From: an uncultured Actinomycetota bacterium
GTDB taxonomy: Bacteria > Actinomycetota > Actinomycetes > Mycobacteriales > Mycobacteriaceae
Assembly (NCBI GenBank): GCA_963786695.1
Contig: CAWBAL010000005.1
Location: 17,304 to 81,303, forward strand
DNA length: 64,000 nt
Direction of reading: 5' to 3'
The position numbers were made by a program, and so were the translations under genes. A model generated the notes under the pieces. That model was not told where the DNA came from. It worked only from the letters and a program-made list of their open reading frames with translations, and ran no database searches. Shown piece by piece: positions 1-64,000 of this stretch; position 1 is the stretch's first letter, and each line of letters begins with the position of its first letter.

Positions 1-418
<418 letters not shown>

Positions 419-428
419 GGGAGACCAA

Positions 429-987
429 GTGATTGAAGAGGCTCTCTTCGACGCCGAAGAGAAGATGGAGAAGGCCGTGGCGGTCGCCCGCGACGACCTG
501 TCCTCCATCCGCACCGGACGGGCCAACCCCGGCATGTTCGCGCGCGTCGCCGTGGACTACTACGGCGTCGATGACCCCCATCACCCAGCTGTCGAGCGTC
601 AACGTGCCCGAGGCGCGCATGGTGGTCATCAAGCCCTACGAGGCCTCCCAACTCCGCGCGATCGAGGACGCGATCCGCAACTCCGACCTCGGCGTCAACC
701 CCACCAACGACGGCAACGTCATCCGGGTGTCCATCCCGCAGCTGACCGAGGAGCGCCGCCGCGACCTGGTCAAGCAGGCCAAGGCCAAGGGGGAGGACGC
801 CAAGGTCTCGGTGCGCAACGTGCGCCGGCGGGCCATGGAGGAACTGCACCGCATCCGCAAGGACGGCGAAGCCGGCGAGGACGAGGTCGGCCGCGCGGAG
901 AAGGACCTCGACAAGGCCACCCACACCTACGTCGCGCAGATCGACGAGCTGGTCAAGCACAAGGAAGGCGAGCTGCTGGAGGTCTGA
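429..987 (+). CDS. frr: Ribosome recycling factor (apparent frameshift near 570)
   Basis: GTG at 429 gives [17 protein letters not shown]...IRTGRANP; continues in the 433..987 frame as [15 protein letters not shown]...[11 protein letters not shown]...KEGELLEV. Confidence 0.95.
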
Positions 988-1880
988 TGACCGCCCAGCA
1001 ACCACCGCCCGTGGCCGACACCGAATCCGGCGCGCCCGGCTCCGCCGCGCCGGAGAAGAAAACTTCCCGGGCCGGACGCAACCTGCCTGCCGCGATCGCG
1101 GTCGGGGCGATCCTGGGCGCCATGGCGATCGGCAGCCTGCTGTTCGCACCGAAGTGGTGGTTCCCGCTGCTGGCCGGCGCCATCGCGATCGCCACCCATG
1201 AGGTGGTCCGCCGGCTTCGCGAACACGGCTACGCCATGCCGATCGTGCCGCTGCTGGTCGGCGGTCAGGCGATGATCTGGCTGGCCTGGCCGTGGGGCGT
1301 CGCGGGCACGCTGGGCGCCTACGGCGGCACGATCGTGGTCGCCATGGTGTGGCGCCTGGTCGGCCAGGGTCTGCGCGAGCAGCCGGTCAACTACCTGCGT
1401 GACATCGCCGCAACGGTCCTGCTGGCCACCTGGGTGCCGTTGTTCGCCAGTTTCACCGTGCTGCTGATCGCCCAGGACAACGGCGGCGCCCGGGTCTTCA
1501 CCGTGATCGCCACCGTCGTCTTCGCCGATATCGGCGGCTACATCGCCGGCGTGCTGTTCGGCAAGCATCTGCTGGCGCCGGCGATCAGCCCCAAGAAGTC
1601 GTGGGAGGGCCTGGGCGGCTCACTGCTGTTCGGCGTCACCGCCGCCGTGCTGTCGGTGACGTTCCTGCTGCACAAGCCCGCCTGGGTCGGTGTGCCGCTC
1701 GGGTTGATGCTGGTGATCACCGGCGTACTCGGCGACCTGGTCGAGTCCCAGGTCAAACGCGACCTGGGCATCAAGGACATGGGAACGCTGCTGCCGGGCC
1801 ACGGCGGGATCATGGACCGCATCGACGCGATGCTGCCGTCGGCGGTCGCCGGCTGGATCGTGCTGACGCTGCTGGCCTGA
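987..1880 (+). CDS. cdsA: Phosphatidate cytidylyltransferase
   Basis: [20 protein letters not shown] and [31 protein letters not shown] motifs; TGATG overlap with frr. Confidence 0.96.
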
Positions 1881-1911
1881 GCCGGGCGTCGGCTCAGCGA
1901 TACTGGACGTA

Positions 1912-3006
1912 ATGAAACAGGAACTCGTCTTCGAGGCGCCTCGCCGCGCGCTGCCGCCGCGCCATCTCGCCGACCTCGACGCCGAGGGCCGCGCCGCCGC
2001 CGTCACCGAACTCGGCCTGCCGGCGTTTCGGGCCAAGCAGCTGGCCCAGCAGTACTACGGCCGGCTGCTGGCCGATCCGCAACAGATGACCGATCTGCCC
2101 GCCGCGGTGCGCGACACCGTCGCCGACGCGCTGTTCCCGACGCTGCTGACGGTGGCCAAGGAGATCACCTGCGACGCCGGGGAGACCCGAAAGACGTTGT
2201 GGCGCGCCCACGATGGCACCACCTTCGAGTCGGTGCTGATGCGGTACCCCAACCGCAACACCGTCTGCATCTCCTCGCAGGCCGGCTGCGGCATGGCGTG
2301 CCCGTTCTGCGCGACCGGCCAGGGCGGGCTGACCCGCAACCTGTCCACCGCCGAGATTCTCGAGCAGGTGCGGGCGGCCGCGGTGACGCTGCGTGACGAG
2401 TTCGGCGACCGGCTGTCCAACGTCGTGTTCATGGGGATGGGCGAGCCGCTGGCCAACTACACCCGGGTGGTGGCCGCCGTCCGGCGCATCACCGCCGCCC
2501 CGCCCGACGGGTTCGGGATCTCCGCGCGGTCGGTGACGGTGTCGACCGTCGGGCTGGCCCCGGCGATCCGCAAACTGGCCGACGAGCACCTCGGGGTCAC
2601 CCTGGCGCTGTCCCTGCACACCCCCGACGACGAGCTGCGCGACACCCTGGTGCCGGTGAACAACCGCTGGAAGGTCGGCGAGGCCCTCGACGCGGCCCGC
2701 TACTACGCCGAGACGACCGGCAGGCGGGTGTCCATCGAGTACGCGCTCATCCGGGACGTCAACGATCAGGGCTGGCGGGCCGACCAGCTGGGCAAGAAGC
2801 TGCACCGGGCGCTGGGGCCGCTGGTGCACGTCAACCTGATCCCGCTCAACCCGACGCCGGGCAGCAAGTGGGACGCCAGCCCGAAGCCGGCCGAGCGCGA
2901 GTTCGTGCGGCGGGTACGGGCCCAGGGCGTGTCGTGCACGGTGCGAGACACCCGCGGCCGCGAGATCGCTGCCGCGTGCGGACAATTGGCGGCCAGCGGC
3001 GGGTGA
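1912..3006 (+). CDS. rlmN: 23S rRNA (adenine2503-C2)-methyltransferase, radical SAM
   Basis: [26 protein letters not shown] and AACGQL motifs. Confidence 0.96.
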
Positions 3007-3026
3007 TCGACACGGCAGTGTCGATC
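3005..3026. terminator. Short hairpin between convergent rlmN and DUF2631 genes
   Basis: GATCGACAC-ggca-GTGTCGATC, perfect 9-bp inverted repeat. Confidence 0.55.
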
Positions 3027-3045
3027 TCGACGGAGCAGAGGTTGG

Positions 3046-3300
3046 CTAGCGGAGCCAGCCGCGACGGCGGCCCCACCAGTCGCGTCCGATGACGAACGCC
3101 ACCAGGATCGCGAAGGCGATCAGCACGTAGTCCTCGACGTGGCCCACATGGTTGCCCCGCAGCATCCCCAGCAGGAAGACGACGGTGAAGATGCCGACGG
3201 CGTACCAGGTGCGGTAGTTGATCTTGCTCCAGCCCCAGGCGGCCGAGGGTACGTCGGCGACATCGACGTCGTTGTAGCGCTCCACCTCGGTGCTTGGCAT
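3046..3300 (-). CDS. DUF2631 small membrane protein (Rv2876-like)
   Basis: MPSTEVERYNDVDVADVPSAAWGWS...GNHVGHVED, two TM segments; syntenic with Rv2876. Confidence 0.85.
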   Translation of the reverse strand: MPSTEVERYNDVDVADVPSAAWGWSKINYRTWYAVGIFTVVFLLGMLRGNHVGHVEDYVLIAFAILVAFVIGRDWWGRRRGWLR

Positions 3301-3364
3301 TGCGGCTCCTGTCGGACTCAGATCGGCAACTGGGGTCATTCTGGCACACCGACCCCCACCCGGC

Positions 3365-4711
3365 TCAGCCGATCCGGCCGTAACGCGCCAACGCCTCGGT
3401 CCGCTCGGCCGCGTGGTCGACGATCGGCTCCGGATACCCGGCCGGCCGGCCGGCCTTGAACTTGTGCACGTCGGCAACGTCGGCCAGCTCCGGCACCCAG
3501 CGCCGCACGTACTCGCCGGCCGGGTCGAACTTCTCGCCCTGGGCCGTGGGGTTGAACACCCGGAAGTACGGCGCGGCGTCGGTGCCCGAGCCCGCACACC
3601 ACTGCCAGCCGTGCTGATTGCTGGCCATGTCGCCGTCCACCAGCTGCTCGAGGAACCAGCGCGCCCCCCACTGCCACGGCAGGTGCAGGTCTTTGACCAG
3701 GAACGACGCCACGATCATGCGGACGCGGTTGTGCATGAAGCCGGTCTCGAGCAGCTGCCGCATGCCGGCGTCGACGATGGGGTAGCCGGTGCGGCCCTGC
3801 TTCCACGCCTCGAAGGCCTTCTTCGCCGCCGCGTCGGTGTCGACCTCGATGGTGTCGAAGTTGCGGTTCCAGTTCCACCACGCGCTGGCGGGCCACTCGG
3901 CCAGCACCGTGGCGTAGAAGTCGCGGAAGGCCAACTCCCGCAGGTACGCCCCGGGACCGGTCTCGCGGACGTTCAGGTCGGCGACCATCGTGCGCGGGTG
4001 GATGGTGCCGAACTTCAGGTGCGCCGACATCCGGCTGGTGCCCGGCTTGTCGGGGCGGTTGCGGTCCTCGGCGTAGTCGGTCAGGCCGGAGTCGGCGAAC
4101 TCGGCCCACCGGCGCAGCGCCGCGGGTTCCCCGGCCTCGACGTCCATCGCCGCGCCCGGGTCGGGGGCGTCGACCGGCTCGACGCCGGACACCCGAGCGG
4201 GGTCGATCCATGTCACCGTCGCGCGCGCGGACTGCGCCGGTGCCCGCCAGCCGATCTCACGCCAGCGGGCGAAGAACGGGGTGAACACCTTGTACGGGGT
4301 GCCGTCGTCCTTGGTGACGCGGCCGGGGGAGACCAGGTACGGCGAGCCGGTCGCCTGCAGCGTCACCCCGGCAGCGCTGAGCGCATCGGCGACCAGCGCG
4401 TCGCGGCGCTTGCCGAACGGGCTGAAGTCCGCCGAGATGTGCACGGCATTCGCGTCGATCTCCTTGCACAACAGCGGGATTCGCTCCTCGGGACGGCCGC
4501 GGGTGATCAGCAGCCGGCCATCGAGCGCCTCGCTCAGCGCGCGCAGCGAGTCGCCGAGGAACTGCATGCGGCGCGGACCCGATGACTTCTCCAGCCGGGG
4601 ATCGAGGACGAAACAGGCCAGTACGTCGGCCCCGCCGGCGGCCGCCTCCAGCAGCGGGGGCAGGTCGTGCAGGCGCAGATCGCGGCGAAACCACAGCAGT
4701 GTGGACGACAT
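3365..4711 (-). CDS. phr: Deoxyribodipyrimidine photolyase (class I CPD photolyase)
   Basis: WFRRDLRLHD, GTSRMSAHLKFG, GRTGYPIVDAGMRQL, GFMHNRVRM, WQWCAGSGTDAAPYFRVFNP. Confidence 0.95.
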   Translation of the reverse strand: MSSTLLWFRRDLRLHDLPPLLEAAAGGADVLACFVLDPRLEKSSGPRRMQFLGDSLRALSEALDGRLLITRGRPEERIPLLCKEIDANAVHISADFSPFGKRRDALVADALSAAGVTLQATGSPYLVSPGRVTKDDGTPYKVFTPFFARWREIGWRAPAQSARATVTWIDPARVSGVEPVDAPDPGAAMDVEAGEPAALRRWAEFADSGLTDYAEDRNRPDKPGTSRMSAHLKFGTIHPRTMVADLNVRETGPGAYLRELAFRDFYATVLAEWPASAWWNWNRNFDTIEVDTDAAAKKAFEAWKQGRTGYPIVDAGMRQLLETGFMHNRVRMIVASFLVKDLHLPWQWGARWFLEQLVDGDMASNQHGWQWCAGSGTDAAPYFRVFNPTAQGEKFDPAGEYVRRWVPELADVADVHKFKAGRPAGYPEPIVDHAAERTEALARYGRIG

Positions 4712-4746
4712 GTCCTCCATGCTCCCTTGTCGGTGGGAATGACGAA

Positions 4747-4797
4747 GGGCCGACCCCGGCGGCGTGAAAGGAGAAGACACGCCGCCGCGGCCGGCCC
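4747..4797 (-). terminator. Long GC hairpin between mpt70-like gene and photolyase
   Basis: About 20-bp stem (4747-4766/4778-4797), 11-nt loop UCUUCUCCUUU on the minus strand, followed by UUCGUCAUU. Confidence 0.6.
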
Positions 4798-4816
4798 GAT
4801 CATCGGTGCGCGCCGC

Positions 4817-5422
4817 CTAGTTGGCCGGGGGCAGCAGCACCGTGTCGATGAGGTACACCGTGGCGTTGGCGGTCTTGACGCCACCGCAGACCACGTTGGC
4901 GCCGTTGACCGTCAGGTGGTTACCCGAGCCGGTGACCGTCAGGTCCGCGCCCTGCACCGTCTTGTGGGTGCCGACGACCTGAGCCGGGGCGGCCTGGCCG
5001 GGAACCACGTGGTAGGTCAGGATCGAGGTCAGCAGATCGGAGTTGGTCTTCAGCGTCTCCACGGTCGCCGGATCCAGCTTGGCGAAGGCCGCGTCGGTCG
5101 GTGCGAACAGCGTGAACTGACCGCCGTTGAGCGTGTCGACCAGGTTGACGTTCGGGTTGAGCTTGCCCGACACCGCCGCGGTCAGCGTGGTCAGCAGCGG
5201 ATTGTTCGACGCCGCAACGGCAACCGGCGAGACCGCCATGCCGGCGACCGAGCCCGGTCCGGTGGGCACCTGCTCTGCGTAGGCCGCGCATCCCGGGCCG
5301 ACCAGGTTGGCGCCGGGATCATCGGCTGCGGCGGTGGGGGATACGGCCACCGACAGGCCGAGCACCGCGGCCGCCGTCAGGCCGGCCATCGCACTTGCCT
5401 TCTTGTACACCTTCATCGACAT
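4817..5422 (-). CDS. mpt70: Secreted fasciclin-domain protein, MPT70-like
   Basis: Signal peptide ending AAA-D; [49 protein letters not shown]. Confidence 0.9.
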
Positions 5423-5483
5423 TGTGTGTCCTTCCGTATTGGGTTGCGCCGGAAGAGGTTCGGCGCATCTTCGACATCTGTTA

Positions 5484-5509
5484 TTCGGAGCCGCGTGGTC
5501 CGCGGATGG
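5484..5509 (-). promoter_or_regulatory. SigK-type ECF promoter of the mpt70-like gene
   Basis: Minus strand reads CCATCC-N15-CCGAA, an exact match to the mycobacterial SigK consensus, about 60 nt upstream of the ATG. Confidence 0.85.
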
Positions 5510-5521
5510 GTCGAATCTGTG

Positions 5522-5578
5522 GAGCCGGCGCGAAATCGCCCGAATATGCCGGGGAACAGGCGATTTCGCGGCCGGCTC
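5522..5578. repeat. Palindromic REP-like element or terminator downstream of mpt83-like gene
   Basis: GAGCCGGCGCGAAATCGCC ... GGCGATTTCGCGGCCGGCTC inverted arms. Confidence 0.65.
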
Positions 5579-5588
5579 ATTCAGGGGG

Positions 5589-6254
5589 TTACTGGGCGGG
5601 CGGCATCAGCACCGTGTCGATGAGGTACACCTGGGCGTTGGTGGTCGCCACGCCGCCGCACACCACGCCGGCGTCGTTGACCTTCAGGTCGGCACCGGAG
5701 CCGGTGACGGTCAGCGGCGCGCCCTGCACGGTCTTGTGCTCGCCGACCACCTGCGCGGGCGTGGCCTGGCCGGCCACCACGTGGTAGGTCAGGATCGAGG
5801 TCAGCAGATCCTTGTCGGTCTTGAGCTTCTCGATGGTGGCGGGGTCGATCTTGGCGAACGCGTCATCGGTCGGCGCGAACACCGTGAATTCACCGCCATT
5901 GAGGGTGTCGACGAGGTTCACGTTCGGGTTGAGCTTGCCCGTGAGCGCCGAGTTGAGGGTGGTCAAGATCGGGTTGTTGGCAGTCGCGGCCGTGACGTTT
6001 CCTGCCGCCATCCCGCTGACCGAGCCCGGACCGCTGGGCACCTTCTCGGCATAGCCCGCGCAACCCGGGCCGACCGGCCCTGCGGCGGGGGTGGCCGCCG
6101 GGGTGGTGGTGGCCGCGGCCGAGGTCTCCGAGGTGGCCACCGACGAGGCCGAGGACGTCGTCGCGGTTTCGGTCGTCGACGAACACGCCGACATGGTCAG
6201 GACTGCGGCGGCGGCCAGACCGGCCGCGGTGATGGTGCTGCGGTAAACCTGCAT
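5589..6254 (-). CDS. mpt83: Fasciclin-domain lipoprotein, MPT83-like
   Basis: Lipobox MSA-C, Ser/Thr/Ala-rich linker, fasciclin domain paralogous to 4817..5422. Confidence 0.9.
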
Positions 6255-6324
6255 GCTGTGGACTCCTTTGTCTGCAAAATGGGGCAAGTTTCCGACCGCG
6301 TCTTGATCGGCACTTGCGACGTGA

Positions 6325-6351
6325 TTCGGCGTGCGGACGCGTCACGGACCG
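6325..6351 (-). promoter_or_regulatory. Degenerate SigK-type promoter of the mpt83-like gene
   Basis: Minus strand CGGTCC-N16-CCGAA; -10 is exact, -35 and spacing are imperfect. Confidence 0.5.
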
Positions 6352-6443
6352 GTGTGCGGCGGGCTCGGGTCACAAACGCGTCACAGTTGAGCAAGGGCGG
6401 CCGCCGCGGGAAAAGGAGCCCGAAGAGGCGGCACAATAGGACG

Positions 6444-7611
6444 GTGAGCTCCGCCAACCGTCTCCGGGTACTGATCCTGGGCAGCACCGGTTCGATCGGC
6501 ACCCAGGCGCTCGAGGTCATCGCCGACAACCCGGACAAGTTCGAGGTCGTCGGGCTGGCCGCCGGCGGCGGAAACCCCGACCTGCTGGCCCGCCAGCGTG
6601 CCGAGACCTCGGTCACCAACGTCGCCGTCGCCGACCCGGCCGCCGCCGAGAAGGTGGGCGAGGTCACCTACAGCGGGCCCGATGCCGTCACCCGGCTGGT
6701 GCAGAACACCGAGGCCGACGTCGTCCTCAACGCCCTGGTCGGAGCGCTGGGACTGGAACCCACCCTGGCCGCGCTGGCCAGCGGCGCGCGACTGGCGCTG
6801 GCCAACAAGGAATCGCTGGTGGCGGGCGGCCCGCTGGTGTTGCGGGCCGCGCAACCCGGTCAGATCGTGCCGGTGGACTCCGAGCACTCCGCGCTGGCCC
6901 AGTGCCTGCGCTCGGGCAGCGCCGACGAGGTCGCCAAGCTGGTGCTCACCGCCTCCGGCGGCCCGTTCCGCGGCTGGGCGGCCGCCGACCTGGAGTCCGT
7001 CACGCCCGAACAGGCCGGCGCGCATCCCACCTGGAACATGGGCCCGATGAACACGCTGAACTCGGCGTCCCTGGTCAACAAGGGTCTCGAGCTCATCGAG
7101 ACGCACCTGCTGTTCGGCGTGCCCTACGACCGCATCGAGGTCGTGGTGCACCCGCAGTCGATCGTGCACTCGATGGTGACCTTCACCGACGGGTCGACCA
7201 TCGCCCAGGCCAGCCCGCCGGACATGAAGCTGCCCATCTCGCTGGCGCTGGGCTGGCCGGACCGGGTCGCCGGGCGCGGCCGCCGCCTGCGACTTCAGCA
7301 CCGCCTCCACCTGGGAGTTCGAGCCACTGGACGCCGCGGTGTTCCCCGCCGTCGACCTGGCCCGCCATGCCGGGCGCACCGGCGGCTGCCTGACCGCGGT
7401 CTACAACGCCGCCAACGAGGAGGCCGCCGCGGCGTTCCTGGACGGCAAGATCGGCTTCCCGGCCATTGTGCGAACAATCGCTGACGTACTGCACGCCGCC
7501 GACCAGTGGGCCGCAGAACCGGCTACCGTGGAAGAAGTACTTGACGCGCAGCGATGGGCTCGGCAACGCGCTCGTGACGCCGTCACACAGGAGGTCGCTT
7601 CAATCCGATGA
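6444..7611 (+). CDS. dxr: 1-deoxy-D-xylulose 5-phosphate reductoisomerase (frameshift near 7270)
   Basis: [47 protein letters not shown]; C-terminus YNAANE in the 7339..7611 frame. Confidence 0.96.
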
Positions 7612-8853
7612 TGTTCGCTATCGGCATCGTGCTGTTCGCACTCGCCATCCTCGTCTCCGTGGCCTTGCACGAGTGCGGTCACATGTGGGTTGCGCGCGCC
7701 ACCGGTATGAAGGTGCGGCGCTACTTCGTGGGCTTCGGGCCCACCGTGTGGTCGACGCTTCGGCCCAACCGGCTGGGTTACACCGAATACGGTCTGAAGG
7801 CCGTGCCTGCCGGTGGGTTCTGCGACATCGCCGGCATGACGTCGGTCGAGGAACTCACGCCCGAAGAATCGCCGTACGCGATGTACAAGCAGAAGACGTG
7901 GAAGCGCGTCGCGGTGCTGTTCGCCGGCCCGGCGATGAACTTCGTGATCGGCCTGGTGCTGATCTACGGGATCGCCGTCGCCTGGGGCCTGCCCAATCTG
8001 CACCCGCCGACCACGGCCATCGTCGGTGAAACATCCTGTGTCGAAGGCCGAAGTCACCAAGGGCAAGCTCGGCGACTGCACCGGTTACGGCCCCGCGGCG
8101 GCGGCCGGCATCCAGGCCGGCGACATCGGTGGTCAAGGTCGGCGGCACCGACGTCAAGAACTTCGACGAGATGGTGGCCGCGGTCCAAAAATCCTCCGGC
8201 CCAACGCCGTTCGTCATCGAACGCACGCAGAACGGTGCCACGACGTCGATGACCACCGTCGTCGACGTCACACCCACCCAGCGCTGGGTCGCCAAGAAGG
8301 ACGGCAGCAAGGAGACCGCCCCCGCCACCGTCGGGGCCATCGGCGTCAGCGCCGCCAGCTTCGGCCCGACGCAGTACAACCCGCTGACCGCCGTCCCGGC
8401 GACGTTCACCTTCACCGGCGACCTCGGCCGTCGAGATCGGCAAGTCACTGGCTGTCCATCCCCACCAAGGTCGGCGCACTGGTGCACGCGATCGGCGGCG
8501 GCGAACGTGATCCCGAGACGCCCATCAGCGTCGTCGGCGCCAGCATCATCGGCGGAGACACCGTCGACCACGGGTTGTGGGTCGCGTTCTGGTTCTTCCT
8601 GGCCCAGCTCAACTTCGTGCTCGGCGCGATCAACCTGGTGCCGCTGCTGCCGTTCGACGGCGGGCACATCGCCATCGCGGTCTTCGAGAAGATCCGCAAC
8701 ATGATCCGGTCGGCCCGCGGCAAGGTCGCCGCGGCGCCGGTGAACTACATGAAGCTGATGCCCGCCACCTACGTCATCCTCGTCGTGGTGGTCGGTTACA
8801 TGCTGCTGACCGTGACCGCCGACCTGGTCAATCCGATCAGGTTGTTCCAGTAG
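7608..8853 (+). CDS. rip1: Site-2 (M50) zinc metalloprotease Rip1 with PDZ domain (several frameshifts 8030-8460)
   Basis: HECGH, AGPAMN and [12 protein letters not shown] motifs; located between dxr and ispG. Confidence 0.93.
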
Positions 8854-8864
8854 GAGAGCCGTAG

Positions 8865-10026
8865 ATGACCTCGATCGGTCTGGGCATGCCGGCACCGCCC
8901 GCGCCCGTCCTCGCGCCACGGCGCAAGACCCGCCAGCTCATGGTGCGCGACGTCGGGGTGGGCAGCGACTACCCGATCTCGGTGCAGTCGATGTGCACCA
9001 CCAAGACCCACGACGTCAACACCACCCTGCAGCAGATCGCCGAGCTCACCGCCGCCGGCTGCGACATCGTGCGGGTGGCCTGTCCGCGCCAGGAGGACGC
9101 CGACGCGCTCGCCGAGATCGTCCGGCACAGCAACCTTCCGGTGATCGCCGACATCCACTTCCAGCCGAAGTACATCTTCGCCGCGATCGACGCCGGGCTG
9201 TGCGGCGGTGCGGGTGAACCCCGGCAACATCAAGGAATTCGACGGCCGGGTCGACGAGGTCGCCAAGGCCGCGGGCGCGGCGGGCATCCCGATCCGCATC
9301 GGGGTCAACGCCGGCTCGCTGGACAAGCGGTTCCTGGAGAAGTACGGCAAGGCCACCCCGGAGGCCCTCGTCGAGTCGGCGCTGTGGGAGGCCTCGCTGT
9401 TCGAGGAGCACGGCTTCGGCAACATCAAGATCAGCGTCAAGCACAACGACCCCGTCGTGATGGTGGCCGCCTACGAGCTGCTGGCCGAAAAGTGCGACTA
9501 CCCATTGCATCTCGGCGTCACCGAGGCGGGCCCGGCGTTCCAGGGCACCATCAAGTCCGCCGTCGCGTTCGGCGCACTGCTGTCCCGCGGCATCGGCGAC
9601 ACCATCCGGGTGTCGCTGTCGGCGCCGCCTGTCGAAGAGGTCAAGGTCGGCAACCAGATCCTGGAGTCGCTGAACCTGCGGCCGCGCGGGCTGGAGATCG
9701 TGTCCTGCCCGTCCTGCGGGCGCGCCCAGGTCGACGTGTACACCTTGGCCAACGCGGTGTCGGCCGGCCTCGAGGGGCTCGACGTGCCGTTGCGGGTCGC
9801 GGTGATGGGCTGCGTCGTCAACGGCCCGGGCGAGGCGCGGGAAGCCGACCTCGGTGTGGCGTCGGGCAACGGCAAGGGCCAGATCTTCGTCAAGGGTGAG
9901 GTGATCAAGACCGTGCCCGAGGCCATGATCGTCGAGACGCTGATCGAAGAGGCGATGCGACTCGCCGAGCTGCAGCGCGGCACCGATGCATCTGCCAGCG
10001 GTTCTCCTGAGGTGACCGTAAGCTGA
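8865..10026 (+). CDS. ispG: HMBPP synthase (frameshift near 9195)
   Basis: [47 protein letters not shown]. Confidence 0.96.
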
Positions 10027-10070
10027 GCGGGTAACTCCCCAGCGGTTCGCAGCCGCAGAAAGTCAAGGCC

Positions 10071-10927
10071 ATGTCGGCTCCGCCACTGTTCCAGCCTGGT
10101 CGACGAACGACGGGTGTCAGTGGTACGCGATGCCGCGGCCGTGGGCCGAGTCCTCGCCGACGATCCGGTCGGCTCCTGCATGGTGGCGGCCCGGGTCGCC
10201 GACCACGGCGTTGACCCGCAGGCGATCGGGGGAGAGCTGTGGACGCGGCGGCGCGCCGAGGAGTCGCTGTGTTACGCCGGCGCCAACCTGATCCCGCTGC
10301 GCGGGACGCAGACTGACCTGATTGCGTTCGCGGAGAAGGCGATGAGCACTGCGCGACGGTGTTCGTCACTGGTCGGCCGGGCCGAGATGGTGTTGCCGAT
10401 GTGGGACCGCTTGCAGCACGCGTGGGGACCGGCGCGCGACGTACGGGACCGTCAGCCGCTGATGGCGATCGGCGGGCCGCCGGCCAGTCCGATCGACCCG
10501 GCGGTGCGCCGGGTGCGGGTCGACGAGCTGGACGCCTACCTGGTCGCGGCGATCGACATGTTCATCGGCGAGGTCGGCATCGATCCGCGGGTCGGCGACG
10601 GCGGGCGCGGGTACCGGCGCCGGGTGGCCAGCCTCATCGCCGCCGGCCGGGCCTACGCCCGGTTCGAGCACGGCCAGGTTGTCTTCAAAGCCGAGGTCGG
10701 ATCGCAGTCGCCGGTGGTCGGCCAGATCCAGGGCGTCTGGGTGCATCCGGAATGGCGCGGCCACGGGCTCGGGACGGCCGGAACGGCAGCGGTGGCCGCG
10801 GCCGTGGTCAACAGCGGGCGCATCGCCAGCCTGTACGTCAACAGCTTCAACACCGTGGCCCGGGCGGCCTACGCCCGGGTCGGGTTTCACCGAGGTCGGG
10901 ATGTTCGCGACGGTGCTGCTCGACTGA
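10071..10927 (+). CDS. GNAT N-acetyltransferase with DUF4081 (Rv2867c-like; frameshifts near both ends)
   Basis: GQIQGVWVHPEWRGHGLG, SLYVNSFNTVARAAYARVGF; ends FATVLLD; follows ispG. Confidence 0.85.
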
Positions 10928-11015
10928 GCGGGCCTCGCGCAGCCCGACGTTCGGCGGGCCTGGGCACGGTGCGCCTCCGCCGCTTCGGGGTCACGGACTC
11001 ATAACATCAGCCCCA

Positions 11016-12839
11016 ATGGTTACTTGCACCTCATCAGTAACACGAGTCACAGGGATGGTGTCGATCCTCTCGGTGATCGCCGCGTCGGTCACGCTGTCGG
11101 CCTGCACGCCGCGGCCCGACGGCCCGGCACCGGCCGCCCAGCAGTTCCTGGCCGACCTGGCCAAGGGCGACACGTCGGCGGCGGCCCAGCTGTCCGACCG
11201 CCCCGCCGACGCGCAGGCCGCCCTCAACGAGGCGTGGGCCGGCCTGCAGGCCACTCACCTGGACGCCCAGATCCTGAGCTCGCGCTACACCGAGGACACC
11301 GGCAGCGTGAACTACCGCTTCACCTGGCAGCTGCCGAAGAAGCGGACGTGGACCTACGACGGCGTGCTGCAGATGATCCGCGACGAAGCCGGCTGGCACG
11401 TCCGCTGGGCAGCCACCGACCTGCACCCCAAGCTCGGTGAGCACCAGACGTTCGCGCTGCGGGCCGACCCGCCGCGGCGGGCTTCGGTCAACGAGCTCGG
11501 CGGCTCAGATGTGCTGGTGCCGGCCAACCTCTACCGCTACCAGCTCGACGCCGCCAAGGCCGGCGGGGATCTGATGTCGACCGCCCGGGTGGTCGCCGAC
11601 CAGCTGCGCCAGTTCGACAACACACTCGACCCGCAGCGGCTGGCCGAACAGGCCAGCTCGTCGAGCAATCCGCTCGAGCTGATCACGCTCCGCCCGTCCG
11701 ACCACGACAAGGTCGGCCCGGTGCTCGACGCGCTGCCCGGTGTCGTGGTCACCCCGCAGGCCGACCTGCTGCCCACCGACGACACCTTCGCCCCGGCCAT
11801 CGTCAACGAGGTCAAGAAGTCGGTGATCGACCAACTCGACGGCGAGGCCGGCTGGCGGATCGTCAGCGTCAACCAGAACGGCGCAGACGTCGACGTCCTC
11901 AACGAGGTCGCCGCCCAGCCGGCGCCGTCGGTCTCGATCACCCTGGACCGGTCGGTGCAGAACGCCGCCCAGCACGCCGTCGACACCCAGGGCCGCAAGG
12001 CGATGATCGTGGTGATCAAGCCCTCGACCGGCGAGATCCTCGGGGTGGCGCAGAACGCGGCGGCCGACGCCGACGGCCCGGCCGCCACCACCGGCCTCTA
12101 CCCGCCCGGCTCGACGTTCAAGATCGTCACTGCCGGGGCGGCCATCGACCGCAACATGGCCACCCCCAACACCCTGCTCGGCTGCCCCGGCCAGATCGAC
12201 ATCGGCGACCGCACGATCCCGAACTACGACAAGTTCGACCTCGGCACCGTCCCGATGGCCAAGGCGTTCGCCAACTCGTGCAACACCACCTTCGCGGAGT
12301 TGGCCAGCCGGATGCCGCCGACCGCGCTGACGGTCGCCGCCTCCCAGTACGGCATCGGCCCGGACTACACGATCGACGGACTGACCACGGTCACCGGCCA
12401 GGTGCCGCCCACGGTCAACCTCGCCGAACGCACCGAGGACGGCTTCGGGCAGGGCAAGGTGCTGGTCACCCCGTTCGGGATGGCGCTGGCCGCCGCGACC
12501 GTCGCCGCGGGCAAGACGCCGACGCCGCATCTGATCGTGGGGGCGCAGACCACCGAGACCGGTGATCATCCGCAGATCAGCCCGGCGATGCTCGACGGGC
12601 TGCGCGAGATGATGCGGCTGGTGGTCACCAACGGCACCGCCAAGGACATCCTGGGCGCCGGCGACGTGCGCGGTAAGACCGGTGAGGCCGAGTTCGAGGG
12701 CGGCTCGCACGCCTGGTTCACCGGCTATCGCGGCGACCTGGCGTTCTCGGCGCTGATCGTCGGGGGCGGCAGCTCGGAGTACGCGGTGCGGATGGTCAAG
12801 ATGATGTTCGACGAACTGCCCGCCGACTATCTGGCCTGA
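11016..12839 (+). CDS. Class B penicillin-binding lipoprotein (PBP-lipo, Rv2864c-like)
   Basis: Lipobox LSA-C; SxxK (STFK), SxN (SCN) and KTG motifs; MecA-N-like domain. Confidence 0.93.
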   Translation: MVTCTSSVTRVTGMVSILSVIAASVTLSACTPRPDGPAPAAQQFLADLAKGDTSAAAQLSDRPADAQAALNEAWAGLQATHLDAQILSSRYTEDTGSVNYRFTWQLPKKRTWTYDGVLQMIRDEAGWHVRWAATDLHPKLGEHQTFALRADPPRRASVNELGGSDVLVPANLYRYQLDAAKAGGDLMSTARVVADQLRQFDNTLDPQRLAEQASSSSNPLELITLRPSDHDKVGPVLDALPGVVVTPQADLLPTDDTFAPAIVNEVKKSVIDQLDGEAGWRIVSVNQNGADVDVLNEVAAQPAPSVSITLDRSVQNAAQHAVDTQGRKAMIVVIKPSTGEILGVAQNAAADADGPAATTGLYPPGSTFKIVTAGAAIDRNMATPNTLLGCPGQIDIGDRTIPNYDKFDLGTVPMAKAFANSCNTTFAELASRMPPTALTVAASQYGIGPDYTIDGLTTVTGQVPPTVNLAERTEDGFGQGKVLVTPFGMALAAATVAAGKTPTPHLIVGAQTTETGDHPQISPAMLDGLREMMRLVVTNGTAKDILGAGDVRGKTGEAEFEGGSHAWFTGYRGDLAFSALIVGGGSSEYAVRMVKMMFDELPADYLA

Positions 12840-13072
12840 GCGTTGACCGCAATCACGTACTGCTTGTGCATGCGCGTGACGAACACGCGGAAGTAGGGCA
12901 GCGACCGAGCCGGGACGATCCCGCGCAGCACGATCCGCCAGGTTCCGCTCAGGTAGGTGAACACCGCGTCATTGGTATTGCCGAGGATCGCGTGCATGCC
13001 GACCACCGCCGCCCGAATCGCGGCGTGGATGATCGTTTCCCGGGTGGCGCGTGCTCTGGCCTGCAGTGCCAT
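12827..13072 (-). pseudogene. Internally deleted TetR (ScbR/ArpA-like) regulator remnant
   Basis: N-terminal MALQARARATRETIIHAA joins directly to a C-terminal ...WRIVLRGIVPARSLPYFRVF; HTH absent; 81 aa versus about 200 expected. Confidence 0.6.
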
Positions 13073-13098
13073 CAGCGGCCGTCCTTCCCACAGGAGGA

Positions 13099-13115
13099 TC
13101 TGACGATACGTCAGA
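13099..13115. promoter_or_regulatory. Palindromic operator-like site
   Basis: TCTGACG-ATA-CGTCAGA upstream of the TetR remnant. Confidence 0.4.
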
Positions 13116-13163
13116 AATCCCTGGGGAAGCCCCGATTGGCCGATAGCGGTTAAGTCCTGAGCG

Positions 13164-13553
13164 TCACTCCGCGACGATGAGTCCGCTCTTCACCGTCACC
13201 TTGACCGGCTTCAGCGGCTCCATCGCCGGCCCGCGGACCACGGTGCCGTTGAGGGCGAACCGGCTGCCGTGACATGGGCAGATGACGGTGTCGCCCTCGA
13301 CCCCTGGTAGCACGCAGCCCGCGTGTGTGCAGCGGGCGATGAAGGCGTCGAACACCCCTGGCTGCGGCTGGGTGATCAGAGTGTCGCCGAACACCTTGCC
13401 CGAGTTGACCGGGATGTCGGCGGTGCTGGCCAGCGCCTGGCCCGCAACCGGCGGGGTCGCGGGCCTGATCTGTTTGCCTGCGGAAGTGCTGCACGCGGCG
13501 AGCGGTCCGACGGCGGCTCCGATGAGCACGGTCCGGCGCGGGAGTTCAGACAT
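13164..13553 (-). CDS. Rieske [2Fe-2S] small exported (Tat/lipo)protein
   Basis: PRRTVL Tat-like signal, LAA-C lipobox, CTHAGC and CPCHGSRF boxes. Confidence 0.9.
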
Positions 13554-13608
13554 GGGGTCAAAGGCTAGTGCAGCTCCGCCGGGCCGCGCGGCGCGCAGGT
13601 ACCGTGGA

Positions 13609-14190
13609 ATGGCCATGACCGGGATCGAGAACACCCCCGCGCTGCGGGTTTCCGACGCCGACCGCAACGGGACACTGCGGCGGCTGCACAACGCCGTCGC
13701 CCTGGGGCTGATCGACATCGGCGAATTCGAGGAACGCTCGGCGCAGGTGTCGGCGGCGCGGATGCGCCCCGAGCTCGACGTCCTGGTCGGCGACCTGCCC
13801 GGGCCGGGCGCGATCGTCACCTCCGCGACCGACCGGGTCGAGCTGCGCGGCTGGCTCGGTTCGCTGCGGCGCCACGGCGAGTGGACGGTGCCGACGCGGC
13901 TCGCGCTGGTGCGCCGGGTGGGCTCGGTCGAACTCGACCTGACCAACGCCCGCTTCGCCGGTCCCGTCGTGGTGATCGAGCTCGACCTGGTGCGCGGCTC
14001 GCTGGACCTGCGGCTGCCCGAGGGCGCCAGCGCGTCGATCGACGACGTCACGGTCTACGGCGGCAGCGCGCGAGACCGCCGCAAGGACCCTCCCGCCGAG
14101 GGCAACCCGCACGTCGTCCTCACCGGTCGGGTGGTGATGGGCATGGTCAACGTGCGCGGCCCCAAGCGCCCGATGCTGCGTCGCCGCTAG
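13609..14190 (+). CDS. DUF1707 (SHOCT-like) domain protein, Rv2862c-like
   Basis: LRVSDADRN...EFEERS...LVGDLP; upstream of map. Confidence 0.85.
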
Positions 14191-14199
14191 TCTTGAAAC

Positions 14200-15057
14200 A
14201 TGCCCGTACGTACTGCTCTCCGCGCCGGAGTGGTTTCGCCGACCCTGCCTGTCCCCAAGTCGATCGAGCGTCCCGAATACGTCGGCAAGTCCACGGCGCA
14301 GGAAGGTTCCGAGCCGTGGGTGCAGACGCCCGAGGTGATCGAGAAGATGCGCATCGCCGGACGGATCGCCGCCGGTGCGCTCGCCGAGGCGGGTAAGGCG
14401 GTCGCCCCCGGCGTCACCACCGACGAACTCGACCGCATCGCCCACGAGTACATGGTCGACCACGGGGCATACCCGTCGACCCTGGGCTACAAGGGCTATC
14501 CCAAGTCGTGCTGCACCTCGCTCAACGAGATCATCTGCCACGGCATCCCGGACTCGACCGTCGTCGAGGACGGCGACATCGTCAACATCGACGTGACCGC
14601 CTACATCGACGGGGTGCACGGCGACACCAACGCCACGTTCCTGGCCGGTGACGTCGCCGAGGAGCATCGACTGCTCGTCGAGCGCACCCACGAGGCGACG
14701 ATGCGTGCCATCAAGGCCGTCAAACCCGGGCGCGCGCTGTCGGTGGTCGGCCGGGTCATCGAGTCCTACGCGAACCGCTTCGGCTACAACGTGGTTCGCG
14801 ACTTCACCGGGCACGGCATCGGCACCACGTTCCACAACGGCCTGGTGGTGCTGCACTACGACCAGCCCAGCGTGGAGACCATCATCGAGCCCGGGATGAC
14901 CTTCACCATCGAGCCGATGATCAACCTCGGCGCGCTGGACTACGAGATCTGGGACGACGGCTGGACGGTGGCCACCAAGGACCGCAAGTGGACCGCCCAG
15001 TTCGAGCACACGCTGGTGGTCACCGACGACGGCGCCGAGATCCTGACCCTGCCGTGA
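14200..15057 (+). CDS. mapB: Type I methionine aminopeptidase (MetAP1c)
   Basis: [43 protein letters not shown]. Confidence 0.97.
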
Positions 15058-15070
15058 TTTCGGCAAGAAC

Positions 15071-16578
15071 GTGAGCGGCGGCGCACTGCTGATCGCCGGC
15101 ACCACATCCGATGCCGGCAAGTCGATGGTCGTCGCGGGTCTGTGCCGGCTGCTGGCGCGCAAAGGAATTCGGGTTGCGCCGTTCAAGGCGCAGAACATGA
15201 GCAACAACTCCGTGGTGACCGTCGACGGCGGCGAGATCGGCCGCGCCCAGGGCGTGCAGGCCCGCGCCGCCGGGCTGGCGCCCAGCATCGCGGTTCAATC
15301 CGGTCCTGCTCAAGCCCGGCAGCGACCGCACCTCGCAACTGGTGGTGCGCGGCCACCCGGTCGGCACGGTCAGCGCGGCCGACTACATCGAGCACCGCGA
15401 CGCGCTGGCCGGTGTGGTGGCCGACGAACTGGCCGGCCTGCGAGCCGAATTCGACGTGGTGCTGTGCGAGGGCGCCGGTTCGCCGGCCGAAATCAATCTG
15501 CGCGCAACCGATTTGGCCAACATGGGACTGGCTCGCGCGGCCAACCTGCCGGTCGTGGTGGTCGGCGACATCGACCGCGGCGGCCTGCTGGCCCACCTGT
15601 TCGGCACCGTCGCCGTGCTCTCACCGGAGGACCAGGCCCTGATCGCCGGGTTCGTCGTCAACAAGTTCCGCGGCGACCCGGCCCTGCTGGCACCCGGACT
15701 CGACCAGCTCGAGGCGCTCACCGGGCGGCCCACCTACGGAGTGGTGCCCTTCAGCGACGAGCTGTGGCTCGACGCCGAGGACTCGGTGTCGGTGGTGGCC
15801 CGCCAGGTGGTCGGCGTGCCGGCCGCACCCGCGCGGCGAGGACTGGCTTCGGGTGGCCGCGATCCGGCTGCCGCGGATCTCCAACTCCACCGACGTCGAG
15901 GCGCTGGCGTGCGAACCCGGCGTGCTGGTCCGCTGGGCCACCGACCCCGCCGAGGTGGCCGACGCCGACGTCGTCGTGCTCCCCGGCAGCAAGGCCACCG
16001 TCGCCGACCTGCAGTGGTTGCGCGAGCGCGGACTGGCCGACGCCGTGCACGCGCACGCCCGGTCGGGACGCCCGGTGCTCGGCATCTGCGGCGGCTTCCA
16101 GATGCTGTGCCGGCGCATCGACGACACCGTCGAGACCCGCAGCGGCGCGGTAGCCGGACTGGGCCTGCTGGATGCCGACATCGAGTTCGCCGCCGAGAAG
16201 GTGTTGCGGCACTGGGACAGCCCGCTGGGCGGCTACGAGATCCACCACGGCCGGGTCACGCGCTGTGCCGAGGCCGGCTGGTTCGAGGCGGACGGGTCAC
16301 CGCAGGGCTTCGCCCGGGGTGCGGTGTACGGCACGCACTGGCACGGCCTGCTGGACAACGACGACTTCCGTCGCGGCTGGCTGCGCGAGGCCGCCGCGGC
16401 CGCCGGCCGGCCCGGATTCCGGGTCGCCGACGACGTCAGCGTGCCCGCGCGCCGCGACGCCCAGCTCGACGTCATGGCTGACCTGCTGGCGGCTCACCTC
16501 GACCTCGACGCCGTTCTGGGCCTGCTCGACGGCGGGCCGCCGGTGCGCCCCACTGTCACCTCGGCGCTGCGTCGGTAG
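15071..16578 (+). CDS. cobQ: Cobyric acid synthase (frameshifts near 15290 and 15830)
   Basis: [60 protein letters not shown]. Confidence 0.95.
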
Positions 16579-16588
16579 CCTTACCTCC

Positions 16589-17257
16589 ATGGCGGGTCGG
16601 GGTGGGGTCACTGCCGCGCTGGCGGCGACGGTTCTGCTGGTCGCCGGTTGCGGGAGCACGGTCGCGGGCAGCGCGACATGGCCGGGTGCCACCCTGGAAA
16701 GGGTCACGCTGAGTGCGGCGGACTTGCCGCCCGGTGTGCAGTTCGACCGGATCGTCGAGCGGCCCGGCCTGCCCGACGGCGCCGGCGCCCCGCCGTCGAT
16801 GCTGTCGCGTCCGGAAGGCTGCGCCAACGCACTGACCAATGTCATCGCCGAGTCGGCCGAACGCGGCCCGGGCAGTGCGGCGAAGTACTCGGTGGGCTAC
16901 GACGGCGCGCGCATCGTGATGACGGTGTTGTCGTGGCGGCTGGATCTCGGCAAGCTCGAGGCGGCGGCGGTCCGTTGCGCGAACTTCGACGCGTTCTTCG
17001 ACGCTCGCGCCCAGGGCATTCCGATCACCACCACCGAACTGGCCGGTGTCGAAAAGGGTGCCCTGGCCTACCAGCAGACGATGCAGTTAAACGGTTCGCC
17101 CAGTAGCGTTTACATGGCGTTCATCAACGTGGGCAAATTGGCGCTGTTCGGAATTGCTTTTCCCACACCCGATCCGAGAATCGAAGCGAAAGCGTCACTG
17201 CCGCAGACATTCCTGGACGTCGTCGCCAAGCAGGCCGCGAAGATTCGGACTACCTGA
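16589..17257 (+). CDS. Putative lipoprotein (PknH/LppH-like sensor domain)
   Basis: LVAG-C lipobox; TAGCCT -10 seven nt before the ATG; paired Cys. Confidence 0.7.
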   Translation: MAGRGGVTAALAATVLLVAGCGSTVAGSATWPGATLERVTLSAADLPPGVQFDRIVERPGLPDGAGAPPSMLSRPEGCANALTNVIAESAERGPGSAAKYSVGYDGARIVMTVLSWRLDLGKLEAAAVRCANFDAFFDARAQGIPITTTELAGVEKGALAYQQTMQLNGSPSSVYMAFINVGKLALFGIAFPTPDPRIEAKASLPQTFLDVVAKQAAKIRTT

Positions 17258-17321
17258 GTACCAGCTGAGAGACGCCGCGGAAACCGCACCCCGCGACGCG
17301 CTTTCGGAGTAGCGTGGCCAA

Positions 17322-17885
17322 ATGCCTTCGACAATGGTGACTGTCGACGGGATCCCTGTACAGGTCGGTGTGACCGGCCCGGAGAAGGGACCTTACGTCG
17401 TCGTGCTGGGTGCTGCCCAGCATGCGCCGGCCGCGTACGACGCGGTCTGTCAGCGGCTGCATACCGCGTCGGTGCGCACGGTCGTCATCGGCCACGACCC
17501 CCGGCTGCACCCCAAGGCGGTGGTCGGCCTCCTCGACGCGCTCGACGTCCGGTGGGGTGTGCTGGTCGGCGACCGGGCCGGCGCCGAACTCGCCTGGGAA
17601 CTTGCGGCCACCCGCCTGGACCGGTTCACCGGCCTGGTCGTGGTCGACCGGGGACATCCGCGGGTGCCCGACCCCAACGGTGTGATCCGCGACGAGGACT
17701 GCCCGCCGGTGGAGATCAACACCACGGCTCTGGTCAGCAACCCGGCGGCTCGCGCGATGGCCAAGGCCAGCCAGCGCTACGTCTACAGCGACTACCGGCT
17801 GGTGGAGTTCACCGGCAGGCGCAACGCCGCCGAGTCCACCGCACAACTGGCCGCCGAGATCGTCCTGCGCACCAGCACCTGGTGA
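17322..17885 (+). CDS. Truncated alpha/beta hydrolase-fold protein
   Basis: LVGDRAGAELAW nucleophile-elbow-like segment; conserved-looking C-terminus IVLRTSTW. Confidence 0.7.
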   Translation: MPSTMVTVDGIPVQVGVTGPEKGPYVVVLGAAQHAPAAYDAVCQRLHTASVRTVVIGHDPRLHPKAVVGLLDALDVRWGVLVGDRAGAELAWELAATRLDRFTGLVVVDRGHPRVPDPNGVIRDEDCPPVEINTTALVSNPAARAMAKASQRYVYSDYRLVEFTGRRNAAESTAQLAAEIVLRTSTW

Positions 17886-17887
17886 GT

Positions 17888-19655
17888 TCACCCCTCCTCG
17901 GTCCGGCGCTCCTCGGGGGTCCACGCCTGGGGTAGCCCCGGTTGGCCGGGGAACAGGAAGTCGACGAACGCCTGCGCGGTCGGTTGCGGCTCGTGGTTGG
18001 CCAGCCCGGGCCGTTCGTTGGCCTCGATGAACACGTACTCCGTCGCGCGTGACGTCGGGCACGAGCAGGTCGATGCCGGTGACCGGGATGCCGATGGCCT
18101 CGGCCGCGACGACCGCCACCCGGCACAGTTCGGGGTGCACCTCGGCGGTCACGTCATGGATGGTGCCGCCCTGGTGCAGGTTGGCGGTCCGGCGAACCCG
18201 CAGCCGCTCACCTTCGGGCAGCACGTCGTCGAAGGACCAACCGGCCTCGGCCACGGTCGCCTCGGTGACCTCGATCGATCGGGATGCGCGACTCGCCGCC
18301 GGTGGCCGCGGCTCGCCGCCGGCTCTGCGTCTCGATCAGTTCGCGGATGGTGTGCTTGCCGGTGCCGATCACCTCGGCGGGCTTTCGCAGCGCCGCGGCC
18401 ACCACCTTGCCGTCGATCACCACCAGTCGAAGGTCGTCGCCGGAGGCGCGCTGCTCGATCAGCACCTCGGGATGCTGCTCGCGCGCCCGGGCCAGCGCGG
18501 CGTCCAGCGCCTCGGGTCCGTCGACCCCGACGGTGATGCCCTTGCCCTGCTCGCCGCGCGTCGGCTTCACCACCACATCGCCGACCTCGGCGAGGAACGC
18601 GTGGTCCTCGGCGTCGAAGGTGGCCAGCCTGCCCTTGGGCACGACGATGCCGGCCTCCGCGACGATCCGGCGGGTGAGCCGCTTGTCGTCGCAGCGGCTC
18701 ATCGCCACCGCGGAGGTGTACTCGCTCAACGACTCCCGGGTGACCACGCTGCGCCCGCCGTGCGACAGCCGCATCTCGCCGGTTTCGGCGTCGATCACCT
18801 CGACGCGGATACCGCGGCGCATGGCTTCGTCGGCGATGATCCGGGCGTAGGGGTTCAGGTCGTCGACGGTCTCCGACTGCGGCGTGAACAGCGGCTCGTT
18901 GATCGCGTTCTTGCGCTTGACCGCCAGAACCGGGACGCGCTGGAAGCCGAGCTTCTCGTACAGCGCGATCGCCGCGTCGTTGTCGTAGGTCACCGACAGA
19001 TCCAGATAGGCACGGCCCCGATCGCGGAAGATCGCGGCGAGCGTGCGGGTCAGCGCGCCGCCGATGCCCGGCAGGCTCGTCGTCGGGTCGACCGCCAGCG
19101 TCCACAGGCTCGAGCCGTCCTCGGGGTCGTTGAACAGCCGCTCGTGGTCGACGCCGGTGACCGTGCCGACCACCGAGCCGTCGTCGTCGCGAACGGCGAT
19201 CAGGTACTCGACGGCGTCGGCGTGCAGATGGTTGTTCCAGATGACCTCGGACGGCGCAGGCACCATGCCGCACCGCACGTACACCCGGTTGATCGCATCG
19301 GCCTCGGACTTCTCGCGCAGGGTCCGCACCGAGAACCCGATCGGGGTGGGGGAGTCGGCATCGCCCTCGCTGAGCCGCCAGCCGGTAGGTGTGGCTGGGG
19401 TCGATGAACAGCTCGGCCGGCGACTTGGCCACCAGGACGTGCGGACTCGCGGGCATAGATGCAGATGTCGCGGCGGCCGTGGACCTCCTGCTGCAGAACC
19501 GCGGCAAGCTTGTCCGGGTCGGCGAACGTCTGCCCGAAAATCAGCCGCCCCCAGCCGAGTTCGAGCACGGTGTCGTCGGACATCTCCTCGACCAGGTGCT
19601 GCGGCGACGCGTCGTGCAGGTGCAGCGTGATGGCTTCGGTGTGGTGGGTGGTCAT
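17888..19655 (-). CDS. ngg: N-acetylglutaminylglutamine synthetase Ngg (GNAT + ATP-grasp; several frameshifts)
   Basis: LGWGRLIFGQTF, RRDICIY, SSLWTLAVDP, KRKNAINEPLF, VVKPTRGEQGKGI, ANLHQGGTIHDV; ends PQAWTPEERRTEEG-TGA. Confidence 0.9.
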
Positions 19656-21457
19656 GCGGCAGGCCCGGTGATGCCGTGCTGCTGCAGCCACAGCTCGAGC
19701 AGGCCGATCTGCCACAGCTCGTTGCCGCGCAACGGGGTGAGCCGTCCGTTGGGGTCGGCCAGCAGACGTTCGACGGCTTCGGGCCGGAACAGGCCGCGCT
19801 CCTTGGCTTGCGGCGCGTAGAGCGCGTCGCGCACCAGGTCGAGGTACGGCCCCTCCAGGTGGGTCAGCGCCGGGACGGGGAAGTACCCCTTGGGGCGGTC
19901 GATCACCTCGGCCGGGATCACCTGGCGGGCAGCCTCTTTCAGGACACCCTTGCCGCCGTGCGCGGTCTTGAGCTCGGGTGGGCAGCCGGCTGCCAGTTCG
20001 ACGAGCTCGTGGTCGAGGAACGGCACCCGGCCCTCCAGGCCCCACGCCATCGTCATGTTGTCGACCCGCTTGACCGGATCGTCGACCAGCATCACGGTGG
20101 TGTCCAGCCGCAGCGCGCGGTCCACGCCGGTCTGCGCGCCGGCCCGGGCGAAGTGCTCGGTGACGAACGCGAGACTGTGGTCGCTGCCGCACTGGCGGTC
20201 TTCGGACAGCAGCGCGTTGACGCCGCCGTGGTCGCGGTCGAAGAACGCGTCCCGGTAGCGGGCGACGGCGCCGTCGACGTCGGCGGCGTCCGGATGGCTC
20301 AGCGGCGGATACCAGTGGTACCCGGCGAACACCTCGTCGGCGCCCTGACCGGACTGCACCACTTTGACGTGGCGCGAAACCTCCTGGCTCAGCAGGTAGA
20401 ACGCCACGCAGTCGTGGCTGACCATCGGTTCGCTCATCGCGGCGATCGCGCCGTCGAGGGCGGGCAGCATGCGCGCGGTGTCGATGCGGATCTGGTGGTG
20501 GTCGGTGGCGAACCGCTCGGCCACGATGTCGGAGTAGACGAACTCGTCGCCCTTGACGCCGCCGACGGACTCGAAGCCGATGGAGAACGTCGACAGTCCG
20601 TGCTGGCCCGCCTCGGCGAGCAGTCCGACGATCAGGCTCGAGTCCACCCCGCCCGACAGCAGGCATCCGACCGGCACGTCGGCGACCAGGCGGCGCTTCA
20701 CGGCAGTGCGCAGCGCGTCGAGAACCGCTTCCTGCCAATCCGTTTCGCTCCAGTCGGCGCGCTCGGCACGCCGGGTGAAGTCCGGACTCCAGTAGGTCGT
20801 CGTGGTGCGCGTGCCGTCGGCTTCGATGGCCAAGAGCGTGCCCGGCGCCAGCTTGCGCACGCCGCGCAGGATGGTGTGCGGCGCGGGCACCACGGAGTGG
20901 AACGTCAGATAGTGGTGCAGGGCCACCGGGTCGATCCGGGTGTCGACGCCACCACCGGCCAGCAGGGCAGGCAACGAGGAGGCGAAGCGGATCCGATGGG
21001 CGTCCTCGCTGATGTACAGCGGCTTGATGCCCAGCCGGTCGCGGCCGAGCAGCACGCGTCCGCTGTCGCGTTCGGCGATGGCGAAGGCGAACATGCCGTG
21101 CAGCCGCTCGACGAACCGGTCACCCCAGTGGTGGTAGGCCTTCAGCAGCACCTCGGTGTCGCTGTGCGAGAAGAAGCGGTAGCCGTGGCCGGCCAGCTCG
21201 TCGCGCAGCGCCTCGTAGTTGTAGATGCAGCCGTTCCAGCAGATCGTCAGCCCCAGTTCGGCGTCGACCATGGGCTGGGCGCCGGCCTCGGACAGGTCGA
21301 TGATCTTCAGTCGGCGATGCCCCAGCGCGACCCGGCCCTGCGACCACACCCCGGAACCGTCGGGTCCGCGGCGCGCCATGGTGCCCGCCATGGCGGCAAC
21401 CGCCGCTACGTCAGGCGCCTGATTGTCGAGCCGGACCTCACCCGTCGCTCCGCACAT
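19652..21457 (-). CDS. asnO: N-acetylglutaminylglutamine amidotransferase (asparagine synthase family)
   Basis: N-terminal MCG, RGPDG, LGHRRLKIIDL, LLSGGVDSS, QSGQGADE, DDPVKRVDNMTMAWGLE; ATGA overlap with ngg. Confidence 0.93.
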   Translation of the reverse strand: MCGATGEVRLDNQAPDVAAVAAMAGTMARRGPDGSGVWSQGRVALGHRRLKIIDLSEAGAQPMVDAELGLTICWNGCIYNYEALRDELAGHGYRFFSHSDTEVLLKAYHHWGDRFVERLHGMFAFAIAERDSGRVLLGRDRLGIKPLYISEDAHRIRFASSLPALLAGGGVDTRIDPVALHHYLTFHSVVPAPHTILRGVRKLAPGTLLAIEADGTRTTTTYWSPDFTRRAERADWSETDWQEAVLDALRTAVKRRLVADVPVGCLLSGGVDSSLIVGLLAEAGQHGLSTFSIGFESVGGVKGDEFVYSDIVAERFATDHHQIRIDTARMLPALDGAIAAMSEPMVSHDCVAFYLLSQEVSRHVKVVQSGQGADEVFAGYHWYPPLSHPDAADVDGAVARYRDAFFDRDHGGVNALLSEDRQCGSDHSLAFVTEHFARAGAQTGVDRALRLDTTVMLVDDPVKRVDNMTMAWGLEGRVPFLDHELVELAAGCPPELKTAHGGKGVLKEAARQVIPAEVIDRPKGYFPVPALTHLEGPYLDLVRDALYAPQAKERGLFRPEAVERLLADPNGRLTPLRGNELWQIGLLELWLQQHGITGPAA

Positions 21458-21497
21458 CGATCCGGTGCATCCCGTCTGTCGCTTATGCCGCAGGTAA

Positions 21498-21524
21498 GTA
21501 CCCGCAGAGCGCCGTTTTCAATCC
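21498..21524 (-). promoter_or_regulatory. SigF-type promoter of asnO-ngg
   Basis: Minus strand GGATT-N16-GGGTAC, matching GGWWT-N16/17-GGGTAY, 40 nt upstream of the ATG. Confidence 0.75.
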
Positions 21525-21564
21525 GACGGGAGCGCTTCACACTCTCGTGGCGGCGGTGGCCTCG

Positions 21565-21849
21565 CTATTTCCCCGCCGACGACGTCAACACGGCGAGGCT
21601 CAGCCTGCGCAACGACCGCGACGGCACACCTCGGCGCCGGTACGCCGTTGCCAGCGCCGGAACGCCTCGACGTCGGACGTCGTAGATCGCCGCGGCCGCC
21701 GCACCACACAGGAAACCCAACGCGAAGGCCCTGCGCGGCCGTCGTCTCCTTCTGTGCAGGACAACCGCGCTGAAGAAGCCGAATGCGCCGCTGATCATCG
21801 CGACGGCGGCGAGCAGCGGAATGAGGGGCATCATTCCGACCGCATGCAT
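21565..21849 (-). CDS. Small hypothetical membrane protein
   Basis: Hydrophobic N-terminus, Arg cluster, second TM AFALGFLCGAAAA. Confidence 0.55.
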   Translation of the reverse strand: MHAVGMMPLIPLLAAVAMISGAFGFFSAVVLHRRRRRPRRAFALGFLCGAAAAAIYDVRRRGVPALATAYRRRGVPSRSLRRLSLAVLTSSAGK

Positions 21850-22023
21850 TGGCCGATCCAACCGCGGTTTGCCCGGATTGGCAGTACCCGGCGGTGATTC
21901 GTTACCGACCCGCCGACGAAGTGTTAGCACGCTGCCACACAAACCGCGCCCCCCGGCCGACAGGCACGGGGGGCGCGGGACCCGCCCGGAGGCGGGCCTG
22001 GAAATGCGGTCTCCGCTGTTCAG

Positions 22024-23595
22024 CTAAGAAACCCCCTCCAGCTCTTCTCCGGTGATGTCGACCTGCTTGATCGGGCCGGTGAACCAGTTCTTCACCGAGG
22101 CGTGCCAGTAGATCCACAGCAGGATCAGCACACCGCCCACCACCAGGGGCGTGTAGTTGACGAACTTCCACTCGAAGCTGGCATCCCAGGGCGCGCCACC
22201 GATCGAGGTCGGGAACATCGCGATGATCGAGGTGATGATGATCTCGGCCAGCGCCAGCGGCGCCATCCACTTGTGGTGCCCGCGCAGGTTCCATCGTCCG
22301 ATCGGGAACGAGTCGCCGGCCTTCCAGCGGTAGTAGATCGGCACCGCGAAGCACAGGTACAGCCCCACCACGCCGATCGAGACCACCGCGAAGAAGGCGA
22401 TCGGCACCGGGGCGCCGTTGATGTCGACCTTCACCAGAGCGGGCAGGGTGAGAAGCGCCGCGATGCCCGCCGTCACCATGACCGCGTTGGCCGGCACCTT
22501 CTTGGCGCTGAGCTTGGACCACAGCTGATGGCCGGGCACCGCGCGGTCGCGGCTGAACGCGAACAGCATCCGCGAGGCGCTGGTCTGGCAGGCGGTGGTG
22601 CAGAACAGCTGACCGGCCGTCGAGATCAGCAGCACGATCGCGACCCACTTGGAGTCCATCGCCTGGGTGAAGATCGTGGCCACCGCACCGCCGCCCGCCG
22701 TCACGCCGTCGACGTCCTGCACGGCGAACAGGAAGGTCAGCAGCAGGATCCAGCCGCCGATCGCGGAGTAGAAGATCGAGCGCCAGATGCCCTTGGCGGC
22801 ACCGTCGGCCGCGCTCTTGGTCTCCTCGGACAGGTGCGCCGAGGCGTCGTAGCCGGTGATCGTGTACTGGGTCAGGATCGCCGACATCGGTAGCACGAAC
22901 AACAAGAACATGAAGCCCGATGAAGCCCCGCCGAAGAAGCCGGTGTTGTTGACGGTCGTGGCGAACACCGTCGAGAAGCTGGCGTGCTGTTCGGGGATCA
23001 GCCACAGGATCACGATGACGGCCGCGGCGCCGATCACGTGCCACCACACCGAGATGTTGTTGATGACGGCCAGCAGGTGGCTGGAGAAGATGTTGATGGT
23101 CGCGACGACGACCAGGATGACGAGGAACATGATGAACGTCCGGGTCAGGCTGTAGCCGGCCAGCCAGCTCTCGCTGAACGTGCCCAGCGTCAGGTCCAGG
23201 AACGTCGCGCAGCCGTAGGCCACCGAGGCCAGGATGGCGATCAGGCCGATCAGGTTCAGCCAGCCGGTGTAGAAGCCGGCCTTGGGTCCGCCGAGTTTGG
23301 CTGCCCACCAATAGATTCCGCCGGAGGTCGGGAACGCCGACACCAACTCGGACATGCACAGCCCGATGATCAGGATGAAGACCGACAGGATCGGCCAGCC
23401 CCACGCGATCGCGGCCGGGCCGCCGTTGTTCCAGCCGAGGCCGAACGAGGTGAAGCAGCCCGCCAGGATCGAGATGATCGAGAACGAGATGGCGAAGTTG
23501 GAGAATCCGGACCAGGACCGGTGCAGTTCCTGGGCGTAACCCAGGCTGGCGAGATGTCGTTCGTCCTCGTCGAGTATTTCGTGACCCTCTGGCAC
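22024..23595 (-). CDS. APC-family amino acid/amine permease
   Basis: LGYAQELHRSWSGFSNFAISFSIISILAG, PTSGGIYWW, GYDASAHLSEE, SRMLFAFSRD; about 12 TMs. Confidence 0.93.
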   Translation of the reverse strand: MPEGHEILDEDERHLASLGYAQELHRSWSGFSNFAISFSIISILAGCFTSFGLGWNNGGPAAIAWGWPILSVFILIIGLCMSELVSAFPTSGGIYWWAAKLGGPKAGFYTGWLNLIGLIAILASVAYGCATFLDLTLGTFSESWLAGYSLTRTFIMFLVILVVVATINIFSSHLLAVINNISVWWHVIGAAAVIVILWLIPEQHASFSTVFATTVNNTGFFGGASSGFMFLLFVLPMSAILTQYTITGYDASAHLSEETKSAADGAAKGIWRSIFYSAIGGWILLLTFLFAVQDVDGVTAGGGAVATIFTQAMDSKWVAIVLLISTAGQLFCTTACQTSASRMLFAFSRDRAVPGHQLWSKLSAKKVPANAVMVTAGIAALLTLPALVKVDINGAPVPIAFFAVVSIGVVGLYLCFAVPIYYRWKAGDSFPIGRWNLRGHHKWMAPLALAEIIITSIIAMFPTSIGGAPWDASFEWKFVNYTPLVVGGVLILLWIYWHASVKNWFTGPIKQVDITGEELEGVS

Positions 23596-23668
23596 AGCGC
23601 ATCTCCTTGTAGGCGTGGTGGCAGGGAGGCGTCGACCGGCGCGCTCTGAATAGGGACAATAGAGCGCT

Positions 23669-23709
23669 ATTGGTCTGGTGTCCTACCTTTGGAGTGACAT
23701 TTATGTAAA
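23669..23709. promoter_or_regulatory. Candidate FadR/GntR operator plus GlnR-like box in divergent promoter
   Basis: ATTGGTCTGG-TG-TCCTACCTTT imperfect palindrome (23669-23690); GTGAC-n6-GTAAA (23694-23709). Confidence 0.4.
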
Positions 23710-23794
23710 TCTGGTGGGCGAGGCGGCCGGCGAGGCGGCCTCCAATGGTTGACTTTCCGTCGAATCCACGTCAGGTCTACGAGAGGGGGCGCGC

Positions 23795-25176
23795 ATGGCG
23801 CCTGATGGTGCTGGCCGCAGGTCCGGGCTGCTGACCCAGGGCGAACTCGAGAGCCTGGTGGCCGCCGGGGACATCGACACCGTGATCGTGGCGTTCACCG
23901 ACATGCAGGGCCGGCTCACCGGCAAGCGGGTCGCCGCCCGGCTGTTCGTCGAGGAGGTCGCCGCCCACGGCGCCGAATGCTGCAACTACCTGCTGGCCGT
24001 CGACGTCGACATGAACACCGTCGACGGGTACGGATGTCCAGCTGGGAGTCCGGCTACGGCGACATGGTGATGACGCCCGACTTCGCCACGCTGCGGCTGC
24101 TGCCGTGGCTGCCCGGCACCGCGCTGGTGATGGCCGACCTGTCCTGGGTGCAGGGCGGACCGGTGACGCCCGCGCCGCGAACCATCCTCAACACGCAACT
24201 CGAGCGGCTCGCCGACCGCGGCCTGGCGGCCTTCATCGGCACCGAGCTGGAGTTCATGGTGTTCGACGCCACCTACCGCGAGGCGTGGGCGGCCGGGTAT
24301 CGCGGCCTGACCAAGTCCACCGACTACAACGTCGACTACGCGATCCACGCCTCCACCCGGATGGAGCCGCTGCTGCGCGACATCCGGCTCGGCATGGACG
24401 GCGCCGGGATGTACTGCGAGGGCGTCAAGGGGGAGTGCAACTTCGGCCAGCAGGAGATCGCGTTCCGCTACGACGACGCCCTGGTCACCTGCGACAACCA
24501 CACGATCTACAAGAACGGCGCCAAGGAGATCGCCGACCAGCACGGCAAGAGCCTGACGTTCATGGCGAAATTCGACGAGCGCGAAGGCAACAGCTGCCAC
24601 ATCCACATCTCGCTGCGCGGCACCGACGGCAGCGCGGTGTTCGCCGACCCCGATGAGCCGCTGGGCATGTCGCCGATGTTCCGCAGCTTCATCGCCGGGC
24701 AGATCGCCACGATGCGCGAGCTCACGCTGTTCTACGCCCCGAACATCAACTCCTACAAGCGTTTCGTCGAGGGCAGCTTCGCGCCGACGGCGATCGCCTG
24801 GGGGATCGACAACCGGACCTGCGCGCTGCGGGTGGTCGGCCAGGGCCATTCGATGCGGATGGAATGCCGCGCGCCCGGCGGCGACGTCAACCAGTACCTG
24901 GCGGTCGCGGCGCTGATCGCCGGCGGACTGCACGGCATCGACAACGCGCTGGAACTGCCCGAGGCGTGCGCGGGCAACGCGTACACCGGTGGCGCGGAAC
25001 GCCTTCCGACCACGCTGGCCGAGGCGGCCGAGCTGTTCGAGGCATCGACGGTGGCCCGCGAGGCGTTCGGCGCCGACGTCGTCGATCACTACCTCAACAA
25101 CGCCAGTGTCGAGTTGGCGGCGTTCAACTCCGCGGTGACCGACTGGGAGAGGGTGCGCGGATTTGAGCGGCTCTAA
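23795..25176 (+). CDS. glnA4: Glutamine-synthetase-like gamma-glutamylamine ligase (frameshift near 24030)
   Basis: DMQGRLTGKR, GTELEF, KGECNFGQQEI, EGNSCHIH, WGIDNRTCALR, ECRAPGGDVNQY. Confidence 0.9.
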
Positions 25177-25966
25177 TTTCCCGGCGAGCAGACGTGAAAG
25201 TCCCTCTGAGACCGGCGTGTCGGAGTCTTTTGCGTCTGCTCGGCCACTGATCGGCCTGACCACCTACCTGCAGCAGGCGCAGACCGGCGTGTGGGACGTG
25301 CACGCCAGCTTCCTGCCCGGCATCTACATCGAGGGCGTCACGTTGGCCGGCGGCATCGCGACACTGCTGCCGCCGCAACCCGTCGACGCCGAGATCGCCG
25401 GGCGGGTGCTCGACGGCCTCGACGGTCTGATCATCACCGGCGGCAAGGACGTCGACCCGGCCGCCTACGGCCACGACCCCCACCCGACCACCGACGAGCC
25501 GGCCCGCGACCGCGACGCCTGGGAGTTCGCGCTGCTGGCCGGTGCGCTGCGCAGGCGCATGCCGGTGCTGGGCATCTGCCGCGGGGCGCAGGTCCTCAAT
25601 GTCGCCCTCGGCGGCACGCTGCACCAGCACCTGCCCGACGTCCTCGGGCACACCCGCCATCAGCAGGGCAACGCGGTGTTCTCCACCTCGACCGTGCGCA
25701 CCGTCGAGGGCAGCAAGCTGGCCGGGCTGATCGGGGCTACCTCCGACGCGCAGTGCTATCACCACCAGGCCATCGACCGGCTCGGCGACGGGCTGGTGGT
25801 CTGCGCCCGCGACACCGACGGGGTGATCGAGGCCGTCGAGATGCCCGGGCACGACTTCGTTCTGGCGGTGCAGTGGCACCCCGAGGAGACGCTGGACGAT
25901 CTGCGGCTGTTCGCCGGGCTGGTGGAGGCCGCACGCATCTACACGACTGAAAGAGTGAACCTTTGA
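25163..25966 (+). CDS. Gamma-glutamyl-amide hydrolase (peptidase C26/PuuD-like, Rv2859c-like)
   Basis: RPLIGLTTY, TGGKDVDP, LGICRGAQ, HHQAI, VQWHPE. Confidence 0.92.
   Translation: MSGSNFPASRRESPSETGVSESFASARPLIGLTTYLQQAQTGVWDVHASFLPGIYIEGVTLAGGIATLLPPQPVDAEIAGRVLDGLDGLIITGGKDVDPAAYGHDPHPTTDEPARDRDAWEFALLAGALRRRMPVLGICRGAQVLNVALGGTLHQHLPDVLGHTRHQQGNAVFSTSTVRTVEGSKLAGLIGATSDAQCYHHQAIDRLGDGLVVCARDTDGVIEAVEMPGHDFVLAVQWHPEETLDDLRLFAGLVEAARIYTTERVNL
25185..25242. repeat. Palindromic REP-like element inside the 5' end of the Rv2859c-like CDS
   Basis: CGAGCAGACG...CGTCTGCTCG arms. Confidence 0.75.
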
Positions 25967-27315
25967 CCTCCACCGAACTGATCAACCCGGCCACCGAGCA
26001 GGTGTTGCGCACCGTCGAGCAGACCGACGTGGCCGGTGTCGACGACGCCGTCGCGCGGGCCAAGACCGCCCAGAAGGCCTGGGCCGCCGCGGCACCGGCG
26101 GAGCGGGCCGCCGCGCTGCGGGCCTTTGCCGCCGCCGTCGACGCGCACATCGGCGAGTTGGCCGCCCTCGAGGTCGCCAACTCCGGGCATCCGATCGGCG
26201 CGGCCGAGTGGGAGGCCGGGCACGTCCGCGACGTGCTGCAGTTCTACTCGGCCAGCCCGGAACGGTTGTCCGGCAAGCAGATTCCGGTGGCCGGTGGTCT
26301 CGACGTCACCTTCAACGAGCCGATGGGCGTGATCGGTGTGATCACCCCGTGGAACTTCCCGATGCCGATCGCCGCCTGGGGGTTCGCGCCGGCACTGGCC
26401 GCGGGCAACGCGGTGGTGCTCAAGCCGGCCGAGTGGACGCCGCTGACCTCGATACGCCTCGGTGAGCTGGCCGTGGAAGCCGGTCTGCCCGAAGACCTTT
26501 TCCAGGTGCTGCCCGGCAAGGGTTCGGTGGTCGGCGAGCGGTTCATCAGCCACCCCGACATCCGCAAGATCGTGTTCACCGGCTCCACCGAGGTCGGCAC
26601 CAAGGTGATGGCCGGGGCCGCCAACCAGATCAAGCGCGTGACGCTGGAACTCGGCGGCAAGAGCGCCAACGTGATCTTCGCCGACTGCGACCTGGAGAAG
26701 GCGGCGGCGACCGCGCCCTACGGCGTGTTCGACAACGCCGGCCAGGACTGCTGCGCGCGCAGCCGGATCCTGGTGCAGCGCAGCGTGTTCGACAAGTTCA
26801 TGGAACTGCTCGAGCCGGCCGTCAAGGCGCTGGTGGTCGGCGACCCCGCCGCCCGCGACACCGAGATGGGACCGTTGGTGTCGCGCAAGCACTTCGAGTC
26901 GGTGGCCGCCTATGTGCCCGACGACGCCCCGGTGGCCTTCCGTGGCTCGGCGCCCGACGGGCCCGGCTACTGGTTCCCGCCGACCGTGCTCACCCCGGGG
27001 CGCACCGACCGCACGGTGACCGAGGAGATCTTCGGTCCCGTCGTCACCGTCCTGCCGTTCGAGGACGAGGCCGACGCCATCGCCTTGGCCAACGACTCCG
27101 AATACGGCCTGTCCGGCTCGATCTGGACCGACAACCTCTCGCGGGCGCTGCGGGTGTCGCGTGCGATCGAGGCCGGCAACCTCAGCGTGAACTCGCACTC
27201 GTCGGTGCGCTACAGCACCCCGTTCGGCGGGTTCAAGCAGTCCGGACTCGGCCGTGAACTCGGCCCCGATGCGCCACTGCATTTCACGGAAACCAAGAAC
27301 GTCTTCTTTGCATAG
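25963..27315 (+). CDS. aldC: Aldehyde dehydrogenase (Rv2858c-like)
   Basis: ITPWNFP, FTGSTEVG, LELGGKS, AGQDCCAR, EEIFGPV, PFGGFKQSG. Confidence 0.93.
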   Translation: MTSTELINPATEQVLRTVEQTDVAGVDDAVARAKTAQKAWAAAAPAERAAALRAFAAAVDAHIGELAALEVANSGHPIGAAEWEAGHVRDVLQFYSASPERLSGKQIPVAGGLDVTFNEPMGVIGVITPWNFPMPIAAWGFAPALAAGNAVVLKPAEWTPLTSIRLGELAVEAGLPEDLFQVLPGKGSVVGERFISHPDIRKIVFTGSTEVGTKVMAGAANQIKRVTLELGGKSANVIFADCDLEKAAATAPYGVFDNAGQDCCARSRILVQRSVFDKFMELLEPAVKALVVGDPAARDTEMGPLVSRKHFESVAAYVPDDAPVAFRGSAPDGPGYWFPPTVLTPGRTDRTVTEEIFGPVVTVLPFEDEADAIALANDSEYGLSGSIWTDNLSRALRVSRAIEAGNLSVNSHSSVRYSTPFGGFKQSGLGRELGPDAPLHFTETKNVFFA

Positions 27316-27341
27316 ACGACGTCGCGATCGGAGAGAACTAG

Positions 27342-28115
27342 ATGGACCTGACCCAACGACTGGCCGGCAAGGTCGCCGTCATCACCGGCGGCGCCAGCGG
27401 CATCGGCCTGGCCACCGCCAGGCGGATGCGCGCCGAAGGCGCCACCATCGTGATCGGTGACATCGACCCCAAGACCGGCAAGGACGTCGCCGACGAGCTC
27501 GGCGGAATCTTTGTGCCGGTGGATGTTTCGGACGAGATCGCGGTGAACAACCTGTTCGACACCGCCGCGGCGACCTACGGCTCGGTGGACATCGCGTTCA
27601 ACAACGCCGGGATCTCCCCGCCGGATGACGACCTGATCGAGAACACCGAGCTGCCCGCCTGGCAGAAGGTGCAGGACATCAACCTCAAGTCGGTGTACCT
27701 GTGCTGCCGCGCGGCGCTGCGGCACATGGTGCCCGCGCAGAAGGGCTCGATCATCAACACCGCCTCGTTCGTCGCGGTGATGGGCTCGGCCACGTCGCAG
27801 ATCTCCTACACCGCATCCAAGGGCGGGGTGCTGGCGATGTCACGTGAGCTCGGAGTCCAGTTCGCCCGCCAGGGAATCCGGGTCAACGCGCTGTGCCCGG
27901 GACCGGTGAACACCCCGCTGCTGCAGGAGCTGTTCGCCAAGGACCCCGAGCGGGCGGCGCGCCGGCTGGTGCACGTGCCGATGGGCCGGTTCGCCGAGCC
28001 GGAGGAACTCGCCGCCGCGGTGGCGTTCCTGGCCAGCGACGACTCGTCGTTCATCACCGGGTCGACCTTCCTGGTCGACGGCGGCATCGCCGGCCACTAC
28101 GTCACGCCGCTGTAG
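27342..28115 (+). CDS. Short-chain dehydrogenase/reductase (Rv2857c-like)
   Basis: TGGASGIG, NNAGI, YTASKGG, NALCPG. Confidence 0.93.
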   Translation: MDLTQRLAGKVAVITGGASGIGLATARRMRAEGATIVIGDIDPKTGKDVADELGGIFVPVDVSDEIAVNNLFDTAAATYGSVDIAFNNAGISPPDDDLIENTELPAWQKVQDINLKSVYLCCRAALRHMVPAQKGSIINTASFVAVMGSATSQISYTASKGGVLAMSRELGVQFARQGIRVNALCPGPVNTPLLQELFAKDPERAARRLVHVPMGRFAEPEELAAAVAFLASDDSSFITGSTFLVDGGIAGHYVTPL

Positions 28116-28119
28116 AGAG

Positions 28120-28873
28120 GTGCATGCCGGCGGGCAGGAGCGAAGCGACCCGGGATGGCAGGATCCGGAATCAGCAGGGGCTTCCGAGGCCCTGCTGCGT
28201 CCGGTGCGGCCCGGCAACGCCTTCGAGGACACCGTCGGCCGGCTGCTGCAGACCATCCGGCTCGGCGTGCTGGCGCCGGGGGACTCGCTGCCACCCGAGC
28301 GGGAGCTGGCCGCCAAGCTCGGAGTCAGCCGCGACACCGTGCGCGAGGCCATCAAGTCGCTGGCCGACGCCGGCTACCTGGTGTCGCGCCGTGGCCGCTA
28401 CGGCGGCACCTTCCTGGCCGACGAACTGCCGCGCCAGTGAGAGCGTGGTGCGGGTCAACCGGGCCGAGATCGACGACGCGCTGCGGCTGCGCGAGATCCT
28501 CGAGGTCGGCGCGGCCCGGATGGCCGCCAGCCGCACGCTGACCGCCGCCGAACGCGAGGGCCTGTGGTCGCGGCTGGTCGACGTCCGCAATGCCGACCCG
28601 GACGACTACCGCCGGCTGGACTCCCGGCTGCACCTGGCGATCGCCGAGGCGGCCGGATCGCCGTCGCTGGTGCCGCTGGTGGCGGAGAACCGGATGCGGC
28701 TCAATGCCCTGCTGGACCAGATCCCGTTGCTGCGGCGCAACATCGCCCACTCCGACGAACAGCACAAGGCCATCGTCATCGCGATCCTGGCCGGCGACGC
28801 CGACGGCGCGGCCGCCGCCATGCACGCCCACGTCGCGGGATCGTCGGCGCTGCTGCACGGCTTCCTGGACTGA
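28120..28873 (+). CDS. FadR/GntR-family regulator (start uncertain; frameshift near 28437)
   Basis: LPPERELAAKLGVSRDTVREAI HTH; FCD domain DSRLHLAIAEAAGS...HVAGS. Confidence 0.88.
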
Positions 28874-28879
28874 GCGGGA

Positions 28880-29389
28880 TCACAGCCCGGAGGTGGCGAG
28901 CCGGATGTCGGGCTGGGACCGTTCGATCGGCGTGAGGATCACCCGCAGCCACGTCACGGTCAACGCCACCGAACACAGCGCCCCGACCACCATCCAGGCA
29001 CACGGTCCGGGGCACTGGGCGTTCGGTGTGGTCTGGTGCCACCACACCACACCGAAGCCGACGACCATCCCCAGCCCACCGCCGTACGCGGCAGCAGTGC
29101 ACCAGCGAAAGCGGCAGCGCAGCAACGCGATCGACGACAGGGCCGTCGTCATCGTGAAGAATGTGAGCGCCACCGCGCAAATCGCGATGCCCGGGGTCGC
29201 GGTGACGGACCGGTCGCTGACGTCGGCCCAGCCGAACACCGCGGCGCCAGCCAGGGTTGCGCCGACGGCGCCGGTGAACACCCGCACTCGTCGGCTGATC
29301 CAGATGTCGTCGAGCACGCGCCGGCCGATCCGGCGGAGCATCGCCTCGACGTCGTGGTCGCTACTGCTGGGCACATAGAGTGGTCGCAT
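28880..29389 (-). CDS. Hypothetical 4-TM membrane protein (distantly Rv2732c-like)
   Basis: Four hydrophobic segments and a VVWWHQT...PGP motif. Confidence 0.6.
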   Translation of the reverse strand: MRPLYVPSSSDHDVEAMLRRIGRRVLDDIWISRRVRVFTGAVGATLAGAAVFGWADVSDRSVTATPGIAICAVALTFFTMTTALSSIALLRCRFRWCTAAAYGGGLGMVVGFGVVWWHQTTPNAQCPGPCAWMVVGALCSVALTVTWLRVILTPIERSQPDIRLATSGL

Positions 29390-29806
29390 CGGCGGGCCTC
29401 GTGGTTCCCGGGCGGTCGGGTTTCGCTCAGCTCGCCTGGTCGTCGCGGGCACGGGCAACGGCAACGTGGAAGCGGGGATCTGGTCGACGACCACCCGGCG
29501 CGCGATCGATAGCAGTCAGGTGCGTGCGGAGGACCGACTCGAGAATCTCGACAGCGGCGACCGGGCATATCCCCAGGCTGCCCGGCGGTGCGGTGAAGCT
29601 GGTGCGTGTTGTTGGAAGAGGGTTCGTGGGTTAGACCCGAACCAGAGTTTCCTGGCTGTCGGGAACTCGGCGGTGTCGGCGACCGACCAGTCGACGTGGG
29701 GGTGGAACTGCGCCCCGGGGAAACGAGGAGGACGATGACGGCATCCGTCGTCGGCTGATATCCCGGCGGTGTGCTATCGCCACGATAAAGTCGGTCCGTC
29801 AACCCT

Positions 29807-29902
29807 TGGACGGTGCGGAAACCGGTGAGATTCCGGTGCGGTCGCGCCACTGTGTCCGGCAGGCATCTCGATGCGCCGCCGGTAGCCAGACCCTCCCGTC
29901 CA
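29807..29902 (+). ncRNA. Cobalamin (B12) riboswitch, compact type
   Basis: P1 TGGACGG/CCGTCCA; GCGGAA-ACCGGTGAGATTCCGGT-GCGGTC-GCGCCACTGT core; AGCCAGA B12-box-like segment; upstream TAAAGT -10; downstream of it lies the NiCoT SD. Confidence 0.85.
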
Positions 29903-29943
29903 CATAGCTGCTAACGGGGACGCGCAATCCCCAGGAGGTTCGC

Positions 29944-31050
29944 ATGGGAACAGCGGAGGCCGGTGCACTTCGCCGCATCGTCAGGTCGTGGACGCGACGA
30001 GACTGGCTCGAGGTCAGCGCCCTGCTCGGGTCGGTCGCGGTGCTGCATGTCGTCGGGTTCGGCGCTCTGATCCTGTTCGTCGCCCCGCACCACTATCAGG
30101 TCGGTGCGGAGGTGTTCTCGATCGGCCTCGGGGTCACCGCCTACACCTTCGGCCTGCGGCATGCCTTCGACGCCGACCATATCGCCGCCATCGACAACAC
30201 CACCCGCAAGCTGACCGCCGACGGCGCGAAACCCAAGTCGGTCGGCTTCTGGTTCGCCCTCGGCCACGCGACGATGGTCGTGGTGCTGGCGCTGCTGGTC
30301 ATCGCCGCCACCAAGACCGCGGGTGTTCTGCTCGACGATGGGTCCTCGACCCGCCATGCCCTGGGCGTCGCCGGCACGCTGGCCTCGGGTGGGTTCCTGT
30401 ACCTGATCGGCATCATCAACGTGATCGCGCTGGTCGGCATCTGGCAGGTGTTCACCGCTATGCGGGCGGGTCGGTTCAGCGAGCAGGAACTTGAGGATCA
30501 ACTGAACAACCGGGGTCTGTTGGCGCGGATCCTTCGCCCGATCATGAAGCGAATCACCCATCCCTCCCAGATGTTCGGCGTCGGGGTGCTCTTCGGGCTG
30601 GGCTTCGACACTGCTACCGAGGTGGCGTTGCTGGCGTTGGCCGGGACGGGTGCGGCGGCCGGTCTGCCCTGGTATGCGGTGCTGACGTTGCCGATCCTGT
30701 TCGCGGCCGGGATGAGCCTGATGGACACACTCGACGGGCTGTTCATGACGGTCGCCTACGACTGGGCGTTCGCCCACCCGGTCCGCAAGATCTACTACAA
30801 CATGACGGTCACCGGCTTGTCGGTCGCGGTGGCTCTGCTCATCGGCAGCATCGAGCTCGTCGGCGTGCTGCACGACGATCTGGGCTGGACCAACCCGGTC
30901 ACCGCGTGGATCAGTTCGATCGACCTCAACAATTTCGGCTTCGTGATCGTCGGCCTATTCGTGGTGACCTGGGCATGCGCCATCGTGTTCTGGCGCTTCA
31001 GCGGGATGGAGCGGCGCTGGGCGCCGATACCGCAGAACCCGACCGGCTGA
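29944..31050 (+). CDS. nicT: HoxN/HupN/NixA (NiCoT) nickel/cobalt permease
   Basis: GLRHAFDADHIAAIDN, FALGH, LFGLGFDTATE, FAAGMSLMDTLDG. Confidence 0.95.
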   Translation: MGTAEAGALRRIVRSWTRRDWLEVSALLGSVAVLHVVGFGALILFVAPHHYQVGAEVFSIGLGVTAYTFGLRHAFDADHIAAIDNTTRKLTADGAKPKSVGFWFALGHATMVVVLALLVIAATKTAGVLLDDGSSTRHALGVAGTLASGGFLYLIGIINVIALVGIWQVFTAMRAGRFSEQELEDQLNNRGLLARILRPIMKRITHPSQMFGVGVLFGLGFDTATEVALLALAGTGAAAGLPWYAVLTLPILFAAGMSLMDTLDGLFMTVAYDWAFAHPVRKIYYNMTVTGLSVAVALLIGSIELVGVLHDDLGWTNPVTAWISSIDLNNFGFVIVGLFVVTWACAIVFWRFSGMERRWAPIPQNPTG

Positions 31051-31612
31051 ACGGCGAAGCGCCACCGGCATCACCCCGGAGGGGCACAATGATTCCGCGG
31101 GTGCGGCCAGAAGGGTCGGCGACCGATATGAAGGCCAAAGTTGTAGTGCGGTGGTGATTTACGAGAAGGTCTACGGTCGCGAGCAGAACGATCACCATCG
31201 GGCGCATCGTCACCGTTTACCACGCGCTGATGATGCTCGTGCACGTTCCCACGGTCGACCGCGGCCGTCGGTGGGCTAGTCGCTCTTCAGTGCGTTCGGC
31301 CGGCCGCCGCCGTTCACAGCGAACGTCCGGACCTGCTCAGCCAATTGGTCGCGCGACGTGCCGACATGTTCCGTGAAGCAAAAATCAGGCCGCCGAGCCA
31401 TCGGTGGGGTAGAGGTGCCCGCGGCGGCGTCCGCGCGAGGCGTTGTCGGGCAGCACGACGTCATCGGTGACCGGCCGTGCGTCGGAACGTGGCTGCGGGG
31501 CCTGACACTGCCTCGCGGGCGACATCGCAGTCCACGGATCAACAGTCGCCTACCGGGACCGGATTGTTCCAGCCGACCGGAATTCGCGGCCTGCTGAGCT
31601 ACATTTCTACGC

Positions 31613-31942
31613 ATGGATGGGCCGGGCGACGAGGTCAAGGTCGAACGTGCCTCGTCCGCGCTGGCCGATGTGGACATCAACGGCTGGACCCAGCGCTTCG
31701 ACCTGTTGTCCGACCCGAACCGGCTGGAGATCCTGCTGTGCCTGCACCGGGCTCCGGGCATCTGTGTTGGTGACCTCGCCACGGCGCTCGGCAGATCGGA
31801 AAACGCTGTCTCGCAGGCACTTCGGGTACTCCGGCAGCAGGGTTGGGTGACGTCGACCCGGGTGGGCCGGCTGGTCAGCTACCGCCTGGAAGACCACACC
31901 GTGCACGACCTGCTGCACTGGATCGGCGCCGCGCACGACTGA
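31613..31942 (+). CDS. ArsR/SmtB metalloregulator
   Basis: FDLLSDPNRLEIL, VGDLATALGRSENAVSQALRVLR; His-rich C-terminus DHTVHDLLHWIGAAHD. Confidence 0.9.
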   Translation: MDGPGDEVKVERASSALADVDINGWTQRFDLLSDPNRLEILLCLHRAPGICVGDLATALGRSENAVSQALRVLRQQGWVTSTRVGRLVSYRLEDHTVHDLLHWIGAAHD

Positions 31943-31963
31943 GCCGGACGCGCTTAATTGATT

Positions 31964-31983
31964 ATCTGAACATGTAGACAGAT
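31964..31983. promoter_or_regulatory. SmtB/ArsR-box-like operator upstream of cbiM
   Basis: ATCTGAACATGTAGACAGAT imperfect palindrome with a TGAACA half-site in an AT-rich promoter. Confidence 0.55.
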
Positions 31984-32048
31984 GAGAGCGGTCGACACTA
32001 AGCTCGACCCAAGGGGCGGAACTGACACCTCACCGCGAGGAGACACGC

Positions 32049-32761
32049 TTGAGCGTCCAGGTCACGGCCATGCACATGAGTGACGGACTGGTCAACGCTC
32101 CCACCTCGGTGATGTTCGGTGCCCTCGCGATCGCCGCAGTGGCATTCTGCGCCTGGAAGGCGCGGGCAGAGCTCGACGAACGCACGGTTCCGTTAGCCGG
32201 GCTCGTCGCCGCCTTCATCTTCGCGGTGCAGATGATCAACTTCCCGATCCTGCCCGGCGTCAGCGGACATCTGCTCGGCGGCGCATTCGCCGCGATCCTG
32301 GTCGGCCCCTACACCGGCGTGCTGTGCATCGCGATCGTCCTGGTGGTGCAGTCGCTGCTGTTCGCCGACGGCGGGGTGACCGCACTCGGAATGAACATCA
32401 CCAACATGGCGCTGATCGGGGTGGCGGCCGGCTACTCGACGGCCGTGGCGCTTGTACGCGCTGGTTCGACGGCGACGCCTCGAACGATCCGTTCCCGCGC
32501 TGGGAGTCGTCGGATTCATCTGCCGCGGTGGTCGGAACTGTTTGCGCATCAATGGGATTCGTCATCGAGTATGCGATCGGCGGGTGCCGCGCCGACGTCG
32601 CTGAGCACCGTGGCGGCCTACATGCTCGGCACCCACGTGCTCATCGGTATCGGGGAGGGTCTGATCACCGCGGTGACGGTGATGGCCGTGGCCCGGTCGC
32701 GGCCCGACCTGGTCTACCTGCTGCGCCGCAGCCGCGACCGAGACGGCGGTGCGCGGCATGA
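32049..32761 (+). CDS. cbiM: ECF Co/Ni transporter S-component (frameshifts in 3' half)
   Basis: MHMSDG, FAVQMINFP, SGHLLGG, LFADGG, HVLIGIGEG. Confidence 0.9.
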
Positions 32762-33120
32762 GCGACCGCGCTGAGGCGGCACTGGCGGTTCTGGGCCGGC
32801 TTCGCCGTCGCCGTCCTCCTCGATCGCCGGGGTGGTGTCCTACTTCGCCAGCTCGAGCCCCGACGGACTGGATTCGGCAACGCTTGCAGGGATGCCAGGT
32901 CGTCGAGACCGCCCAGCGGCGAACAACTGACCGGCAACTGCATCGCCCAGCACGCGACCGAGCACGCCATGTCGGTGTCGCCGCTCGCGGACTACACCGT
33001 GTTCGGGCAACCCGGCAAGCGTCGGGCTGGCCGGAATCATCGGCGCTGTCGTCGTGCTTGCCGTCGCGGGCGGGGCGTTCTGGTTGATCGCCCGCAGTCG
33101 CCGCATCGAAGGAGCTGAGG
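32758..33120 (+). CDS. PDGLE-domain CbiN/NikN-like accessory membrane protein (multiple frameshifts, end approximate)
   Basis: Pieces SYFASSSPDGLDS, LQGCQVVETA, LTGNCIAQHA, SPLADY, LAGIIGAVVVLAVAGG spread over several frames. Confidence 0.75.
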
Positions 33121-33122
33121 AC

Positions 33123-33906
33123 GTGGGTGCGGGGCACTCGCATCCGCTGTACCGCGACGGGAATTCGGTGGTGCACCGCGCGCCCGCGGAGGTGAAGATC
33201 GTCGCACTGGTGGTGTTCGTTCTCGCGGTGGTGGCCACACCGCGGGAGATGATCTGGCCGTTCGCGGTCTACGCCGTGATCGTGCTGGTGGTCTGGCGGG
33301 TGGCGCGGATTCCGCTGCGGTGGATCCTGCCGCGGATGCTGATCGAGGCGCCGTTCATCGTGCTCGCGGTGCTGCTGCCGTTCGCCGAGGGCGGCGCAGC
33401 GGGTCGAGGTCGCGGGCCTGCACCTGTCGGTGACCGGGCTGTGGGCGGCCTGGGGGATCGTCGTCAAGGGCACGCTCGGCGTGGCCGGCGTCGCTGACCG
33501 TCGCGGCGACCACCTCGGCGCGGGAGTTGCCGCTGGCGCTGAGCCGGCTCGGCGTGCCCGGTCTGGTGACCTCGATGCTCGTGCTGATGATCCGCTACAT
33601 CGACCTGCTGTCGGCCGAGGTCGAGCCGGATGCGGATGGCGCGGATCTCCCGCGGCGACTCGCCGCGCGCACTGCATCAGGTCGGTGCGATCGCGAAAGG
33701 TGTTGGCGCGCTGTTCCTTCGCTCCTACGAGCGGGGCGAGCGGGTGTACCTGGCGATGACCTCTCGCGGCTTCGACGGCAAGGTCCCGGAGTTGGCGATC
33801 GTCGGTGCCGGACCACGGCGCACTGCGCGCGCAGTGGGTCGTCGCGCTGACGCCCGCGGTGGCGGCGGTCGCTGGTGGCGGCGCTCGGCGTGGGTGACTG
33901 CGATGA
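33123..33906 (+). CDS. cbiQ: ECF transporter T-component (frameshifts)
   Basis: GAGHSHPLY...VHRAPAEVK, LMIRY, LFLRSYERGERVYLAMTSRGF. Confidence 0.88.
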
Positions 33907-34646
33907 CCGCGCCCGCGGTCCGCGTCGAGGGCCTGCGCTACGCCTATCCGGACGGCCGGATCGCGCTCGACGGTGTCGACCTGAGCATCGCCCCCGGTGA
34001 GCGGGTCGCCATGCTCGGCCCCAACGGGGCGGGCAAGACCACCCTGATGCTGCACCTCAACGGCGTGCTGACGGCCACGCTCGGGCACCGTCGAGATCAG
34101 CGGAATACCGTTGGTCGCGCAAGACTCTTCGCGATATCCGGCGCCGGGTCGGGCTGGTGTTCCAGGACCCCGACGACCAGTTGTTCATGCCGACGCGTCG
34201 CCCAGGACGTCGCCTTCGGTCCGGCGAACTTCGGTGTCACCGGCGACGAGCTGGCCGCCCGGGTCAGCGCGTGCGCTGGACATCGTGTCGATGACCGAGC
34301 ACGCCGACCGTAGCCCGGCGCACCTGTCCGGTGGCCAGCGCAGACGTGCTGCGCTGGCCACGGTCCTGGCGTGCGAGCCGGAGATTCTGGTGCTCGACGA
34401 GCCGTCGGCCAACCTCGACCCGGTCGCCCGCCGCGAACTGGCCGAGACGCTGGCCACGCTGCCCGCCACCATGATCATCGTCACCCACGACCTGCCCTAT
34501 GCCGCGCAGTTGTGCGACCGGGCCGTGGTCATGGACGACGGCGTGGTCGTCGCCGACGACACCGTCACCGCGGTGCTTTCCGACAGCGAGCTGCTGGCCG
34601 CCCACCGGCTGGAACTGCCCTGGGGCTTCGTCGTCCCGCGCGCTGA
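33903..34646 (+). CDS. cbiO: ECF transporter ATPase (frameshifts; end approximate)
   Basis: [39 protein letters not shown]. Confidence 0.9.
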
Positions 34647-34648
34647 TC

Positions 34649-34711
34649 CTCGCGAGCTGGCGCAAAATCGCACGAATTACGCATTTGCGTGCGATTTCGA
34701 CTGCTCGCGAG
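34649..34711. repeat. Palindromic REP-like element between convergent cbiO and mtr
   Basis: CTCGCGAGC...AAATCGCACG / CGTGCGATTT...GCTCGCGAG. Confidence 0.75.
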
Positions 34712-34716
34712 AAACG

Positions 34717-36137
34717 CTAGTGCCGCTTGGCGGGCGGCCAGGCCGGCTCGCCGCACAGCGCCAGTAGCGCGTTCTCGATCACCTCGGGCAGCGCCGGGTG
34801 AATCCAGTACTGGCCGCGGGCCATGTCCTGGCCGGCCAGGCCGAAGCTCATCGCCTGGATCAGCGGCTGGATCAACGACGACGCCTGGTGCCCCATGATG
34901 TGCGCGCCCAGGATCGTGCCGGTGTCGCGCTTCGACGATCATCTTGGCGAACCCGGTGGTGTCCTCCATCGCCCAGCCGTAGGCCACGTCGCCGAAGTCC
35001 TGGATCTTGACCTTGATGTCGTAACCGGCTGCGCGGGCCTCGTTCTCGGTCAGGCCCACGCATGGCGATCTGCGGGTCGGTGAACACCGCCGAGGGCACG
35101 AAGCGGTGATCGGACGGCATCAGCGCCTCGGTGTCGTCCCAGTCCTGCAGCAGGTTGTGCCGACCACCCGGGCCTCGTGGTTGGCGACGTGCTTGAGCTG
35201 ATACTGCGAGGACACGTCGCCGAGCGCGAAAATGCCTCGCGCCGTTGTCCTCTGGTACTCGTCGACCACCACCCGGCCGTCTGTCGATCTCCACGCCCGA
35301 CCGACTCCGGCGTCCAGCAGGTCGCCGTTGGGGATCCGGCCGGTGGCCACCAGCACCGCGTCGGCCTGCACCGTCGAGCCGTCGTCGAGTTCGACGACGA
35401 TCTGCGACGCCGTCGCGATGCGCGCCGACCATGTTGCGGTGACTGCGGATCTCCCACTTCTTGCCGGCGATGTCGGTGAACCGCTCGCAGATGGTGTCGT
35501 CGCAGTGCGACAGCATCGCGCCACCGCGGATCACCAGCGTGACCCGGCAGCCCAACGACGGAGAACACGTGCGCGAACTCGGCGGCGACGAACCCGCCGC
35601 CGACGATCACCAGATGCTCGGGCAGTTCGGCGATCCGCATGATGGTGTCGCTGGTGTGGAAGTCGACCCCGCAGCCGGCGATCGCCGTCGGGAACCATCG
35701 CCCGCGCCCCGGCGGCGATGACCACCTGCTCGGCGGTGAACTCGTCGCCGTTCTCGGTGCGCAGCCGGTAGCCGTTCGTCGGCGCGGCCCGGCGAAGCGT
35801 GGTGTGGCTGTCGTACACCGTGACGTTGGGCGAGGAGCGCCGGTAGTGCTCACCGCCCGCCGCCAGCGGGTCGATGCGGCCGAACACCCGCGAGACGATG
35901 TCGCTCCAGCGCACCCCGTCGATGTGGGCGTCGACCCCGAAGCGGGCCGCCTCGCGCACGGTCTGGGCCACCTCGGCGGCGTAGACGAACATCTTGGTCG
36001 GGATGCAGCCGACGTTCAGGCAGGTGCCGCCGAAGACGCCCTGCTCGCAGATCGCGACCTTCTTGTCGGCGTAGCGCTCGTCGAGAATCGCTGTTGCCCG
36101 AACCGGTTCCGATGATCGCGATGTCGAAGTGCTCCAC
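34717..36137 (-). CDS. mtr: Mycothione reductase (many frameshifts)
   Basis: [64 protein letters not shown]. Confidence 0.93.
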
Positions 36138-36146
36138 GAAATCCCC

Positions 36147-37168
36147 TTATCCTCGCCCTGCGGCGGATGCTTCGAGATGGGCGAGATAGAAGTCCAGCCA
36201 GTCGGCCAGTTCGCGGTAGGCCGCCGCCCGCGGTTCGGCCAGCGACAGGAACACGTCGTGCTTGGCGTCGCGGATCGGCACGACGGTGCGTGCGGTTGCC
36301 GATGCAGCCGGCCCACCGGGCGATCTGGCGTGACGTCGAGCACGGCGTCGCCGCGCTGCATGGTGTCCGGGTCGGTGGTCTCCGGCACGCTGTGATCCGA
36401 GCGCAGGATCAGGTTCGGCACGCCCGACGTCCAGCCCGCGGTGCAGCGTGGCCTGACCCCGCCGGATGGCGTGGATCCAGCCGAACGTCACCGGGAAGCC
36501 GCCCAGCGGCTTCCACTGCAGGTTGTACTCGAACTCGCCGTGGTACTCGCGGTGCAGGGTCAGCCCGTAGCCGCCCTTGCCGGTGCCGCGCACCACCGAG
36601 GTCTTGCGCACCCGCGACAGCGCCCCGATCGCCGTGGACGTCAGCCGGGTCCGCAGGATCGCCGGGCCGTGCAGATCCAGCCACGGGCTGTTGAGCACCA
36701 GGCCCGCCAGGGACAGCGCCGCCGTCGCCCGGCGCCGGCGCACGCGGTCCAGCCACAGCGCCACGATCAGCCCGCCCGCCGAATGTCCGTACACCAGCAC
36801 CCGGGTGCCGGGGTTCTCGGCGGTGATGATCGCCAGTCGCACGCTCCAGCTCGCGGTCGTAGCGGGCCAGGTCGGTGGTGAAGTGCGGGGTCTGGCCGTC
36901 GCGCCAGGAGCGGCCGCACTTGTGCTGGTCCAGCGCGTAGAAGCCGAACCCGTGGGCGGTGAAGTGGTCGGCGAACTCGGTGTTGAAGAAGTAGTCGGTG
37001 AAACCGTGCACCGCGAGCACGGTGTGCGCGGCCGGGAGCCGAGTCGCTGCGGCGCACCAGGGTGGCGAACAGGTCGCCCTCGCCGTCGGGGTCTGCCCCG
37101 AGCGTCAGGCTGGTCTGCTGGTAGCCGGGAAGGACGTCATCAGCCCATTCGGCCCGCGCTGCCGTCAC
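36147..37168 (-). CDS. Alpha/beta hydrolase (lysophospholipase-like, Rv2854-like; frameshifts)
   Basis: VHGFTDYFF, GHSAGG, LNSPW, AKHDVFLS. Confidence 0.88.
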
Positions 37169-37280
37169 AAGGCTCACCTTAACCGTGGTGTGGTGCTGGT
37201 GACTCGACCGAATAGATCCGGGTGGCTCGGGATAACCTGGCATCTACGTACAGCTGTCACAAGAAAAGGACGACGGACCG

Positions 37281-38848
37281 GTGTCAGATATCAGCCAAGA
37301 CCGATGTCGTGCTGGTCGGGGCGGGAATCATGAGCGCCACACTCGGCGCCCTGCTGCGGCTAGTCGAACCCGATTGGTCCATCACTCTCGTGGAACGCCT
37401 CGACGCCGCCGCCGCCGAGAGCAGCGATCCCTGGAACAACGCGGGCACCGGGCACTCCGCGCTGTGCGAGCTCAACTACACCCCCGAGGGCCCCGACGGC
37501 AGCATCGAGATCGCCAAGGCGGTCAACGTCAACGAGCAGTTCCAGGTCACCCGCCAGTTCTGGGCCTACGCCCACGAGCACGGCATCCTGCCCGACGTCC
37601 GCAGCTTCCTGAACCCCATCCCGCACGTCAGCTTCGTGCAGGGCGCCGAGAACGTCGACTACCTGCGCCGCCGCCGCGACACCCTGGTGCGCAATCCGCT
37701 GTTCGCCAACATGGAGTTCATCGACGGCGCCGACGAGTTCGCCCGCCGGCTGCCGCTGATGGCCGAGGGTCGCGACTTCACCGACCCGGTCGGGCTGAAC
37801 TGGAGCCAGGACGGCACCGACGTCGACTTCGGCTCGCTGTCGCGCCAACTGCTCGGCTACGGCGCCGAACGCGGAATGACCACCATGTTCGGCCACGAGG
37901 TACGCGACCTGCGCAAGGAGTCCGACGGCAGCTGGACGGTCAAGATCGTCAACCGCCGCACCGGCGAGAAGCGCAAGCTGCACGCCAAGTTCGTCTTCGT
38001 CGGCGCGGGCGGCGGCGCGCTGCCGCTGCTGCAGAAGTCGGGCATGGAGGAGGCCAAGGGCTTCGGCGGCTTCCCGGTCAGCGGCGAGTGGCTGCGCACC
38101 AACAACCCGAATCTGACCGGCGCCCACCACGCCAAGGTGTACGGCCTGCCGCCGCTGGGCGCCCCGCCGATGTCGATGCCGCACCTGGACACCCGAGTGA
38201 TCAACGGGCAGGGACTGGCTGCTGTTCGGCCCGTTCGCCGGCTGGTCGCCGAAGTTCCTCAAGGCCGGCAAGGTCACCGACCTGCCGCTGTCGGTCAAGC
38301 CGAACAACCTCGCCTCGATGATCGGCGTCGGGCTCACCGAGTTGCCGCTGCTGAAGTACCTGATCGGCGAGCTGCTGCAGTCGCGAGGCGGACCGCGTCG
38401 ACACCCTCCGCGAAGTTCGCCCCGACGGCACAGAGTCAGGACTGGGAGCTCGACATCGCCGGGCAGCGGGTGCAGGTGATCCGCCGCGACAAGAAGAAGC
38501 TGCGGTGTGCTCGAGTTCGGCACCACCGTGCTCGCCGCCGCCGACGGGTCCATCGCCGGCCTGCTCGGCGCCTCACCGGGCGCCTCGACCGCGGTGCCGG
38601 CGATGCTCGACGTGATGCAGCGCTGCTTCCCCGACCGCTACCGCGGCTGGCAGCCCAAGCTCAGGGAGATGGTGCCGTCGCTGGGCGTGAAGCTCTCGGA
38701 GAACCCGGAGCTGTTCGACGAGGTCTGGGACGCACGGCACCAAGGTGCTCGGCCTGGCCAGTGGCGCCGACGCCGGCCGCGCCGGCAGGCCGTCGGCCCC
38801 GATTCCACCCCGGCCACCGGTGACCCGGAGCCGGCAGGGGTGGTGTGA
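37281..38848 (+). CDS. mqo: Malate:quinone oxidoreductase (several frameshifts)
   Basis: [62 protein letters not shown]. Confidence 0.95.
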
Positions 38849-39321
38849 CGGTCGCACTGCGCCGCTCCTGGGCCAAGGACCTCGACGCGGCCACGCTCTA
38901 CGAGCTGCTCAAGCTGCGGGTCGAGGTGTTCGTGGTCGAGCAGGCCTGCCCGTATCCCGAACTCGACGGACGTGACCTGCTGGCCGAGACCCGCCACTTC
39001 TGGCTCGAGCAGCCCGACGGCAAGGTGATCTCGACGCTGCGGCTGATGGAGGAGCACGCCGGCGGGGAGAAGGCCTTCCGCATCGGACGGGTGTGCACCG
39101 GCCGCGCGGCCCGCGGCCAGGGCCACACCACCCGGCTGATGCAGGCCGCGCTGGCCGACGTCGGCGATCACCCGTGCCGGATCAACGCCCAGACCTACCT
39201 CGCCGAGATGTACGCCCACCACGGTTTCGTCGTCGACGGCGACGAGTTCGTCGAGGACGGCATCCCGCACGTGCCGATGCTGCGCGGCGGAGCCGCCGGG
39301 CCGGCGACAGGGGGCCGGTGA
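38845..39321 (+). CDS. ElaA-like GNAT acetyltransferase (Rv2851c-like)
   Basis: [36 protein letters not shown]. Confidence 0.9.
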
Positions 39322-41141
39322 GCACGCCCGCCTATCCGTTCAGCGCGATCGTCGGCCACGACCGGTTGCGACTCGCGCTGGTGCTGTGCGCGGTGCGCCC
39401 CGAGATCGGCGGGGTGCTGATCCGCGGCGAGAAGGGCACCGCGAAGTCGACGGCCGTGCGGGCGCTGGCCGCGGTGCTCGCCGATGTCGACCCGGGCTCG
39501 CGACTGGTGGAGCTGCCGATCGGCGCCACCGAGGACCGGGTGGTCGGCTCGCTGGATCTGCAGAAGGTGCTGCGCGACGGCGAGCACGCCTTCTCCCCGG
39601 GCCTGCTGGCCCGCGCCCACGGCGGCGTGCTCTACGTCGACGAGGTCAACCTGCTGCACGACCACCTCGTCGACATCATGCTCGACGCCGCCGCGATGGG
39701 CCGGGTGCACATCGAGCGCGACGGGGTGTCGCACTCCCACGACGCCCGGTTCGTGTTGATCGGCACCATGAATCCCGAAGAGGGCGAACTGCGCCCGCAG
39801 TTGCTCGACCGGTTCGGGCTGACCGTCGACGTGCACGCCTCCCGCGACGTGCCGCGTGCGCAGCGAGGTGATCCGCCAGCGGCTGGCCTACGAGGCCGAC
39901 CCGGGCGGATTCGCCGCGCGCTACGCCGAGCAGGACCGCGACCTGGCACGGCGGATCGCCGCGGCCCGCGCGCGGGTCGGCGAGGTGACGCTGCCGGACG
40001 CCGAGGTGAACCGCATCGCCGCGCTGTGCGCGGCGTTCGACGTCGACGGCATGCGCGCGGATCTGGTGCTGGCCCGCACCGCCGTGGCCCACGCGGCGTG
40101 GCGCGGCGCGGATACCGTTGCCGAAGAAGACATTCGGGTGGCCGCCGAACTGGCGCTGCCGCACCGGCGTCGCCGCGACCCGTTCGACGATCCGGGCATC
40201 GACCCGGCCCAGCTCGACGAAGCGCTGGCCGCCACCGCCGACGGCGGTCCCGAGCCGGAGCCCGAACCCGACCCGCCCGGCGGCGGCCAGCCGACCGACG
40301 GTGACTCGGGACAGTCTGCGCCGCAACAGAATTCGTCGTCCAGTACCGCGTCCGTCCGCCCCGCCCGCGCCGAGCTTCCGCACCCGGGCGCTCACCGTGC
40401 CCGGCGTCGGCGAGGGCACCCCGGGCCGCCGGTCGCGCGCCCGCAACCGATCCGGTGCCGTCGTCACCGCCACCGACGATCCCGAGGCCGGCCACGGCCT
40501 GCACCTGTTCGCGACCGTGCTCGCTGCCGCGGGTAACGGCAGGCTGTCGTCCGGACGCCGACGACATCCGCCGAGCGGTGCGCGTCGGCCGGGAGGGCAA
40601 CCTGGTGATCTTCGTCGTCGACGCCTCCGGGTCGATGGCGGCCCGCGACCGCATGTCCGCGGTCACCGGAGCTGCGCTGTCCCTGCTGCGCGACGCCTAT
40701 CAGCGCCGGGACAAGGTCGCGGTCGTCACCTTCCGCGGCGACGACGCCCGCGTGCTGCTGCCGCCGACCACGTCGGCGCACATCGCCTCGCGGCGGCTGA
40801 CCCGCTTCGACACCGGCGGCACCACGCCGCTGGCCAAGGGACTGCTGGCCGCCCGTGACCTCGTGGTGCGCGAACGGGTGCGCGACCGCACGCGTCGCGC
40901 GCTGGTGGTGGTGCTCACCGACGGCCGCGCCACCGGTGGCCCGGACCCGTTGGGGCGCAGTCGCTCCGCGGCTGGACTGCTGGTGGCCGAAGGTGCGGCC
41001 GCGGTGGTGGTGGACTGCGAGACGTCCTACGTCCGGCTGGGCCTTGCCGGTGAACTGGCGCAGCAGCTCAAAGCCCCGGTACTGCGGCTCGAGCAGTTGC
41101 GCGCAGACTATTTGGCGCGGGCCGTACGCAGCGCCGCCTGA
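39318..41141 (+). CDS. ChlI/ChlD-like AAA+ and vWA chelatase subunit (Rv2850c-like, probable cobaltochelatase partner; frameshifts)
   Basis: [43 protein letters not shown]; vWA VDASGSM, TPLA, LTDGRA. Confidence 0.9.
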
Positions 41142-41170
41142 ACCCGTCTGAGCCGGAAAGGGGATCGTCG

Positions 41171-41783
41171 ATGCCGCAGGGGCGTCCGCTCGTCGTGCCC
41201 GACGACGGCCTGACCACCAGAGCCCGGCGCAACGCCCCGGTGCTCGCCGTGCACACCGGTGCGGGCAAGGGCAAGTCCACGGCCGCGTTCGGAATGGCGT
41301 TGCGGGCCTGGAACGCCGGGATGAGCGTGGCGGTCTTCCAGTTCGTCAAGAGCGCCAAGTGGAAGGTCGGCGAGGAGTCGGCGTTCGCGGCGCTGGGCCG
41401 GCTGCACGACGAGACCGGCGCGGGCGGGCAGGTGGAGTGGCACAAGATGGGGTCGGGCTGGTCCTGGTCCCGCAAGACCGGTTCGCGACGACGACCACGC
41501 CGCGGCCGCCGCCGACGGCTGGGCCGAGATCGCCCGCCGGATCGGCGAACAACGCCACGACTTCTACGTCCTCGACGAGTTCACCTACCCGCTGAAGTGG
41601 GGCTGGGTCGCCGTCGACGACGTGGTCGAGGTGCTGCGCTCGCGGCCGAGCGGCCACGTCGTGATCACCGGACGCGACGCACCGCAGCAGCTGCTCGATG
41701 CCGCCGATCTGGTGACCGAGATGACCAAGGTCAAGCATCCGATGGACGCCGGCCGCAAGGGTCAGCGCGGCATCGAATGGTGA
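41171..41783 (+). CDS. cobO: Cob(I)yrinic acid a,c-diamide adenosyltransferase (frameshift near 41485)
   Basis: HTGAGKGKSTAAFG, QFVKS; second frame LDEFTYPL...ITGR...ADLVTEM...GQRGIEW. Confidence 0.93.
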
Positions 41784-43161
41784 GCAGCGTACCGGCCCTG
41801 GTCATCGCCGCACCCGTCGTCGGGCAGCGGAAAGACCACCATCGCAACGGGTTTGATCGGTGCCCTGCGGCAGGCCGGTCACCGGGTGGCGCCGTTCAAG
41901 GTGGGACCGGACTTCATCGACCCCGGCTATCACGCGCTGGCCGCGGGCAGGCCCGGCCGCAACCTGGACCCCGTGCTGGTCTCCGAGGAGCTGATCGGGC
42001 CGCTGTACCGGCACGGCTCGCGGGACGCCGACATCGCCGTGGTCGAAGGCGTGATGGGCCTCTTCGACGGCCGCATCGACGACCAGGCGATCACCCCGGC
42101 GCGCGGGTCCACCGCCCAGGTCGCCGAACTTCTGGGCGCCCCGGTGGTCCTGGTGGTCGACGCCCGCGGCCAGAGCCAGAGCATCGGCGCTGTGCTGCAG
42201 GGGTTTTCGACCTTCCACAGCGGTGTGCACGTCGCCGGTGTGATCCTCAACCGGGTCGGCTCGCCACGCCACGAACAGGTGCTGCGCCAGGCCTGCGACG
42301 GCGCCGGGGTGCCGGTGCTGGGCGCGATCCCGCGCCACGACGAGCTGTCGGTGCCGTCGCGGCATCTGGGTCTGGTGACCGCCGTCGAGCACGGCGAGGC
42401 GGCGCACGCGGCGGTCGCGGCGATGACGGCGCTGATCGCCCGCCACGTCGACCTCGCCGCCGTGGTGGCGCTGGCCGGCTCGCGAGTCCAGGCGCCGAGC
42501 CGTGGGCGCCCGAGGACGCCGTGGGCGAACCCGTCCCGGGCGCCCCGGTCGTGGCGGTGGCCGCAGGCCGGGCGTTCAGCTTCGGCTACGCCGAGCACGC
42601 CGAGCTGCTGCGCGCCGCCGGCGCGCGAGGTCGTCGAGTTCGACCCGCTCGGCGCAGGGACTGCCCCCGCAGACCGCCGCGCTGGTGCTGCCGGGCGGAT
42701 TTCCCGAGCAGTACCTGACCGAACTGTCGGCCAACGCCGAGCTTCGCGCCCAGATCCGGGAACTGGCCCGGCAGGCCCCGGTGCAGGCCGAGTGCGGCGG
42801 CCTGGCCTACCTGATGACCGATCTGGACGGCCATCCGATGTGCGGGGTGCTGCCCGGCTCGGCCCGCTTCACCCCGCGGCTCACCCTGGGCTATCGCGAC
42901 GCGGTGGCCGTGGCCGACTCGTCGCTGTACCGGGCGGGGGAGCGGGTCGTCGGTCACGAATTCCACCGCACGACAGTCGAATTCGGCCGAGAGTGTGAGC
43001 CCGCCTGGGTGTTCCGCCGGGCCGGTGCCGAGCCGGTGCGCGACGGCGCGATCCGCGCCGGGGTGCACGCGTCGTATCTGCACACCCATGCCGCCGCCCA
43101 ACCGCGCGCGGTCGCTCGGTTTGTCAGCCATGCGGCCGCACTAACTAAAATCGCCCGGTGA
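41777..43161 (+). CDS. cobB: Cobyrinate a,c-diamide synthase (frameshifts)
   Basis: FKVGPDFIDP, EGVMGLFDG, PSRHLGL, PGGFPE, AECGGLAYL, GHEFH, ASYLH. Confidence 0.93.
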
Positions 43162-44371
43162 CCGAGAACGCCTACCTCGTCGGCCTGCGACTGGCCGGCA
43201 AGAAGGCCGTCGTGGTCGGCGGCGGGACGGTGGCGCAGCGGCGGGTGCCGATACTGCATCGGCGCCGGCGCCGACGTCCACGTCATCGCCCGGGCGGCGA
43301 CCCCCGCGGTGGAGGCGCTGGCCGATCAGGAGCCGGGCATCACCCTGCAGCTGCGCGACTATCGCGACGGTGACCTCGAGGGCGCCTGGTATGCCATCGC
43401 CGCCACCGACGATCCGGCCGTCAACGCCGCGGTCGTCGCCGAGGCGGAGAGCCGCCACATCTTCTGCGTGCGCGCCGACTCGGCCCGCGACGGCACCGCG
43501 GTCACACCCGCGTCGTTCGACCACGACGGGCTGCTGGTGGGTGTGCTGGCCGGCGGTGAGCACCGCCGCTCGGCGGCCATCCGCTCGGCCATCCGCGAAG
43601 CCTTCCAGCGGGGCGTGATCAACCCGGACACCTCCGATGTCATGCGGGGCGGTGTGCGCCCTGGTCGGCGGCGGGCCCGGGGACCCCGAGCTGATCACGG
43701 TGCGCGGCCGCCGTCTGCTGGCCAGGGCCGACGTCGTCGTCGCCGACCGGCTCGCACCTCCCGAACTGCTCGCCGAGCTCGGAGCCGCACGTCGAGGTCA
43801 TCGACGCCGCGAAGATCCCGTACGGCCGCGCGATGGCCCAGGACGCCATCAACGACGTCCTGATCGAACGGGCCCGCGCCGGGCAGTTCGTGGTCCGCCT
43901 CAAGGGTGGCGACCCGTTCGTGTTCGCCCGCGGCTACGAGGAGGTCCTCGCGTGCGCCGAGGCTGGGATTCCCGTCACAGTCGTGCCCGGTGTGACCAGC
44001 GCCATAAGCGTGCCGGCAATGGCCGGAGTTCCGGTCACCCATCGCGGCGTGAATCACGAGTTCGTGGTGGTCAGCGGCCATTTGGCACCCGACCATCCGG
44101 AATCGTTAGTGAATTGGAATGCGCTCGCCCAATTGTCCGGAACGTTAGTTCTGTTGATGGCCGTCGAACGCATCGAATTGTTCGCCGACGCGCTTGATCA
44201 AAGGCGGTAGACCTGCGCAAACGCCGGTTCTCGTGGTGCAACACGGCACGACGGCGGCAGAACGAATCGTGCACACGACTCTCGCTGACGCGCCGGGGCA
44301 GAATTCGCGCCGACGCCATTCGACCTCCGGCGATCATCGTGATCGGCCCGGTCGCGGCATTCGCGGCTTAA
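43158..44371 (+). CDS. cysG: Siroheme synthase / uroporphyrinogen-III C-methyltransferase (frameshifts)
   Basis: [53 protein letters not shown]. Confidence 0.92.
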
Positions 44372-44396
44372 GGTTCTCTTAAAATTACTGTAGGGT
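44367..44396 (+). promoter_or_regulatory. efpA leaderless promoter with an 11-bp-period direct repeat
   Basis: CTTAA-N6-CTTAA (44367-44382), then TAGGGT -10 eight nt before the ATG. Confidence 0.5.
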
Positions 44397-44404
44397 AGCC
44401 ATCT

Positions 44405-45986
44405 ATGACGGCTCTCAACGATGCGGAGCGTGCGATGCGTCGCGACGCCGACAGCAGTTCAGAGCGCGCCCTCCCCATGCGCTTCGAGCCGGGAGACCTG
44501 CAGCGGAGCAAGTTCTATCCGGCCTGGCTGCCGTCGCGGCGGTTCATCGCCGCAGTGATCGCCATCGGCGGTATGCAGCTGCTGGCCACGATGGACAGCA
44601 CCGTGGCGATCGTGGCGCTGCCGAAGATCCAGGACGAGCTCAGCCTGTCCGACGCCGGCCGCAGCTGGGTCATCACCGCCTACGTGCTGACCTTCGGCGG
44701 TCTGATGCTGCTCGGCGGCCGCCTGGGCGACACGATCGGGCGCAAGCGCACCTTCATCGTCGGCGTCGCACTGTTCACCATCGCCTCGGTGCTGTGCGGT
44801 ATCGCCTGGGACGAAACGCACGCTGGTGATCGCCCGGCTGTTGCAGGGCGTCGGTGCGGCGATCGCCTCGCCGACCGGCCTGGCGCTGATCGCCACCACG
44901 TTCCCCAAGGGCCCGGCGCGCAATGCCGCAACCGCGGTGTTCGCCGCGATGACCGGTGTCGGCTCGGTGATGGGCCTGGTGGTCGGTGGCGCGCTGGTCG
45001 AGGTGTCCTGGCGGCTGGCGTTCCTGGTGAACGTCCCGATCGGCCTGCTGATGATCTACCTGGCCCGCACGACGCTGCGGGAGACCCAGCGCGAGCGGAT
45101 GAAGCTCGACGCGGGCGGCGCGCTGCTGGCGACCGTGGCGTGTACCGCGGCGGTGTTCGGCTTCGCGCAGGCGCCCGGAGAACGGTTGGCGTTCGATGGT
45201 GAGTCTCGCCTCGGGCGCGATCGCCACGCTGGCCTTCATCGCGTTCGTGTTCGTCGAGCGCCGGGCGGTCAACCCGGTGGTTCCGTTCACCCTGTTCAAG
45301 GACCGCAACCGGCTGGCGACCTTCGCCGCGGTGTTCCTGGCCGGCGGCGTGATGTTCACGCTGACCGTGCTGATCGGCCTGTACGTGCAGGACATCATGG
45401 GCTACAGCGCGCTGCGCGCCGGGATCGGCTTCATCCCGTTCGTCATCGCGCTGGGCGTCGGCCTGGGCCTGTCGTCACAGCTGGTGTCGCAGCTTCCCGC
45501 CGCGCCTGCTGGTGATCGCCGGCGGCGTGCTGGTGCTGGGCGCCATGATCTACGGCTCCACCCTCAACGGCGGCATCCCGTACTTCCCGAACCTGGTCAT
45601 CCCGATCACCGTCGGCGGCTATGGGCATCGGCATGATCGTCGTGCCGCTGACCGTCTCGGCCATCGCCGGCGTGGGCTTCGACCAGATCGGCCCGGTGTC
45701 GGCGATCGCGCTGATGCTGCAGAACCTCGGCGGCCCGGTGGTGCTGGCCATCATCCAGGCCGTCATCACCTCGCGGACGCTGTACCTCGGCGGCACCACC
45801 GGCCCGGTGAAGAAGATGAACCCCGCGCAGCTGCACGCCCTGGACCAGGGCTACACCTACGGCCTGCTGTGGGTGGCCGCGGTGGCGGTGATCGTGGGCG
45901 TGGTGGCGCTGTTCATCGGCTACACCTCCGAACAGGTGGCGCACGCGCAGGAAGTCAAGGACGCGATCGACGCCGGAGAGCTGTAG
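44405..45986 (+). CDS. efpA: MFS DHA2 efflux protein EfpA (frameshifts)
   Basis: WLPSRRFIAAVIAIGGMQLLATMDST, GGRLGDTIGRKR, SRTLYLGGTTGPV; ends DAIDAGEL; follows cysG. Confidence 0.92.
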
Positions 45987-45998
45987 AGCTCGAGTCGC

Positions 45999-46047
45999 AT
46001 TTCGGCGCGGTTTCGTGCGGTGTGCGCCTGTAAGCGCGCCGAAATCG
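45999..46047. repeat. Palindromic REP-like element between the efpA paralogs
   Basis: ATTTCGGCGCG ... CGCGCCGAAAT. Confidence 0.65.
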
Positions 46048-46067
46048 CCTGGGTAGGGTAGCTACCC

Positions 46068-47565
46068 ATGTCTGGCGTCAGCGGTTCAGCACCCGCTGCC
46101 AGACCGCTTTCCTCCAGCGTGCTCGGGGTCGCGATCGTCGCGATCACCGGCATGCAGCTGATGTCCACCCTGGACGGCACCATCGTGGTCGTCGCGCTGC
46201 CGCGCATGCAGGCCGAACTGGATCTGTCCGACGCCGGCAAGAGCTGGGTGATCACCGCCTACGTGCTGACCTTCGGCGGCCTGCTGCTGCTCGGCGGGCG
46301 CGTCGGCGACGCGATCGGACACAAGCGGGCCTTCATCTCCGGCGTCGGCGTGTTCACCATCGCCTCGGCCGCCTGCGGACTGGCCACCGACGGGCCGCTG
46401 CTCATCGCCGCTCGCGCGGTACAGGGCATCGGCGCCGCCGTCGCCGCCCCGACCGGGCTGGCGCTGATCGCCACCACCTACGCCGTCGGGCACGCCCGCA
46501 ACCGGGCCATGGCGATCTCGGCGGCCATGCAGGGCATCGGGTCGGTGCTCGGCCTGGTGCTCGGCGGTGCGCTGACCGTCATCTCGTGGCGGCTGGCGTT
46601 CCTGATCAACCTGCCCATCGGCATCCTCATCATCGCGATCGCGCTCACCCGTCTCGAGGAGACCCGCCACGAACGGCTCAAGCTCGACGTCACCGGCGCG
46701 CTGCTGGCCACCCTGGCCTGTACCGCCGGTGTGCTGGTGTTCACCCAGGGCCCGCCGCGCGGCTGGGCCGATCCGTGGGTGATCGGTGCCGGCGCCGCGG
46801 CGGTGGTCTTGCTGGGGTCGTTCCTGGTCGTCGAACGCAACGCCGACCATCCGCTGGTGCCGCTGTCGCTGTTCCGGCGAACGCAACCGGGTGATGACGT
46901 TCACCTCGCTGTTCCTGGCCGGGGGAGTGCTGCTGGCGCTGACGGTGATGATCGGCCTGTACGTGCAGGACGTGCTGGGCTACAGCGCCCTGCGGGCCGG
47001 CATCTGGTTCATCCCGTTCGCGGTCGCCCTGGGACTGGGCAACGTGCTGGCCGCCCGCGCAGCCCCGCACGTCGCTCCGCGCTGGCTGATCATCGGCGGC
47101 GGCATCTTCGTGCTGGGCGCCATGCTGCTACGGCTCGACGCTGACCCGCACCATCCCGTACTTTCCCGACCTCGTCGTGCCGATCGTGGTCGGGCGGGTT
47201 CGGAATCGGCGTCAGCTCGGTGATCCTGCCGCTGTGCGCGGTCGCCGACGTGGGCGCCGCGCGAGATCGGGCCGGTCTCGGCGATCACGTTGATGGTGCA
47301 AAACCTCGGTGGCCCTTTGGTTCTGGTGGTCATCCAGGCGGTGCAGACCTCCCGCACGCTCTACCTCGGCGGCACCACCGGCCCGGTGGCGCAGATGACG
47401 CCCAGCCAGCTCGACGCGCTCGACGCCGGCTACACCTACTCGCTGCTGTGGGTGGCGGCGGTGGCCGTACTGGTCGGCATCAGCGCGTTCTTCATCGGCT
47501 TCTCCGCACGGCAGATCGCCACCGCCCAGCACACCCGCGAAGCGGTCGAGGCCGGCGAACTCTAG
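46068..47565 (+). CDS. Second EfpA-like MFS transporter (tandem paralog; frameshifts)
   Basis: ITGMQLMSTLDGT, WVITAYVLTFGG, SRTLYLGGTTGPV; ends EAVEAGEL. Confidence 0.9.
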
Positions 47566-48956
47566 GCGCGGCGCGCTCGGACCAGCCGATAGCCACCGTA
47601 AACCGCCGCTGCCACAAGGAAATTCACGAAGTACGCCAGATCCGCGCCGTGCAGTGCGGTCGCCACCGGCCCGACGATCAGATTGGTGTGCATGAACGGC
47701 ACCGCCGCGGCGAAAGCGACCAAGAACGTCAGCAGCGCCACGATGGCATCGCGGCGGGGCGTGGTCTCCTCGGCGGGGTTGACCACGTCGCGGCCCGCGC
47801 TGCGGTAGCGCCAGTCGATGGCCACGATCGCGACGAACGCCGGAATCCAGTAGCTGACGAACAACAGCACACCTTGGAAACGGGCCGCCATGTCACCGGA
47901 GTGCAGCCACATGATGAGGGCGAACGCGATGATCACCACCACCACCGCCGACACCGGCCTGCGCACCCGCACGCCGACGGTCTGCAGCGCCAGCGACCCG
48001 CTGTAGTCGTTCATCGCGTTGGAGGCCACCGATCCCAGCGCGATCACCAGCAGCGCCAGCGCGCCCAGCACGCCACCGCCCATGATCTGGCGAACACCGG
48101 CCGCGGTCTGGTCGGTCAGCTCCCCGGCGGCGGCCACGCCGATGGCCTGCACGGCGATGTAGGCCACCGCCAGCCCGGCGAACGTGTACCCGAACACCGC
48201 GGCGCGTGAGGTGTGGACCGGAAGGTAGCGGCTGTAGTCCGAGGCGTAGCTGGCCCAGGAGATCGCCAGGCTCAGCGCGATCGTCACCTCCAGGACGAAG
48301 GCGCCGCCGAGGTCCGCACCGGAGACGGTGGGCAGCGAGATCACCTGATGCCCGCCGATCAGCTTCCAGGCGAACACCGCGAACGTGATGATCAGCACGA
48401 CGGTCATCACCGCTTGCACCCGGTGGATCACCTCGTACCCGAAAACCCCCACCACACCCTGAGCCGCCAGCACGATCACCACGGCCAGCCAGAACGGCAT
48501 GCCGAGCAACTCGGCCAGTGCCTCACCGCCGAACAACCCGACCAGCCCGTCCCACGCGATCGACGACAGCCACTGGATCACCGCCACCACGGCGACTGTG
48601 CCGCCAAAAGCCATGCGCGCGTTGGGAAGTTGAGCGGTGCCGGTGCGCGGACCCCAGGTGGACAGGTACCCGACGGCCAGGCAGCCCAGGACCGTCCCGA
48701 TCACCATCGCGAGCATGCCCAGCCAGAAACCCAGACCCAGCACCACCGCCAGCGCGCCGGTGAACACCACGGTCATGTTGACCTGGGGTGCGAACCACAC
48801 GGTGAACAGTCGCCGTGCATTCCCGTACCGGTTGCCGGCCGGAACGGGGGCGATGCCGTGCGTCTCGACCGCCATGTCACCGGCGTGCGTCGGCATCCGT
48901 CCGGAGTAGGTTTGGCCCGCCAAGGCAGAACCGACGGGCGATGATTCAGCTGTCAC
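47562..48956 (-). CDS. NCS1 purine-cytosine permease family transporter
   Basis: VETHGIAPVP, WGPRTGTAQ, SWASYASDYSRYLP, NAMNDYSGSL. Confidence 0.9.
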   Translation of the reverse strand: MTAESSPVGSALAGQTYSGRMPTHAGDMAVETHGIAPVPAGNRYGNARRLFTVWFAPQVNMTVVFTGALAVVLGLGFWLGMLAMVIGTVLGCLAVGYLSTWGPRTGTAQLPNARMAFGGTVAVVAVIQWLSSIAWDGLVGLFGGEALAELLGMPFWLAVVIVLAAQGVVGVFGYEVIHRVQAVMTVVLIITFAVFAWKLIGGHQVISLPTVSGADLGGAFVLEVTIALSLAISWASYASDYSRYLPVHTSRAAVFGYTFAGLAVAYIAVQAIGVAAAGELTDQTAAGVRQIMGGGVLGALALLVIALGSVASNAMNDYSGSLALQTVGVRVRRPVSAVVVVIIAFALIMWLHSGDMAARFQGVLLFVSYWIPAFVAIVAIDWRYRSAGRDVVNPAEETTPRRDAIVALLTFLVAFAAAVPFMHTNLIVGPVATALHGADLAYFVNFLVAAAVYGGYRLVRARRA

Positions 48957-49002
48957 CCAACCACCCTAGACGCCGGCGAGGGCCAAGCCCCGCCGGAGGA
49001 AG

Positions 49003-49491
49003 ATGATCCGAATGGCCAACAAGCATGTCGCCCTAGAGGCGCCCGAGACGCTGCAGGACCGCTTCCGCGACGCGATCGCGCCACGCACGCTCGCGCTCGG
49101 TCTCGGCGTGCTGCTGTTGCAACTCGGCTTCATCCTGTCCTACCTCGGGGCGTTCCATTCCCCGACGCCGCACCGCATCCCGGTCGAGGTCGTCGCACCC
49201 GCGCAGGCGGCCGGCCAGATCGTCGACAAGCTCAACGGCCTGCCCGGCGAGCCGATCACCGCCACCGCGGCCGGCGGCGCCTACCAGCCCTCGGTGCTGC
49301 CTCCGTTCTGGCGGGCGATCAGCAGCTTCCTGCCCAACGGGGCGGGCACCGAGGCCATCCGGCGCATCGTGTACTTCGACGGCCACGGCATCACACATCC
49401 GGTGGTCGTACTTGTCTGCTGGATCGCCGGCGGTGTGCTGGTGACGCTGCTGGGCGCCGCCGCCCTGCACCGCAAGGTCGCAGAAGCGTGA
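49003..49491 (+). pseudogene. Internally deleted DUF3533/ABC-2-like membrane protein
   Basis: N-terminal LGFILSYLGAFHSPTPHRIPV joined near 49265 to C-terminal AGGAY...LPPFWRAISSFLPNGAG...IVYF; central TMs absent. Confidence 0.6.
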
Positions 49492-50165
49492 CAACGGGCA
49501 ACGGCCGGCCCAGCCGTGCAGAGGTCTCCGAGGCGGTCGACCAGCTGGGTTGGCGACTGATACTGGGAGCGCTGTACGCCGAGGTTTCGGTCACCTCGCT
49601 GACGCAGGCGAGTGAGGTTGCGGCACTTGTTGTCGGCGCAGTCGGTGCCGACGGTGACGGTCACCTCAATGTCGATGTCCGGTCCGACCGCGCCGTGTTG
49701 CGGTTGCAGTCGGCCGTCGACGGCGGGGTGACCGGCGTGGATCTCGCACTGGCGCGCTCGGTGGCGACGGCGCTGGCCGGACGCGGACTGCGGCTGGTCC
49801 CGGGAGCGGTGCAGGCGCTGGAGATCGCGATCGACGCACTCGACATACCCGCCGTCCGCCCGTTCTGGAAAGCGATCACCGGCTATGTCGACGAGCCGCA
49901 ACCGTCCGATCTCAACGAGGGGCTGATCGATCCGGTGGGCCGGGGGCCTGCCATCTGGTTCCAGCAGATGGACGCTCCACGGTCCCAACGCAACCGAATT
50001 CACCTCGATATCGACGTACCCCATGACGTCGCCGCCGGTCGCATCGACGCGGCACTTGCCGCGGGCGGTCGGCTGCTCTCCGATTCGCGGGCGCCGGCCT
50101 TCTGGGTCCTGGCCGACCCGGAGGGCAACGAGGCCTGCATTTGCACCTGGCAGGGCCGCGACTAA
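49488..50165 (+). CDS. Pterin-4a-carbinolamine dehydratase-like plus VOC/glyoxalase-like fusion protein
   Basis: N-domain GW...HLNVDVR...DLALARSV; C-domain EIAIDA...VRPFW...WFQQM...RNRIHLDI...[11 protein letters not shown]. Confidence 0.8.
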
Positions 50166-50188
50166 CGACATCGCTAGGCTGGCCCACT

Positions 50189-51943
50189 GTGATCACCCGC
50201 ATGTCCGAGCTGTTCTTGCGCACTCTGCGCGACGACCCGGCCGACGCCGAAGTGCCCAGCCACAAACTGCTGATCCGGGCGGGGTACGTCCGCCCGATCG
50301 CGCCCGGCCTCTACAGCTGGCTGCCGCTGGGCCTGCGGGTGCTGCACAAGATCGAGAAGATCGTGCGCGAGGAGATGGTCGCCATCGGCGGCCAGGAGAT
50401 CCTGTTCCCGGCGCTGCTGCCCAAGGCGCCCTATGAGACCACCAACCGCTGGACCGAGTACGGCGACGGGGTGTTCCGCCTGAAGGACCGCCGCGACAAC
50501 GACTACATGCTCGGTCCCACCCACGAGGAGTTCTTCACCCTCACGGTGAAGGGGGAGTACTCGTCGTACAAGGACTTTCCGCTGCTGCTGTTCCAAATCC
50601 AGACCAAGTACCGCGACGAGGCCCGGCCGAGGGCCGGCATCCTGCGCGGGCGCGAGTTCGTGATGAAGGACTCGTACTCCTTCGACATCGACGAGGCCGG
50701 GCTGAAGAACGCCTATCACGCGCACCGCGAGGCCTATCAGCGGATGTTCGACCGGATGTCGGTGCGTTACGTGATCGTCTCGGCGGTGTCCGGCGCCATG
50801 GGCGGCAGCGCGTCCGAGGAGTTCCTGGCCGAAAGCGAGGTCGGCGAGGACACCTTCGTGCGCTGCCTGCAGTCCGGATACGCCGCCAACGTCGAGGCGG
50901 TGACCACCGCTGTGCCCGACCCGCTGCCGTTCGACGGGCTGCCCGAGCCGACCGTGCACGACACCGGGGACACCCCGACCATCGCCACTCTGGTCGAGTG
51001 GGCCAACTCCGCGGGGCTGGGCCGCGAGATCACCGCAGCCGACACCCTGAAGAACGTGTTGCTCAAGGTCCGCCAGCCCGGCGGTGACTGGGAGCTGCTG
51101 GCGATCGGGCTGCCCGGTGACCGCGAAGTCGACGACAAACGGCTTGGCGCCGCGCTCGAGCCGGCCGACTACGCGATGCTCGACGACGCCGACTTCGCCA
51201 GGTACCCGTTCCTGAAGAAGGGGTACATCGGACCGAAAGGCTTGCTGGCCAACGGTGTTCGCTACCTGATCGATCCGCGCGTGGCGGACGGGACGTCGTG
51301 GATCACCGGCGCCGACGAGACCGGCAAGCATGTGGTCGGGCTGGTGGCCGGCCGCGACTTCGTCGCCGACGGAACCATCGAGGCGGCCGAGGTGCGCGAC
51401 GGCGACCCGTCACCCGACGGGGCGGGCCCGCTGGTGTCGGCGCGCGGCATCGAGATCGGCCACATCTTCCAGCTGGGCCGCAAGTACACCGACGCGTTCT
51501 CCGCCGATGTGCTCGGCGAGGACGGCAAGCCGGTGCGGCTGACCATGGGCTCCTACGGCGTCGGGGTGTCGCGGATGGTCGCGGTGATCGCCGAGCAGCA
51601 TCACGACGGGCTCGGCCTGCGCTGGCCGTCGTCGGTGTCGCCGTTCGACGTGCACGTGGTGATCGCCAACAAGGATCCCGAGGCCCGCACCGGCGCCGAG
51701 GAGTTGGCCGCCGACCTCGACCGGCTGGGCCTGGAGGTGCTGCTCGACGACCGCACGGCCTCGCCGGGGGTGAAGTTCAAGGACGCCGAACTGCTCGGCG
51801 TGCCGTGGATCGTGGTGGTCGGCCGCGGCTGGGCCGACGGAGTCGTGGAACTGCGCAACCGGTTCAGCCACGACAGCCGAGAGGTGGCCGCCGCGACGGC
51901 GGTGGCCGAGATCGCCGCCGCGACCACCGAGCCGCAGCCCTAG
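50189..51943 (+). CDS. proS: Proline--tRNA ligase
   Basis: [62 protein letters not shown]. Confidence 0.97.
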
Positions 51944-51949
51944 CCTCCG

Positions 51950-52003
51950 GCGAGCAGTCGCATACGCCGATCGCCTGATTCGGCGATGTTGCGCCTGCTG
52001 CGC
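51950..52003. repeat. Palindromic REP-like element between convergent proS and Rv2844-like genes
   Basis: GCGAGCAGTCGCA...CGCCGA / TCGGCG...TGCGCCTGCTGCGC. Confidence 0.6.
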
Positions 52004-52017
52004 GGGCGAGGTGGGCG

Positions 52018-52487
52018 CTACTCGCTGCCGCCGGGGAAGGCAGAAGTCACCGGCCACACGCCGAGCACCTGATTCCACCGGGCGGCCAGCACCGCCGACT
52101 CGGTCAGCGCCGTGACACCGAACGCCCGGTCCTGCTCCGAGCCGGCCTGCTCGATCACCGCGCGCCACGCCACCGCGCAGTCGTTCTCCATCCGAACCGC
52201 CAGCTTCGCCGGCGTCGACCGGGGTGGTGACCGGGAACGGCAACTGGTAGCCGACGGCGGGCAGCGGAGCCTTGGCCGAGCGCTCGGACAGCATCGCGAT
52301 CGCCGCCTCGCGTCGCTCGCGGTGCTCGGCCAGCGCCTGCGGACACCAGGTCGTTCTCGTCCGGTGAGCTGTGCGCCGACACGATCCCGTACCCGTAGAT
52401 CGCGGCGTGCTCGGTGGCGACGGCGTCGAACAAGGCCGCCTTGTCGGCCTCGGCGGGCCGATCCGGGGTCGGCGTCGGCGAGGTCAC
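52018..52487 (-). CDS. Ferritin-like DUF4439 protein (Rv2844-like; frameshifts)
   Basis: EHAAIYGYGIV, AVGYQLPFPV, VRMENDCAVAWRAV, AFPG. Confidence 0.8.
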
Positions 52488-53020
52488 TGGGGCCGGCCCT
52501 TCGACGGCAGCGCCACCGAGTACAGCGTCGTGCAGGACGCCGCGATCGACCCCAGCAGACCGGCGCGATACCCCGACAGGGTCGGTGCCAGCTTGGTGGC
52601 GCTCTCGGCGGAGCTGCGCAGCGTGGCGACGACGTCGTCGACGCTCGGCGGTGGCGCCGGCGGCCGCCGACGTGGTGGTCGGCGAGGCGGACTCGCTCGA
52701 CGTGGGGGTCGGCTTGCGGGCCGCGCGCGCGATCTCCTCGATCAGCGCGGTCGCGTGGCGGCTGCGCTCGGCGGCCACCTCGGTCAGCGCGCGGGCCAGC
52801 GCCGGGCGGCGCGGCCTTGGCGGCCGCGGTGGCCAGATCGCTGTCGTGGCGGGCCAGCTCCAGCTGCTGCTCGAGTGGATCGGGACCGTCGGGCATGTCC
52901 GACCCGCACGCGGTGACCGATCGCGCCGAGTAAGCCCAGCAACATCAGCCCCCGACCGCCGTCGAGGAGGACCCGTCGCCGGGTGAGGGCCGGAACGACA
53001 CCGGGATCTGGGCTCAGCAC
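52484..53020 (-). CDS. Ala-rich exported protein (Rv2843-like; frameshifts)
   Basis: TRRRVL signal, [31 protein letters not shown]; synteny. Confidence 0.7.
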
Positions 53021-53101
53021 GCCAACATCCTGCCATTACGGTGGCCGGGCCTGGCGTATCGTTGGGAGCTGATCAGGACAATTCAAGATGAGGAGCTCGC
53101 C

Positions 53102-53635
53102 GTGACTGGCCGGTCTACGGGATTACCGACCCCCGAGCAGGTGATCGAGCTACTCGATGGTGAGTTCGCGCGCGCCGGTTACGAGATCGAAGACGTCACG
53201 ATCAACTCCAACACCCGGCCGCCGCGCATCACCGTCATCGCAGACGGCGACACCCCCTTGGACCTGGAAACCGTCGCCGAACTGTCCCGCTCCGCCTCGG
53301 CCCTCCTCGACGGGCTGGACACCGGCAACCGGGCTTACGTCCTGGAAGTCACCTCGCCCGGTGTGGACCGGCCGCTGACCGACGAGAAGCACTTCCGCCG
53401 CGCGCACGGCCGGCTGGTCGACGTCGAACTCGCCGACGACGGCACCCTCACGGGCCGGCTCGGGGCGGTGGCCGACGGCGCCGTGCAGCTGGTGGTCCGC
53501 GCTCGCGGCGACTGGTCGGTGCGAGCAATCCCGCTCGCCGACATTCGCAAAGCCGTTGTCCAGGTTGAATTTTCACCGCCGAGCCCGCGAGAGCTGGAGC
53601 TGGCCGGGGTTGCTGGAACGGAGGCCGGAACATGA
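53102..53635 (+). CDS. rimP: Ribosome maturation factor
   Basis: [22 protein letters not shown]; precedes nusA. Confidence 0.93.
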
Positions 53636-54661
53636 ACATCGACATGGGTGCGCTGCACGCGATCGAGATCGACCGCGGTATCTCGGTCGACGAACTGCTG
53701 GACACCATCAAGTCGGCCCTGTTGACCGCCTACCGGCACACCGAGGGCCACCAGCCCGACGCGCGCATCGAGATCGACCGCAAGAGCGGCGCGGTGCAGG
53801 TGATCGCCAGGGAGACCGACGAGGACGGCAACCTCATCAGCGAGTGGGACGACACCCCCGACGGCTTCGGCCGGGTCGCGGCCACCACCGCCCGCCAGGT
53901 GATGCTGCAGCGGTTCCGCGACGCCGAGAACGAACGCAGCTACGGCGAGTTCTCCGCCCGCGAGGGCGACATCGTCGCCGGGGTCATCCAGCGCGACGCC
54001 CGCGCCAATGCGCGCGGCCTGGTGGTCGTGCGGCTCGGCAGCGAGACCAAGGGCGCCGAAGGCGTCATCCCGGCCGCCGAGCAGGTCCCCGGCGAGCGCT
54101 ACGAGCACGGCGAACGGCTGCGCTGCTACGTCGTCGGGGTCAGCCGCGGCGCCCGCGAGCCGGTGATCACGCTGTCGCGCACCCACCCCAACCTGGTGCG
54201 CAAGCTGTTCTCGCTGGAGGTCCCCGAGATCGCCGACGGCTCGGTGGAGATCGTCGCGGTGGCCCGCGAGGCCGGGCACCGCTCCAAGATCGCGGTGCGC
54301 TCGCGGGTGTCCGGGACTCAACGCCAAGGGCGCGTGCATCGGACCGATGGGGCAGCGGGTCCGCAACGTGATGAGCGAGCTGGCCGGCGAGAAGATCGAC
54401 ATCATCGACTTCGACGAGGATCCGGCCCGTTTCGTCGCCAACGCGCTGTCACCGGCCAAGGTGGTGTCGGTGGCGGTCGTCGATGCCACCGCCCGCGCGG
54501 CCCGCGTCGTGGTGCCCGACTTCCAGCTGTCGCTGGCGATCGGCAAGGAAGGCCAGAACGCCCGGCTGGCGGCCCGGCTGACCGGCTGGCGCATCGACAT
54601 CCGCAGCGACGCGGCGGCGCCGGACGAGGGCGCGCATCCGGGGGCGGCGCACGACGACTAG
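53632..54661 (+). CDS. nusA: Transcription termination/antitermination factor (frameshift near 54313)
   Basis: [66 protein letters not shown]. Confidence 0.96.
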
Positions 54662-54718
54662 GGGACAGACGGCCCAAGGGTGGTTCTGAGCAGTGCCGCG
54701 GTGACGGTAGACTGTGCC

Positions 54719-55039
54719 GTGATCCAGCGCGAGACTCCGGACCCCGATAACCGGCATCGCCGCACCGAAGGACCAGTGCGGACATGTATCGGGTGCCGAA
54801 GGCGAGAGTTGGCCGTCGATCTGCTCCGAGTGGTGGCTGTGTCGAACGGGAACGGTCAATGGGCCGCGACCGTTGACGAGGCAGGTAATCTCCCGGGGCG
54901 GGGTGCCTGGTTGCACCCCGAGGACCGGTGCCTACAGGCAGCGGTTCGGCGGCGAGCTTTTGCGCGAGCGTTGCGCATCACCGGTTCACCGGACACCACC
55001 GCGGTAGACGAGTACCTCTCGCTCCGCCCCGGCCCATGA
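54719..55039 (+). CDS. ylxR: YlxR/DUF448 RNA-binding protein
   Basis: [19 protein letters not shown]...C...RRAFARAL. Confidence 0.9.
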
Positions 55040-55152
55040 GGACAGGTAGCGAAGAACATGAGCACACCGTGAAGTTCCGACGATGACCATGCGTCGTAGC
55101 TAAACCCGAGGCGCGGCCTACCACCGCTGTCGCCTCTTGAGTAGGAGATGTA

Positions 55153-57930
55153 GTGGCAGGTAAGGCCCGTGTACACGAGTTGGCCAAAGAACTCGGTGTC
55201 ACCAGTAAGGAAGTTCTCGCCCGCCTGAGCGAACAGGGCGAATTCGTCAAGTCAGCGTCGTCGACGGTGGAAGCACCCGTCGCCCGGCGGCTGCGTGAGT
55301 CGTTCGGCGGCGCCAAGGCCCCCGCAGCGGAGAAGCCCGCCCCGGCCAAGGCCGTGGGCAACGGCGCACCGGCCAAGGCACCCGTCGATGCCGGCTCCGT
55401 CGCCGCCGCGCCGCCCCAGGCGCCCGCACCCAAGCCGGCTGCACCTGCACCCGCACCCGCCCCGGCGGCACCCGCGCCGGCTGCGCCCGCCCCGGCGGCC
55501 CCCGCAGCCACTGCCCCTGCGGCTCCGGCGGCCCCGCAAACCGGTGCACCGACCCCCGGGGCTCCGCGGCCGGTCCCCGGTGGGCCCAAGCCCGGCCTGC
55601 CGCGCCCGCCGCGCGTCGGCAACAACCCGTTCTCCAGCGCACAGCCGGTCGAGCGTCCGATCCCGCGTCCGCAGGGTCCGCGTCCCGGTCCCGGCGCAGC
55701 CAGGACCCGCGTCCCGGTGCACCCCGTCCCGGTGGTGCCACACCGGGCAACATGCCGCCGCGCCCCGGTGGCGGTGCAGCCCGTCCGGCACGTCCCGGCG
55801 CTCCGCGCCCCGGCGGTGGTCCGCGTCCCGGTGGTCCTGGCGGCCAGGGTGGCGGCGGTCGTCCCGGTGGTGGCGGCGGTGGCGGTAACTACCGCACCGG
55901 CGGTCCCGGCGGTGCCGGCGGCGGTGCAGGCGCAGGCGGAGCGGCTGCTGGAGGTTTCCGCGGTCGTCCCGGCGGTGGTGGCGGCGGTGGCCGTCCCGGT
56001 CAGCGCGGTGGCGCAGCCGGCGCGTTCGGCCGTCCCGGCGGCGCCCCGCGCCGCGGCCGCAAGTCGAAGCGGGCGAAACGCGCCGAGTACGAGAACATGC
56101 AGGCCCCGGTCGTCGGTGGCGTGCGGTTGCCGCACGGCAACGGCGAGACCATCCGGCTGGCCCGCGGCGCGTCGCTGAGCGACTTCGCCGAGAAGATCGA
56201 CGCCAACCCGGCCTCGCTGGTGCAGGCGCTGTTCAACCTCGGCGAGATGGTGACCGCCACCCAGTCGGTGGGTGACGAGACCCTCGAGCTGCTCGGCAGC
56301 GAGATGAACTACGTCGTGCAGGTCGTCTCGCCCGAGGACGAGGACCGCGAGCTGCTGGAGTCCTTCGACCTCACCTACGGCGAGGACGAGGGCGACGAGG
56401 AGGACCTCGAGCACCGGCCGCCGGTGGTCACCGTCATGGGCCACGTCGATCACGGCAAGACCCGACTGCTGGACACCATCCGTCAGGCCAGCGTCCGCGA
56501 GGGCGAGGCCGGCGGCATCACCCAGCACATCGGTGCCTACCAGGTGGCCGTCGAGCACGACGGTCTCGAGCGCCTGATCACCTTCATCGACACCCCGGGT
56601 CACGAGGCGTTCACCGCCATGCGTGCCCGCGGTGCGAAGGCCACCGACATCGCCATCCTGGTGGTGGCCGCCGACGACGGTGTCATGCCGCAGACGGTGG
56701 AGGCCATCAACCACGCGCAGGCGGCCGACGTGCCGATCGTGGTCGCGGTCAACAAGATCGACAAGGAAGGCGCCGATCCGGCAGAAGATCCGGTCGCAGC
56801 TGACCGAGTACGGCCTGGTTGCCGAGGACTTCGGCGGCGACACCATGTTCGTCGACATCTCGGCGAAGAACGGCACCAACATCAAGGCGCTGGAGGAAGC
56901 GGTGCTGCTGACCGCCGACGCGGCACTGGACCTGCGGGCCAACCCCGACATGGAAGCCCAGGGTGTGGCCATCGAGGCGCACCTGGACCGCGGCCGCGGC
57001 CCGGTGGCCACCGTGCTGATCACCCGCGGAACGCTGCGGGTCGGCGACTCGGTGGTGGCCGGCGACGCCTACGGCCGAGTCCGCCGGATGGTCGACGAGC
57101 ACGGCGAGGACGTCGAAGAGGCGTACCCGTCGCGGCCGGTTCAGGTCATCGGCTTCACGTCGGTGCCCGGCGCCGGCGACAACTTCCTGGTTGTCGACGA
57201 AGACCGCATCGCCCGCCAGATCGCCGACCGGCGCAGCGCCCGCAAGCGCAACGCGCTGGCGGCCCGGGCACGCAAGCGGATCAGCCTGGAGGACCTGGAG
57301 TCGGCGCTGAAGGAAACCAGCCAGCTGAACCTGATCCTCAAGGGCGACAACGCCGGTACGGTCGAGGCGCTCGAGGAGGCCCTGCTGGGCATCCAGGTCG
57401 ACGACGAGGTGGAGCTGCGGGTCATCGACCGCGGTGTCGGTGGCATCACCGAGACCAACGTCAACCTGGCGTCGGCTTCGGATGCGATCATCATCGGCTT
57501 CAACGTCCGCGCCGAGGGCAAGGCCACCGAACTGGCCAACCGCGAGGGTGTGGAGATCCGCTACTACTCGGTGATCTACCAGGCGATCGACGAGATCGAG
57601 AAGGCCCTCAAGGGCATGCTCAAGCCGATCTACGAGGAGAAGGAGCTCGGCCGCGCCGAGATCCGGGCGATCTTCCGGTCGTCGAAGGTCGGCAACATCG
57701 CCGGTTGCCTCGTGCAGTCCGGCATCATGCGGCGCAACGCCAAGGCGCGGTTGCTGCGTGACAACGTCGTGGTGGCCGAGAACCTCACCGTCTCGTCGCT
57801 CAAGCGCGAGAAGGACGACGCCACCGAGGTCCGCGAGGGCTACGAATGCGGTCTGACGCTGACGTACGGCGACATCAAGGAAGGCGACGTCATCGAGACC
57901 TACGAGTTGGTCGAGAAGGCGCGGGTCTAG
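55153..57930 (+). CDS. infB: Translation initiation factor IF-2 (frameshifts near 55700 and 56780)
   Basis: [14 protein letters not shown], Pro/Gly-rich linker, [30 protein letters not shown]. Confidence 0.97.
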
Positions 57931-57971
57931 ATGACGCCTGATCGAAGTGAGAGCGCGAGTGAAGCAGTCGA

Positions 57972-59441
<1,470 letters not shown>

Positions 59442-59445
59442 GGGT

Positions 59446-60782
59446 TTGACCGAACCCGGCGCCGACGCTGCCTCCCCGCGGCGCATCGCGGCACTGGCGT
59501 TTCCGGCGCTGGGGGTGCTGGCCGCCGAGCCGGTCTATCTGTTGTTCGACATCGCCATCGTCGGCCGGCTGGGCGCCCTGGCCCTGGCCGGCCTGGCGAT
59601 CGGCGGGCTGATCCTGTCGGTGGTCAGCTCGCAGCTGACCTTCCTGTCCTACGGCACCACCGCCCGTTCGGCGCGCTTCTACGGTGCCGGTGATCGCGCC
59701 TCAGCGGTCGGCGAGGGCGTGCAGGCCACCTGGCTGGCGCTGGGCCTCGGCGTGGCCATCGTCGCGGTGGTGCAGTTGGCCGCGGTTCCGCTGGTGTCGG
59801 TGATCGCGGGCACGGCCTCCGGCGGCGGGCATCGCCGCCGCCGCGATGCCGTGGCTGCGCATCGCGATCCTCGGTGTGCCGGCCATCCTGATGTCGGCGG
59901 CCGGCAACGGCTGGATGCGCGGGGTGCAGGACACCATGCGGCCGCTGCGCTACGTGCTGATCGGGTTCGGCATCTCGGCGGTGCTGTGTCCCGCTGCTGG
60001 TCTACGGCTGGCTGGGTCTGCCGCGGCTGGAGCTGGCCGGTTCGGCGGTGGCCAATCTGGTGGGGCAGTGGCTGGCCGCGGTGCTGTTCTGCCGCGCGCT
60101 TCTGGTCGAGAAGGTTCCGCTGCGGCTCGACCTCTCGGTGCTGCGGGCGCAGGTCGTGATGGGCCGCGATCTGGTGTTGCGCACCATGGCCTTTCAGGCC
60201 TGCTTCGTGTCGGCGGCTGCGGTGGCCGCGCGGTTCGGTGCCGCGGCGGTGGCCGCCCACCAGGTGGTGCTGCAGCTGTGGAACTTCCTTGCGCTGGTGC
60301 TGGATTCACTGGCCATCGCTGCGCAGTCGTTGGTCGGTGCCGCGCTGGGTGCGGGTCGGACCGGCGCACGCCAAGTCGGTGGCGTGGCGAGTCACGGTGT
60401 TCTCGACGATCGCCGCGGTGGTCCTGGCGGTCGTGTTCGCGGTGGGCGCCTCGGTGCTGCCGTCGCTGTTCACCGACGACCGCTCGGTGCTCGACGCGAT
60501 CGGGGTGCCGTGGTGGTTCATGGTGGCGCAGTTGCCGATTGCCGGCATCGTCTTCGCGCTCGACGGTGTGCTGCTCGGTGCCGGGGATGCCGCCTTCATG
60601 CGCAGCGCGACGTTGATCAGCGCGCTGATCGGCTTCCTGCCGCTGATCTGGCTGTCGCTGGCCTTCGGCTGGGGCCTGCTCGGCATCTGGGCCGGGCTGA
60701 GCAGCGTTCATGGTGCTGCGGCTCGGTGTTCGTCGGCTGGCGGGCCTTCTCCGGCCGCTGGCTGGTTTCGGGCACCGGTTAG
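59446..60782 (+). CDS. dinF: MATE-family efflux protein (Rv2836c/DinF-like; frameshifts)
   Basis: LAFPALGVLAAEPVY, FLSYGTTAR, GWMRGVQDT, AAHQV, FALDGVLLGAGD. Confidence 0.9.
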
Positions 60783-61449
60783 GTCGCGCACCAGATGGTC
60801 TCGGCCAGCATGCGCCGAAGCCAGGAGCGGTAGCGGGGCATGCTCCAGCCGTCGCGGCGTGTCACGCGCAGGAACGTGTCGACCCCCGACAGCACGGCGG
60901 ACCGTCGCGACGAGCTCGTCGAACGGCACGTCGTCACGTAGCCATCCGCGGTCGCGGCAGACGGTCAGTATTCGACGGTTCTGGGCCGTGACGCCGGCGA
61001 ACAGTTCGTCGAGGTAGCGGTCCAACTCGGCGTCGGATGCCGCCGCTCCGATCAGGGCCTGCGAAAGGCCGGCGCTGCGTTGGTGCACCTCCGTCTGCTT
61101 CGACACCAGGTAATCGATGGCGTCGTCTCGGTCGTCGATGTCGAGGAACCGGCGGCCGATCTCCAGGTCGAGGATGTTCTCCTCACCGGAGACCCCGAAC
61201 GTCGACGTACTCGACGGCCGCCACCATCAGTGCCGCCTTCGGGCCGTGCGTCTGAACGGTTTCGGTGGAGACACCTGCCGCGGCGGCGATCTTCGCCAGC
61301 GTGGTGCGCGCGTAGCCCTCGGCGGCGAACAGTTCGGCTGCGGCGGCGACGATGCGTTCCCGGGTCTGCTCGGCCTGCTGCCTGCGCAGCTCGGATCGGT
61401 AGCGGCGGGTCTGCTCTGAACTCTTGCCAATATTTGGCTTTGGTGCCAT
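60779..61449 (-). CDS. TetR-family regulator (frameshifts)
   Basis: RRYRSELRRQQAEQTRERIVAAAAELFAAEGYARTTLAKIAAAAGVSTETV HTH. Confidence 0.88.
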
Positions 61450-61463
61450 AGTAACGAATACTA
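61449..61463. promoter_or_regulatory. Candidate TetR operator in the short divergent spacer
   Basis: TAGTA-acgaa-TACTA palindrome in an AT-rich spacer. Confidence 0.4.
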
Positions 61464-61496
61464 ACACTACCGTAATCAAAGCCGTGGGGGTGCCAG

Positions 61497-62803
61497 GTGT
61501 CGTCGATCATCATCGCCAGCGTGCCGGTGCACGGTCACGTCACGCCGCTGCTGGCCGTCGCGCGGCGCTTCGTCGACCGCGGGGACGACGTCCGGTTCAT
61601 CACCGGTGCGCGATTCGCCGAACGCGGTGACGGCCACCGGCGCCACCCACGTCCCGCTGCCCGCCGAAGCCGATTACGACGAGCAGATCTTCGAGCAGTT
61701 CCCCGAACGCGCCCACCTGAAGGGCGCCAAGGCGATCGCCTTCGACGTCGAGCACGTCTTCGCCAAACCGGCGAAGGCCCAGTACCACGCGCTGCTGGAC
61801 GCGCACCGGCAACGCCCCGCCGACGCGGTGCTCTCCGACCCCGCGTTCTCGGCGCCGCGTTCATGTTGGCGCACCACGTGCCGACCCGCCCGGCGGTGGT
61901 GATGTGCGGTGTCCTTCCGCTGCCCGTCGACAGCCGCGACACCGCACCGTTCGGCATGGGCCTGCCGCCCGCTCGCTGGCTCAACCGCCCGCGCAACGCA
62001 GCGCTGGCAGTCCTCGAACCGGCGCGTGCTGGCCGGCGCCAATCGGATGGTGGACGACTTCCATCGCGAGGTGCATGGCACGGATGCCTGCGGACCGTCG
62101 AATTGGGCGCGCCGCGCCGACGCGATCGTCCAGTTCACCGTCGAGGCGTTCGAGTATCCGCGTTCCGACGCGCCGCCACAGTTGCATTTCGTCGGTCCGC
62201 TGTCGGCCACCGGTTCACAGGCGCCGCTGCCGCCGTGGTGGGACGAACTGGACGGGACACGGCCGGTCGTCCATGTCACCCAGGGCACGGTCGCCAACAC
62301 CGACTACGAGCAGCTGATCGCGCCGACGCTGCGGGCGCTCGCCGACGACGACGTCCTGGTGGTCGTCACGACCGGGGGCCGCCCGTTGGACACCTTGCCG
62401 CCACTACCTGCCAACGCCCGCGCTGCAACCTTTCTGCCGTACGACGAATTGCTGCCTCGCACAGCCGTTTACGTCACCAACGGCGGCTACGGCGGTGTCC
62501 AGTACGCACTACGTTACGGCGTGCCGATCGTCGCGACCGGCGGCAAGGAGGACAAGCCGGAGGTCGGCGCTCGAGTCGCGTGGTCGGGCGTCGGTCGCCG
62601 AATCAGGTCGGAGAATCCGAAGCCGGCTGCAACTGCGAACCGCCATCCACGACGTGTTGAACAGCCCGAAGTACCGCGAGGCCAGTCGGCGCATCGCGAC
62701 AGATCTTGCTGCAGCGCCGGGCTTTTCCGGATTGGCCGCTGTCGTCGATCAGCTGACGGGTCAGCGCGTTGAGTCAGAAGCGGTGCAGACGAAGTTCGAG
62801 TAA
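61497..62803 (+). CDS. GT1 (MGT/UDPGT-like) glycosyltransferase (frameshifts)
   Basis: PVHGHVTP, VHVTQGT, FLPYDELLP...VTNGGYGGV...GVP...EDKPEV PSPG-like box. Confidence 0.88.
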
Positions 62804-62833
62804 GCCACTGCCAGATGTCTGACTCAACGCCGT

Positions 62834-63594
62834 CTAGTTGACTTGGGCGCGGCCGCGTTCGATCACCGAGGCGCGGCTGGCGGCGATGTCGTCACCGCTG
62901 GCCTGTGCCATCCACTTACGCGCGGAGGCCGCTTCGATCCACAGTCCCGAGCTGGTCTGGTCCTCGTCGATGCGATGGTAGGAGGCCAGCAGCGCGCGGA
63001 CCGCCTTCTGGTTGTTGCCGACGATCGAGGACGCCATCGCGCGCGCGACCGGAAGCAGGTCATCGTGCGGCACCACCTGGGTGACCAGACCGGCCCGTAG
63101 AGCGTCCTCTGCCGACAGGTAGTCGCCGGTCAGGCTCATCCGGCGAGCCATGCCGACGCCCACCTTCTGCGGCAACCGCACGCTCAAGCCCCATGTCGGC
63201 AGCAGTCCCGACCCGGGCGTGCGTGTCGGCGAAGCGCGCCCGCTCGGAGGCGATCAGGATGTCGCAGTACAGCGCCAGTTCCAGTCCACCGGTCACCGCC
63301 GCGCCGTTGATCGCACCGATGACGGGCTTGGTCATCGGCGGCCACTTCGGCGAGATGTCGGGCAGTTCGGTGGTGTCGCCGAGTTCCTTGAGGTCGAGGC
63401 CCGCGCAGAACACCGGGTCCGCGCCGGTGACGATCACCACGTCGACGTCGCTCGTCAGCGTCGGCGTCGCGCAGGGCGGCGAAGAACTGCTTGCGCAGCG
63501 CCGCGGAGAGCGCGTTGCGCGAGCCCGGTCGATTGAACGTGATGGTTCGTACCCGGTCGGTGGTCTCGATGAGCAGAATATCTTCGCTGGTCAT
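62834..63594 (-). CDS. echA16: Enoyl-CoA hydratase (Rv2831-like; frameshifts)
   Basis: FNRPGSRNALS, FCAGLDL, KPVIGAINGAAVTGGLEL, FADTHARVG. Confidence 0.9.
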
Positions 63595-63611
63595 AGCGAC
63601 ACCGTAGCCAC

Positions 63612-63705
63612 CGATACAGAAGGGCCTGGCTCGGGGGGACAGCCAGGCCCTTCTTTCGTCCCCGATCCGGTGGGAGGGGACCATTGGGGACGTCACGACG
63701 ATATC
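63612..63705 (-). ncRNA. Candidate 6C-like small RNA (two C-rich-loop hairpins)
   Basis: TAGGGT -10 at 63716-63711; hairpin 1 loop CCCCUCCC; hairpin 2 14-bp stem with loop GUCCCCCCG, ending in UUCUGUAU. Confidence 0.65.
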
Positions 63706-63713
63706 GAAGGACC

Positions 63714-64000
63714 CTATGCGTCAGCTTTGAAGTGCGCGGCGGTGAGCGAACGGCTCACGGCCGGGGGTGGCTCGCCTTCGACCCCGGAAGGTGGCTCGAC
63801 CAGTGTCGGACCCGGAAGAACCAGTGCCGGAACCAGAGTCGGTCGCCGAGTCTGCCGGTCGCCCGTGTCGGTCCCGGAGCCTGAACCGGTACCGGGACCG
63901 CCGGCCGCGGGCAGCGGGACCGGGAGGTCCGTCGGCAGGGTGATCACGAGAACGCGGCAGGGTGCCATTGTTGGAGCGCGACGGCCCGGGCTGGCCACCG
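63714..64000 (-). CDS. C-terminal Pro/Gly/Thr-rich end of a hypothetical protein (5'-partial; true stop may be near 63755)
   Basis: Open frame running off the window edge; low-complexity sequence. Confidence 0.45.
   Translation of the reverse strand, partial: VASPGRRAPTMAPCRVLVITLPTDLPVPLPAAGGPGTGSGSGTDTGDRQTRRPTLVPALVLPGPTLVEPPSGVEGEPPPAVSRSLTAAHFKADA

What the first reader, a model, noticed from the sequence alone, without database searches (positions are those of the whole stretch)
63612..63716. Candidate 6C-like small RNA at a non-canonical locus upstream of echA16
Seen: on the minus strand a TAGGGT -10 hexamer (63716-63711) is followed about 6-7 nt later by a ~90-nt unit of two adjacent hairpins. 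Hairpin 1 has an outer stem CGUCCCC/GGGGACG, inner GGU/ACC and loop CCCCUCCC. Hairpin 2 has a perfect 14-bp stem (AGAAGGGCCUGGCU/AGCCAGGCCCUUCU) whose loop GUCCCCCCG holds six consecutive C, and ends in UUCUGUAU. echA16 has its own leaderless -10 (TACGGT, 6 nt before ATG), so this unit need not be its 5'UTR. Known: the actinobacterial 6C RNA (M. tuberculosis B11, near Rv3660c/Rv3661), MrsI and F6 carry C-rich loops, which in 6C pair with G-rich mRNA sites. Inference: a second, possibly undescribed 6C-architecture trans-acting sRNA.
Basis: partly seen in the sequence, partly recalled or inferred. Interest (0 to 1): 0.78.

Follow-up and report, generated by a model that had tools for sequence, protein, structure and literature searches.

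The report
Lineage-specific second 6C-like small RNA
A small group of environmental mycobacteria carries a strongly conserved, roughly 75-base folded element with two cytosine-rich loops, in addition to their ordinary 6C RNA gene; it is likely a separately transcribed regulatory RNA predicted to block ribosome-binding sites, but no transcript or target has been seen.

Summary
The two hairpins are real (fold z = -3.98). The unit is not Rfam 6C: it scores 33 bits against a cut-off of 47, and the canonical 6C gene lies elsewhere in this genome (86 bits, beside Ms1). I found it in 4 of 400 Mycobacterium genomes and two metagenome contigs. It always lies between a predicted lipoprotein gene and echA16. 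Selection on it is strong: in the most distant pairs the RNA core is 65/68 identical, while echA16 fourfold sites are 51-58% identical, the promoter spacer 4-5/14 and the lipoprotein 56-57%. Both loops are invariant; covariation is not significant. TATCGT/TACTGT, 6-7 nt before hairpin 1, is kept in 6 of 6, so the RNA is more likely about 75-78 nt from 63691 than about 90 nt. Best reading: an independently transcribed 6C-type RNA pairing with G-rich mRNA sites (0.6). No transcript end or conserved target was found. Extra 6C copies in mycobacteria are already published (PMC9569102); this sequence is not among them. It is a new variant of a known kind.

The parts
63718..63725 (-). Invariant 8-mer GCTGACGC at about -34 to -27 of the predicted start; possible -35 or activator site (inferred). 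It contains the TGA stop of the upstream gene in G216 and L186.
   Evidence: Invariant in 6 of 6 homologues, exactly 14 nt before the -10, while the spacer diverges to 3-5/14. No enrichment at other -10 sites of the genome.
63698..63703 (-). Predicted -10 hexamer TATCGT (TANNNT) of the RNA's own promoter
   Evidence: TATCGT in 5 and TACTGT in 1 of 6 homologues, 6-7 nt before GUCCCC. The same TACTGT change is in relative contigs of runs X1 and X2 (places 63700 and 63701).
63711..63716 (-).
   Evidence: TANNNT at this place in 3 of 6 homologues (G000, G216, L187)
63614..63691 (-). Predicted RNA, about 75-78 nt, two C-loop hairpins
63657..63692 (-). Hairpin 1: outer stem (C)GUCCCC/GGGGAC(G), 3-nt bulge, inner stem GGUCC/GGAUC, loop CCUCCCACC at 63677-63669
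   Evidence: 11 of 12 pairs never vary and 1 has a G-C to G-U change; loop invariant in 6 of 6.
63618..63654 (-). Hairpin 2: 14-bp stem, loop GUCCCCCCG at 63640-63632 (six C); probably also the terminator hairpin
   Evidence: Loop invariant in 6 of 6. The U-rich tail varies from UUUUUGUAU (L187) to UUCCCCAU (L186).
63601..63606 (-). Leaderless -10 (TACGGT) of echA16, 6 nt before ATG
   Evidence: A TANNNT hexamer shortly before the start codon is seen by eye in many echA16 upstream regions that lack the RNA
62834..63594 (-). echA16-type enoyl-CoA hydratase gene; frameshifted in this assembly, intact (252 aa) in G202, G216, G380 and L187
   Evidence: Pfam ECH_1
63721..64000 (-). 3' end of a 450-510-aa predicted lipoprotein with a Pro/Ser/Thr-rich tail; continues beyond the window; no Pfam family
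   Evidence: Lipoprotein is inferred from a hydrophobic N-terminus followed by a conserved Cys.

Best explanation
The element is likely an independently transcribed, about 75-78-nt trans-acting small RNA of the 6C type, predicted to pair through its two exposed C-rich loops with G-rich ribosome-binding regions of mRNAs and to lower their translation. Shown here: the two-hairpin fold, invariant loops, strong sequence conservation, a conserved TANNNT at the right distance from hairpin 1, and a separate canonical 6C gene in all four carrier genomes. Inferred: a housekeeping-type promoter (TATCGT, 63703-63698) starts the RNA at about G63691, the first base of hairpin 1. Hairpin 2 with its U-rich tail ends most transcripts just before echA16's own -10. 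Loop 2 (GUCCCCCCG) differs by one base from canonical 6C loop L2 (GACCCCCCG) and would reach much the same G6-type sites. Loop 1 (CCUCCCACC) would add GGUGGGAGG-type, Shine-Dalgarno-like sites. In this lineage the RNA would supplement or retune the 6C regulon under a different promoter. One gain next to the lipoprotein gene explains its distribution.
For: Fold z -3.98. Six homologues (G000, G216, G202, G380; L186, L187) keep both loops invariant and 98.7% of stem cells paired, against 20-57% when partners are slid. G380 against the other five: RNA core 65/68 identical, promoter spacer 4-5/14, echA16 fourfold sites 70/138, 73/134 and 79/136, lipoprotein 56-57%. The -10 sits 6-7 nt before the first paired base in 6 of 6, the same spacing as echA16's leaderless promoter, and its only change hits the two free N positions. 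A model built from this RNA alone (R1) ranks 9 of 9 6C loci (20.9-27.7 bits) above all background (at most 14.9) in 36.9 kb. A model of the plasmid-type extra 6C finds it as best hit in the 64-kb window (30.4 bits, E 0.0056). Mechanism by analogy: 6C/B11 loops bind mRNA targets directly (PMC6486639, abstract and Results part 1; PMC10470900, passages). Eight mycobacteria have the same lipoprotein-echA16 pair without the element, so neither neighbour needs it. Carriers form one side of a 100/99 branch in the lipoprotein tree.
Against: No discrete transcript was seen. Relative contigs in 3 of 8 metatranscriptome runs cover the unit, but they run across the promoter and into echA16 at low depth (about 3-7), and may be DNA or read-through. 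Covariation is not above the shuffle control: 1 pair changed on both sides, 184 of 500 shuffles as high. Complements of the loops are not enriched before start codons in G000 (7 of 42 and 1 of 21, within the range of permuted words). Of 24 G380 GGTGGGAGG sites that align to G000 only 6 are kept, and by inspection none is a clear ribosome-binding site. The U tail is weak in three homologues. The invariant stems are more conserved than loop-only pairing requires, although canonical 6C is similarly conserved (91% per PMC6486639). Only six sequences, five of them closely related.
Confidence: 0.6

Rival explanations
1. The two hairpins are the 3' terminator or stabiliser of the upstream lipoprotein mRNA, insulating echA16. 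Any small RNA would be a 3'-UTR product.
For: The element starts about 30 nt after the gene's stop in G000, G216 and L186. Hairpin 2 resembles ordinary mycobacterial terminator-like hairpins: G315 has the same outer arms (R1 33.6 bits) and G000:C35 has another GAAGGGCC hairpin. Metatranscriptome contigs run through the promoter region.
Against: A terminator does not need invariant C-rich loops or a conserved -10. Eight relatives with the same gene pair have no such hairpins. The RNA is far more conserved than the gene it would terminate. The U tail is its least conserved part.
Confidence: 0.15
2. It is a cis-acting leader or attenuator that gives echA16 a second, regulated upstream promoter, with hairpin 2 as a conditional terminator.
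For: It always lies directly upstream of echA16 on the same strand, 17-29 nt from the tail to the ATG. The U tail is weak. Rfam itself types 6C as Cis-reg.
Against: echA16 keeps its own leaderless -10 in carriers and non-carriers, and 107 of 111 echA16 upstream regions examined lack the element. The only loop-1 pairing partner downstream (GGUGG at 63612-63608) is broken in G216 and absent in G380. No alternative antiterminator fold appeared in the ensembles.
Confidence: 0.12
3. It is a real small RNA that works by binding a protein through its conserved stems and C loops rather than by pairing with mRNA.
For: Near-invariant stems without compensatory change; no conserved mRNA target found. Protein recognition of C-rich stretches was raised as an alternative in PMC2764107 (passage).
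Against: For 6C, direct pairing without a cofactor is reported (PMC6486639, abstract), and canonical 6C also has near-invariant stems.
Confidence: 0.08
4. The plus strand is the functional one: a G-loop RNA that would sponge canonical 6C, or a short ORF behind a GGGAGG site (63684-63884).
For: The plus-strand loop 2 is complementary at 8 of 9 positions to canonical L2. A TTG follows GGGAGG in G000.
Against: No TANNNT on the plus strand upstream of the hairpins, whereas the minus-strand -10 is conserved. The start codon is absent in L186 and the frame differs in G380 and L187. All models score the minus strand higher.
Confidence: 0.05

Closest known systems
6C RNA / B11 (Rfam RF01066; PMC2764107, PMC6486639, PMC10470900)
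   Same: Two adjacent GC-rich hairpins with C-rich loops, the second followed by a U-rich tail; TANNNT -10 just upstream; full-model alignment 1-75/75 at 29.5-36 bits in five of six homologues; loop 2 differs by one base from canonical L2.
   Different: Below the 47-bit cut-off. No sequence similarity beyond C runs (286 of 300 shuffles score as well). Not beside Ms1. Lacks the 5' L1 hairpin of the 93-nt B11. The six-C loop is second and the CCUCCC loop first, the reverse of canonical order. Found in about 1% of genomes searched, against 149 of 151 for canonical 6C.
Plasmid-type 'extra 6C' of Behra et al. 2022 (PMC9569102 Fig. S10; here L166-L168, L289-L295, and three PLSDB plasmids)
   Same: Two-hairpin form of about 75 nt with a TANNNT (TAGCGT) just before hairpin 1. 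Shares the outer arms GAAGGGCC/GGCCCUUC, with two compensatory differences further up the stem. Contains the same two 9-mers, CCUCCCACC and CCCCCCGAG.
   Different: The two 9-mers are in swapped loops. The extra copies pass the Rfam cut-off (49-51 bits), and one checked lies beside type VII secretion-related genes on a plasmid. Model R2 scores this RNA only 22-30 bits, below canonical 6C (39-43) and level with an unrelated terminator-like hairpin (27.7), so descent from this subfamily is not established.
F6 sRNA (RF01791)
   Same: C-rich loop containing CCCCCCGA.
   Different: F6 is one long hairpin between fadA2 and fadE5 and is present separately in this genome (72.5 bits). No F6 hit at this locus.
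ar14 / cuckoo RNAs of Alphaproteobacteria (RF02344)
   Same: Tandem hairpins with CCUCCC-type anti-Shine-Dalgarno loops.
   Different: 22-30 bits against a cut-off of 58.8; lacks the full CCUCCUCCC motif; different phylum. Best read as convergence.

Membership tests
6C RNA (RF01066) | Score at or above the gathering threshold of 47 bits | tested here: not met
   33.1 bits in the window; 36, 32.8, 30.5 and 29.5 in four homologues; no 6C row for G380 at E<=5
6C RNA (RF01066) | Two adjacent hairpins, each with a run of about six C in the loop | tested here: inconclusive
   Two hairpins confirmed. Loop 2 has six C; loop 1 is CCUCCCACC (7 of 9 C) without a C6 run.
6C RNA (RF01066) | Locus one gene away from Ms1 | tested here: not met
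   That locus is occupied by the canonical gene on contig C51; this unit lies before echA16
6C RNA (RF01066) | Sequence similarity of stems to canonical mycobacterial 6C | tested here: not met
   Local alignment no better than shuffles
6C RNA (RF01066) | Own TANNNT promoter directly upstream and a terminator-like 3' hairpin | tested here: inconclusive
   Conserved -10 in 6 of 6; U tail variable; no 5' or 3' end mapped
6C RNA (RF01066) | Loop-dependent pairing with G-rich mRNA sites | not testable with these tools
   Word-complement searches gave no enrichment and no conserved site at a ribosome-binding position; needs experiment
Plasmid-type extra 6C (PMC9569102 Fig. S10) | Clear hit to a model of that subfamily | tested here: inconclusive
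   R2 gives 22-30 bits: best hit in the window (E 0.0056) but below canonical 6C and equal to an unrelated hairpin
F6 (RF01791) | Rfam hit and fadA2-fadE5 locus | tested here: not met
   No hit at E<=10 here; F6 found elsewhere
ar14 / cuckoo (RF02344) | Rfam score of 58.8 bits and CCUCCUCCC loops | tested here: not met
   22-30 bits; loops differ
MrsI | Sequence and locus of MrsI | not tested

The most novel reading that the evidence does not exclude
This is a loop-swapped 6C: it shows the same two seed words as the plasmid-borne extra 6C RNAs but in reversed hairpin order. With a third two-hairpin C6-loop unit in the same lineage (G000:C34, two copies in G216), it points to a hidden repertoire of lineage-specific 6C-type RNAs below the Rfam cut-off. 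Mycobacteria would use these to put a shared set of G-rich-RBS targets under new promoters, and they would be natural variants for asking which loop picks which target.
Probability: 0.3. Interest if true: 0.55.

Novelty: new variant of a known kind. Interest (0 to 1): 0.36.

Why it matters
6C/B11 is one of the few mycobacterial small RNAs with a worked-out, chaperone-independent mechanism. The role of extra 6C copies is an open question raised in PMC9569102. A divergent, strongly conserved version with the loops in reversed order and its own promoter is a natural variant for testing how loop sequence and position set target choice. It also shows that Rfam-based counts miss such RNAs. The reach is limited: it was found in about 1% of the genomes searched, and nothing yet links it to a phenotype.

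Tried and rejected
Generic promoter and terminator scan: nothing. Protein query for echA16 across the family: only 1 of 200 other genomes at E<=1e-25, because the window frame is broken and few candidates were scored; replaced by a DNA query. Two-loop pattern in viral contigs: 2 matches, neither with an R1 hit. blastn against plasmids: none; against phages: one 27-nt chance match. Pattern in genome contigs: 108 matches, of which 98 (L053-L150) were scored with R1. Two carried the RNA, with letters identical to rows already held, and were not counted again; the rest were chance. L151-L160 were not scored. R1 over 151 genomes: only the known carriers; weaker hits (24-37 bits) were single terminator-like hairpins or noise. 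That search scores only 29 candidates per genome, so distant homologues could be missed. A looser pattern over 21 genomes: no new unit by inspection of the matched strings. Eighty further echA16 upstream regions: best R1 score 13.1 bits. Eight of 13 listed RNA runs were laid: 3 have relative contigs over the unit and 5 do not; no ends can be read from contigs. Target search by perfect loop complements: no enrichment and no conserved ribosome-binding site. Regulon search for GCTGACGC-N14-TANNNT: 2 sites, no positional enrichment. A weak extra 5' hairpin around TATCG can be drawn in several homologues, but its register is not conserved and no upstream -10 fits it, so it was set aside. The reversed-genome control for the descriptor scan (6 units against 4 real) is uninformative, because reversal keeps base pairing. 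RNAalifold on ours plus plasmid-type copies misaligned hairpin 2 and was not used. The echA16 tree alone neither shows nor rules out one origin (2 changes, G380 unplaced).

Full report
Observation. The minus strand of 63692-63614 holds two adjacent hairpins as described. The 102-nt region folds at -50.9 kcal/mol, z -3.98, with 0 of 200 shuffles as stable. The minimum-energy inner stem of hairpin 1 is GGUCC/GGAUC, leaving the loop CCUCCCACC. Hairpin 2 is a perfect 14-bp stem with loop GUCCCCCCG. A descriptor scan for two C-rich hairpin loops found 4 units in 156 seed windows of the 5.8-Mb genome: canonical 6C, this unit, a unit on contig C34 and one weak candidate. Its reversed-genome control was uninformative.

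Rfam. At the locus, RF01066 (6C) aligns over the whole model at 33.1 bits (cut-off 47, E 0.038) and ar14 at 25.7 bits (cut-off 58.8); nothing reaches a cut-off. Four homologues score 29.5-36 bits to 6C and G380 gives no 6C row at E<=5. The canonical 6C gene lies at G000:C51:131898-131973 (86.2 bits), one gene from Ms1, and F6 lies on C6. G202, G216 and G380 also hold a canonical 6C at 88.5-89.5 bits, as do 149 of 151 genomes searched. The unit is therefore an addition to 6C, not a relocated copy.

Distribution. echA16-like DNA was found in 388 of 400 genus genomes. The 131-nt unit matched 11 of 400 at E<=0.01, but only G000, G202, G216 and G380 over its length; the other 7 are 22-48-nt fragments. 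A metagenome pattern scan added L186 and L187. I read 111 echA16 upstream regions, taken from the best-scoring matches and so biased towards near relatives. Four of 31 carry the unit, and 0 of 80 more (best R1 score 13.1 bits). Most have echA16 back to back with a small divergent gene, directly behind a leaderless TANNNT. In all six carriers the unit lies between echA16 and a 450-510-aa predicted lipoprotein with no Pfam family. Eight other genomes have that lipoprotein gene ending 21-30 nt before the echA16 ATG, with no hairpins. In the lipoprotein tree the four carriers tested form one side of a 100/99 branch (12 rows; L025 was left out as partial, G000 as frameshifted and L187 as lacking the domain). 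The echA16 tree groups five carriers and leaves G380 unplaced. A single gain or a single loss fits; the root is not known. It was not found in viral contigs, phages or plasmids.

Selection. Between G380 and the other five the RNA core is 65/68 identical. The 14-nt promoter spacer is 4-5/14, echA16 fourfold-degenerate sites are 70/138, 73/134 and 79/136 (against G202, L187, G216), and the lipoprotein is 56-57% identical. L186 against G000 gives 68/72 for the RNA and 3/14 for the spacer. Both loops are invariant in 6 of 6. Of 25 pairs, 21 never vary, 2 vary on one side, 1 on both sides and 1 departs only by an unpaired cell. 98.7% of cells pair, against 20-57% for slid partners, but covariation is not above the shuffle control (184 of 500). 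The structure thus rests on thermodynamics and tolerance of wobble changes, not on covariation.

Promoter and length. All six show GCTGACGC-N14-TA(TC/CT)GT-N6-7-GTCCCC. The only change in the hexamer is at the two free positions of the mycobacterial TANNNT consensus (consensus recalled; echA16's own TACGGT-N6-ATG is an internal example). Relative contigs in runs X1 and X2 show the same TACTGT change. The predicted start is G63691, the first paired base, and the RNA would be about 75-78 nt. This two-hairpin form lacks the small 5' hairpin of the 93-nt B11 (size and promoter from PMC2764107, passages; three loops from PMC6486639, Results part 1). The 8-mer GCTGACGC is unexplained: it contains the upstream stop codon in G216 and L186, but the longest upstream frames end earlier in G202 and G380, and it marks no regulon in G000.

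Expression. Thirteen RNA runs held 4-9% of the sampled words. Of 8 laid, X1, X2 and X3 have contigs of relatives across the unit, at depth about 3-7, continuing over the promoter and into echA16; the other 5 do not cover it. Contigs show no strand or ends and may contain DNA, so expression as a discrete RNA is neither shown nor excluded.

Relation to 6C. Model R1, built from four homologues only, scores the plasmid-type extra 6C at 27.3-27.7 bits and canonical 6C at 20.9-26.4. These are the nine top hits in 36.9 kb, above a background of at most 14.9. Behra et al. 2022 (PMC9569102; passages and supplement file 1 parts 11-12) already report extra 6C genes on chromosomes and plasmids in several mycobacterial clades. 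By eye none of the 16 extra rows of Fig. S10 is this sequence. The synteny panels of that figure were readable only as partly cut locus-tag text, so a link to echA16 there cannot be fully excluded. The plasmid-type extra (7 of 400 genomes, three plasmids) shares the arms GAAGGGCC/GGCCCUUC and both 9-mers CCUCCCACC and CCCCCCGAG with this RNA, in swapped loops. Against descent: those arms also occur in unrelated terminator-like hairpins, the shuffle test overstates hairpin matches, and R2 scores this RNA (22-30 bits) below canonical 6C (39-43) and level with such a hairpin. Searches for 'echA16' with 'sRNA' (3 papers, listing only, none on this by title or abstract start), '6C RNA' with 'mycobacter', 'C-rich loop' and 6C-like or second-copy terms showed no description of it. 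PMC6582537 (passages) treats only the regular gene.

Mechanism. 6C/B11 loops pair directly with G-rich target sites, and either loop can suffice (PMC6486639, abstract and Results part 1; PMC10470900, passages). By analogy, loop 2 (one base from canonical L2) would share G6-type targets and loop 1 would add GGUGGGAGG-type sites. I found no target. Loop complements are not enriched before candidate start codons (7 of 42 and 1 of 21). Of 38 G380 sites fetched, 24 aligned to G000 and 6 kept the word, none a clear ribosome-binding site on inspection. Perfect 9-mers are a strict test, since 6-nt matches suffice for B11. The terminator, echA16-leader, protein-binding and plus-strand readings are weighed under rivals.

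Verdict. A real, selected, lineage-restricted RNA element of 6C architecture outside the Rfam family; most likely a second trans-acting 6C-type RNA (0.6). The kind is known, extra copies are published, and earlier notes of this scan list several other sub-threshold 6C cousins in other taxa (unchecked). Interest 0.36.

Noticed in passing
G000:C34:302544-302643 (+); L005/L278, homologues L279, L280, L287: A third two-hairpin unit with C6-C7 loops (UACCCCCCGU and ACCCCCC), 20.1 bits to 6C, no Rfam hit. Present in G202 (1 copy) and G216 (2 copies, one beside transposase-like ORFs); full-length matches in 3 of 201 genomes. Probably another lineage-specific 6C-type RNA.
   Followed up: partly
G216:C62:19441-19524 (-): A further sub-threshold 6C hit (31.3 bits) on the contig that also holds a copy of the C34-type unit.
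   Followed up: no
L166-L168, L289-L295, L319: Plasmid-type extra 6C subfamily with its own TAGCGT -10, beside type VII secretion-related genes on plasmid pELW1-1 and not annotated there.
   Followed up: partly
window 55153-63594: infB, rbfA, nrnA, the MATE-type gene, the glycosyltransferase and echA16 all appear split by single-base indels. echA16 is intact in relatives, so these are probably assembly errors. Gene names other than echA16 are from recall of the translations.
   Followed up: partly
window 63721-64000 and beyond (G000:C5 to about 82580): A 450-510-aa predicted lipoprotein with a Pro/Ser/Thr-rich tail and no Pfam family, inserted with a TetR-like gene between the usual divergent neighbour and echA16 in a subset of mycobacteria.
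   Followed up: partly
L003 (G000:C37:140661-140744, -): Two hairpins with partly C-rich loops between convergent genes, 25 bits to 6C, no Rfam family.
   Followed up: no
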